Shown in pieces: positions 1 through 64,000 of a stretch of 64,000 bases of DNA (position 1 is its first letter; each line of letters starts with the position of its first letter). The notes below the pieces were generated by a model that saw only the letters and a list, made by a program, of their open reading frames with translations, did no database searches and was not told where the DNA came from. Origin of the DNA: Podarcis melisellensis (Eukaryota); NCBI GenBank assembly GCA_964234715.1, contig OZ174286.1; one strand, given 5' to 3'. The translations under genes and the position numbers were made by a program.

Positions 1-66
1 TTTATCCTGAAAACCAGCCTGGGCAAGGTAGCTCTGTCTGATTTCAGCCAGTTACTCTCTCCTGCT

Positions 67-170
67 TAGGGTTGCCATACATCCAGAATTCCCCGGACAT
101 ATCTGGAACATTGCTGTCTCTAGCAGCAGAAATTGGTAAAATGTTCAGTGTTTGAAATATGGTAACCCTG
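67..170. mobile_element. Short hAT-type MITE
   Basis: TIRs tagggttgccata / tatggtaaccctg; 8-bp flanks ctcctgct / ctgctgct (7/8). Confidence 0.7.
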
Positions 171-379
171 CTGCTGCTGCCATTCCCTGTATCTTCCTTG
201 GTGCAGTTGTGGATGACTCCTTGACCCCATGAGCAGACTAGGGACAATGTTCAGGGGGTTGCTGTGGGGAGGTCTTTAGGCAAATGATTGTCTGGATACA
301 ACCCAAAGTTTTAAAAGAAAACATATCCATTAATTGTACAAATAAAGTACGACTAATGAACAGTTTTTTTACCGTACAT

Positions 380-540
380 GGGACATGGGTGGCTCTGTGG
401 GTTAAACCACAGAGCCTAGGACTTGCCAATCAGAAGGTGGGCGGTTCGAATCCCTGTGACGGGGTGAGCTCCCGTTGCTCAGTCCCTGCTCCTGCCAACC
501 TAGCAGTTCAAAAGCACATCAAAGTGCAAGTAGATAAATA
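380..540 (+). mobile_element. Sauria (Squam1) SINE, 5' half only
   Basis: gggacatgggtggctctgtgggttaaaccacagagcctagg...gtgcaagtagataaata matches the full-length copies in this window and stops abruptly at a MITE. Confidence 0.9.
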
Positions 541-803
541 GTGGAACCTCTACTCATGACCACAATCCATTCCGGAGGCCTGTCCTTATGAAACGGGTCG
601 CTGGGAGAGGCGCCATTGTGCAGTGATTGCCTGCTTCTGCACATGCGCGAACGGCGATCACTGCTTCTGCGCAGGTGCAAATGGTGATCACCGCTCCTGC
701 ACATGCATGAATGGTGGCAAACCCGCCAATTACTTTCAGGTTTGCTGTGGTCACAACTTGGAATGTCCGCGAATGGAGACTCTTGAAAGTAGAAGTTCTA
801 TTG
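539..803. mobile_element. Tc1/mariner (Tigger-like) MITE with internal ~30-bp tandem repeats
   Basis: Ends (t)agtggaacctctact ... agtagaagttctattg followed by TA; three ~30-bp units resembling ctgcttctgcgcatgcgcgaatggtgatca. Confidence 0.7.
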
Positions 804-1606
804 TATCTAGAAACAGGATTGTGCTGTGGATGACAAGCTACCTAAGTTTGCTGCTTTGCTATTTAGCCAAATACTCTTGTGTGAAATTCGATCACTTTGG
901 GATGGAGCTTCTGGGCTTCATCACACATGCCATAGTGTGTGTGTGTATGCTTAGCAATATGACCTTTGCATTCTGCTTCAGTTTTCTGACATGCCGTATC
1001 ACACTTTGAGCTCCATTTGCCTCTTTGACCTATATAGTACTGAAACATAGGCCACACTGTGTTTTGATGCCCAAGCCTGTTAATGACATTTTGTAAACAC
1101 ATTCATTGGCTGAGAAAGTCTCGTGTATTTCTGGAAGCTTCTGTAAGTTCATCCCAGTCTGAGAAATCTACGGAGACATGTCAAATTCACTAGAACATTA
1201 TCAGCCTAAGGAAAGATAGGCTACAAATTAGATTTGACTTAACAGGACAGTTTGACAAGGACATACCTTTTAATGTCTCTGAAGAGAGTTTATACTCCTC
1301 AAACAGTGATTTTACATTTATTACATAGCTTCTGAGAATTTTCCTCTGTGTGTATGTGTGTTTCTTGCCAGATTGATCTGAGTAAATGTAACCATCCATT
1401 TTAATTTCCAGTGATAAATCCAAAATATACCATAATATATAGGACTGTTCCACTCTGATATTATGCATGCTCCAATGATAAATTAAAGAAAAATGCTGCA
1501 GTTTACACTTAGCAAAGTTTCTTCATTTTCTAAAATGAAGTAAATGTGATCCAATGCAATCTGTGTCCTTCGATGTCTGAACTGCCTGTTTGTGTGGTAA
1601 AACTGT

Positions 1607-1885
1607 TAATAATAATAATAATAATTAATAAATATAATTTATTATTTATACCCTGCCCATCTGGCTGGGTTTCCCCAGCCACTCTGCATGGCTTCCAACA
1701 AAATATTTAAATTACCATAAAACATCAAACATTAAAAACTTCCCTAAACAGGGCTGCCTTCAGATGCCTCCTTGACATCTGATGGGAGGCTGTTCCACAG
1801 GGTGGGCACCACTACCGAGAAGGCCCTGGTTCCCTGTAACTTCACTTCTCGCAGTGAGGGAACCGCCAGAAGGCACTCAGAGCTT
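1607..1885 (-). mobile_element. 3' end of an L2-clade LINE
   Basis: Minus-strand peptide LLAVPSLREVKLQGTRAFSVVVPTLWNSLPSDVK resembles the L2 ORF2 C-terminus. The 3' UTR and TAA-type tail are shared with 5750-5850, 18085-18210 and 50450-50570. Confidence 0.75.
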
Positions 1886-4056
1886 GTGAATTCAGTACAT
1901 AGCAATAACGGCATATGGTCATCAGCCCACCACAAAGCATGAAATGCCACTTCCTGGCAGATGCCGATATTCCATTTAGACTGCATGTCATCGTGCTACC
2001 TTGCTAGTCTCATATAAGAGATGGAAGGTGGAAGTGAAAACCTTAGAGCCAAACTTGGCATGGCATGAAACACATTCCTGCTGTTGGATTTTTTTTTTTT
2101 AAAAAAAACCATTTAATAAATAGTAGCCATGTAGCTGATTTATTCCAGGATTGGTAACACGTGTGAAGGGAAGATTTAACCTGCTCTCCTGCAATCCCAG
2201 TTAGAACTGCCTTGTGACAGTTGCTGGTAGCTCTGGGAGACAAGCTCTCAGTGTCACCAACGGAAGCTTCCGCTGCTCCAAGGGCAGATTGCAGCTGCAG
2301 AAGGGTGTTTCATTTGGACCTCTGCAGAGGCAGAAAGGGTTTAAAAACCTTTCCCACTTTTACAACCCTGGTGAAACCCCCCCCCCCCCAATGCCTGCAA
2401 CTTGGGTGTGGCGGGTATATGATGCAACAAGTAACCATCACGTTTAATTTGGTTGTTGATGACCTGCCATAATAGGGGTGACTGTGGTTGGGTGCAACTG
2501 TCATGTATTGTACCAAAAGCGGAGATGGATTTAAGGCAGTGTGACCAGTTCTGCCACACTAGGTGCTGAGCCCAGGAGGGCATTGCAACTGTGTTGTAGT
2601 GAATTGAGCAGAATGGGAGGTGAGGGGGTTGCTAAATGTTGGGCTTGCATGGGGTGCTACTGAAATTTGAAAAACCAAAGTGAACCCCTAAAAGTTGTTT
2701 TTCTAACTTCCTACTTATGTTGGGATGCTGTTTGCTCTTCAGGGTTCTGCTACTACTTTATTTTAAATTAAATACCCTTCAGATTTTAGGAGTGAAGGGT
2801 GACCTAAAATATCTTCAATAAAGACCTTGAAATATCTTATAGGTAGAAAGAAATCCTGTCCACATGAGATTTGCCCCTCATAAGATTTCTCATCCCTTTT
2901 GCTAGAACTAGCTAAACCTTGACCCAAATAAGTTGCTGGGTAGATCCTATTACCAGGCCTGCTTATTTAGCAGGGTAATCCCTGGGATCATTTTTTTATT
3001 TATCAAACTTTATTTGTGATTGGTGAACATTCTGACAAAGTTTCTAGGTACAACTATGTGATGATTTTGGGGACAAACTAAATAAAATAAATGAAGGCCT
3101 TCTTTTTTAAAAAGGTTTTTGCTTTGGCAAGCCTATTCAAGCATGTAATTTTATGACATGCTTTTGTTTTTAAATTTCTGGTTTTGTGTATATTTTGAGG
3201 GGGGGACACCCAATGTCACATCAACTTGTTTTTAATGTTTGGTTTTATCGCTACTTAAAAATGAATATTTTATATTGTTCTTCATAAACCGGTTCTTCTG
3301 CCCAGTAAGTGGTCTATAAAGTTTGTTAAATAAAAACAAACTGTCTGGAGAGGGGAATAATTTCCCTCCATTTTCCATGTATGGCATCTAGCAGGGTTGG
3401 AGCATAGAGAGAATTATAGATATCACAGTACTGCAAATAATTACTGGAAGTAGAAAGAGGATTTTTTGTTTTACACAAAGTACTCTGCGCTGTGACTACT
3501 ATGCAGAGTCACTGTTATTGTTTTGGTGAATGTGATAATAGAGGGGGCAGGCATTTGGGCTAGAGGATCAGACCTACAGAGGAGGTGGCAACCACTGTTT
3601 TCACCCTTGATTCCGAAATTAATCAATATTATGTGGGGGAAAACAATAGGCTAGCAAAATGTTTCTCTGGGGATAGTGCAAGCCAAGAGATTTCTTGCAC
3701 AGCAGCAACTGAGGTAACTTTCAATGATCTTGCCATCTGATTGCATTAAGTAGAGCTTTATGAAGCATTATATAAAAACAGCATGCTAATTAGCAATCTG
3801 GTTAGCGGAACATTTGTAGGTGCTATGCGCTTAATTGTGTAGTGTATGCGTACCCCCAAGTCATATTTAGAAAGAAATGTTAACAACTCAGCCATTTAAG
3901 CTGAAAACTGTAGACTGCTGTGAAAGCCCTGGAGAAGTTTCAGGTTCATGGGTTCAGTAAGAGTTTATCTAGTGGAAAGGAATGAACATTTTACTGATTC
4001 TACTTCTGAATGCATTTATCTATATGTACGCCACACAATTTTGTTTCCTAACTTTC

Positions 4057-4190
4057 NNNNNNNNNNNNNNNNNNNNNNNNNNNNNNNNNNNNNNNNNNNN
4101 NNNNNNNNNNNNNNNNNNNNNNNNNNNNNNNNNNNNNNNNNNNNNNNNNNNNNNNNNNNNNNNNNNNNNNNNNNNNNNNNNNNNNNNNNN
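4057..4190. other. Assembly gap (134 N)
   Basis: Run of n characters. Confidence 1.
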
Positions 4191-4469
4191 AGGGGGTGGA
4201 TTCATTTGCCAAGTACATTTTCAAGATGTTTTAACTCTCCAATGGTTTGACTTCGCCCCTGACGGCACACTTTTCAATTGTCTCCCGAGACAAGCGATGC
4301 CAATTTAATAGCTTACATTACATTATAGCTGCAAAATCAGATAGCATAAAATGCAAATATTTTCCTAATTACAACAGTTAAAGTATCAATGAAACCCATT
4401 TAAATGTATTTTCAGTTGTTGCTTCCTGATATAAATATTTTCACTAGAGAGAATATACCCTTGTTTCTA

Positions 4470-4900
4470 CTCCTTAATTTCCCAGTGGCTTTTGATACAA
4501 TTGGACATGATATCTTATTGGGCCATATATGTAGACCTCAAATTGGAGGCACCATGTTGCAGTGGTTTTGATCCTATCTCCAGGGCAGGTTTCAGAGACT
4601 GGTATTGTGAGGTTGCTGTTCAGTGGCTAGGCAGTGGAGTCCCACAGGATTCCATCTTGTTCCCAGTGCCGTTTAATGTCTGTATGAAGCTGCTGGGGTA
4701 GGTAATTTGGAATGAGATGTCATCAATATCCAGAATGACACCCAGCACTACTTCTCTGAATTACGGGGCTGCACAGTCTGCAGACCAGAACATGGATGCA
4801 GTGATGGGCTCAATAAGGGCCAATAACCCGAAGCTGCATCCCAACACGACAAATCCTTTGAGTTGGTGCTTCCCAGGTAGTCAGGATGGACACTTTTTTG
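4470..4900 (+). mobile_element. Highly decayed L2/CR1-type reverse transcriptase fragment
   Basis: GVPQDSILFPVPFNVCMKLLG aligns with AVPQGSVLSPMLFNMYMKPLG of the better-preserved copy near 49730; many indels. Confidence 0.65.
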
Positions 4901-4978
4901 CCTGTTTTCAATGAACAGACATTTGCCTCTTTGCTTAGGCATTTCTACCACCAATTAGATTTTCCTACAGTAGATATT

Positions 4979-5359
4979 GGGACGCAGGTGGTGCTGTGGT
5001 CTAAACCACTGAGCCTCTTGGGCTTGCTGATGGAAGGTTGGCAGTTTGAATCCCCGTGACGGAGTGAGCTTCCTTTGCTCTGTCCCAGCTCCTGCCAATC
5101 TAGCAGTTTAAAAGCATGCCAGTTGAAGTAGATAAATAGGTACTGCTGTGGCGGGAAGGTAAATGGTGTTTCCATGCGCTCTGGTTTCCATTACGTGTTC
5201 CATTGCACCAGAAGCGATTTAGTCATGCTGGCCGCATGACTCAGAAAGCTGTCTGTGGACAAACGCCAGCTCTCTCGGCCTGCAAATGAGATGAGTGCCA
5301 CAACCCCATAGTCTCCTTTGACTGGACTTAACTATCCAGGGGTCCTTTACCTTTATCTT
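4979..5359 (+). mobile_element. Sauria SINE, full length (variant subfamily)
   Basis: tRNA-like head, ACCTTT-type tail; TSD tacagtagatatt / tacagtaaatatt (12/13). Confidence 0.92.
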
Positions 5360-5526
5360 TACAGTAAATATTCTCAGAGAGGAAAGAGCTACATGTGCAC
5401 ACTTTGTGCAACATCAAAGCCCTGCTCTGTCTCAACTTCTCCCTGCTGGGCAACTGGTGAGTGAGAGGAGATCCCAAAGAGCCAGATGAAATCAGCCACT
5501 ATCTTAAGGTTACCAGACATTTTAAT

Positions 5527-5749
5527 TACAGATAGGTAGCCGTGTTGGTCTGCCATAGTCAAAACAACAACAAAAAAATTCCTTCCAGTAACACCTTAAA
5601 GACCAACTAAGTTAGTTCTTGGTATGAGCTTTCGTGTGCATGCACACTGAAGAAGTATCTGAAGAAGTGTGCATGCACACGAAAGCTCATACCAAGAACT
5701 AACTTAGTTGGTCTTTAAGGTGCTACTGGAAGGATTTTTTTTTTTTGTT
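5527..5749. mobile_element. Penelope-like element terminal-repeat remnant in inverted-repeat configuration
   Basis: ~70-bp inverted arms (about 5573-5648 and 5666-5740); 13-bp direct repeat cagacattttaat at 5514-5526 and 5750-5762; same family as 22035-22166. Confidence 0.8.
5655..5692 (+). ncRNA. Minimal type I hammerhead ribozyme motif (Penelope-type)
   Basis: GTAT-CTGAAGA-A-GTGTGC-AT-GCACAC-GAAA-GC-TC-ATAC: helix I gtat/atac, CUGANGA core, helix II, GAAA, palindromic AGCT helix III, UC cleavage site. Confidence 0.8.
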
Positions 5750-6381
5750 CAGACATTTTAATGTAATTTTAATCTTTGTTGGAAGCCGCCCAAAGTGGCT
5801 GGGGAAACGCAGTCAGATGAGTGGGGTATAAATAATAATAATAATAAAAAGGACGTCCCTGTTTACTGGGGACAGTCCCTGGATTTACACATCAGTCCCC
5901 ATACAAAATCTATTGAAGTTGTAAAGTGTCCCTGGATTCATTGAAAAAAATCTGGTAACCTTACACTATCTGGGTTGTTACCTACCCCACCCCTGCCTTA
6001 GAACCAAATTCCATGTGATGCGCAGGAATTTCATGCAAGGTTTGAGGAAGCATGTTTAACCATTCTGTGGTTACCTTGCCAATAGAAATCCCCCATCCCT
6101 TCCATGGCTGCTACTCCAAGCCTACTATTTGTTTACCATAATACACTATTTAAACCAGTTAAAACAATTCACATCTGCAAGATACAGTGGTTCCAATATA
6201 TATCACGGGATTAGTCTTACTGAAGTGATGTCACAGAATATAGAATCGTAGCTGAGGCCAAAGAAGTTTGTCCCTTCTGTGGATTTAATAGTAGAAAATG
6301 AAGAAGATAGAACAGGTTGCTTAAGGGAAGGTTTAAGAGATTCCTTTACATTAGAAGGGGCTTAGCATATTTGATGAAATA

Positions 6382-6623
6382 CAGTGGTACCTCAGGTTAC
6401 ATACGCTTCAGGTTACATATGCTTCAGGTTACAGACTCCGCCAACCCAGAAATAGTACCTCGGGTTAAGAACTTTGTTTCAGGATGAGAACAGAAATCAT
6501 GCTCTGGTGGCATGGCGGCAGCAGGAGGCCCCATTAGCTAAAGTGGTGCTTCAGGTTAAGAACAGTTTCAGGTTAAGAACGAACCTCCGGAATGAATTAA
6601 GTACTTAACCTGAGGTACCACTG
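6382..6623 (+). mobile_element. Tc1/mariner-type MITE (226-bp family; this copy has a 16-bp internal duplication)
   Basis: TA-flanked TIRs cagtggtacctcaggtta / taacctgaggtaccactg. Strand is relative to the other copies. Confidence 0.9.
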
Positions 6624-7282
6624 TACTAAAAAGCTGGCGACCTCAGGCTGGGAAGAGGAAACACATTAGTAAATTCTTAGCTATGGGGTGTTGTAGAGGG
6701 GAAGAGTTAAAAGGGGACTTTTTATAGAAAGAGCCTAACAGGCTTGCATAGGAATGAGGCAATGCCTGGTCCTTTAATAAAAAAAGAGAGAAACTGATAA
6801 ATTGCTGAGTAACGGCTCATTTAGTCTCTCTCATACTGGAGTCCTTACTGGCTAGATACTTTATCATTGTATGCTTATTGCTTTGTTAGCAAGCAGACAA
6901 CACAAGAGTCCAACTGATACAAGTGATATATTTCAATAGACCAGGTTTGGTTGCTAGTGGTGTTGCTAAGTGGATTTTCAGCTGCACGGAGTATACTTCA
7001 AAGGAAGATGGCAGAAGAAGCTGGCATGGCTACAGTTGACTGCTTACTGGGATGGTATGGGGCAGGGCAGGGTGGCAGTGAGGCCAGCGCTGTGCAAGAG
7101 CACCAGCCGAAAGCACCAACCTCTCCTAGAAGATAGTATCCAAATGTGTTTCCCCAGTGTTTTCTGGAATCACACTGGACCAGAAACTTTATGGCTGACA
7201 AGTTGTAGTAAAATAAATTGAAGTACAATTTGAAGGCTACACCTGATTTTCTTTGTCAAAAGAGGTTGTGGGACTTAGGGTG

Positions 7283-7693
7283 TGTCAGGGAACTGCCATC
7301 GGAGAGTCAGGTGGTGGAAGGGCTCAAGGAGGCTAGGAGACCTTCGGATGCTGAGGAAGGAACCCCTAGGGGGAGAGAGAGAGTTCCTGCAGAAACTCAA
7401 TCGGAGGAAGGGCTCCAAGATGTTTCCAGTGAGAACAGCGGGGAGGGCTCAGGACCTCTGCTGGGGACGCCCACTCCACGGAGGAAACTGTCACGCAGAG
7501 AATCCAGAAGGAGAGTTTCCGTCAAGGAACTCTTATGTTGGCGTAAATTCCGGAAGCGCCCACTGACGGATTCTGCCAGCGATTGAGGTAGCCATGCACC
7601 CATGGCTCCGCGGACTGGGAAAGTTTAGGAACTGATGGTAAAGCTTGGAGGGCTTAAACGCTTACGCATGAGCAGCCCCCTTTTCCCATTACA
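7283..7693 (+). mobile_element. Solo LTR-like element containing an open 100-codon frame
   Basis: Starts TGTCAGGGAA, ends TTCCCATTACA; 5-bp TSD gggtg at 7278-7282 and 7694-7698; frame 7284-7586 is open; homologue at 45155-45590. Confidence 0.82.
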
Positions 7694-7991
7694 GGGTGTT
7701 TATGTATTTTTATTTTATTTTATTTATTAAATTTGTTTACCATCTCAGGGTGGTTCACAGCATAAAATCGGCTTTAAAATATTTTTTTATAGCAGCAGAG
7801 TGACATTGCAACAATGGCTTTTTGCTGTAGTGTTTATTCAGCTGTGGATTGGGAATCAGAAACCTGCAGCCCTCCACAAGCTGTTGGAGTACACCTTTCA
7901 CCATCCCAGACTATGCTGTCTGGGGCTGTTGGACGTCAAACAACATCTCTAGGGCCACATGATCCCCTTTCCTCTTGCAGACGGATAATAT

Positions 7992-8431
7992 TGTCAGGAG
8001 CTCATCCTACTCTCAGGTAGGACCCTGGCAGAGACACATGCCTGACTGGCATGTTCTCTTCCTCCTGGTCGTTCGTTCGTGAGCTTCAAAAGCTTTCTTC
8101 TGCCCGAACATCACAGTGACTGATGCCAACAGACATCGGCACACTTGGGGATCCACAGAGTCTTTGCAGCTTGCATAACAGACCTCAGCAACTCAGCATT
8201 TTGGCTAATCTACTTTATTTACATATAAACACACACGGAGCACTGCAACATGGCTCCCTCTCTCTCAGATAGCAAAGAGAAAAAGGACAAAGGACAATAG
8301 TCCCACTTCACGGAACACAGTAACACAAACATCCTGTCTCTGTCACTTCCCACTCTGTGGAGTCAAAACATACACCGTCATGTGATAGACAAAAATCCCA
8401 TGACTGCAATCATGGAGCAGGAGTTCTAACA
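7992..8431 (-). mobile_element. Solo LTR
   Basis: TGTCAGGAGCTC ... GAGTTCTAACA inverted termini; flanks aatat / tatat; AATAAA on the minus strand near 8214-8219. Confidence 0.7.
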
Positions 8432-10147
8432 TATATGTGGTGGGAGGGCAGTAGAAGAACAAAAAATATTTACGTCCAACCATGGTTGCAGCAAGCAATA
8501 AAACAAGCAACTATCAGATTTTGGCTTAGACACATTTATATGATTTCTGAGTTAACTGAAAGGAGGGAATCATATGACACTTCCCCTCAAGTAGGTGTAG
8601 TGTCCTTCAAAGTAGATGAGATTCTGCCAATATTTTCTGGTTCCAGGAAGGAATGGCTGTGACAAAATGCAGCGTGGTGACTTCAATTTACTCTAAATCA
8701 GCATTTCTTTTTTATAGGTGTATGTGGTAATAGAAAATCATTGCCAATAATTTTTTAACTTGGAAGCAAAAAGCCCCAACCTCTGTGAGCTGAGGATCAT
8801 TGGGCCAAGGCTATAATTTTTATAGAGCTGTTGCAGAGAATAGATATATTTTTTACCTCTGAATGTTCCTTTTAAGGGGAAAGGAAAGGTTTAGAGGTCA
8901 TAGTGAGTTGGCTGGAGACTTTTTGTCTTTTCGATTAGCAAAGACAGTCAAATCTTATTTGATTTTGCTGCATTCCTAGGCAAAATTGCAGGTGCATCTC
9001 TATAACGTCAGATTATATTCCAAAAAGTTGGGGAAATTTTTGCTATTGGATCATGTACTCAGAGCTGGCCATATTTTAAGAAAAAAGCATCTTGCTTTAC
9101 TTATGCTTGCTGTCTCTTATTACTTGTGGTTCTCCACAATTACCCAGGCAATTTAATAAAAGCTTACAGGATTATTTTAACAGGAAGTTAAGAAAAGGCT
9201 AGCAAAACAAAATGCTGTCATTTAAAACATTTCATTTAGCAATTCACTCAATGTGAATCAATCAAGATTAAAACTTTCAAGCATGTTTATTTTATTTTCA
9301 AAATAACTTTCACAGCAGATTTTGAATTTAGTACTTTGTTTCTGAACGACAACAACAACAAAAAGTTTGGAAAGTAAGATTAAAATTTAATAGAAGATAG
9401 CCCTTAAGTTTCTAGTGCTAGTTCAGATAGTTCTGCTTCTTGGGACTAGATGGAAATAAATCAGCTTTTCCTCTTATTTGCAAAGTTGTAGGGGGATATT
9501 GGGGAAGGTAAATGACAGATTAGTTTATGACTCCTTTCCATCTCCTTCTTTCTGTATCTCAGTCTATGTGTGAGGGGGCTGGGGAGAGGGAGAATCAGTC
9601 AAGACACCAAACCTTTTCAAAAAAGCTAATGGGTTAAAAAATAAACAAAATGAAGACTTAAATTTCCTGGCCTCGCCACAACCTCTGCTAGACCACCTCA
9701 TCTTTACGTATGCATGCCTATGCAGGGGATTGTATCTGGTTAATGTAGTTCCTGGAATATTGTGGGTGGGCTGAGGCATAGATGCTGGGGAAATGAGGCA
9801 AAAATGGCCTTGTTAATCTGACCTACTCTGGTCTACCACTGTAAAAAGGCTGATGTGGTTGTTGTTGGTTGGTGTGTTTGTTTCTCATTTTCTTACTCTT
9901 CCTGGAATTGGTTGGGGACAAACAGGACTAAATCCCTGTCCAATATACACTGGACCACCAAGTCAGTACCTCTTGCCTCAATTTCTGATAACTGACTACC
10001 TTTGGACCTAGGTAGAGCAGGTGGGCTTAGCCTCAGAGTTATATGCTTTGAATTCCTGAACATGAGGCTGCCTTTGAAGGCGGTTTCTAAAGTTGAGTTG
10101 GTACAGAATGCAACAACTAGAACACTTGGGGGAATACTCATTATGTA

Positions 10148-10373
10148 CAGTGGTACCTCAGGTTAAGTATTTAATTCGTTCCGGAGGTCCATTCTTAACC
10201 TGAAACTGTTCTTAACCTGAAGCACCACTTTAGCTAATGTGGCCTCCTGCTGCTGCCTCGCCGCTGGAGCACGATTTCTGTTCTCATCCTGAAGCAAAGT
10301 TCTTAACCCAAGGTACTATTTCTGGGTTAGCGGAATCTGTAACCTGAAGCGTATGTAACCCGAGGTACCACTG
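10148..10373 (-). mobile_element. Tc1/mariner-type MITE (226-bp family)
   Basis: TA-flanked CAGTGGTACC...GGTACCACTG; internal sequence is the reverse complement of the 6382 copy. Confidence 0.9.
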
Positions 10374-11901
10374 TACTGCTTATATTAACTGCCTAGGTAT
10401 TTCTAACCCAATTTCAGATGCTGATCTTGACCTCTAAAACCATGCACTTTACAGTCGGTGTGACATAGTTGGGTAGTATGTTGGACTAAGACCCGGGAAA
10501 CCAGGGTTCAAATCCCTATGTAGCTCATTGGATGAACTGTCTTCCAGTTTCGTGATAGTTTTATTTCTCTGACAAAAGGCCTTTTCCCTCTCTCTTTCTT
10601 AGAACACTTTTAATTCTTAATTTATTTTTTTTACATCCTCATAATTTGGCTATGTGTGTTGAGCTTACCTCCTCAGTTCAAAGTGGCTGAGGGTGATGCG
10701 TGTGTTTCTTTCCATTAAGTCTTTACTGTAAAGGCCTTCAGTAACTTGAGTAGGGGGGAAATGAATTGAAGGACTGTGGATTTAGACTTGGGCATGAGAA
10801 AGAATCATAGTCATATTTTTATGAGGTTTTTCAATATATAAAAAATTCTTAGAATTTATGCATAAGACTCTTCCAGTTATCTCTTCCTGCCTTCTACATG
10901 TGCTAGGAGGCATGGCACAATGGGAAGTGAGATTAACTAGCTCTCTGTAAGTTGTAGCATCCTGCACAATAATAGCACAATCACTTTCTGTGCACTGGAT
11001 GTCCCTTGGGCGCTCGCTTTGCATGCAAAACGTTCTCACCAAGTTAATTAAATGAAGTGCTCTTCAGATTTGTCAAATCTTGATGAGTGAAAATGCTTAA
11101 ATTTTTTTTAATAAAGCATTTAAGTAATGTTTTAATCAGCTGGAGTTTACAGCTTTTGTTTTAATAGTGCCTGGCTGGAAAAGATCAATGGTTATTTTAT
11201 TCTGTAAAATCTTTACTGGATGGCATAATAAGCATCAGTCTTAAAATCTGCAGTTTAAATATGGATGGCGGTTATTAACCTGTTCTTTAAAAGCTGCAAT
11301 TAGTCAAAAGCAACCGCTTAAAGAAATGACTTAATTACTCCAAGCAGAAAGGTTAAAAGAGTAAAAACTGGGGTGGGGGTGAGTGGGAAACCACAATGTA
11401 GTTGTTGCTGAGACAAGCATATGCACAGTCTATTTTTTATTTTTGTAAAAAAAGAAAAAAGTGGGTGTTCTTTATGCTTTACAGTTTAATTTGTATAAAT
11501 ATAATTGTTTGTGGACTATAAACGTCCAGAGACTGCACAGAAATAACTTAGGGGGCCACAGTCCTAGCCTGAACAGGGGGGGGGGGGCAAGTCATTCAGG
11601 ACCATTCTTATTTACCAATTTCTCTGTGGCCGGGGGAGGCCCAGGTTAAACAGGATACCATCCAGAAAACCTCTTTCATTGCATTCAGATGATTGTACAA
11701 AACTCCAGGACTTCTCACTCTTTCTCATTTCACACAGGAAGTCCTTATTTTGTGTCAGATGCTAATATAAGAATATAAGAGCTAGCTGAATCATGTGATC
11801 TGGCATGCTGTTTTCGCGGTGGCTGAACTCACCCCTCTGTCTCAGGAGTGGCTTGTCAAAAGACGGGGTGGCATGTTTTCTGATTCTAAAGTTAAACTAT
11901 A

Positions 11902-12126
11902 CAGGGGTACCTTGGGTTAAGTACTTAATTCATTCCAGAGGTCCGATCTTAACCTGAAACTGTTCTTAACCTGAAGCACCACTTTAGCTAATGGGGCTCC
12001 TGCTGCCGCCACGCCACCAGAGTACGATTTCTGTTCTCATGCTGAAGCAAACTTCTTAGCCTGAGGTAATATTTCTGGGTTAGCGGAGTATGTAACCTAA
12101 AGCGTATGTAACCTGAGGTACCACTG
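11902..12126 (-). mobile_element. Tc1/mariner-type MITE (226-bp family)
   Basis: TA-flanked TIRs, same internal sequence. Confidence 0.9.
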
Positions 12127-12605
12127 TACTTGAGATGCTTACTGCATTGCCCTCTGGTTTAGGGCTTATGTGACATCAAGGCCCCTTCAGCAGAGACCCT
12201 AAGTCCCAAAATCTAGCACACGGACTTTGGAGTTCTAGTAAATAGCAAAGTAGATCCTGCAGGCCCAGAATCTGCCCATCTCTGAGAGAGAGATATGCCT
12301 GAGATATGCATTAGCCTGCATCTCAAAATTACTTGAAATATTTAAGCGTCTTCTCTTCCCACTGGCATGATCCGTGGTTGTTTGAGTTCCTCAAGTGACA
12401 CATTGTTAGGAACACATTCGTCTTGAGTCCCTTCCTGGTGTGAACTAAATAAAATATGTTTGTATTGTCTACCCTGCAGCGATCATATGTACACAGTGGG
12501 AGACAGACTTATATAATAGAAGATAAATTTAGAATTCCAGACCTTGTACAACTTGAAAATTTGAAGAATCGGATACAGGTATCCAAGTACAGAATGCCAA
12601 TAGTG

Positions 12606-12610
<5 letters not shown>

Positions 12611-12643
<33 letters not shown>
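12611..12643. repeat. (TG)n microsatellite
   Basis: About 16 TG units. Confidence 0.95.
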
Positions 12644-12647
<4 letters not shown>

Positions 12648-12715
12648 CACTGATTGACTGTTTAGAATTAATGAAAGTGGAGTCTGGATTATTCCCTTAT
12701 TGTCACTTCCATGTA

Positions 12716-12941
12716 CAGTGGTACCTTGGGTTAAGAACTTAATTCGTTCTGGAGGTCTGTTCTTAACCTGAAACTGTTCTTAATCTGAAGCACCACTTTA
12801 GCTAATGGGGCCTCCTGCTGCCACTGCGCCGCTGCTGCACGATTTCTGTTCTCATCCTGAAGCAAAGTTCTTAACCCGAGGTAATATTTCTGGGTTAGTG
12901 GAGTCTGTAACCTGAAGCGTCTGTAACCCGAGGTACCACTG
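12716..12941 (-). mobile_element. Tc1/mariner-type MITE (226-bp family)
   Basis: TA-flanked TIRs, same internal sequence. Confidence 0.9.
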
Positions 12942-13189
12942 TATTTAAAATGCTTAAATGTGGTGATTGATATTGACAGTGAAGCAGTTCATGATAGGTG
13001 ATCTAAATGGTGACATACTTTATTAAAATCAGATTGTATTTAGAATACATTATTCACATTATTTGAATGTTAACTATATATATTTGAACTTTTAGTAGGT
13101 TTTGTGTTGTAATTTTCATAGTAACATTTCAGAGGGATTTTCATTTTCATTTTAAATATGAGAAGCAATGGCTGCTTCCCACCTATATT

Positions 13190-13572
13190 CAGTGCTATTT
13201 TTCTAGAAAAAACAGGTGCCAGAGCTCACTATGGGTGTTATGTACTGAAGTTCTCACCCAGGGCCAGCAGGGGGATACTGTAGATAGTTATGCAAATGAA
13301 GGATCAAAAGTGACGTTCAGTGATTGGATAGTTTTAGAAAGTTGTTACAGCAACGTTGTACTGGAGCTCTATATAAGCAGGCTGGCTGAACCCTTCAGTT
13401 CAGTTCAGTTCTGGCCTGTGAATAAACAAGAGCTGTTTGAAGAATCACTGTGTCGTCTGATATGTTCACCCACAACTTAACAATGAACTTCTCCCTTGTT
13501 CTCTTAGAATGGCAATGGTGCCTGCCTGAGAGTTGCCAGAACTGAGTTCCGGCTGGGGGGGGGGGAGCCCTG
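13190..13572. mobile_element. hAT-type MITE interrupted by a solo LTR
   Basis: cagtgct...agccctg with 8-bp TSD cctatatt / cctatatc; a relative without the LTR lies at 31876-31980. Confidence 0.75.
13236..13482 (+). mobile_element. Compact solo LTR with promoter and poly(A) signals
   Basis: TGTTA...TAACA; ATGCAAAT 13290-13297, TGACGT 13311-13316, ATTGG 13323-13327, TATATAA 13370-13376, AATAAA 13421-13426. Confidence 0.85.
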
Positions 13573-14199
13573 CCTATATCACAGATATTTCTATTAGCAC
13601 TGAATCCACACAGTTGTAAACATTCTGTATCAATCGTAACATATGTAATTTCTGTACCTGCCCTTTATATGTTTTCTACCCGGCACCCTCTTAAGTTTTT
13701 TACTACCATGGCTTCCAAGCACATTTTGAAGGGAGGGAAAGTAATCATTGCAATGACATTTATAGAAAAGCAATTTGGCTACACCTGTGAGAGAAACTGC
13801 TATGGTGGCATTTACATAAGGTCGTTCCATCTCATAGCCATGGAATACAAACAATAGGGTATTCTGAAGATTTATTTATAAAGAATAATTCGGTTGTGTG
13901 CTTCTAGTGATAGCACCCTGGATGCTTTTTCAAGTACAATTCAAAGAGCTGATGACATAGTTGAAATGACACCTTTGATACTGTTACTTGCAGGATGTAC
14001 CCAGGTAATGTGCTGCTTTAAAGTGACATGCATTCACTGAGAATAAAACCTGAATAAAACTCGAAATGAACCCTGCTGCTGTCTGTAGAATTCAGATAAG
14101 ATTTATAGAGATATACAAAACATTTATATTACTTCAAAGATGCAAAGAAGTTGCCAAACATCTAATGTAGAAAAATGTAATTTATTAAAACTGCTATTA

Positions 14200-14554
14200 A
14201 AGGTAAAGGTAAAGGGACCCCTGACCATTAGGTCCAGTCGTGGCCAACTCTGGGGTTGTGGCACTCATCTCGCTCTATAGGCCGAGGGAGATGGCGTACA
14301 GCTTCCGGGTCATGTGGCCAGCATGACTAAGCCGCTTCTGGCGAACCAGAGCAGCGCACGGAAACACCGTTTACCTTCCCGCCAGAGCGGTACCTATTTA
14401 TCTACTTGCACTTTGACGTGCTTTCGAACTGCTAGGTTGGCAGGAGCAGGGACTGAGCAACAGGAGTTCACCCCGTCATGGGGATTCGAACCGCTAACCT
14501 TCTGATCGGCAAGCCCTAGTCTCTGTGTTTAACCCACAGCGCCATCCGCATCCC
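14200..14554 (-). mobile_element. Sauria SINE, full length
   Basis: Reverse complement of the family sequence; perfect 13-bp TSD aaaactgctatta at 14187-14199 and 14555-14567. Confidence 0.95.
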
Positions 14555-14699
14555 AAAACTGCTATTAGTTTCCTAATAATAATTAGATGGAAGGTGAGTT
14601 AGTGTGGTCTAGTCACTAGAGTTATAACTAGGGAGCTATGATTAGGGAGATCTGGAGGCAAATCTCCAGTCAGCCCTGAAACTCAGCCGTGGCCTGTTG

Positions 14700-15035
14700 C
14701 TGGCATCCTTCTGTATCAAGAGACAATGGAGTGTTCCTCCAGGGGTAAAGTCAAACTGCTGTGTTAGCAGCATTGAAGTGACCTCCCTGGGGCGCAAGCG
14801 TGGGCAGGGTGTAGGAAGGTCCTGGGGTGCCCAGATGACAAGACCCTCCTCTCAGCCTTGCTGATGTGGTCCAAAGCATACAAGGTATACAAGGTACCAT
14901 CCAACTGTCTTAGGGACTCCACTCTGGATTTGTGTAGGGTTTGCTCTTTAGCCCTTTCTTCTCCCTATCCTGCAAGGTAGCAGAGGTTTAGGATCAGAGT
15001 TTTCCTTCTCTTGGATGGGCTACCTTCCCAGGTTG
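14700..15035 (-). mobile_element. Probable RTE-clade LINE 5'-region fragment
   Basis: Minus strand contains caacctgggaaggtagcccatccaagagaaggaaaactctgat, a motif I associate with RTE 5' UTRs; no ORF support. Confidence 0.4.
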
Positions 15036-18027
15036 CTAAATTTGTATACTGCTCTTCATCTGTAGATCTCAGGGCGGTTCACAGCATAGAAATACAAGAT
15101 AAAAACACAAAATACATAATAAAAAACAAGGACAAGACAAACCAAAAGTCCCCTCCCCTTGCCCACTCTCTTTAATGTACCTCAGAGTTCTTGTGAGGAT
15201 AAAATGTATGTCATCAGCTCACTGGAGCATGGATATATAATACATGAAATGAGAGTTTTTCAGCACGCCAGTATTGGTGCCAATGTTGCTAAGATTCTGA
15301 AATGAAAAGAAAAGGCAAAGGAACACTGCCAAATCCAATCATTGCAGTGTTGTCCAACACACTGCAGCATTGGAACAGGGTTGCACAGGCAGTATAAGGT
15401 AACATGAAAGGGAAATGTCTAAAGGATTTAAAAAGGAAACACACACAATAAAGTAGATCCAGAGAAAGAAAAGCATAGGATGAAGACGGACAGACATTTT
15501 GGGTGTCAGAATTTGGGTCAGCAGCTTTAAACCATATTTTCCTGGTTTTAGCAGGAGAAACTGTGGTTCAGCATTCCACAATATATTTCTAATAATAATA
15601 ATAAATAATAATAATAATAATATCTTTATTGTCATTGCTCCCTTCTCAAAGATAGCCATGTGGCTCAGAGGGTGACAGAATGTGTGCTCCCACAGGGCCA
15701 GCCATAACAGATTGATTGCCCCTTCTGCTCCTCTCACTGCTGGTCTCTCCTTCCTTCCACCTCACTATGTGTCAGAGGCGGCCACAGGTATTCCATGCAT
15801 CGTGCTGAGAAAGGGGTCCTTTCTGAGAGAGACGTTAAGGGCAAGATCACCCAAAGTGCCAGCACCACTTTGCAACAATGGTGGCAAATTCCTGTAAAGG
15901 ACCAACCAAGTTTAAAGATCCTTGGGAGCAACGCAGCACCCCTGGTGGAGAGGAAGCAGCAGTTAGAGGAGCGAGAGGACTGGGAGAAGGACCAACAGTA
16001 ATGGTGGTTCTGGGAGGCGGTGAATGTTTGCTGTCTAAGGCAAGCCCAGTGTCGTTTCCTGGGTCTGCAGAGAGGTGTACCAAATGAAGGAGGGGAGGGG
16101 TGGAGGGGAGTGCATGGCCACAAATCATGGACATTTTTTTTTAGATCTGAACCAGATTATGCACTGTGTACAGAAGCATTTGTTCTCTTAGCAGAAAAAC
16201 CACATCAGCCACGCTTATATGGACACTTGTTACCCCTAGACTTTTATTTTCAAGCCAATGAGTTGCTCTAATAGAAACGGCTTGTATAATTGGTTTGAAA
16301 TGGCCGTTTCCCCACTTGTGTATGATGAGAGTGCTTGGTGTCTTCCTTTTTGCACCCCTTTGTATAATGATCCTGTGTAGATGTAGCTCTTGGTTTCAGC
16401 CAGTTGTGGGTATGGGTAAACGATACTTGAAAATCTAGAAGCTATCCCAATCCGTTTAGAAGGTGTATTTCAATACTCTGATTTCATGCAGTGCCTTGGG
16501 GGCCAAGGAGGCATACCTGTATATAAATACAAGTCCAGAAGAAGTAGCTCCAGATGTCTTTCCATCCTCAAACTTGATGAAAGTAAGTCTTCAATAGCAA
16601 TAGTCCACAGATCTCTGTTGGTAAAACAATGTAGGAGCATAACCAGCAATTCAGAAAACTCAGGTGGACAATCTCAACTTGTTTCCTTGTCCACTCTTGA
16701 ACTACCTTAGCATCCCTTCATTTAGACATCAAAAGATACAGCTAGATGAGTGGCTTAGAGGTTAATGGTGAAACAGAGTGCTGTTTCTTTAAGTTCTCTC
16801 AACCAAGGGGCAAGGCTTCTTCAGTCATAAGGTCTGAATAAACATAGGAAGGCTCAGTAGGGTTTTGTGTCGTTCTGCTCTCTAAGAACCATCCTGGTTT
16901 CTGTATATTTTTATTCTCCCACCTGATTTCCATCAGTCTACTGACTTGCTACCTTCTTCCATGTATATGTCCATGTTAACCTTGTATTAGGTATCTTTCC
17001 AGTTGATAACTGAAGCCCCAGGTGAAACACCTGTGGGCCCCACTCCTCCATGACAGGCAGCAGTAATATGCAGTATTTTAAGTCAGTCCATTCAGTTCAC
17101 AATGTGTATGTATTTACATGATTTAACATACCCAAGTGAACAATGGCTGGATTTCTTGCTCTGTTGGAAATACGGCAATCTTAGTTCTATGAGTCAACAA
17201 AACTGAATCACCTCCTGTGGGCTGTGGCTGTTGCGAGGAACAAAGGGGGGTGGATTGTAAATGACTATGTAGACTAAAATAGTGCTGTAAAATTATTCAT
17301 ATTGGTTTAAGAAGTGCCTTAATTATGTTATATTTATGAAAGCTCAGGTAACAAATTACACCTTTGCTTACAAAGCCATACAAAATTCTGGGTATGTGCA
17401 AGTTCAGCCATGGCTTTTGGATAAAAGAAGGGAAAACCTGCTGGAACTTAAGCCATCATATTTGGTATTGCAGAAAAGAAAATGCAATGTGACACATTTG
17501 GAAGAAACTTTTTTCTGCCTCCTTCTTCCCAATCTGTTCATTGTTGTTGTTGGAGGAATGTTGGCTTGAAATCTAATTTAATTCCATTTTTTTTTGTTTG
17601 TCTAATCTCCAGAGGCAAAAATATGAAATTATTCCACTTGTTCTTCGAACTTATCTCAAAACTGCACAAATAGAGCTCCATTTTTTTCTTTGGGAGAAGA
17701 AAAAGAGTTGCTTTTTATAAAGAGAATGAAAAAATATTGAAAAGAATAAGAAAAATGACTTCTTGGACAGAAAGTGGTTGTTGTGTACCCCAGAACAAAG
17801 GATCACACAATTGTTGTGGTCTTGAATACATTGACTTTTGAAAAAAGGAAAGGACTCAAAGAAATAAGTAGGAAATCCCTAGTAAACAGCACAGAGCAAA
17901 CAGCACAGAGCAAAATGTTCAAAGTGTGTAAGTGCCTAGCAGTTATGAGCAATGATGAAAACCAGTGGGATTTTAGGGAGCAGAGAACTGTTGGCTCACT
18001 TTGAAAATGTTATTTGTAGTACACAAA

Positions 18028-18366
18028 CCTGCAACATTTCTCCCATGAAACTAGGGACGTCCTCCTCCTCCTTCTCCTCTTCTTCTATTTATTAATACTC
18101 CACCCATTTGATTGGGTTGCCCCAGCCACTCTGGGAGGCTTCCAACATATATTAAAGCATTATAAAACATTGAACACTTATAAACTTAAAAACTTCCCTA
18201 TACAAGGCTGCCTATCTCCTTGGCTCAGGGTCGCATAACTCCATTGGCTCCAACATTAATCCAATGAAAATAGGGACGTCCTAAGGGAAATCGGGACATT
18301 CCGGGATCAAATCAGAAACTGGGACGGTTTCTATAAATCCGGGGCTGGCGACACTTGGAGGGTCTG
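18028..18366. mobile_element. Composite DNA-transposon-like repeat carrying an L2 3' tail fragment
   Basis: Duplicated unit caacatt...atgaaa(c/a)tagggacgtcct surrounding a minus-strand L2 3'-UTR segment. Confidence 0.55.
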
Positions 18367-21034
18367 AGACCTCTGTTTCAGAAAAGTCAGGCCTGCCAAC
18401 TGAAATGAGAGACTGTTTCAACTGAGCAAGAGAGTGAATGTTGTTTGTTCACAGTCTTTTGTTGGCATTGAAAGGGCTGCATGTATCCCACTCAACTGTG
18501 AACAGTCTATGAACAGATTTGCTCCTTTCATGAATACCTCAAAATGCCCAAAATGGATGCATGCTTTGCATGGGAGTGATAAAATGTTCAGGAAAAGCAA
18601 TCCTTTCCCATATCAATTTTGCCTCAGTCCTATCGACTTTTAGTACTTATTCCCCATTTCACATTGACCATCTATTCACATTCTCTGTGTTCTTGCCCAT
18701 CACATCCAGGACACAGATGGATTAATAGTTCAGCATTTCAAGAGCCTGAACGGTAGATGCTGAACATATTGTATGTAATAAATAGATGCTAATATATTTT
18801 ACTCTGTTAGCAAAATATGCAATCCAATACTGAGGGTGTGGACTTTGTTTTTCCATTTGTGAGCATAATCTACATGCTTATGGTTAAAACATGAAGGCTC
18901 AACTTGTTGAAATGCCATAATTCAACAGTAAGAGCTTCTCTAATGGATATAGTATTAGCCACAGATAGTTAAAAATGACAATGAGAATGCATTCAAAATT
19001 CAAAGAAACAAATATAAATGAACATGTGACTATATAATGTTCAAAATGAATCTGCTATATTTATATAACTGCATTAAAACATTCATATTGGTTGACTTGT
19101 CAACACATAAATCTGTGTTATGCTGTATGGTACTTTAAAGTTAGGTGTAGAGTTTCCATTGTGATCTCTACTTAATTTTAAGCCAGCTATGTTTGTCTTT
19201 TTATAGTGGGGGATTGTTAATCATATTTGCATCAAAGTACAATACCTTTCTTAAAGAATCATACAGTAGAGTCCTTAAGTTGTATTCAAATAGAATACAA
19301 TAAATATGCAAAGGCAATATGGACATAAAGTCTTGCAGTCATAATGTCAAAAAGCATCACCTCCGCCATCTGCCTTGCAAATATTTCTCTCTCTCCTCCT
19401 CCCCCACCCCGCAGGATTAGATTAGGAGAATGACAGGGCCTATTCACTGTCATGTAATAAGAGTTGAGTAACTCTTGAATTAAAGTTACTCTTCCACAAA
19501 CAAGCATTACAAAGTGGGAGATAAATGGAATGTTTCTGACATTTTCCCAGAAGTGCATTTAAAACATAGAGAGATGTGTTTTTTCCTCCATATGTTGTTG
19601 TCTTAACAAAGCTTTGTTAAAGTGTGTCTTTCAGAGAATGAAATCCTTTTAAGACAATGAATATTTTGTAGACTTAGAAGTTAGTACATCAAGTAAGGAA
19701 CTACAGAATGGGATTTATTAGAGGAAATAAACTGGTGTGCACTTTATCATTGAAGAAAGGATTGTGGAAATACCATACAATGTATATGCTTTATTAATGA
19801 ATGCACAACATTTCATCAGAAAGTACATCCCCTTTTCCAACTCTTTAGATTACAATTAGATGGAGGAAACAGGCATTCTCATGATACAGATTTTTATTTT
19901 TCATTCACTGTGTTTCAGAGTTCCGGGAATTTGTGTTCCAACTTTTCTTCCCTTTTCTATATAGTTTCAGAACAAGAACATGCACATCTCTTGGCCACAG
20001 TTCTGCAGCTCAGTTTTGTCCAAAAAAATGCCAGGGCTGGCTCTCTGTAGAGAAGATTCAAAAGAGGTAGGGACTAATTTTGGAAGTCTGCTGATTGGAG
20101 AAGTAAGTCTGCTTCCTCTGAACAATGTTGTTCTATTTGTAGCTATTAAATAGTCATTGACAGACCCATTTTCCATGAACTTGTCTCAACCTTTTTAAAG
20201 TTCGCTGTGGCCATCACAACTTCCTGTGGAAATGAATTCCTCAAATTAATTATTGTCTACATTAAGAAATCAAGCACCCGATCAATAAACCTGCTTATCT
20301 GTCAATTGAAGTAGAGGAAATTACTGGTCCTGTTCCATTGTCTTTGATGGCACTTGGTCTGCATGAGGAGCCTAGGGTTAAGACATACAGTACTTTGCAG
20401 ATATTTTAACAGCCTTAGTCTCTACAGTCCTATAAGTAATGGAGTTTTTTTGCCGCCTTGAAAGCAGCACTGCTTATAATCAGAGGAAGCTGGAGCTTAG
20501 CAGTCTCTGCATGCTGGCTTTTAGCTGAATACTCTAGAGCAAGCTACCTTTTTAACAGGATATCATCTCCTGACAATTTACTGCTAATATATATTTATAC
20601 CCTGCTTTAGAGTGATTTATTCAGTGTGGGAAGAAATAGCCGCAGCCAGGTTTTATGTGCTGCACTAATCTGTGTCAGAATAGCTGAACTAAAAGGCCAA
20701 TGTAGGTCAGAAACGAAAGGGAAAGAATCATAAAACATTTTCAGGGATGATGTGACACCTATCAGATCTTTATATTACCAAATAATTAATGATATGTAAA
20801 GAGAATGGCTGAAAGTATGTTATTCTTTCACCCTCAAAACTCTATAATTTTGGGCACTGATGAAATTCAGGACAGCCTAAATTTATGGTTTGGAATAGGT
20901 AAGAGGAAGCATTCCTTATGTTAAACACAAATATGTAATCTCACTGTATACAAGTTGTACAAGTGACAATAAAGTATTTCAATTTCAAATAGCTGCAAAA
21001 GAATCTGAGGAACATTGGGATTATAGTGGGATTA

Positions 21035-21260
21035 CAGTGGTACCACGGGTTACAGGCACTTCAGGTTACAAACTCCACTAACCCAGAAATAGTACCTCGG
21101 GTTAAGAACTTTGCTTCAGGATGAGAACAGAAATCACACAGTGGCAGTGCGGTGGCAGCGGAAGGCCCCATTAGCTAAAGTGGTACCTGAGGTTAAGAAC
21201 AGTTTCAGGTTAAGAACGGACCTCCAGAACGAATTTAGTTCTTAACCAGAGGTACCACTG
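21035..21260 (+). mobile_element. Tc1/mariner-type MITE (226-bp family)
   Basis: TA-flanked CAGTGGTACC...GGTACCACTG. Confidence 0.9.
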
Positions 21261-22034
21261 TATAGACTCTCGATACAAGAAGGGCCAATAAATTTATCCA
21301 GTGGGTTAAAGGAAAGGCAAATATTCAGGGCCACTTGTCCATGTGATGTGCAAGAGAAATTCCTTTGAATCACAATATGGTAGTCGGTAAGACCTGAACT
21401 CTGTCGTTAACACTGAGCACCTCATGTGTTCAGTACCAGTTGGTCTAAACAAGACTAGTGGTAAAGTGCCTGTGGCAACCCTTCAAAGCCTGTTGAATAT
21501 CTTTTTTTATTATTCATACAGACAGGACTTCCCAAAGAGCTGGTACCAGCGGTGCCTATGTCAGTTTTGCAAAACAGCAAAATAATATTTTATATTGTTT
21601 TTACAGTATAGGCTTTTCCCATCATCTTTGATTTTATAAAATGGTTGTACTTAATCTTCAATTTTAAAAAAATATGAAGCAAGCATTTTTGCAAATAATA
21701 AATATGAAGAGCAATATAGAGTAATATAGTAATATAATGTAGTGTATATTATAGTAATATAATACTGTATAGAGTAATTCGATACGAGAATACACCCTGT
21801 TTTTTATGTCTTTTTATCCGTAATATGCTAAAAACGGCAGCAACCCCCTCAAAATAACCTTCCATTTGGAGATCAACTGGAAACTTCAGCATGGTGATTC
21901 CATGTGGGAGCCATAATATGAATCACCAGTTACCGTGTGGATCTTCCACTTTGTGTAGGGCGATTCCTCAAAATTAACATAGTCTGCAATCCTGAACCAG
22001 GGACTCGATGGAACCTCATTCTGAGAATTACACT

Positions 22035-22166
22035 ATGTTATCTGAAGAAGTGTGCATGCACACGAAAGCTCATACCAAGAACTAACTTAGTTGGTCTTTA
22101 AGGTGCTACTGGAAGGAATTTTTTTTGTTTTGACTATGGCAGACCAACACGGCTACCTATCTGTAA
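22035..22166 (+). mobile_element. Short Penelope-type element beginning with a hammerhead ribozyme motif
   Basis: Perfect 14-bp direct repeat ctgagaattacact at 22021-22034 and 22167-22180; body nearly identical to the arms of 5527-5749. Confidence 0.82.
22039..22074 (+). ncRNA. Minimal type I hammerhead ribozyme motif (Penelope-type)
   Basis: TAT-CTGAAGA-A-GTGTGC-AT-GCACAC-GAAA-GC-TC-ATA; core identical to the 5655 copy. Confidence 0.78.
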
Positions 22167-22582
22167 CTGAGAATTACACTGTTAAGCGTGCTTTATTTTG
22201 TAGCTGTAGCTTGCATAAGTCACCAGTTATAGATTGCCACTGCAACCATAATACTGCAAGAAAGTATTGCCCATAAGAAAGACTTGTGTGTGTTGAGGTT
22301 CTGGGAAGGGCTTTCCCATAAATTAATAGCTTTAATCACCATGGTTTATTGTGATGGGAATGAGTGTAGTCTCACTGCAGACCCATGCACTTCCTCCTCC
22401 TCTGCAGGCACAACTGCAAAGAGGTGATAAGAAGCTTAATCTTCTGAGTTTGAGCTAATCTGTTTCACATCGTGTCTAAGCACTTACCTATGGTTTATTG
22501 AAGCAAGGCAGTCTTGTAAACCAGGATTCAAAGCTCTCTTGTTTCAACCAAATCATGGTCAATAAGAACCAGGTTTTTTTGT

Positions 22583-22663
22583 TCAGGTAGGTAGCCGTGT
22601 TGGTCTGAGGCAATCAATATATATATATATATATAAACTAAGTTTGTTCTGGGTATAAGCTTT
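22583..22663 (-). mobile_element. Degenerate fragment of the same Penelope-type family
   Basis: caggtaggtagccgtgttggtctg ... aactaagtttgttctgggtataagcttt with an internal (AT)n; ribozyme core lost. Confidence 0.6.
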
Positions 22664-23160
22664 TATGGTTCAATTGATATGGCAAGCTGAGATAACTCCA
22701 AAAAGAACATCTCCATGGCTATATAAGAAGAGGAGAGAGAAGGGGAGGACATGATCCCCTGGAATGGGGACGATCAGGGTGGTAAACTATGGTTTATTGT
22801 AACATCCAGACATGGATTTACATGTTATAGTTTTAGAGCAAATTGCAGGAACGCTCCCATGACTTGGAAAACATAATCCCAGAAGTCTAAGTATACCAGA
22901 GCTGATGGCTACAGCTGCCTGATTTCATCAGTGTCGCTTATAGCTAAGCTACTGGCAAAGCTTGCTCTTCCATGTATATGGCCTTCCCTCTGAGCAACTT
23001 TGGCTATTTTTGAAACAGATATCCAACACCTTTTAAAATATTAATTTAAAATATTGTAGCGACAAGTCAAAGCATGAGAGAAGCTCTGAAAAGCCAGAAC
23101 TGAAAACTCATGGGAACCAAAGGGAGGGTCTTTCTGTTGCCTTAAGCATAACAATATAAC

Positions 23161-23384
23161 CAGCGGTTCGAAAGCACATCAAAGTGCAAGTAGATAAATA
23201 GTGGGAAGGTAAACGGCGTTTCCGTGCCCCACTCTGGTTCGCTAGAAGCGGCTTTGTCATGCTGGCCATATGACCTGGAAGCTGTACGCTGGCTCCCTCG
23301 GCCAATAAAGCGAGATGCGCGCCGCAACCCCAGAGTTGGCCACGACTGGACCTAATGGTCAGGGGTCCCTTTACCTTTACCTTT
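23161..23384 (+). mobile_element. Sauria SINE, 5'-truncated
   Basis: From gttcgaaagcacatcaaagtgc to the tail ccctttacctttaccttt. Confidence 0.9.
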
Positions 23385-23659
23385 TACACAGCGTACTGCT
23401 GACGGGGGGGGGGGTAGTATGTCTTACTAGGAGGTGCTACAGCAGGGAAAATGCAACAGGCAAGTTGAGTGCCACCAGCCCTCTGTTCACATCTGCCAAT
23501 TAAAACAAAACAAAACAAAATTGTGCATGCAGGAGAAGAGTGTGTGGAGGTGTTTAAGTAGTGTGAAATGTTTTGCCCAAATAATTCATACACATAATTT
23601 GTTGTTACGGTCAGGGACTTGTATTATGTGGATGCAGACCGGATACATTTGGTGCAATT

Positions 23660-24528
23660 TGTTACTGAAATTCAGTGCTGGAAATAGGTAAGGCATTTGC
23701 AGCCGATTCAAATTGCGTGCCCAGCCGCACAGCCCCCAAACCCAGTGCTCCCGACTATAGAGTGGTAAATGAATGGACGTGACAACTGTCTGGGATTTGA
23801 AATGGCCACAGCTTTATTGATTCCAGATGTAGGAAGCCTTGGCATAGGCCAGGCATGTCCAAAGTCCATTTTGGGGGCCTAACCCGGCCTGCCGGTCAGT
23901 TTAATCCAGCCCCTGTGGCAGTCTATCTCCTAAAAAAACAACAACTTCAATCATAAGAAAAGGTCAACAGCTTTGGTCAGCCCTCATGCATGTTCACTTC
24001 ATCAAATCTGGTCCTCTTTGAAAAACGTTTGGGCACCCCTGGCATGGGGATTGGGTGTGTATCCCTCTCAGTCCTCCTGTAGGAGGACTGAGGCATGACA
24101 GGGTGTATTTGGGGGTGGATCCATTGCAAAACACAGGTTTACGCAGGCAACCCCCCAAACGCTGAGAGAAGCTCTACGGCACACTAGCCCTATGCAGATG
24201 ACACTCCCGGCCAATCGGGTGCTGCGCTTGGGGGTCAGCCGGGCTAAATAGATGATGGGCAGACCTGAGGGAAGCCTGCCTCTCTCAGGTCCGCTCGCCC
24301 AGCCTCACCCCTCTGTGGCTGCCGTGGATTGATCTGTTTGAATAGATGGGTTTTGGCGGGAACCCGTGCCGAGGGGCACAGGGAGGCAGGCAAAGGCGGT
24401 GTGGCATGCCAGGAAGGAGAGGAGGTGCTGTGTCGGGCCATAACCGCGACTCACCGGGTAGGGCAGTAAGCGGCCATTACTGCTCGCACACTCCACCCAC
24501 TGGAACCTATTGAGCAGTTCCCTCGTGC
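23660..24528 (-). mobile_element. Probable LTR-derived GC-rich repeat (boundaries uncertain)
   Basis: CpG-rich segment in AT-rich intron, AATAAA on the minus strand near 23814, interrupted by a hAT MITE; no clear TSD. Confidence 0.4.
23850..24041. mobile_element. hAT-type MITE
   Basis: caggcatgtccaaa ... tttgggcacccctg; flanks gcataggc / gcatgggg (6/8). Confidence 0.7.
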
Positions 24529-24713
24529 AAATATTTGTTATCTAAGATCACTTTTTGACACCTGATATTTATTTGCATTAAATTTGATGTTTTATTTCAG
24601 TACCTGACATAAATGGATAATTTAAACACAATTGTTATTTAGTATTTAAATGCATTTGATATTTGGCATGGATAGCATTTGGTTTTTGACAGTACTTAAC
24701 AGATGCTGTAAAA

Positions 24714-25066
24714 GGGACGCGGGTGGCGCTGTGGGTTAAACCATAGAGCCTAGGACTTGCTGATCAGAAGGTCGGTGGTTTGAATCCCCACGACGGGGTG
24801 AGTTCCCATTGCTCGGTCCCTGCTTCTGCCAACCTAGCAGTTCGAAAGCACGTCAAGTGCAAGTAGATAAATAGGTACCGCTCCAGTGGGAAGCTAAACG
24901 GCGTTTCCGTGCCCTACTCTGGTTCGCTAGAAGCGGCTTAGTCATGCTGGCCACATGACTCAGAAGCTATACTCCGGCTCCCTCAGCCAATAAAGTGAGA
25001 TGAGCGCCACAACCCCAGAGTCGGCCACGACTGGACCTAATGGTCAGGGGTCCCTTTACCTTTACC
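24714..25066 (+). mobile_element. Sauria SINE, full length
   Basis: 13-bp TSD taacagatgctgt at 24697-24709 and 25067-25079, with an extra aaaa at the 5' junction. Confidence 0.95.
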
Positions 25067-26927
25067 TAACAGATGCTGTGCAGTGATAATTGACATGCAA
25101 TGGTATGTAGAATTTTCCAGTAGACATGCAGTTGTACTAAGCAATTTGGCTGTGCTTAACAGGTGAATATTAATAGTATTTATTTGGTATTTGAAAATAT
25201 CTATCTGATTAGGATTTAATTATGAATTTGAAAGTTGGTAGCTTGTTTCATGTGATATTCTTCCAGAAACCAAACAGTAAAAATTGCCAAGCTTCTGCCC
25301 AAAAGCACAAGAGTGGCTCTTACTTGCAAGTAACGATGAGATCTTTATTCAGACTAATAGCAGTACAGCCTGGGAAAAGAGGAGTTAGAACCTCCTTTCC
25401 CTGTGTGCTGATTAAATCAGCCTCCCCTCCATATGTTTATTGTTAAATAATCAGGGATTGGCAGCACTGCATTTAGTGTCATGTATAGTTCGTTCCTTCG
25501 TATAAAAAGTTATAATTAAGTACATTAGTGTCCTGTCTATATTGTTCTACTAATTCCTGCCACGCTAATATTTTCCTGATACTTGCGGATATGATTTAAT
25601 ATCTACGTAATCCATATGTATAGGGGCATCAAACTCGTCTTAATAGAAAAAAAAAAGTGATGCAATACTTCTCATTTTAGGCTTTCAGCTGTTTCTTTGG
25701 AAGGTGCAAGGCAAGAGAAACAGATGCTTGAACAATGCTTCTTGAAGAAATACAATTTTATAATTTTGAATAAAGAGACATGGTGGGGGGTTGCTTTTCC
25801 AAATTGGGGAGTTGGAAGTTGAGTACGAACATTGAGAGTTAGAGGTTGGGTAGGAATTAGCAGCTTTCTTATTTCTATTGTTCTTGCAGAAAACAGCCTA
25901 GACATTCACGTCTTTAGTTTTGCCTAGAACATATATATTTGCCTTTCTATTGTAGCGGGAAGCTGATTGTCTTTTATTTATGTGCTCCTCTATATGGATT
26001 AATTGTTGGCTGCAAAAGTAGATGTTTACAAATAGAACATTTTAAACGAAGTTCTAAATGAGAGGTTTTAACTTTAGATAGCTGTTCTCCCACAAACTGT
26101 GTAAACAGAGGGTTGGGTTCAGAGGTTCCCTTTCTCTGACAGGAGTCGTCCTTTGATGGAAAGATTCCATTCATCAGAGGAAAGGAATGTTTGGATTCCA
26201 CTCGCTGTAGTCTTTTTACCCCTTCACTAAAATATTACTGTTTTCATCTTTATGTGCTTAGAAATTAGGCAGTGAAAATTTCTGTTCTATTAGCTAAAGC
26301 AATTTGGGTTTAGGGATCTCATCTTAGAGCTTTAAAACTGGTCAATGCATTTTTTTCATAACTCCAGTTCTACAAAGCTCACTGTAACTTTCTGAATGCT
26401 AGGAGGGAAATTGCCAAGGTTCGTTTGGATGGAGTGGGAACTGAATGCATACCAAACTAGTTCATTTTGCAAAGAGGTCGATGTGAACTGGAATTAGCTC
26501 ATTTTTTGACATCTTGAACCAAAGGTGTACCTTGGCAAAGAACTGTATTGGTGCCCCAGCCAAGAAAAAATCACTTTGCCGCACTAGCCACCTTAGAAAT
26601 TACTACATTTTATGTGACCCAAGTACCCAAAGCATCCGTGGTGAGGGCAAGGAAGGGTGAAAAGATTTCACACCTTTGTGCCATGGTGCGAGAAGGATTG
26701 GAAGCTTTCCCCGTGTTTGATCTCACTGCGACAGCAGTGGTGTGACGCCACACACACATACGTAATATGCTACGTAGTCTGCTAGGTGATTTTTGCACAC
26801 ACAGCCTGAGCCTGCCTTTCAAGGAAAGGCAAGACTATATTATCCTCCCTCAAAACAGACATATTTGATGAAGATTTTGGCTTATTCCCATAGTAGGCAA
26901 TCCTTCTCCAGCATTTGTTCCTATACA

Positions 26928-27119
26928 CTTTACTGGCCGAGGGAGCCGGTGTTTGGCTGCAGACCGCTTCTGGGTCATGTGGCCAGCATGACTAAGTCGC
27001 TTCTGGCGAACCAGAGCAGCACACGGAAACGCCGTTTACCTGCCCGCCGGAGCAGTACCTATTTATCTACTTGCACTTTGACGTGCTTTCGAACTGCTAG
27101 GTTGGCAGGAGCAGGGACC
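26928..27119 (-). mobile_element. Sauria SINE internal fragment
   Basis: Central portion only; both ends missing. Confidence 0.88.
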
Positions 27120-27613
27120 TTGCATCTAAATTTAAATGCATAAGGTATAAAATTAAACATTTTTTAAAAAAGGTTTTGTTTTGTGTTTTTAAAATTGCTG
27201 CTGCTCCAAGTGGTAACAGCAGCAACTGCATTGGGAGGCTGGCCATGGTTTTTGGATCCACCATGATGCCCTGGTGCAAAGGTGCCGGGGGTCTGTGGGG
27301 GGTAACATCGAACACAAAAGAGGATGGAGAACTTTCAGAGAACTTACTTATGCAAACTTACTTTTTTTATCTTGAGAGGGGACGAAAAAAAAATATAGAT
27401 TCTCTCCTCTCCCTGGGGGGAAAAAGCGTTCTGGGACATTTCTATGCAACTCAGTTCTAATTAGATTACTTGCCCAGGCCTGTAAAAATGCTGGAGAGGA
27501 CAAGATGGATGCGAAACAGTTGTCTAGCTGTGCTGCAGTATTAGTATGGAACAAGTCTCACACCTAAAAGACACTTTTTGTTCTGTACCGTAGGATTTGA
27601 TCATGGTGTAAGT

Positions 27614-27749
27614 CAGGCCTAGGCAAACTCCAGCCCTCCAGATGTTTGGGACTACAATTCCCATCATCCCTTAACACTGGTCCTGTTAGCTAGGGATGAT
27701 GGGAATTGTAGTCCCAAACATCTGGAGGGCTGGAGTTTGCCCATGCCTG
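27614..27749. mobile_element. Palindromic 136-bp hAT-type MITE
   Basis: Near-perfect hairpin caggcctaggcaaactccagccctccagatgttt...; perfect 8-bp TSD gtgtaagt. Confidence 0.92.
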
Positions 27750-28860
27750 GTGTAAGTGCTGCATGCAATAACTGGTGTTTCATCCTTTCTTCTTCCTGCA
27801 GCTAGAACACGGGACAAATTTAAGCAGGGACGGTGTTCATATGTGAATTGCTGCTTTTAATTAAGTCTTGACATCATTCTCTACTGGGTACACAGAAATT
27901 GCCTCCCCATCAAAAAGCAGCAGCACTTTTCAATAAATTAAAGTTTTATGTCGGCTTCAAATTAAAGAGTCATTTCCAGGAGTGTGGTGCCTTGAAGGCA
28001 TTGAGAGACTGCAGACTGTTTAGATATGATACTTTGAACTTCTCACAGTTACTTGAGCAGAACATATGCTTGTTGCGTGCTTCAATTAAATGGGCAAAAG
28101 CCCAGTTTTTGGGGAGGGAAAGTTTACACAGAAGGAGGTGGTCAGGATTACCACCAAGTGATGTCACTGTGCAGAGTTGAGAACATCCACTGCTATTTCT
28201 GAAAGAAAACTGGGAGGCAACCAATCTAAAATTATGTAGGTCGCATACCTTTTGGAGAAATGTTTCTATGATTTAATGAAGGTTGGGTAAAATTGATCCA
28301 ATTAGAATTTCCTTGATATTTCTAGTATAGGGAAATAAAGTGCTGAAAACTAATGACAGATAATGACTCTTAGGCTGTAGTTGCTCTAGTTCCACAGGGT
28401 AGAACAGGGCTGCCTTTTCGCCAACCTGGTGCTTTCCACATGCTTTGGACTACACTTCTCATCATTCCTGACAATTAAAGCCAGGCCTTCTTTTCTCCTC
28501 TCTATGAAGCTTCATCCCTATTGGTTCGTCTCGCCCTGTATTGTGTACTCTGACCAGCTGTTCCCTTATCTGCACAGGTCCATCTAACTGGAGGCAATGA
28601 ACAGAGCATGCAGAACCTTCTGAATCCATAAACTGTGGCACTTGCCCTTGAATATATTCTAATAAACATGAAAGTAATCAGGCAATTCAGCTGATAAACA
28701 GAATGCCTCATTTAAAAGATGCACATAAAGTACGAAGAAAAAAAGGTCCAGATAAATGAAACCGTACTTTTTTTTCAAGATGTGCCAATAATTGAGGGGG
28801 GGGGTTTCCCTTATTTGTCATGTAAGCTACGCAGAGCTATAAGAACTGCTCTATATTGTG

Positions 28861-29206
28861 ACGCGGGTGACGCTGTGGGTTAAACCAGAGAGCCTAGGAC
28901 TTGCCGATCAGAAGGTCGGCGGTTCGAATCCCGCGACGGGGTGAGCTCCTGTTGCTTGGTCCCTGCTCCTGCCAACCTAGCAGTTCGAAAGCATGTCAAT
29001 TGCAAGTTGATAAATAGGTACCGCTCCGGCAGGAAGGTAAACGGCATTTCCGTGCGCTGCTCTGGTTCTCCAGAAGTGGCTTAGTCATGCTGGCCACATG
29101 ACCCAGAAGCTGTATGCCGGCTCCCTCGGCCAATAAAGCGAGATGAGCGCTGCAACCCCAGAGTTGGCCACGACTGGACCTAACGGTCAGGGGTCTCTTT
29201 ACCTTT
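28861..29206 (+). mobile_element. Sauria SINE, full length
   Basis: TSD tatattgtg at 28852-28860 and 29207-29215. Confidence 0.93.
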
Positions 29207-31875
29207 TATATTGTGTCAACGGGCAGCCAAACCATGGCTTATTATGTGAATGGGACCATACGAGCTCCAGGAGAGATCACAGCTGTTTTGCTCCTCCTCT
29301 GTCATTTTGCTGTTGTGCTATAATGAGCTCAGCCATAGTTTGGCTGTGTGTGTTATCCAAATCCAAACTCACACTTCAGCTTTCTGCAGGCTAACCAATA
29401 AGCCAAAGCATGGTTCATCTTAGAACAGCACAACAAAGGAACAATATGACAGTGGAGGAGTAAAACACTGATCTCCTTTCCAAGAGTGCAATACTTTCAT
29501 GTTGTTGCTTAGCAGGGCGTGCAATCCAAGCCAATGTAATTCTTTTTTCTTTGCTTGACTCTTTTGGCAGTATCATAGATTCTTTACTCATTTATTTATC
29601 CAAAGGCAACTTAAGGATAAAGTTAGAAAAGTACATTAATTTTTTTTAAAATAGAATTTTAATTTATAAACTTGCAACAGTGCCTCTACTCAACGAATAT
29701 TTGAAATTTAAATGCAAAGTCAGTGTCGCTAAAATATAAGACAATGCGCCTAACCATTTAAATAATTCCTTTCATTTTTAATCGAATTGAATAATTCATT
29801 TCAGATTTTAATTACTCTGGAATGTTTCTATTCTCTATGCTACCACTTCCCATGCATGAAGAAAAGAAGAAATATGTCTAATGAAAATAACCTTGGCTGC
29901 AATACAGTCCCTCCCCTGTGCGAAACAATGTGCTCACACAACACTGTGTACCAAAGCAGTGGGGAGCTCGTGGGACATTGGTTTTGGAATTCCTTCTCTG
30001 CACTTCTACTCCTCTTAATGCAGATAATCGTAAATGTCTGAATGGAGATATCTTCCAGGCCTGCAAAAGAACAGAGGATTGATCTAAAGAGGGATTTGTA
30101 TCTTGTGTATTATTAGGATTGTTTGAATCTCAGTAATCTTGGATTCTGTTCTGAAGAAAAACCAGTGTTTCATAAACTAGTGACTTGCATTTTACTTGGG
30201 TATCTGGGGTTGTTGTTTTTTTGAGGGATGTGTGTGTCTGTTTTAGTTGTGGGTTGTGTTTTGCCTGTTCTTTGAGGGAAGGGGGGCGGGTTCTGAGCAC
30301 CACCAGTTTTTCTTCTGTGAAACTGATATTTTGTGCTGCCCATAACACTTTTATGAAAAATCCAGACCAGCTCTTGGGCCTGAAAAATACCTGCATTAAG
30401 TCAGCTTTTAAAACCTCCTGAATTGGGACATCCTGATTCAGACGTTGATATCTCCCCACAGTGATGAGATCAAAAAAGTGGAGAAATTGAACAAGCCAAC
30501 ACAACCCGAGGTTCCCCTTGAATATTGTGATGGAGAACAAGATAAGATCCCAACTATAGCAAGCATACATCTAAGATTACTTTTTCCACCATCTCCTACT
30601 TGACACTTTGGTTATTAGCTGAAGTGGACGTTATCTCCAAGTTCATCTGTGGTGGAGATAACTTGCCTCTATAATAAAGGTTTTTCTCCAATTTCAGTCC
30701 CAGATGACAGTTTCTTGTAAACTGACAAACTAAACCCAGAGTACCATCTGGTACCAACCTGTAGGACAATCCATTAACAACACTGTCCATTGCAAATTTG
30801 GCCTAGTTGGGTTGTATATTTTTCTCACCACAAATTATTCTTTACAGAATAATGTTAATTAGTAAGTGATAGATAGAAAGATTGCCAGGGACAGCCCATT
30901 AATTCCATTTACCTTAATAGCACTTAGATCTTAGCTTGCTGTACAGCTGTATTCAGACTGGATTATAAATGTAATTTTTTGCATCATTAACTTGCCTGAT
31001 TAATCTTAGACAGCAAAAGCATGATTATAGAAATACGAGACTTTCAGCATGCTGGTTTGAAGATCTGGGTTTTTCCCTTGTTTGCATCAGTGTAAGTGCT
31101 GTCGATGAGAAGAGAAGCCAGATACTCTCTTTCTTAACAATTAACCTGCATCATGTACCAGTCATTTCTCATTTTTGTGCCCCTCCCTCCACGGCAGCAT
31201 ACCATGTCCATCTTTTAACAAGTGCAATTACAGGGTATTTGTATAGTAATTGACCACCATTAGCAATATGTTCATGCTGTTCAAGGAGCATTAATGCAAC
31301 AGCAAGTTGTACATTTCTTAGTACATCGCGTGTTCTCTAATTGTAATTTTCTGGTTGTTGGATGTGAGATAATCAATCTGGGTTCTTCTGAATGCTACAT
31401 ATATGATCTACCCCTGAGCTAGTGCCTTCTCAATAATTTAAGATGCTCCAGTTGGAATGATCTGAAGACCTGTTCAGACTGCTAGGCCACAGCATGTGGG
31501 GAGGGTAGGCTTAATCTATCTTTCTCAAGCTGATCTCCCTGCAAAAAATACTCCTCCATCACATTGCAATCAGTGGCAGAATTAGAAAAGAGTGAATGCC
31601 GTGGAACCTCGGGGGCACTACAACAATTATTTAGAATGGAGTGTGAGAGGTGGAGGTGAATTTTGGTGTTGTCCAGCGTGTTGTTGACATTTGAGACCCC
31701 AAGCTCCTCCACTGCTACAATGAGACCTGGTCAGGGTGGGAGGAAGGTCCTATTTCACCAGTAGGAATTACCCCCCCCCCCAATTGCTTGCATTGCAAAT
31801 CTGATCCCTCCCATACCTTTACTTAAAGAAAGAAAACCCCAAATTACTTTTTTAGCTACCTATGGTAGTAAAACA

Positions 31876-31980
31876 CAGTGCTGTTTTTCTAAAAAAAGAG
31901 GTACCACAACTCACCAAGAATGCTTCCCTTGTTCTCTTATGATGGCAATGGCGCCCACCTAAGGAAAAAAAAAAGCCCTG
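31876..31980. mobile_element. hAT-type MITE (relative of the 13190 element)
   Basis: cagtgct...agccctg with perfect 8-bp TSD gtaaaaca. Confidence 0.8.
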
Positions 31981-32833
31981 GTAAAACATAGTCTGATCCT
32001 GAAGTTATGGAGTACTTGAAATCATGGTTACATTCAGGCATAATAGGAAACCATGGTTTTCCAAGATGTTGCTTGACTACAAATCCCAGCGTCTCTGGCC
32101 ATTGGCCATGCTGGCTAGGGCTGATGGGAGTTATAGTCCAGCAGCATATTGAGGGCCACAGGTAAGCAATCGTCCCTTCAATATAAGGCATGAGCTGTGT
32201 CAAGCCTAGAGCTCACACACTTCCCCTTCCTTCCTCTCTTCTTCCTGCAAGGCTCTACTCTAGCCACAGTTCTCCTTGGGATATCTCAGCTTGCGATATT
32301 CATATCATATCACAGCATGATATGAAACCATAGTGTGACCATGGGTTGTTCTCACTAACCACAGAAGAAGTAAAGTGGAGCTATATGATGGATATTGAAA
32401 ACTTGGGTGACAATTCTAGTAAAATTACAGTAGCTTATACCAGTTCTTGTGGCACCATAGCCATTGTGCATTACTTTTCTAAAACGCTACTTTGAAAAAA
32501 GCTTCTTGGTTGTGTAAATGTTCAGTAGATTCTGGATTTGTTATTTGGGCTAACCTGTGAGAATATGTGAGCAGCATATGCCTGGTGAGAATGGGATGGG
32601 AAGATCCATATAATGACAGCGTGCTGTGCTGAGACTGACACTGATAGCGCCATTCTGCAGAATTATAATAGGATGCTCAGAGCACCATAGTTTCCTGTCC
32701 AGTTCCAAAATCTCTCTATACTGTACTGAAAAGCACAACCTATATATGTTGCACATATACCGAATTCCTACTGCCCTGTGGAGGGCAGCTGTTTTGTTTT
32801 TGTTTTCCAAAAGTGAAACCTAACATGTTACTA

Positions 32834-33059
32834 CAGTGGTACCTTGAGTTACAGATGCTTCAGATTACAGACTCCGCTAACCCAGAAATAGTGCTTCAGG
32901 TTAAGAACTTTGCTTCAGGATAAGAACAGAAATAGTGCTCCGGCGGTGCGGCAGCAGCAGGAGGCCCCATTAGCTAAAGTAGTGCTTCAGGTTAAGAACA
33001 GTTTCAGGTTAAGTAGGGACCTCCGGAACGAATTAAGTACTTAACCTGAGGTACCACTG
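32834..33059 (+). mobile_element. Tc1/mariner-type MITE (226-bp family)
   Basis: TA-flanked TIRs. Confidence 0.9.
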
Positions 33060-35127
33060 TACTTTAAAATATTTCACAACAGGCTACCCATTCTTAGCTA
33101 ACTGGTTGTAGCAGACAAGGGATCTGATTGACCCCACATCCTTGCATTTGTAAACACAGTAATAATTATGGAAAGTGCAGGCTGACACCATAGAGTAGAC
33201 TACACAAACAGAGCCTGCATGATATGTTAGGAATCTTCAGTTCTAATGTTTTATGTTGAAACAGAAAAACAGAAACATGTTTATTTTGCCAGAGCTCCCC
33301 CAGCCTCTTGGCCCTGTTTACATTATTATTGCGGTTTGATTATGAAAAGGTCATGGGGGGGGGGCTGGTTCAGTCCAATTTTTTGTGTTGAATAAATCCT
33401 TGATGGTTTTATTGCTATACTGAACCTCCTTTGCAGTTCAGATGAGTTTGTCTCTCCAGGAAACTGTATGCTCTTAACAGCATTAGAAATGCTGCAAACT
33501 GATCCCTGGGGTTTCACAATAAATTTTGCTTGTTTGCATTGTTGCTGGTCTTTGGCTTCGCGTGCAGGCAACCAAAGTACAATTCATCTTCAGTCATAAG
33601 CTACATAGAATTCCAAGGCACGGACAATCAGATTTCTTCTCTAGCTGATTGAAAAACATGATAAAATGATCTAATACACTATATTTGAAGGATGCTTTGG
33701 GGAAGAGCAGAGGAGGAGGAGGAAGAGCAATAGAGTACATTGTCAGTAGTGAAACTTGTTCAGAATGGAATATTGAAGGAAATGCTTCCATGATATGAAA
33801 TACAAACCTATGTTTTATGTGAGGGACATACAATCCATTCTGCGTCCCAACATTTCCCCTGTGGTGCCATTCATGTGCACCACATAGAGTACTTACAGAT
33901 GTATACCAAAACCTTTGAGACTTTGTGCCATGCATTTTTTTCCACCTTTGATTCATGGTGTTGGAAAAGCAGGAAGAAATGTTTATTCATCACTCAGAAT
34001 TCTGAAACCTGGGCTCATCCAATGAAATAACCAGGGCATCTGTGGATTCAGGACAGACAAAATGAAGCAATTTCTTCAGAAAAATTCCTACATTGCTCCC
34101 TAGTTGTGATCCTGAAGCACACTGGGAGACAGGGAGGAAGGTCAGATGATGCTGCAAACGGAGAGACTGCCTTAAATAGGGATCAAGCCCTGCCCGCCTC
34201 TTCAGATCACCTTCAGAATGAACCAATCAGAGCCAAGGATTTTCCCATTCTTGCCTCTCTTGCCCAACTGGCTCACAGATGTGTCCAGCCTTTTAGGCAC
34301 CATTTAGGCCTTTTGGCTGAATGTTCTTACGACTGATTGAACTGTTATAGGTGCTGTGTGGCTTCCACTTCATAGTGGGCAGAGAGAATGGAAGGATGCT
34401 ATTTAAGCCCCTTACCATATTGAACCTTATTAATTGCAAGGAGACTGAAGAGTGGCAAACATGTTGCAACAGAAGCAGCATGGTTCTGCTAGATAAATAG
34501 GTTATCAATAGGTTTTTAACTGAAGAAGAACTTTTGTTGAGTTTGAAATGGATTAGGAGTTTGTGACTGAACAGATCTTGGATACAACCACAGAATCAAA
34601 GCCTTATGCTATCTTTTCATTATTCACCCTTGCTAACCATCTCGTTTTGTGTTTTTTTCTTTCGCTAAGAAGAGAGATATAATCTTATTTCTTTAAATGT
34701 CAGCTCAGAGATATATATAAAGAAACTGAATGTATAGGACTTTAGAAGCATTGGGTTCAATTCTGCTTCTTATAGAAACCACATATTGCCTGATTTCATT
34801 TGTCTCCCTGATCGTTTTTGGCATTTAATGGGCAGCTAACATAATTTTTAGAGCATATTTTTGGAAACAAGTTGTTATGTAGGATTTCAGGAGACATCAC
34901 TCAACATCAGCTTCTTCAAAGGTGTATACTGTTCACACAGGTGTGAACCGGTACTGTGTATCAGGTACTGGACACACACACACACTTTAAAATATATATG
35001 TATACAAAAATTGTATAAATACAAGGAATGTGCAACAGCCACAAGATTCACCTTATATTGGCATCAATAGTGAAGCTGATCTTGTGATGAAAGGCAGTAT
35101 ATTAATGAAAATAATTAAATAACCAAC

Positions 35128-35787
35128 AATACCTTTATTGTCAACCTGTGTACAATGAAATTAAATGAGCCTCCCTCCCCGCCCAAACACTCTCTTATCA
35201 AACAACACACTACCTTGCAAGTCAATTTTGCTGTGTTATTTTCCATTCAACAGTCCACGGATAGAAGCTATTTTTTAGCCTGTTGGTACGGCTGAATATA
35301 CTTCTATATCTCCTGCCCGAGGGTAGAAGATTAAAGAGGTGATGGCCAGGGTGTGAGTCATCTCTGAGAATTTTTCTCGCTCTCCTAAGGCAATGATCCC
35401 TTGCGATGTTACCTAGTGGACTCAAGGGACAGCCCATGATCTCATGTGCTGTATTCACAACCCTCTGTAGAGACTTTCTATCTGTGCATGTCAGGCCAGC
35501 ATACCACACTGTGATACAATATGAAAGGAGACTTTCTATTGTGGTAAAAGGAGTTCATCAGTTGTTGTTTAACTTTATTCTTTCGCAAGACTCTGAGGAA
35601 ATTGAGTCTTTGTTGGGCCTCTCTGACCACCTGTGTTATGTTGATTTTCCAAGTAAGATCCTCACTAAGGTAAACTCCCAGGGATTTAAAGGAGGAGACT
35701 CTCTCCACACAGCCCCCCCCCCATATACAACAGGGCAGGTTCCCCTCTCTTCCTCCAGAAGTCCAACGCCATCTCCTTTGTCTTACT
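35128..35787 (-). mobile_element. 5'-truncated Rex1/Babar-type LINE (ORF2 C-terminus and 3' end)
   Basis: Frameshifted peptides FKSLGVYLSEDLTWKINITQVVREAQQRLNFLRVLRK and HPGHHLFNLLPSGRRYRSIFSRTNRLKNSFYP resemble Rex/Babar RT C-termini; short 3' UTR with gacaataaag. Confidence 0.75.
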
Positions 35788-36030
35788 AATACTTGGTAAA
35801 TAAATAAAACAGTGAATTTGGAATTGCTCTGATTTTTCAGTTTGATTAGTTATTTGGATCTGAAGAACTTCTGTTAAAGCCAAAACCCTGTCCTTCCCAC
35901 ATTTACTATAATGGGGAACCTAAAACTGACTGTAGCTTCTTCACATAAGTGGATGAAATTTGCAGGCAAATTTGCAGCTCCTCCAGAGTGGATTAAGTCT
36001 GCCAAATTCCGTTAAGATTCAGCCATGATT

Positions 36031-36031
36031 T

Positions 36032-36062
<31 letters not shown>

Positions 36063-36068
36063 CGCGCG
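36031..36068. repeat. Compound (TG)12(CG)7 microsatellite
   Basis: Read directly from the sequence. Confidence 0.95.
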
Positions 36069-36641
36069 TAAGTGTAAGGTTTCTGCCAGAATTTGATGCA
36101 GTTGTAAGCCTGGTTGCCAATTCTGAGGAGATGAAGCTTGCTGCCTTTCTGAATGTCAGTTAAAGTGAACTAAATGCATGCAGCAAAAGAGGTATGGAAA
36201 ATCTAAGAAGTTTAAAACATATGGAATAAAAAGTAACAATTAAAGCAGATGTTTGTTGAAAAACAGAAAGGGCTTAGTATGAAAAGGAGCAAATAAATCA
36301 CAAGAAGCTGTACAGCTGAACATAGGGGGAGAAAAGGCAGAATGTCTCTACTCTCTTAAATTTTGCAAACATCCCTCCTACAAATCACTGTGATTGCAGT
36401 GCCCTGGGAATATCATTCACTGTGATTAAAACACAGACCTGTCCATCAAAATGAAATATCCCTCTACTTCTCTCCACTCCACCTCCTCTCCACTAGAGCT
36501 TAGTACCTTTTCCTAGTCAGCTAGGTTGGTTAGTTTGTTTTTTGTTTCGTTTTTTGGTGTATGTGTGTTTTAATAAAACAAGATGCATTGTTCACTCTAT
36601 TTTAAATGGCAAGTTGCTGTGTTCTTTTGGACAACCAAGTC

Positions 36642-36777
36642 CAGGCATAGTCAAACTCGGCCCTCCAGATGTTCTGGGACTGCAACTCCCATCATCCCTA
36701 GCTAACAGGACCAGTGGTCAGGAATGATGGGAATCGTAGTCTCAAAACATCTGGAGAGCCGAGTTTGCCTATGCCTG
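36642..36777. mobile_element. Palindromic 136-bp hAT-type MITE
   Basis: Same family as 27614-27749; TSD degenerate. Confidence 0.88.
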
Positions 36778-37118
36778 CCCAAAACCATAGAGTGATTCAG
36801 GAAATTAGGTGGTCTTTGATCCACCTTGTGATGCCTTGTGAACCATGCAATCCAACCTGGGACTGTAGAAACCTCACCTGAATCACCCCCAATCACCTCA
36901 TAATCTAGGCTGAATGCAGAGTCAGTGAACACTTCTGTTCATGCTACCTGAAGTAGATGGCAGTGACACTGAAAAGAGCCAGGATCTTGCAGTCACAGAC
37001 AATATTTTGTCTCACTGTTCCTCTAATGGTGTGATGGAGAAGCAAGAGCTTCAAGGCACATTCTTCAGTCAGCAGAGTTCCCAGCACAGGGAAGGATGAG
37101 ACAATATGAGCTACATTG

Positions 37119-37308
37119 CAGTGGCGTAGCGTGGGTTGTCAGCACCCGGGGCAAGGCAAGTAATTTGTGCCCCCTAACCCATGGATTTGCGCCCCCTAAC
37201 CCTTGGATTTGCGCCCCCTAACCCATGGATTTGCTTCCCTAACCCTAACCCCCAGATGTTGTGCCCGGTGCGGCCGGCCCCCCCTGCACCCCCCACGCTA
37301 CGGCACTG
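37119..37308. mobile_element. hAT-type MITE with internal 22-bp minisatellite
   Basis: TIRs cagtggcgtagcgtggg / cccacgctacggcactg; flanks ctacattg / ctacaatc; unit atttgcgccccctaacccatgg repeated about 3.5 times. Confidence 0.82.
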
Positions 37309-40300
37309 CTACAATCTACGCAGAACAGAAAAGATATCCTCTCTCTATGAAAGCAGAGAGCAACCGAACAAAGGAACAAAGGAAACAGGAAACCACTAAC
37401 GTCACATCCCGTCTCCTATTCCGTGAGACTGCAAGGTCGCTAGAATGTAAACAGAGTCCTGTGACTCCACGCAGCTGCACAGTGATAACAGAAACTAACA
37501 CACCTTGCCTCCACCTAATGCCTGTCTCACTTCTGACACCACGGGCTGTTCATATGGGGTGTGATATTGGGACTGAATTACTTGTGAACAGTCCAACATG
37601 GATAGGTTAATATCATGTGGTCAATTTCCCAAAGGTTAAGGTGTATTTGGGGGAGATGGTAAAGTGTATTTTGGGTGTTACTTCAGTTGTATTTTGCAGT
37701 AAGTCTATGATGCTATAAATAAATATGGTATGGTATGGTATACGCTTCTTCCTCCTCCGCATAATGTGTTGGGAAATAATCAGACAAGGTATTTTAATGA
37801 TTGTCAGGTGCTACTATTGTTTTATGGTGTTTTGTGTTATTTTGGTGGCGTGGTGTTTTTTACTTTATGTATTGTGTTTTATCTACTGGAAGCTGTCTTG
37901 TGGAGACATGATCCTAAAAGGTTGCCTAGAAAACTTTTCAATTAAAAAACCCCCTGAAGACTAATCCCATCTGGCCTATTGATAGGCATCATTGTTTAAA
38001 TACTCAGCGCTGGCTGTATTTTACATTTCCATCACAATAACGGCACAATATTTTATTAGCCTTGTATGAATCATGATAGGCATAGGTGCTAGTAGGACCT
38101 CCCCTTCCCCCCCAAAAAAATTAGTTTGTAGCAATATTTCTATTTAGATAATCACATTTCTGAAGTAGCTGTGTACATAGTAAATGGTCCCTGAAGACCT
38201 TTAGTCATTCACAGGAATATTCCCTGTAGGGCCCAGTTGCACAGAAATTAATAAAGTCCATACAGCAAGTTCTGTGTCTGGCAAAGATACTGTATTAGTT
38301 TGCCATGAATGATTAAAGGCAGTGCTGTCATTAAAAGCCAATTACTGCATTTGGTCTAGCTCTAGGAAGATCTTTCACATGTAAAGCATCCTACTGGGAA
38401 CTGTTATGTAATGATCATTACCCTTCGCAGCTTTTTGTTCCGAAATTCACAATAAACTTGAAAACATTCATGACACATTAATTGTTATTTCAATCTCTTA
38501 TTTTTTTGCCCGTCCAAGTAAGCATAGAATTTGCTTGTTTGGGAGCCAGTTTCTGGGGAATTCTGATGTGTTGGACGAAATCCAATCGTCATACCTTTGA
38601 TGTTTTGTTGCATGTGTGTGTAACAGAATATGCCCCATCGTACCATTTAATTGGCATCTACAGTGAGTAACCCTTTGAAGTAAGCAGCCAAATAGCATAA
38701 GCATGCACAAGATAATTAAGTGTTGGAGAGTAAATGTATGTGATCATGACTGCACCCACACTGGTTGACGTTTACCTTTGACTAGTGCTATTACTGTGTC
38801 ACTACAGGTAGAGGGATGCCTGAATTAGTGTGGCCAGTGGCACATGGCCAAAAAGAGTAATTGCAAGAAAAGAGTACCGAGGAGAACATGGATTTGCACA
38901 GTGCAGGGAACTTCTTCAAACAGAGGGTTGTCTTCTGACAGCACTTCAAACAGAGGACACTGTAAAGCAGGACCCTTAGTCACCTTAATTTGAATGCTTA
39001 TGCAATTATTTTTTAAAAAAATAAATAAATTAAAAAATTAAATAAAAATAAAAAAACAGCAACTCCCTGCAGTTGAAGTATTAGCACATCATGGAGAAAC
39101 GTTCAAGTTCATCCCCTTGTCTGCTGCACTGCTGTTACAGGGAGTAACTCTAATGGAAGGAGATATTCAAAAATAGCTACCCCCCCCCCAACTTCAGCTT
39201 GAAGTGGTAGAACCAGCATTCTGTCCCCTCATTTTGCTGAACACAAGAAGCACGCTTCTGCTTCGCAAATTTATCCCCCCCCCCTGTTTCCATGTGTTCA
39301 CACTGGGATTTAGTTGATGGTGTGGTTGTGAGCATGGGAATTAATAGGTGTGTTACCCAAAGTACAAAATGTTAACATTTAATGTAATAATTTAAAAGCA
39401 TGCAAGAAAGTGGTTGTGAAAATTAGGAAAGAATTTTTGATGATGTAGTGATATGATAATTTAAGTACCTCTAAAACGCCATTTTCATGAAGGGCATCTG
39501 CTTGGTTTATCACAAGGCTTCAGATACTAAGAGCTTTAATATGAAAAAGTTGAACACTACAGAGTTTGAGGTGGCTTTGTAGGTACGGAAGGGGTGGGGA
39601 GATTGATTGCCTTCACAAAAAGAGGAACATTTAAGACACCAGCTGCTCATTATGTTGCTTTATCTATAGATGACAGATTTTTTTTCCCTGGCTGAATTTG
39701 ATGGCTTCAAACAGATACGTATTTCTATCTCAAATGTGTGAGAAGCAGTTTATCATAGTGTTAAACTTTTCATTGATACGACCAGAAGCAGCGGTTCACA
39801 AAAAATATGTAAAAATGCTAGAACTTATTATGTAGAATTTCAAATCACTGCCTAATTATTTATCATAATTACTGAAGCAACACTGAATAAATCAGCTATA
39901 AAGGGATGAGTCATGCATGACAGCACATCTAGAACATGCATTTTTAAGAGCTTTGCATCATTGGTTCTCATCTGTATTGAAAATGAGTTTATAGGGATTT
40001 ATTTTTTCTTCTATTATTAGGTATTTTGACAAGCAAGTTCCCTCTGCTGGCTCCTTTGTTTATTCCCAGTGTTGATTATTGATCTGGTAGATAGAGTATT
40101 GAGAAAACCAGCTGTGTTTCACAGGCATAGAGATGTCCTGGGTAACATTATGTGGGTTATTAGAAGTAATTATTAACATGACCATGTGGATCGACAGACC
40201 AGGTTATCTGCTGATTGCACACAATGTAGGCACTCCCTCTCATTAGCAATGCAAACTTTACTTAGCGTGCTCTGTAGCTATATCTGTGGTTTGATAGCTT

Positions 40301-40492
40301 TAAAATCTTAATGTTAATATTCAGCTATGTGAGCTCTGCTCATGTGACATATCTGTGGATATGAACATGCAGATGGGGAGAAATGAAGCTAGGTCCACTG
40401 GCCTCATGCATGCTCAGTAAAAATCTGGAGATCATGTTTCCAAATTCTACATATAGGGCCAATGGAAATGATCTTAGCTATAGTTTGTTACA

Positions 40493-40859
40493 GGGACACG
40501 GGTGGCGCTGTGGTCTAAACCACTGAGCCTTGGGCTTGCCAATCAGAAGGTCGGTGGTTTGAATCCCCGTGACGGGGTGAGCTCCCGTTGCTCGGTCCCA
40601 GCTCCTGCCAACCTAGCAGTTCGAAAGCACGTCAAAGTGCAAGTAGATAAATAGGTACTGCTCCGGCAGGAAGGTAAACGGTGTTTCCGTGCACTGATCT
40701 GGTTTCAACAGAAGCAACTTAGTCATGCTGGCCACATGACCTGGAAAAACTCTGCAGACAAACACCGGCTCCCTCAGACAGTAAAGCGAGATGAGCACCA
40801 CAACCCCAGAGTTGTTTGCGACTGGACTTAACTGTCAGGAATCTTTTACCTTTACCTTT
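40493..40859 (+). mobile_element. Sauria SINE, full length (variant subfamily)
   Basis: TSD tatagtttgttaca / tatagttagttaca (13/14). Confidence 0.93.
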
Positions 40860-41648
40860 TATAGTTAGTTACATTTAATGAACAGGGCTGCATAGTTACG
40901 TTTTTTCTTGAAGAAGAGACTAAAGACAAGAAATCATCTGATAGATGTTGTAGGTATAATGCTGGAGATACTTTATTGAGATATATGGTATGGACATCCT
41001 TTGGGCTGAGGTTGTTGTCCGTATCGATTTTGTACTGGTGAAATCCTTGATATCCATGGATATCCATGTACTTTTAAATTATATTCATGTAGTATGAGAT
41101 TCTGCCCTCCTCCTGCCTTTAGTGTTTGTAGCCGATGAATGCTTATAGAGAAATTTACAACCCTCAAACGGCTTCAAAATGACCCAGGATTCCTTCCTCT
41201 AAACAATGGACGTGTGTCGTTTTGAACTCATTCTATGAGCTTCCTTTGTATGTGGGTCACTCTAGATTTTTCTTTAGATTCAGACAATGGAGAATTACTG
41301 GTACTTTGAAGCTGCCCACCCGAGCACTCCTGTCTTTCCTGGTGCAGAAGTGATTGTTGGCCAGAGAAATAATTGACAAATCTGGGGTGTATTTCAGTAA
41401 AGCTATGGCTGTGTGACTAAAGTAAAAGGGAGCAGCAAACGTAGAAATTCATGGTTTTCCCCACTCAGATTTGATTTAATCCCCCCCCCACGTTACCTTT
41501 TCAAAAATACAAATAAAACTCATACCTCCATAGCACCCTCCAACATTCCTCATGAAAATAGAGACATTTCATTCTAAACCACAGATTATCCCTATTTTCG
41601 TGCAGAATGTTGGGAGTGTATCACTATCCATATTTTGAGAGGGGGGTA

Positions 41649-41874
41649 CAGTGGTACCTCGGGTTACATACGTTTCAGGTTGCAGATTCTGCTAACCCAG
41701 AAATAGTACCTCGGGTTAAGAACTTTGCTTCAGGATGAGAACAGAAATCGTGCTTTGGCAACATGGTGGCAGCAGGAGGCCCCATTAGCTAAAGTGGTGC
41801 TTCAGGTTAAGAACTGTTTCAGGTTAAGAACGGACCCCCGGAATGAATTAAGTACTTAACCTGAGGTACCACTG
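41649..41874 (+). mobile_element. Tc1/mariner-type MITE (226-bp family)
   Basis: TA-flanked TIRs. Confidence 0.9.
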
Positions 41875-42791
41875 TATTGTGCTTGAGAATAATGAGTTAC
41901 ATCAGCTCTGCAAATTCATCCAGTGTTGATATTCTACATTTGGGGGTGGGGGGGATCTGAGTCTCTTGGTGTGATGGTTATTTTTATTTAATAAAGAAAA
42001 TTTGGTGTATGTGTGGCCAGGGTAGGAAGGGGAAGTTGATGTATGTAACGTATGTAACGTAGCAGTAACGTATGGAGTGTGTGTGTGTGAATAAATGCTT
42101 TTCCACCCTTGAGAGAAAAATAGGCCAATCCTTGGGGATGGGCTGTTGTTGCTGGTTTAAATTCTTAAATGGGTGTATCCAGGACAAAGCTTCAAAGCCT
42201 GTTTTACTCAAAAATAGAAAAAAGAACAAAAGAGAAGAGTGGCTTTTTGACCTTTGCTGAGAGTATTGCTGCAGTTATTATGAGGTATAAATAAATAATC
42301 ACAACACATACTCTTAGAATACACTGCTTGCTGTTTAACAGTTTAATCTGGAATTTATCCAAGCATGTGCACCTGAACCTTGGTTGCTGTAAATCTTAAT
42401 TCTCTTTTGACTCCTGACCTCTTCAATCAGAAACTGCATGCCTGATCTTGCAATGAACGTAGCATTGCTAGCCTAGGAGCAATTGAACAAAGACCTACAG
42501 TGATGTAACCAGTTCACAACTCATTAAACTTGAGTTGTTTACATGGGTCAAGGTGGGCATTGGAGGGGAGCAAAGCTCTTGCTTTTTGACAGGCAGACAT
42601 TCGATAAGTTAGGCATACAAAAAACCTGCATAGTGAAAGTGGGAAGGGATTTCCACAATGTCACAAAGAATGTCCTCTCCCAGGCTACCACCCCCCCCCC
42701 AAGCTACCTAGTATGGCAAAACTACCAAGAGGCCCCCTCTGCCAATCTTAATATTTCAGAAGGTCTGTAGGGAGGACACCCTCAATTAGAT

Positions 42792-42927
42792 CAGGCATAG
42801 GCAACCTCGACCCTCCAGATGTTTCGAGACTGCAGTTCCCATCATCCCTGACCACTGGTCCTGTTAGCTAGGGATCATGGGAGTTGTAGTCCCAAAACAT
42901 CTGGAGGGCCGAGGTTGCCTATGCCTG
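42792..42927. mobile_element. Palindromic 136-bp hAT-type MITE
   Basis: caggcataggcaacctcg...cgaggttgcctatgcctg; flanks aattagat / atttacat (6/8). Confidence 0.88.
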
Positions 42928-42935
42928 ATTTACAT

Positions 42936-43058
42936 GGTTGGTTAGAGTGTGGTGCTGGCAACGCCAAAGTTGAAGGTTCGATCCCCGTAAGGGGCAGCTG
43001 CATTGCAGGGGGTTGGACTAGATGATTCTCGGGTCCCCTTCCAACTTTGATTCTGTGA
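42936..43058 (+). mobile_element. tRNA-derived SINE with CR1-like 3' tail
   Basis: B-box ggttcgatccc followed by gggttggactagatgattctcgggtccccttccaact...gattctgtga, a CR1-type 3' end. Confidence 0.75.
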
Positions 43059-45154
43059 GATGGAGGCTAAGTTGTTTAGGGCTTTAAACATTCATTTGAA
43101 AATCCTTCATTGGAAACGAGGTACCCCAGAAAGTATTTGGGGTCTTTTGGGGGGGGGGACCAGTTGATGTTTCCAAGTTATCTTCAGTGGCAGACCCATG
43201 TGGAGTATAGTGGCTTTTGCCAGTGGAGCAAAATACATGCCACCTTTATTCTATGTTGCAGCGTAGGTGCTTTGTCTCATCTCAAGGATGGCAGACATAG
43301 CTATAAGGCTTAGTCTTACTGGCTTTAGGTCAGCAGGCATTTTTGGAAGTTTCCTTGTAGGCAGCTACAAGTAAGTCATAAGGATGACTGGGAACTCTTG
43401 GGTATCCTTGGGCCCATAACTTGTGGGTTTAGTTTCTCTTTCACCTTTCTTCTGTTGTAGCAAGTAATATTAAGTAAATGATCCAGTTTAAGCCTACAGC
43501 TGTGTTTGTCTTACCTGTGTTGAGACGACAGCCTACCCTGCCACATTTACTCAGGCCAATCCTGTTGGCTCCCTGCTACTCAGATGTAAGCCACATTAAG
43601 TTTAATGGAATTTACCCCCACGTAAGTGCATGTAGGCTTCCAACCTTTAAAAAGCACCTAAACGGAACAAACGTGGTGATGGAGGGGATTACAGAATAAA
43701 GATACTACTGGCAATTCATAGCATAGCATTCATATATTCCCTTGTGCTTTTCACATGGTTAGAGCCCAAACACCATTTGATGAGACTGAAAAATGGTAAC
43801 TTGCAGGATTATTTGCATGCTGCACTAAAACCAGGAGGTTATTCCAAAAAAGGGGATTTCAGGATTTCAAATGCAGAGGAAAGGGCTTTGAATAAACATT
43901 TAGGGGTTTCACAGGCAGGTTCCTGGAAAAGTTAGAGAAAAGAACAAGGAACTATAATGCCTGCTATCTTTATATACAGATTGTTGAGAATATGTTTCTA
44001 AATAATCAATATCAGATTTCTAATATATTCCGCTTTATCTGTCCTGATGGTCCATTTCTTTTACTTTGTTCTTCTGATTCAAGCAGACCATTCATATTCC
44101 CTGCCCTTTTTTTCTCAGTTTCTCAGAGTTCACAAATGTGTATGGGTGAGGGTATGTGTGGTCCACTTGCCAGCAGCCCTTTCCTGTAACAAACATTTGG
44201 GCACTTACCTAATATTTATTTAAAACTTTATGGGTTGGCAGCCTTCCCCTCCCCCTCCCCACAAAACTACTCTAGGAGAAAATCCTAGAGCCTAATATAA
44301 TTCTAGTTCACTCACCCTCACTTGCCTGTCTGCCCTGACTTTGTTAGGGACTGGGATTTATGGAGTTATATTTGGAAAAGCAATTCTGACTTGCTGTATC
44401 AAACAGCAATTGGCAGAGTACAGATTTCTGCATCTGAACCGGCTTTTCTTAATCACTTTGGCTGCCATCTAAACCTCTTTGCATATAGAACTACAAGCAC
44501 AAATCATGAGGTTCACATTTTAGAGATACATTTTGTAGCCTGTAGAATCCTAGATCCTTAATAAGAGAAATACACTTTGTGAGTACAGCATAGGACATTT
44601 TTGTGTGCTTCGGTTGATATAGGTAAGTCCAGTAGATTTTTCTGTTGGGATGCAGAATGGCATCTTCTGGAACCAGGGGCTTTATTATTATGCCTTTGTT
44701 GTGCAGTCAGTCCCGGGTCATAATCAGTACCATAATAATAAATGTTCTCGTGTCCTATTTATAGTGCTTGATCTCAAGAGATGTTTGTTTTTCCTAGAAT
44801 CCCTTCCATACATAGAAAAGCTAGCTGACTCATATGTTTCATATCTGTGCTTGAAAAATGGTCATGGGTTCTGTTTTAAGAGATCATGAATGAAGAATTT
44901 GATTCAATGTGTTGGCATTAAATTCAGATTTAAGGGTGCTTGCAGTTATTGCTACTAGGGCTCAAATAGATACTAGGCCTGTATTCCTTTTTGCCACTGT
45001 TTTGAGGTTCACCTGATTTGGGATGGGCATTTCAGGCAAACCCCCAAAAAAGGAGTTAAAGGAACCCAAACTAGGTGGTATGAAGCGATTCCTGTCATTT
45101 GGAGTGGGGGCGGGAGACTTACCATAGAGACAACAAGGCTTTCTCTCACCCCCT

Positions 45155-45590
45155 TGTAATGGTTATATGGGGTTGCTCGTGTGTAAGTTGCTGCCACTCC
45201 TGGCTAGGTAGCCTGGTTAAACCTTTCCTGGCTGGACAGCCCTCCACTTCGTGGCTGTTCAGTCGCTAGCAGAATCCGTCAGTGGGCATTTCTTGAACTT
45301 CTTCCAGCAAAGAAGTTCTTTGACGCCAAGTCTACACGTACTTTCCCTGCGCGGAAGTCTTCTGTGCAGGGTGGGTGTGGGTAGCGGAGGACCTGTGCTC
45401 TCCCCGCTGGTCTCCAGAGAAGAGTCCTGGAGCCCTCTCTCCGATTCCCCCATCCGCCCCCCCTTTATCCCTGGTGTTACGCTGATTTCCTTCCCCAGCT
45501 GATGAGTCCCCTCTCTCCCTGCTTGGCCCTTCTCCGGCTTCGCTTGGGAGCCCTGCCTCCACTTCTGGCTCCGATGTCAGTTCCCTGACA
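45155..45590 (-). mobile_element. Solo LTR-like element, diverged homologue of 7283-7693
   Basis: Minus strand starts TGTCAGGGAACTG and ends CCATTACA; flanks cccct / ccccc; frameshifted reading frame ending VKELLCWKKFKKCPLTDSASD*. Confidence 0.8.
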
Positions 45591-45604
45591 CCCCCCCCCC
45601 CCGG

Positions 45605-46130
45605 TGTCATGGACTGGCTGAAAGCAGAGGAATGGTAGGAGGCACCAGCTGGTGAATCCCCAAGGAAAAAGAGCTCAGGCAGAGCCCAGGAATTGGTGTT
45701 GGGGGTGACAATGAGTGGTCAGATGGAGAACAGGGAGAAGACTGGGAGGTGGTGGTGTAGAAAGCTGAAGAGGTAACAGGGTTTAGTGAGCAGGGAGAGT
45801 TTGTGGCAGAGAGAAGTCCGGAAGCGGAAGCAGGAGACGAGGGAGGCCAAGAAGCAGAGATGAGTGAGGCTGGTGAAGAAGCCAGGGTGCCGCCCCTTGG
45901 TGCAATGACAAGCCCCCCCACCCCGATCTCCCAGGACCAGAAGAGGTATGAAGAGGGAGCAACAGAGACAGGCACACCAGCGTAGTCTCAGGTTGCTTGG
46001 GAAAGACCCAGGGAAGACAGAGACTTAGGTAGCTGTGGGAATGCAGGGACCTTCAGTCTGCACAACTGCCTCATAGGGGCCAGATCTGCTGAGAAGAGTT
46101 GCTGTGCTCATTAGGCCTGGCACTCCCTCC
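45605..46130 (+). mobile_element. Second LTR-like element with a decayed acidic/basic reading frame (3' end not located)
   Basis: Starts TGTCATGGACTGG; purine-rich; broken frames MDWLKAEEW*EAP..., ...EAEAGDEGGQEAEMSEAGEE..., SPRTRRGMKREQQRQAHQRSLRLLGK. Confidence 0.55.
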
Positions 46131-46460
46131 AAAATGGCTTGTGCCAATCCACCACCAGCAAATGGAGGTGGAAAATTGGAGGTCTCCATATACAGTCCTC
46201 TTATTCAGTTGTTCTGGAGAATTCAGATGACATAACTCCAGATCCACTTCATTCCTGTGTTTCCTCTGTAGTCCTCCCATTTTTTTCCAACTGCCACTTT
46301 TGTGGCCATTTTCAACTGCTTAGAAAAGCATAGCCCTATTGTTTTCCCTCTGTGGAGCAGTGTTCTGCAATATGGGTAGCGACATGTGTGGTGATAGTTT
46401 CTTCTTCCATGCCTTTCTGCTTTCGTGTTATTTTATTACTGATTCTCTCTATTAGTCTTA

Positions 46461-46700
46461 CAAGGGTCAGCAATTTTTTTTCAGCAGAGGGCCGGTCCAC
46501 TGTCCCTCATGTGGGGAGCTGGACTATATTTGGGGGGGGGGAGAGAGAGAATGAATTCCTATGCCCCACAAATAATCCAGAGATGCATTTTAAATAAAAG
46601 GACACATTCTACTCATAGAAAAACACACTGATTCCCTGACCCAGATTTAGAAGGTGATTGGGCCAGATCCGGCCCCAAGGCCTTAGTTTGCCTACCCATG
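46461..46700. mobile_element. hAT-type MITE (family shared with 61546-61802)
   Basis: Shared core gaattcctatgccccacaaataa...ttttaaataaaaggacacattctactcat; ends caagggtcagcaa / ttgcctacccatg. Confidence 0.78.
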
Positions 46701-47765
46701 GTCTTTGAGAACAGAAAGTTTTGAGATTGCTTCATGAAGAAGCAAGGAAAGCATTTGTAGCTGAAATAGGTTGGCCATGTTGCAAAAATAAAGAACTTGT
46801 CATTTTTCTTTGCATCTGTGATATATTTATCCTTTTTTGCACTTCAAATAAAATGCAAAATATGTCTCTCATTGCTCAATAATAAATATTTAAACATCAA
46901 AAAATCTTAATGATTTAGAAATCTCGTGAAGCAAGCGAGAGCTAAAAGTAACTGCACAATGAGTCCTTGACACAATAATCCATTCTACTACTTGTTCCTT
47001 TCTATTTTCCCTTGAGTCTTCTATCTTAATTTGTCTTATAGCATGCTTCTTTCACCATATTCTTCCCACTTGAGAGTTACTGCAGACACACTAAAAAGAG
47101 CCAAGAAGGAGAAATGATCCCACTTTCTGTGCCAGAAAAACACAATATATGTGAAAGTTGAAGTGAGTTTCTTTAACGCTGAAGCAAGGGAGGAAACATT
47201 CAGATCTTGTGTAGTAACTAACTAAAGTTAAGAAAGAACAGTCTGACATGTCAGAATGTTCAGCACATTTCTTTCAGATCCATCAATTTCTTGCAGTGCG
47301 ATTTTCCAAATTTGTGTCCGGTGTGCCCTTCAGAGCTCTTTGTTTCATTTACACCCAATTTTTATTTTTTGCTTAAAATAAAATAAAATTGCTACATCTA
47401 TACTGTACAGATAGAAAGAAAGTGGTATCTTGGGCTGCAATCCTGTGCACACTTATTTGGAAGGAAAGCCCCATTGAACTCCGTGATACTTACTTTTAAG
47501 AAGACTTACAAGGGTTGTACTGCTAATGTTTAAAAAGAAAATAAGACTTTGGGTTGTATCCAGTGGGAGTCATACTCAGCATAGATGAACTTGAATTAAT
47601 GGACATGGCTAATGTAAGTCTGTTAATTTCAGTGGGTCTACTCTGTGTAAAGCTTGGTTGGATACGATCCATTGGCAGTGTGTAAATTCCATTAAGCATT
47701 GTTAGCAGAATTGGCAGACTTCCAAGAGAATAGAAAAGCTTTTATTTCTCCTCCTTTTGTTGCAG

Positions 47766-47876
47766 ATGGACCCAATTCAAAAAGCTGTAATAAATCATAC
47801 GTTTGGGGTTCCTCTTCCTCACAGAAGAAAGCAAATCATATCGTGCAACATTTGCCAGTTGAGATTTAATTCGGAT
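47766..47876 (+). CDS. ZNF385D: Internal coding exon of zinc finger protein 385D (N-terminal half of the first matrin/U1-type C2H2 finger)
   Basis: Polypyrimidine tract ttttatttctcctccttttgttgcAG, then 111 bp encoding [37 protein letters not shown], then a GTAAGT donor at 47877. The peptide matches my recollection of vertebrate ZNF385D and differs from paralogues ZNF385A/B/C (MDPVQK...). Phase 0/0 exon. Confidence 0.95.
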
Positions 47877-48349
47877 GTAAGTAGATAATTTATATCTTCT
47901 TAAAAATATGTATGCATGAGATAATGGGTTTGGGTTTTTGCTTTGCTTTGCTTTTTTGGCAATGGAACCTGTATGATATTATTTCACATTTGCCTCATGG
48001 TTATGGAGCAATAATGTATATGATTACTTGATACTCATCGGCTCAGCTTTTCTCTTTCGGTTCTCCTTTCTGCAATTTCAGTTCTACAGCTTGAATTATA
48101 TATAGCTATAGATAAAGTTATATGGAAGCCTGCTGATCATGGAGGGAAAGAAAGAGCAGATAGGTGCCTAGGCCGACTGGAAGAAAACAAACCACAGTGC
48201 CTGGTAAACTTCTCTTCAGCTGCACAGGCAAATGTGGTAGGGGAAAAAGGCTTGGGGAAGAGCTGGACATGGTTTGAGGGGCCGGTGGCTTGCCACTCGG
48301 ATGTAACATTCCCAATATTTTCTCATGTGTGGAATACATTGGCATATTT

Positions 48350-48478
48350 TAGGGTTGCCATATGTCCTCTTTTTCCAGGACACACCCTCTTTTTCATGGG
48401 AAGAGTCATCATAGCGATCCATTGTTAGAAGTCAGCAAATGTGTCCTCTTTTTTGCTCTTCAGAATATGCCAACCTTA
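48350..48478. mobile_element. Short hAT-type MITE
   Basis: tagggttgccata ... tatgccaacctta; same TIR type as 67-170. Confidence 0.6.
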
Positions 48479-48527
48479 TTTTCTTGCTTTTCTACAAAGT
48501 CTGGTATATATTGGCAACTGAAAAATA

Positions 48528-48717
48528 TAGTGGTACCTCTGGTTACGGATGGGATCCATTCCGGAGACCTGGCCATATCCTGAAAAGTCCATAACTGGAG
48601 GCACCCTTCTGCGCATGCGCGCAGCATGCAGATCGCTTCTGTGCACGCACACGTGCCATGTTTGCCATGTTTGCAAGTTTACGTATCCAGAGGGATATGT
48701 AACCCGTGGTACCACTG
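48528..48717. mobile_element. Tc1/mariner-type MITE (gcgcatgcgc-containing subfamily)
   Basis: TA-flanked (t)agtggtacctctggttac ... gtaacccgtggtaccactg; internal similarity to 539-803. Confidence 0.8.
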
Positions 48718-49204
48718 TAATGAAAAGGGGGGGGGAATACTAGGACGTTGTTCATGTTAATATTCTCAGTGAATATCTGACGTTTCTATCAATATAACAC
48801 AGAAAGTGTATAGAACATCAGAACATCTTGATATTCTGCCTTAGGAAGCCTAATCAAATAATGGACAATGCCCTGCATTTATACAGAACACATAACTAAT
48901 TTGAGAACATCCTAATACATTTTTGCACAGTTGGATATGCGATGGCTTCTGCTTTTATAGGCATGTGCTGCAAATTTTGAAACATTACCATATTTTTCCT
49001 AAGACATAATTTTAGAAGCTGGTAATAGCACTTGAACTCAGTCTGAAACTGGATGGCCCTAATGTTGTGCTGTAAAAACTATTTGAATACTTTAGCTCAG
49101 TTCATTCCCCCCCCCCCCCCCCGCATCTAGAGCCAGGCAAAAAGTTCTCAGTTGAGAATGTTTGGCCAAATTGTGGATGGGGTGGGCTGATGGCAAGAGG
49201 TACA

Positions 49205-50570
49205 TAAAAGTGAGTCGGAAAGGGCTGGGCGATGGGCTCTGCAGAGTAGTGAATGCTTCCCTCGGTCAGGGAGTCCTCCCAGCCCTGCTAAAAGAGGTGG
49301 TCATTAAACCGCTTCTTAAAAAAAACATCTCTGGACCTGGCCGATACAGCCAACTATCGCCCAATCTCAAATCTTCCATTCTTGGGCAAAGTGATTGAAT
49401 GAGTGGTTGCTGAACAACTCCAGGCTTGCCTGGAGGATGGGGACCATTTGATCCCTTCTAGTTGGGGTTCAGGCCTCATCATGGGACTGAAACTGCCTTG
49501 GTCGCACTGGTTGATGATCTCTGGCAAGCTAGGGACAAGGGTGAAAGCTGTTTCCTAGTTCTGCTGGATCCCTCAGTGGCTTTTGCTGCCATCAATCATG
49601 ACATCCTTCCGCACCGTTTAGAGGAGCTGGGGGCACTGTTATACAGTGGTTCCACTCCTTTCTCCTTGGCCGTGTCCAGAAAGTGGTGTTGGGGGATGAA
49701 TGTTCAGACCCCTGGGCTCTCACTTGTGCGGTGCCTCAGGGTTCCGTCCTCTCCCCCATGCTTTTTAATATGTATATGAAGCCACTGGGAGAGATCATCA
49801 GAGAGTTTGGGCTGGGTGTTCATCAGTATGCAGATGATACCCAGCTCTACCTCTCTTTTAAATCAGAACCAGTGAAGGTCGTGAAGGTCCTGTGTAAATG
49901 CCTGGAGGCAGTTGGAGGATGGATGTCGGCTAATGGATTGAGGTTGAATCCTGACAAGACAGAAGTACTATTTTTGGGAGACAGGGGGCGGGCAGGTGTG
50001 GGGGACTCCCTGGTCCTGAGTGGGGCAACTGTGCCCCTGAAAGACCAGGTGCGTAGCCTGGGAGTCATTTTGGACTCACAGCTGTCCATGGAGGCACAGG
50101 TCAATTCTGTGTCCAGGGCAGCTATCTACCAGCTCCATCTGGTACACAGGCTGAGACCCTACCTGCCCGCAGACTGTCTCGCCAGAGTGGCACATGCTCT
50201 GGTTATCTTCCACTTGGACTACTGCAATGCGCTCTACGTGGGGCTACCTTTGAAGGTGACCCGGAAACTGCAACTAATCCAGAATGCGGCAGCTAGACTG
50301 GTGACTGGGAGCAGCCACCCAGACCACATAACAGGCACAATTCAAATTGTTGGTTCTGACCTTTAAAGTCCTAAATGGCCTCAGCCCAGTATACCTGAAG
50401 GAGCGTCTCCACCCCCATTGTTCTGCCCTGACACAGTGCCGTGGGCCTTCTGGCAGTTTCCTCACTGTGAGAAGTGAGCTTACAGGGAAACAGGCAGAGG
50501 GCCTTCTCAGTAGAGGTGCCCATCCTGTGAAACCACCTCCCAGCCAGATGGGCAGTGTATATATATAAAT
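49205..50570 (+). mobile_element. 5'-truncated L2-clade LINE with reverse transcriptase remnant (frameshifted)
   Basis: GFRPHHGTETAL, VLLDPSVAFAAINH, VPQGSVLSPMLFNMYM, HQYADDTQLY, LDYCNALY, LQLIQNAAARLV; several frameshifts and deletions. Confidence 0.92.
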
Positions 50571-50578
50571 CTACGAAA

Positions 50579-50580
<2 letters not shown>

Positions 50581-50650
<70 letters not shown>

Positions 50651-50666
50651 GTATGTGTGTGTGTGT
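50581..50666. repeat. (AT)n / (GT)n microsatellite at the LINE tail
   Basis: About 32 AT units followed by GT units. Confidence 0.95.
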
Positions 50667-52326
50667 ATAATGGTTTGTTTATACTCCTCATTATTAAAAT
50701 AGCAATATTATTGACACAGGTCCACAGCTTCATTTAGTCATCATTTATCTTAGTATTTCTTCAGTGAGTTGGCCAGCAATATTTACCTGTGATACAGTTT
50801 CAGGTCATCTGAAGCATAGGAAGTCTGCAGCTACCGCTGTCCTTACTAAACAGATTCTCTGGTTTTAAACTGAGAACAATTATTGATGTACCTGAACAAA
50901 CTACAAGATGCCGTCACATAAAAACTACCCTAAACTGTGGAGTATTGATGTGCTGTGACTCATCTGGCCTTTCCTGTCTATGCCACAGTGCACCCTTTTG
51001 TACCCCCAAAGGGTACAAAATTGTGATGACACAAAGGAAATTACTGGATTCACGATGTGAGTATTCTGTACATAATGACTTGCAGTGCAGAGCAGCCTGC
51101 TTATGACCAATCCCACAGTTCAGCTAGCTTGTGTACGGTGGACATACTGTAAGTTGTATGAATCAATTTCGGAGCAAAAATCTACGGTGCTGAATTTTCG
51201 CTGCTGACGATATTTACTTGGAATAGTGTTTCAGGTTCTCAGAGCTCATATTAATTGCTGAAAAAGTGCAATTTGGAAACTGAACTAAATACCAATGTTA
51301 AGCTATGCTTATCTTGAGCTAAGTGCATTTTTATTCACATTGAAACAATATTTATAAAGGTATGTCACTTTGGATTAAGCTTCTGTTTTGATATGAATTG
51401 AAAATGAAGCATTTAAAGGTCTAAAATTGCCATCAGGGACTCACTGCTTCTGCAGATGAAATCCAAAAAGGCAGTTTCAAATGAGTCCCCTGCAGCTCTC
51501 AGAAATATGCTTTTTTCCCCCTGCAAGAACAAACATACAGGTGTATTCATAGTATTGACCTGCACTCTTGATAGATAGAGCTTTGAAAAAATGAGTTTTG
51601 AGTGAAATGACTTACAAATCTTGTTCTGGTGGGTTTCTGCAGGTTTAAGTGTGTAGTTGGTGGGGACACTGCTGCATAAATAGGTTGCATTTGTACTGAA
51701 GCACATTGTTAAAAGCATAAAACGCCTTCTTGTATGCCTTATAAAGAAGTCTTTAGGGATATTCTGAGAATAGGATTTCTCCTTTCTCCAGCGCTGCTTA
51801 TTTTCTCTGCATCAGTGGTCTTGTCATGATAATCAACTTTTTTTGTCCCAACCATCAATCACTCTTGATTACAGCTGGGTAGAAGTTCTGTACTGTTGAT
51901 CAGCTCATCAGTGTGCATAATGTTATACCTGGAGACTAGCGAAAATCATCCCTCAGTGGGAACTCACTTCACAGCTTTTGTCAAAAGTACTTTCATCTAT
52001 CTATCACTCCCCTTGCACTTGTCACTTTTCTCTTTGATTGTAGGTCTTGTGAATTCAGATTACTCTTAGTTAGATGGATTTGAATACTGAAATGTCATCC
52101 TGGGTTGCAATATGTTTCATTTCACTGTACAAATATCACAGCAATTATTAATACATGAATTACAAATTAAAAGATGACACTGTGCTTTTGCTCAAGGGAA
52201 GGAGCAATCTTCACTAATATTTAAGAGTTGACTCAGGGATGTGGTTTAATTTGGTTAAGGTAACACTTTATAATCAATGTTCACTATAAATAACTAGGTA
52301 ACTGCTAGCAGGGCAGAGGTTTAATT

Positions 52327-52561
52327 CAGGGGACGCTAACCTTTTTGGGCCAGCAGGCACATTTCAGCTTGAGAAACTGTTATGGGTGTCACACACACAC
52401 ACAGCAACCAAGCACATATCATAACCCATTCTATTGGCTACAATGGAATGCTTCTTTCAAGCCGAAATTCACTGGTTCGGGGAGGCAGGGGATTCCGTGG
52501 GCACCATCAAAGATCTGTGTTGGTGTATGGGTGCCCGTGGGCATCATGTTGCTGATCCTTG
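52327..52561. mobile_element. Old hAT-type MITE
   Basis: caggggacgctaac ... gttgctgatccttg; flanks gtttaatt / ctttaatt (7/8). Confidence 0.6.
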
Positions 52562-55500
52562 CTTTAATTTCTTAACAACGCAATCCTCCACATGTCTGCC
52601 CTGAAGCACACTTATTGAATCAAATGGAACTTTTTCCCAGGTAAGTGTTATAGGATGGCAGTGTAAGTGACTAAAGAGTAAATTAATTTCTTTAAATAAA
52701 TTATGAGCCTACTGTTACTGAAAAATGTGGCAACGCTGGTGCTGCTACAGGTTCATTTGCACAGGCAAGATGTAGGGAGTATTACTCCTCTTAAATACGG
52801 TTTTGGCAGCAAATACATGTGACAGGACTTAGAGACAGCTAGCTAATGCCTGCACGATTGCACGTGAACCCAGATGTTGCATGTTTGAGATACATCTCTC
52901 AGCTTTTGCTAGCCACTGACAGTTCAAGAGAAACCAGGAATAGCATCTGGGCCTACCTGCTTACTGGTTCTGGCATTGCCATACGACATCTTTTGAGTTG
53001 AGTGACCTGACCCACCACTGGGGCGTCTGTTCTTTATGCAAGTGTTTTACCCTTTCACTTGGCAATTTGGTGGGGAAAGAGGGGCAGGTTCTCCCTGCCA
53101 CTTGTTTTCCTCTGTGTGTTAGTGAACCAGTGTTCCTCCATGAAACGTGGGAGAGTTCACTTGCCATTCCACTAAGTAGCGGCTGTACAGCAACATTCTT
53201 TGAACTGCAACAGAACTGTTTACCCCATGCAGTCTCCCCAGTACCTGTGCTTGCAAGAAGTCACCAGCCTTGTACGTATCCAAGAATCTGGATCATTTGC
53301 TGAGTTCAGCTTAGGTGATGCTATAACCCTGATGTAGAACAGACTCATTAAAGGTACATTAAAGCTGTGGTACTATTTTGGAGCCTCTCCTAGAAGACTC
53401 ATGAGCCAGTGATGTATTGCTGTGTTGGAAACTCATTGTGGGCTATTCTAAAGTATATTTTAGTATTTGTGTATGGATCTGTTTCAAATAGGCCAGAGCT
53501 CCATTGAAAGAAGTGATCTGCAGTGCCAGCGGGCGAGTCTACTCAGAAGTAGATCCTATTGATTTTGGGTATAGGATTGCAGCTTTATTCTACTTTAGAA
53601 CTCACATAACTTTTAATTAGGTTTTGCACTTGCTAAATATAGTAGATTCTGATACAGGTTTACTGCTGTAAGCAATGATGCAGATCAATGTGAAGATTTA
53701 CCAGGGTTCTAGAGGTCATGTAAGCAGGAAAAGAAATGCAGGCTACAAAATCATGAGGTATTCTTATACAACATCAGAAGCACAAGATATAGCCTTTGGC
53801 TAATTAAGAAATCTATGCCCTTTTAAACTGTGTGTGGAGAGGTTATTGTTTTTTGTTTGTTACTATGTTACATATTTTTGTGTTCTTATATTGTAAACTG
53901 CCCTGTGATCTTCAGGTAAAGGGCGGTATAAAAATTGAATGAATGAATATGGATAATGTTATATTTCCTATAAATATGATATTTCCAAAGCACCAAGTAG
54001 AAATGACAAATTAAAGTATTAGAGAACCACAAGAAAGGGACTTGATTAAAATCTCATATTTTCTCTCTCTATAAATGGTTTAATTAGTAAAAGCTAGTTT
54101 CCCTATTCCTTCTGGCCATATTTTAGGACAGTGATCAATTATGTTAATTACCTTAAGCAATGCTAGGAAACAGATGGTATCAAATTTCCATTAGACCTGC
54201 AAAATTCAGTATCACTTATTCTGTTTCACAGAATATTATAAAACCACTGGCAAATGTTTTCTTTTAATAAGACAGTAATGTGCATACAGTAATTTTTAAA
54301 AGATGAAGCACTCGCTCCAGAGAACTTGCTTTGTTGTATTCTAACCTGATGATTTTTCTTAACAGAAATTGAATGATCTCAGGGTAGAAAACACTATTTG
54401 TCTTCTTGAGTAAATCTTTTCCTTGAACCAGAGTTCCATCACTTGCACACACAAACATATTTCACTTTGTAGCACTTTATTTATTTTTTATGGTTTAATA
54501 ATCAATATGACCATGTTGTGGTATTAAAAGTTTATAGCAAACTGTATTACTTTTCCAAAGACCTATCAGTCCTCACTGCTCTTTAAAATAAAAAGAATAA
54601 AAATAAATCTGGCTGCTGTATACTCAGATCTGATATCTCTTTTCTATTATAATCCTAGTTGAACAGATTGCCATAATTTATCTGTCATTATTCATCTATT
54701 TATCCTGTAATATAATGTTTCTATCAAAATTGTATGTGGTGATAAATGCTTACAATGAAGCCCATTGTAATGATAAGCAGGTGCAAAGCAACAGCAATAA
54801 GTGAATATCAGTATTTGGAGCTGCAAAGAAATATGAAGTATGGCAAATGAAATTTTTATCTCCCTTGAGATGGATTATTGAACATTACTTAAAAATGACA
54901 AGGCATTTGATGTTTATTATTCAGGTTCTGCCTGGCCAAATCCATGGTTTATACACAGTACTAAATGTAGCTTCTTATGTCTAAACCTGATGCCCACATA
55001 CTTGAACATAAACCTCACTGAAACTGTAGGATTTACTTCTTGAAAGCATAAATAGGATCGTGCTGCACAAGGTTCGCTGTTTGAAGGCAATGGCCCAGTT
55101 TGCACTTAACATTAAACCATTATTACGAAGACAGATCTCAGGAAGGCATGGACATGTGCACTATTCCCTGTTGTGCACGCCAGGGAAATATACTGCTCCC
55201 TTTTTAATTTAACCAAAGTTTAGTGTTGTAGCCGAACCCTAAATTTTGATTCGTCTTAACTATATCTTGTTGGAACACGCCAACTTCTTTGACTACGGTT
55301 TGCAATTGGTTTGTTTCAACAAATCATGGTTGTAGTCAGAAGTGACTCACCTGGTGAGGTGGAACATTAATGCTAGCCAGTTACCAGGACGGAAGGAAAA
55401 GGTGGTGCGGAGGGAAGGAGAACTTTGTGGAGGTACCAGGAGGAGTGCCAGAATGGCTCCACCATTGGGCCCGCACAACCAATATATTGCCAGCTCTCCC

Positions 55501-56407
55501 TCTCAGTAAGCTGCAGCAAAGCCACTGTTAAGGAGCTACTGTGGCTCTATCTCACTGGATTAGTTGCTTCTGGTTTTGGCAAATCTGAAAGTGCCTTACA
55601 GCTGTGCTTGAGAAAGCGGTGGGAGCACACAAGCCCAAAGCTCACCTAAAGCTTATCATTATGTCCAAACCAGACATGATCAAAGCTTGTCCCTTGTGCA
55701 TTTTGGTAGACATGCAAATCTGTTTAATTTTAATTTGTTCTTAGCCTGTTGTGGTAGTCCACACTGTTTCTTGGCTTTTTCTTAAGCTCTAAGCTGGATT
55801 TATGGCTTTTAGAAAGTCTCAACAGGCTCTGAATTAGATGTTGATTCAGAGGGCAGGTCCACACAAGGGCAGGAATCCGAATTCAACCCACAGTTTCACA
55901 AGCCAAACAGCCAATTCAGTGTGGCTCCTTTGAGTCCTAAAGGACCCAAACCACTGCTTTGTGAGGGCATTTGAAAGCCAATGTGCTAGCAAGGTTTAAG
56001 AAGCTATAAGGTCTGCATATAAACCTTCATCTTCCATCCAAAGCAAAGCCATGCCTTGTCCTCCAGGTCTTTTCTCCAGTCTACAGTGAGTGACTGGAAT
56101 TGGGAAAGCAGCACAAAGCCCTCCTCCTTTCCCTTCCATTCTGCAAACAAACAGAAATTCTGGATTCCCACCGCAATCCTGCTTGTGTCAGATCACACAG
56201 ATATTTCTGGTGCCACCTTAACTGAAAAGATTGCAAACAGCAGCACACCAGGTGGAAGCAGATAGGGTTTGCATTTTGCTGTACATTTTGGGTTTTCCTA
56301 GGATTGGGGAAATCCAAATTCACCAGGTAGGAAAAATGTGCCATGAGACAGAGAATTCTGTAAGCACTGATTATTAGAATTTTTGTGCACAGCATCTTGG
56401 AAACTTA

Positions 56408-56615
56408 AAATCATAGAATTGTAGAGTTGGAAGGGACCCTGAGGTTCCTCTAATCCATTGGTGGCCAAACTCGGCCCTCTAGATGTTTTTGGGACTACAA
56501 TTCCCATCATCCCTGCCCACTGGTTCTGTTAGCTAGGGATGATGGGAGTTGTAGTCTCAAAACATCTGGAGGGCCGAGTTTGGCCACCACTTCTCTAATC
56601 CAACCCTCTGCATTG
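56408..56615 (-). mobile_element. 3' part of a CR1-tailed SINE, split by a hAT MITE
   Basis: aatcatagaattgtagagttggaagggaccctgagg..ctaatc | caaccctctgcatt is the reverse complement of the 42936 SINE tail. Confidence 0.72.
56456..56592. mobile_element. Palindromic hAT-type MITE (variant TIR)
   Basis: cattggtggccaaactcggccctc...gagggccgagtttggccaccactt; perfect 8-bp TSD ctctaatc. Confidence 0.9.
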
Positions 56616-58837
56616 AGGCATGTGACCTCTCTTTCTTACAAAATGTTCAACCACATTATGCTGCAAACACTATAAAGCAAACACCTTGATTGTAACCGGG
56701 AAGAGTAGTTGCGACTAGAGCTACTGCGCTATGTTCCTTCCAACACGTTTTTGTTGAATTGCTGGACTAACAGAGGATGACTGCATTTAAATGTGCTGTG
56801 TACTGAAACATGAATTGCCTGCAGTAAAAGGCTGGCCTTTAGTTTCACCACAGGGTATTCAGCATGTGCAAAAGTGCATTTACCAAGTGATGAGTGATGG
56901 ATTGGCACTTTGGGGTCCTTTGAACTGGGAGTGATTCAGTGTCTGCTTGTGAGATTCTCGTGTATCAACACCAAATAGGATAAGGCAATGTTACACTGAT
57001 ATTTGTGGCCAGTTTCTAATCTGTTTTGCTATGCTTTTTGTGTGTTGCTCATGCACTGCAATCAATGGAGATACACCGAACAGGCATAAGTAAAGCCAGC
57101 CCCTTAATCAATTACAGACACAAGAAGTACTATCTCTAATTTTCTTTTTAACCTGCATGTTAAATTAATGCCTAAAAAGAAGAAGAGGAGCTGTAACCTT
57201 TGCAAATCTTACGCAACTATGCACATGCAGTTTAATTCGTTCTGTAGGATGAAGCAAATATTGTCAAAGATAATAAGTTCCTTCTGCAGGCTCTTTCAGT
57301 TCTAATAAGCTAAATTGGATGATGGCAGGGCCTTAAAAGTATAAAAGAGCTTGAGTCAGGACCATTTTAAATATTATGCTAGTGTAGAGTCTCAACCAAG
57401 TAGGATTTGCAGATGTGTCAGAATTGTAGGGTGTCTATAATCTTTAGGATATTACCTGTTTCCAATTATCTGTTGGATAAATGTGCCTATCCTGTCCATT
57501 GTTTTGATATATCCTAAAATTTCTCATGGCTGATCTTCTCTAGCCACATGGAAGAGGCGGGACAATTCGAAATGCTGGCAAGAGCAACAGAATTAAGTGT
57601 TTTCCCACTCAGGCGCAGAGGTGAATAAGGCCCACATCTGTTAGTATCTGCAGAGGGAAAGTGTTCCAAGAGGTGTAAAGACCTTTAGTAGGGTTGGTAT
57701 TGGTGGAGGTGCATATTTTAATACATTACTATGCTGCTAGAAAAAGAAGTTCCAATGCTATTTTTTAAAATGTGCTGTCCATAGTTTAAGACCTGGAGTG
57801 AAACAAAGGAAGGGGTAAGGACGTATGAGAGATTTCCCCACCCCTAAAAAAAGAAAACCTGCTTGCCTCTCATTGCAGGGAACTAGCTTGTATGTGCAAA
57901 CCTAGGTTCCTGTCACTAAACCTTCTTTGAACTGCAGTCCACAGTTCCTCTGCTGAACTCATGGAACCCCCACAAGTTAACAATACATGTGCATTAGGTA
58001 GGCTGAAAGGAATGTTCCCTTTCAGCTGAATAAACTGTTCCGCTGTAGATTCTAATTCATTCCCAGTGGACAACTTCTTGCCCTACTGGCAAATTTGCAC
58101 CAGAAAGCCCCTGGCTTAGCTTGCCAGCTTTAAGCCTTTTCCCGACTAGTGATACGCTTGAAGAAGCCTATTAGTTTCACCATGTATAAGAAGCCTGAAG
58201 GTGATAATACATCTTAAGTCTGTGAGCTGGAAGGGAAAATATCTGGTTCATATTGGAAATATGATAGACTTTCATTTATTAGTTGTGAGCAGATGTGGCA
58301 GTAATCCAGAATCTGGAGCAATTACTGTTAAAGACTGGGTGCATGGGGGGAGACAGAAACTGGGGACATTAAGAATGAACAATGTCATAGCATTGTAGCC
58401 TTGGCGGAAAAGTTGCATTGGAATCATTGCAGCCAGAGTGCAGATACATCTCGTATTCTCCTAAGTATTTATGTTGCTTGGCAGAACGGTTGTATGAGTG
58501 GGTTGAAGTGATGCCAGGACATTCTTTGCACTGGAAATGACTTTGCACTAGTGGTATGGTCCTGCTGGACACCACACAAGTTCAGATTAAACTCATGGCA
58601 GAGCCTCTGATAAATAGGCACAATGGCCAGCTTCACAAATGATGCTGAGCCAAAGCTAAACCATAGTTCACAAAACAAACCTCACTATATATATAACAAA
58701 CCTCACAGATGATCAAACAAACCTTGGGTTGTTTTGTGAAATTGTGGCTTGTTCCCCCACTGCTCCTGCCTGCTTACCATCTACCTCTTGCTCCTTCACA
58801 CACTCTACTTGAAATACCAAAAATCTTTGCAGCACCC

Positions 58838-59181
58838 GCGCTGTGGGTTAAACCACAGAGCCTAGGGCTTGCCGATCAGAAGGTCGGTGGTTCAAATCCC
58901 CGCGATGGGGTGAGCTCCCGTTGTTCGGTCCCAGCTCCTGCCAACCTAGCAGTTCGAAAGCATGAAGTGCAAGTAGATAAATAGGTACTGCTCCGGCGGG
59001 AGGGTAAATGGCGTTTCCGTGCGCTGCTCTGGTTCGCCAGAAGCGGCTTAGTCATGCTGGCCACATGACCCGGAAGCTATACGCCGGCTCCCTCAGCCAA
59101 TAAAGTGAGTTGAGCACCGCAACCCCAGAGTCGTCCATGACTGGACCTAACGGTCAGGGGTCCCTTTACCTTTACCTTTAC
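58838..59181 (+). mobile_element. Sauria SINE, nearly full length
   Basis: gcgctgtgggttaaaccacagagcc ... ccctttacctttacctttac. Confidence 0.92.
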
Positions 59182-61545
59182 TACTGCTGTGGCTTCACCA
59201 CGTCCCAATGGCCCATCTCATTGGCTGTCTCTGAGAGTAAGGGTGTCGAAATGTTCTCAGAGCTCTCAGCTTATTGTTTTAAACTGCCAGTTTCCACTTA
59301 GTTTCTAGCTCTTTCCTCTGTCACCTTAAATGTTACTCTGTACCATTACTCCCCACCCTTTAGATGGTACTCAAATCACTCCCCTCCCCCCCAAAAGTGA
59401 AGTGTTTGAATATATCTCATTGGGAAGACACAATCAAACATTGTTCCACACATTCTGGAAAAGAAAAAAATTGAAGAGAAGGAACTCAAGCTCTTTAGCA
59501 GGCAAGATTTCATGTCCCATAACTTGACTCTTCTCTTTTGAGGGAAAAGATTGAAGGGTGGGACCACATTGTGTCCATGTGTTTATAAAGTTTGGGTTCG
59601 TTCCAAGGGAGTCTGTGCTGCTGCTGCTGCTGCTAACATCCCTGCTGCTTTTGGGAGGGGGGACTTAAGATAAATATGTGGTGGGTGGGTGTGTTGCATA
59701 CTTAACAATGTGGCTATCTCAGTTGAGGTATTCTTGCTTTTAAAACATTTTTTAAAGCACTATGCTAATTTGAACAGCCATGATTTGTAAAGTGCTAGCA
59801 GCAGTTTGTTTTTTTAAAACTTGAGTAAAACATTTGAGTAAAGTGATGAAAGCTGGTCATAAAGGACAATAGCCCCTTTAACGTTCTGTTTAAGCTTTCC
59901 TCTCCACATCCCAGCTGTGCAGTAAAGGCAGATCACAGTGAAGAAACCTCTGTAAAGAGATGCAATCTGTTAAGAAGGGACAGAAGTAGAGAAGTTGAGT
60001 GAGGAAATGATCATTTTACCAGGCAGACCTAGCAATGACATCATCTTTGCTAACACACCCAGCAAGAGCTGGGTAATTTCATTTTTCAGCCACTCTTGGT
60101 ATCATCTCTATATCTTACAGTGAAATGTGAATGGGACAAACAAACAAACATATACTTAAACCATAGTTCAGAATCTGTCTGAGTTCCCATTAAACCATAG
60201 TTTAGGTCAGGTTATTTTTTTGCTAACAAACCATAGCAAATAAAACATAATTAAGGCACTGTGCTGGATTTGCACATAATACTAAGTCATGTTTTATTAA
60301 GTACTGTTTATGTAAACCATGGTTTAACACTAAGTGCAAACCAGGCCACTGAGTCAGAAACTATGAAGAGTAAATAGATAAGCACAATGAACAGTGTTGT
60401 GCATATCTAATAATTGTTTCACCACAGATTTTGCTCTAACTCACATTTGCAAGGAATGTCAGTTCCCCATTTTACAGAAGACAGAACCTCTGGAAGATGT
60501 GCTTTATGTAGCTAAATTATTACTTGGAAAGAATGGTATTTCAAAAATACTTAAAGCAAATGTTAATTAATAGGCCCACCCACTAAAACTAATGAGAGAA
60601 GTATGTGACATTTGCTATTACCAAAATGCTTTCCAGAATGCTGGGCTTTTCGTATAGTTTGTGGTTTGGTAAGCAGAGATATTCTGCAAGGTTAGGCATT
60701 TGTTAGTGAAGTTCTTTCAGTAGAAAGGAGACCTGTGGAATATGTTTATTATAAAAAACTAAAATACATCCAAGAGATAAATCTGCACATTATGGTGCAA
60801 CTAATCAGTTACAATGCTGTGATGGGATAATGATTTAAAGTAAAATATTATCTTAATGAATCAAGACACGCAGAGGAAGAAGACACTGGGCAAGAGGAAG
60901 CAGAGCAGAAGCCATATAATAAAGTTGCATTGTTTGTAAGGTTGAGTTTGGGATGGTCTGCAAAGTGGAGGTTGGTCACTCACCTGACTAATGTGAAACT
61001 CGTAATGACAGGAAATAACTACATTGCACAATATCAGACAATGTGCCATTGAATATACTTGTTGAGAACAGAGTGGCTGTGTTCAAGTGCTATGGTTTTC
61101 TATCATTACCTAACATGAGCGTTACTTAATACAAGCACAGTTTTCTCAATGGATTATCTCTTGCTTTTTAAATTCAGTTATGTGAATGTGGTCTGAAGGC
61201 ACATGGTTCGGGTCTGTGCTGATGCAGGTCTAGCCCTATCAGCTGTCAGGATGGGAGACAGTAGTAGTTGATCAGGTGAAGTGGATGGTTATGACTGCAC
61301 TGCTGAGTGGCAGCTCTTTCTATTTTGTGTGTGTGTGTACAGGCAGCAAACATTTTGCACGGAGGTTCCGTTCCTGTTTCCCAGGTGCATTGGTGGAGAC
61401 TGCTCCACCCCATTCTGCCCTGTTTCACCCCACCTGAGCCCCATTCTGCCCTTTTCTGGGTCTAAAAGGACCTGCACATTGGCAGTCGCTTGTCAGTTGG
61501 CAAAATGGAAGCAGTATATGTATGTGTGTATATATATATATATAT

Positions 61546-61802
61546 CAGAGGTCAGCAACCTTTTTGCAGCCGTGGGCAGGTCCACCATCCCTCAGACTAT
61601 GTATGTGGTAGGCCAGACCATTTTTTTGGGGGGGGGGAATGAATGAATTCCTATGCCCCACAAATAACCCAGAGATGAATTTTAAATAAAAGGACACATT
61701 CTACTCATGTAAAAACATGCTGATTCCCAGACCGTCTGCAGGCTGGATTGAGAATGCAATTGGGCTGCATCTAGCCCCTGGGCCTTAGGTTGCCTATCCC
61801 TG
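61546..61802. mobile_element. hAT-type MITE embedded in microsatellites
   Basis: cagaggtcagcaacct ... aggttgcctatccctg; homologous to 46461-46700; flanked by (TA)n, (TG)n and (GATA)n. Confidence 0.8.
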
Positions 61803-62223
61803 GTATGTATATATATGTGTGTGTGTGTGTGGATGGATAGATAGATAGATAGATAGATGATAGGGATATCTTTCCGCTGACAGGACTCAAGGCAACTTAC
61901 AGATAAAAACAATTGCCCCAAACATAGCTACCCTCTATACCATCTCCCCAGCCCCCACTAAGTGAAGACTATCTAAGAACCACGTCGGCTCCTCTGAGAA
62001 GGAAATTGTGCAACTATAAATAATGTGGCTTCACAACTGCTATATTTTATTTTCATTGAGGAGGGGTTTTTTTTTTGTAAGACTGCACATCTAAGTGGAG
62101 TGATTTATTGCTATAAACAAGATGTGTAGACATCCAACACTGAAAGCAGCTTGACCACCTGCATGTCATGCAGTGGTGGAGCTACTTAAAATTAGTTTGG
62201 TCTGACCACTTTCTTACAAATAA

Positions 62224-62472
62224 GGACTTATCCACATTTCTTCTTGTCCCACTGCTTTCTCCCAGGGAAAACTGCTCTCTAGCGCTCAATCAGAGCAAAT
62301 GGCAATTTCGGTTTTCTCCAGATTGACATTTGCTCCGACTCAGAGCTCAAGAGTGGGTTTTCCCTGGGAATGGAGCAAAGCAAGGAGAAAACCACTCCGA
62401 CCCATGCCTAGAAAATGTGGGTCAAGCGGAAAACTGCTCAGACCTGAGACAAACAAAAATGTGGACGAGCCC
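62224..62472. mobile_element. PIF/Harbinger-like MITE
   Basis: TAA on both sides; ends ggacttatccacattt / aaatgtggacgagccc; internal inverted repeat cccagggaaaac / gttttccctggg. Confidence 0.6.
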
Positions 62473-64000
62473 TAAACCTAGGAAGGACATCTCATGTTTA
62501 AAAGCCCCCAGTTTCAACATTATACTATTGGATCAAATGGCTACTAGTCCTAAAAAGTAAATAAATCAAGATTAAGGTAAAGATTTGGAATCAGTCCAGG
62601 AAACATAAACCGAATTATTTAAATGAATGGTATAGGTGATTCACTTGAAGAGTTTTTTGTATATCTACTTAAACAAAATGCTAGATGAAGAAAATTGGGT
62701 GTAGTCAGACTTTTTCATCAACACAATCTAACAGTTATACCTCTCCTAATGCTATTCTGTGATTCCCACCCAACTCCCATTTTGTCCATGATTTTGAAAT
62801 CTCCTGCATGATTTTTGTCAATTCTGGGTGGTTGTGTCTCATAAAAGATATGCCAATTGTTCCCCCGCCCCTGGAGGAATTTAGTGAGTAATGAGAAAGC
62901 AAGGTTTAGATTTAGATGTTTCAGAACAGTTAATTTAAAGTTGTGTAAGATTCTTATGAACACCTACTTTTTAAAACTCCCAGTTTTAACACAGGAGGAC
63001 TTGTCAAGTAATTTGTTCATGGTTGGTTTTCATGATAGATTTCAAGGGAAATTAAAATATTCACGGAAATAGCTCATTCTTGAAGTTGCTTTGTTGTCTT
63101 TCACACATTAAATTAGCTCATTACTGCTGTATATATAGTGGGGAAAAGCATCTGTTTACACGGTTAATAATATTAAAATTACTTACAAGTAACAGAATAA
63201 GCAGCAATTTGCAAAAGCTAATCATATTTGTGCACTCCTCTGCAAAAAGTAAACTGTTAATACCTACCCACAGGGGAAAACACTTGCTGGCTGAAGCCAT
63301 TTCATTTTATCATTAAGGGTAATATACTGAATACAGAATGCCTCAAAAGCAGAGAAAGAGTGACAAAAATATAACAATTTTCTTTCCAGCAGTGAATGGT
63401 GTGAACACTTCTGTTATTAAGAAGGTCAGCTGCTTATTCAAAGATTGTATGGATCCGATCTCTTGAATTGCCCCAACTGAGTTTGTTCAGTCTGAATGCT
63501 GGTATTTTGTCCTCACAGATTCAAGTACGATTTGGAAATAGCTCACTCCTGAAGTTCCTTTGGAAAACCTCCTATAATTTCAGCAATTTAGGCTACAATG
63601 AAGATTAAGTATTCCAAATATTGACTGGCAGGTGGTGGAGGGAGAATATTAAAAGCTCTCCTTGCTCTGTAAGCCAAACCTCATACACTGGCTTTGCATT
63701 TTCCTCTAAGGGAAGTTTGAGATGTGATCAGATGCTTCAACAATCAGATATGTGAGTGCATTACATGTCTGTTTCCATTATAATGCCATAAATGCCATGT
63801 GGTGTATTGAGTTACTGTTCTGTTCTTCCTTAGAATAATAGATATCAAGCTGTCTACTTGTGGACGTAAAAACATTTTCTCTGTGCCAAAAGTCAATCTG
63901 AAATGAAACTGGAGACCCCCAACTTCCATTAATATTAGGACTTCCATTAATAATTCTAGGGGAACAACAATGAGGGAGAGAGTTACTGTATTTCCTTCAG

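Follow-up and report, generated by a model that had tools for sequence, protein, structure and literature searches.

Two solo LTRs of Podarcis melisellensis probably carry the fossil end of a chromovirus pol

Two elements in the window, by which we mean the whole 64,000-nucleotide stretch of Podarcis melisellensis contig OZ174286.1 (assembly GCA_964234715.1) that was analysed, are best explained as solo LTRs of a chromovirus in which the tail of the integrase is encoded by the LTR (probability about 0.8); of the identity and architecture of the family we are more confident still. The elements, A and B, would be the products of LTR-LTR recombination and would belong to two subfamilies of a lacertid Ty3/Gypsy chromovirus. 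The parent pol would comprise RT, RNase H, integrase, SH3 and chromodomain, with a protease in the longest model, followed by some 200 further residues. The polypurine tract would be translated as G-E-E-V-D (G-G-E-V-D in some copies), with the Asp codon completed by the first base of the LTR, and the last ~100 codons of pol would lie inside the 3' LTR. With the end of pol inside the 3' LTR, the frame would be present in every LTR copy. In a solo LTR it would be a fossil without a start codon, and its synonymous-rich divergence would be a record of selection on active master copies before insertion.

Element A starts with TGTCAGG, ends with CATTACA and is flanked on both sides by a perfect 5-bp target-site duplication, GGGTG, as expected of a solo LTR (TG..CA termini with a duplication of 4-6 bp). 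Its reading frame begins at the second base (7284) and runs for 100 stop-free codons to a TGA at 7584-7586. It contains no ATG and so is not a gene by itself in a solo LTR. Taken alone, the length of the frame is not significant: 30% of shuffles of the T-poor 411-nt element keep at least one of all six frames open for at least 100 codons. No canonical AATAAA was seen in the 107 nt 3' of the stop (7587-7693); if the tail is encoded in the mRNA, the poly(A) site must fall within these last 107 nt of the 3' LTR. An AT-rich simple repeat, (TTTTA)n-like, lies directly past the right duplication at 7696-7740. The features of element A are as follows.

7283..7693, plus strand: solo LTR A of the lacertid chromovirus family, 411 bp, TG..CA
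7278..7282, unstranded: left target-site duplication GGGTG of element A
7694..7698, unstranded: right target-site duplication GGGTG of element A
7284..7586, plus strand: putative fossil 3' end of pol, last 100 integrase-extension codons and TGA
7284..7409, plus strand: N-terminal 42 codons, acidic indel-rich linker, pN/pS about 0.85
7410..7583, plus strand: C-terminal 58 codons, constrained module
7479..7514, plus strand: arginine-rich cluster RRKLSRRESRRR, residues 66-77
7521..7547, plus strand: sole predicted helix VKELLCWRK, residues 80-88
7560..7583, plus strand: conserved C-terminal end PLTDSASD
7587..7693, plus strand: non-coding LTR remainder; similarity between subfamilies stops at the stop codon

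Element B, the diverged homologue, also has TG..CA termini and was scored as a solo LTR with the flanks CCCCT and CCCCC. A run of 13 C at 45591-45603 adjoins it and makes this target-site duplication ambiguous. The features of element B are as follows.

45155..45590, minus strand: solo LTR B, 436 bp, TG..CA, of a different subfamily from A and closer to the protein P0001 and its contig L001
45150..45154, unstranded: flank CCCCT of B, matching CCCCC at 45591-45595 in 4 of 5 positions
45259..45435, minus strand: tail copy of B, C-terminal 58 codons and stop
45450..45466, minus strand: G-run in which B is one base out of register relative to L001

BLASTN aligns A and B over two stretches only, the first 43 nt (81%) and 188 nt further on (nt 117-304, 70%), and leaves the 107 nt past the stop unaligned. 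Relative to L001, B has 21 additional in-frame bases at 45497-45517. Its N-terminal piece (VRELTSE...) and its C-terminal piece (GLQDSS...SASD) lie in different frames, offset by one base, and the frame of the C-terminal piece meets a stop at element codon 4. The peptide that the sequence-only reading had given for B as a single product is thus spliced from two frames, the offset falling in the G-run at ~45450-45466. Such a break is expected for a decaying copy. The window, which includes 134 N letters, contains no internal pol sequence of the A/B family and has no match in Rfam. A 227-codon open frame on the plus strand at 49683-50363 matches a reverse transcriptase (RVT_1, PF00078, E 8e-17) and is probably, from this match, a fragment of another retroelement.

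The LTR is repeated in public sequencing runs. The contigs of four such runs were aligned to positions 6900-8100 at 80% likeness, the simple repeat past the right duplication being skipped. In run X1 the single-copy flanks have a depth of 76. Contig depth summed over the LTR, which is not a copy number, reaches 3e4 to 7e5 in organisms A and D, and the LTR is also repeated in organism F. In these three organisms the summed depth is hundreds to thousands of times that of the single-copy flanks, and in the metagenome contig L002 the same terminus stands after a different flank, as in a multi-copy family. The highest summed family depth is found in the bin 7556-7596, where the frame ends. For contigs of other subfamilies the similarity breaks off precisely at the stop codon (loose ends at 7586/7587 in three runs). 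These contigs are also lost over the variable linker, where their loose ends fall near 7340 and 7464. The empty site of insertion A was bridged by no contig in the runs. A run guessed to be RNA contains pieces of the LTR, which is not proof of transcription. Another very highly repeated element begins ~270 bp downstream of LTR A (7966-8100 in the aligned stretch), with a summed contig depth of up to about 9e5 against 76 in the single-copy flanks.

The evidence that the frame is the end of pol comes from sequences outside the window. A length-limited protein word search with the 100-aa frame as query gave no match. When the tails of A and B were combined into a profile and 1.84 billion representative proteins were scored with it, two matches came out. 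In the first, P0001 (474 aa), profile positions 1-100 correspond to residues 373-474, the exact C-terminus (E 5.7e-22). P0001 contains the end of the integrase core, an SH3_Tf2-1 domain (PF24626, E 7e-20), a chromodomain (Chromo, PF00385, E 3e-11) and an acidic extension, after which P0001/L001 reads GEEVD and then VRELPSE...LLCWKRFKRRPLSDSASD and the stop, with all domains in one frame. At the nucleotide level, L001 has the purine tract ggggaggaggtgga immediately 5' of TGTCAGGGAACTG. The second match (E 6e-4) is P0002, a 148-aa frame from the metagenome contig L002 (680 bp), where an AT-rich flank unrelated to pol precedes TGTCAGAGAACTG. Recurrence of the terminus behind such a flank identifies it as the LTR end and, from the sequence, P0002/L002 is taken to be an LTR copy of a more distant subfamily.

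Proteins of Podarcis muralis show the same junction. P0003-P0006 are RT-RNase H-integrase-chromodomain fragments, of which P0003 passes from the extension into the LTR in frame; P0005 and P0006 reach the junction too, but with a frameshift at it. Two longer RT-RNase H-integrase-chromodomain Pols, P0010 (1,280 aa, with a protease among its precomputed domains) and P0008 (1,275 aa), end in the tail, reading ...GGPGGEVD and then VRELPSEGQEVEGL...PTPRRKLLRRESRRRVSVKDLLCWKRFRKRPLSDSTSD. The tail of copy A is 73% identical to that of P0010 and 61% to that of P0008, and the extension before the LTR is conserved between P0001 and the Podarcis proteins. Exact look-ups of P0003 and P0004 recovered no full-length genomic copy. 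A scan of metagenome contigs with 18-mers gave 22 matches, all chance ones of 18-23 nt in soil or water contigs, and a scan of viral contigs gave none. Neither the look-ups nor the scans yielded a two-LTR copy or a primer-binding site of the family.

The target-site duplication adjoins the TG, so the solo LTRs of the window fix the start of the LTR, and pol runs in frame into exactly that start. This supports what had been inferred from the letters of the window, that the frame is the C-terminal Pol/integrase tail of a Gypsy-like lizard element read through the polypurine tract: L001, P0001, P0010 and P0008 all have it in frame. The in-frame pol that was to be sought upstream is there, integrase and chromodomain being continuous with the tail in L001, P0008 and P0010. 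The coding LTR is read as the probable 3' LTR of an intact element by joining the solo LTRs of the window with the internal-to-LTR junctions of L001 and the Podarcis proteins. The polypurine junction itself is seen in L001 and implied by the Podarcis proteins, and the polyprotein frame crosses the tract and ends in the LTR as in group A of the plant CRM clade.

A related family has the same layout. In L025, a 5.1-kb gag-pol contig, the purine tract gaggggggatgg is followed by TGTTGTGG, 324 nt before the stop of pol (L025:4380-5122), and the end of the contig overlaps its own start by a few bases. An LTR of about 730 bp, collapsed in the contig and encoding about 108 codons, is suggested by this sequence, and the arrangement accordingly looks general for lizard-type chromoviruses.

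Pfam matches on P0004, P0003 and P0001 give the pol order of a chromovirus (RT, RNase H, integrase, SH3, then chromodomain). The canonical, Tf1/sushi-like chromoviruses found in vertebrates, fungi and algae have the same order and the same SH3_Tf2-1 and Chromo end of the integrase, and are 39-50% identical to P0004. Typical chromovirus Pols in the match list end about 14 aa past the chromodomain (14 aa after FHxxYPxKP), whereas the A/B family adds about 200 aa and the lizard families have post-chromodomain tails of 126-209 aa. On these sequences the predicted integrase of the A/B family continues ~200 aa past the chromodomain, and its last ~100 aa are encoded by the LTR.

Retroviruses carry coding sequence inside the 3' LTR in nef and sag, and the A/B family is like them in this respect. 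But nef and sag are accessory genes in their own right, each with its own start, whereas the A/B frame is the end of pol itself. A reading of the LTR frame as a separate accessory protein of the nef/sag type, made from its own start codon or from a spliced mRNA, could appeal to the existence of retroviral ORFs that overlap U3 and to the unconstrained N-terminal part of the frame, which is what a leader might look like. We consider it very improbable. The element contains no ATG, the tail is continuous without a stop with integrase and chromodomain in L001, P0008 and P0010, and the part of the extension that precedes the LTR is conserved as well when P0001 is compared with the Podarcis proteins.

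Selection on the frame is confined to its C-terminal part. Over the last 21 codons A and B have, as had been noticed, 18 identical residues, 8 synonymous and 3 non-synonymous codon differences and a common stop. Over the last 58 codons their differences fall 14, 13 and 27 at first, second and third positions (27/54 at the third), with dS about 1.1, dN 0.26 and dN/dS 0.24 (Fisher p 5e-5). Over the same codons, five of the six pairs among A, B, L001 and L002 have a dN/dS of 0.14-0.24 or a saturated dS (p down to 3e-9). The remaining pair, A-L002, has a dN/dS of 0.56, which is not significant. Expressed as pN/pS, the C-terminal ~57 codons give 0.2-0.33 (Fisher p 5e-5 to 1e-9). Protein identity in this part is 59-73% when A, B and close relatives are compared, and drops to 36% with L002, the distant copy; of the 12 variant sites listed within 7410-7583 from the public runs, 7 are at third positions. 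Both A and B are dead, so neutral decay accounts for part of what separates them, and the constraint in active lineages will have been stronger than these ratios suggest.

The first ~40-44 codons of the LTR have a pN/pS of about 0.85, which is not significant. Between B and L001, pS is 0.25 over the first ~44 LTR codons against 0.59 in the C-terminal part, and the first ~13-22 nt, which form the LTR terminus, are conserved as DNA. Any constraint on the N-terminal part is thus probably at the nucleotide level; at the protein level the first ~43 LTR codons appear from these ratios to be a near-neutral linker. The purifying selection claimed for a frame filling 75% of the element is borne out in its last ~57 codons, which make up some 42% of the LTR, but not in its first ~43.

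Conservation of this kind might also be attributed to signals that act in cis within the LTR, as DNA or as RNA, such as the integrase-binding end or a promoter or enhancer, with the open frame being incidental. This is consistent with the non-significant length of the frame and with the N-terminal part, where the terminal ~13-22 nt are kept at the DNA level, pS is the low value given above and pN/pS is near 1. It does not fit the C-terminal part, where the differences concentrate at third positions, the protein retains the identities given above although synonymous divergence is near saturation, and the position of the stop is kept, with similarity ending right there. We regard cis-acting signals as a highly unlikely account of the frame. 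That the other strand of the LTR codes for a protein is scarcely credible, and this reading was rejected. The antisense frame, with which the sense frame has its third positions in common, stays open over 76 codons in A and over 92 codons in B and has the same dN/dS (0.25), an expected artefact of those common positions. In L001 and L002, the copies from outside the window, it is interrupted by stops, so that the coding frame is the sense frame, to which alone the protein-database matches and the continuity with pol belong.

As the end of an integrase, the LTR-encoded part would consist of two pieces. The first would be the near-neutral acidic linker of about 43 aa. The second, of about 57 aa, would comprise RRxxxRRE[S/H]RRR, a helix VKxLLCW, a second basic cluster and the end PL[T/S]DS[A/T]SD. 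Across seven sequences the conserved features are the arginine cluster (RRESRRRV, RREHRRRL or QREGRQRI), LLCW, the second basic cluster and a PLxDSxSD end; six of the sequences extend over the LLCW core, and all of them retain it. In the tail of A, a loose pattern for a bipartite NLS is matched from residues 75-76 onward. It had been described as a candidate protein domain, a term that the AlphaFold2 model does not bear out: computed from a small alignment, it has a mean pLDDT of 60 and is disordered apart from a single 9-residue helix at residues 80-88, VKELLCWRK. The tail has no significant match in Pfam, among the sequences of solved structures or in the ESM Atlas, and its function is read from its composition and by analogy.

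The chromodomain of the family also departs from the standard form. When it is aligned to that of HP1 (1kna), Y24 is replaced by H, W45 is kept and Y48 is replaced by E, so that one of the three aromatic cage residues of a type I chromodomain is present. This cage resembles the state described for plant type II chromodomains. We tentatively propose, by analogy, that the disordered tail acts as a short-linear-motif module of the integrase that would serve in nuclear import, in tethering the pre-integration complex to a partner in chromatin, or in both, and that it may compensate for the chromodomain with a single cage residue.

Tails of related architecture were found in sister lizard families. 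P0017 of Podarcis muralis and P0020 and P0021 of Anolis carolinensis (clusters of 366 and 94 members, respectively) have post-chromodomain tails of 126-141 aa that end in RRSARL or RRSARI. This motif is present in three of 120 Pols, these three, and nowhere else in those proteins, against a chance expectation roughly estimated at about 0.05 occurrences. It matches RRSARLSA of HMGN and RRSARIAT of Dot5 in 7 of 8 positions. An RRSARL-type core is the motif by which HMGN, Dsup and Dot5 bind the nucleosome acidic patch, via arginine anchors (PMC12487698; PMC13347269). Our literature search for links between HMGN-like motifs and retrotransposon integrases found none. The sister families are like the A/B family in having long acidic post-chromodomain tails that end in an arginine motif, and they share the acidic xGF(L)PxSQ element with P0001. 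The A/B family differs from them in having RRE[S/H]RRR[V/L] followed by LLCW and an acidic end, with no canonical HMGN-like motif: the form RRS[A/S]R[L/I], with its three essential arginines, is absent. For the A/B family the chromatin-tethering step is consequently one that we only infer. By analogy, the A/B tail and the HMGN-like motif of the sister families suggest that squamate chromoviruses evolved tails that would engage nucleosomes directly.

The closest precedent for this architecture is the CR motif of the integrase in group A of the plant CRM clade. There the reading of pol across the polypurine tract into the LTR is documented for plant centromeric retrotransposons. In CRM elements the CR motif replaces the chromodomain, whereas the A/B family keeps the chromodomain and adds the tail about 100 aa after it. 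The hosts are plants in one case and reptiles in the other, and the likeness drawn is one of architecture. Our full-text search of the literature for LTR-encoded integrase tails in reptiles or other vertebrates returned plant papers only. A likeness in mechanism alone may be drawn to Ty1, for which two studies describe, in the disordered C-terminus of the integrase, a short basic module that serves both nuclear import and integration targeting (PMC7459421; bioRxiv 10.1101/2019.12.18.879569). Ty1 is a Copia-type yeast element whose module is not LTR-encoded and has no sequence relation to the tail of the A/B family.

The elements provide a clear vertebrate example of an LTR that doubles as coding sequence for its own integrase. 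The same ~300 nt would serve as integrase-binding end, in any promoter role that the LTR has and as protein code, which goes some way to account for the unusual conservation apparent in part of a lizard LTR. For annotators they are a warning, since there may be thousands of solo LTRs with a selection-like coding signature that are nevertheless not genes. The constrained tail is also a small candidate for what governs nuclear entry or the choice of chromatin by A/B-family elements. A bolder and more doubtful version of the proposed function, again by analogy, is that the 57-aa tail is an integration-targeting module of vertebrate chromoviruses, a disordered motif of arginine anchor and helix that would tether the integrase to nucleosomes or another chromatin partner. 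Such a module would take over from the degenerate methyl-lysine cage, in parallel with the HMGN-type motif that the sister families have at the same place. If this speculation is true, squamate chromoviruses as a group would keep a targeting determinant inside the LTR.
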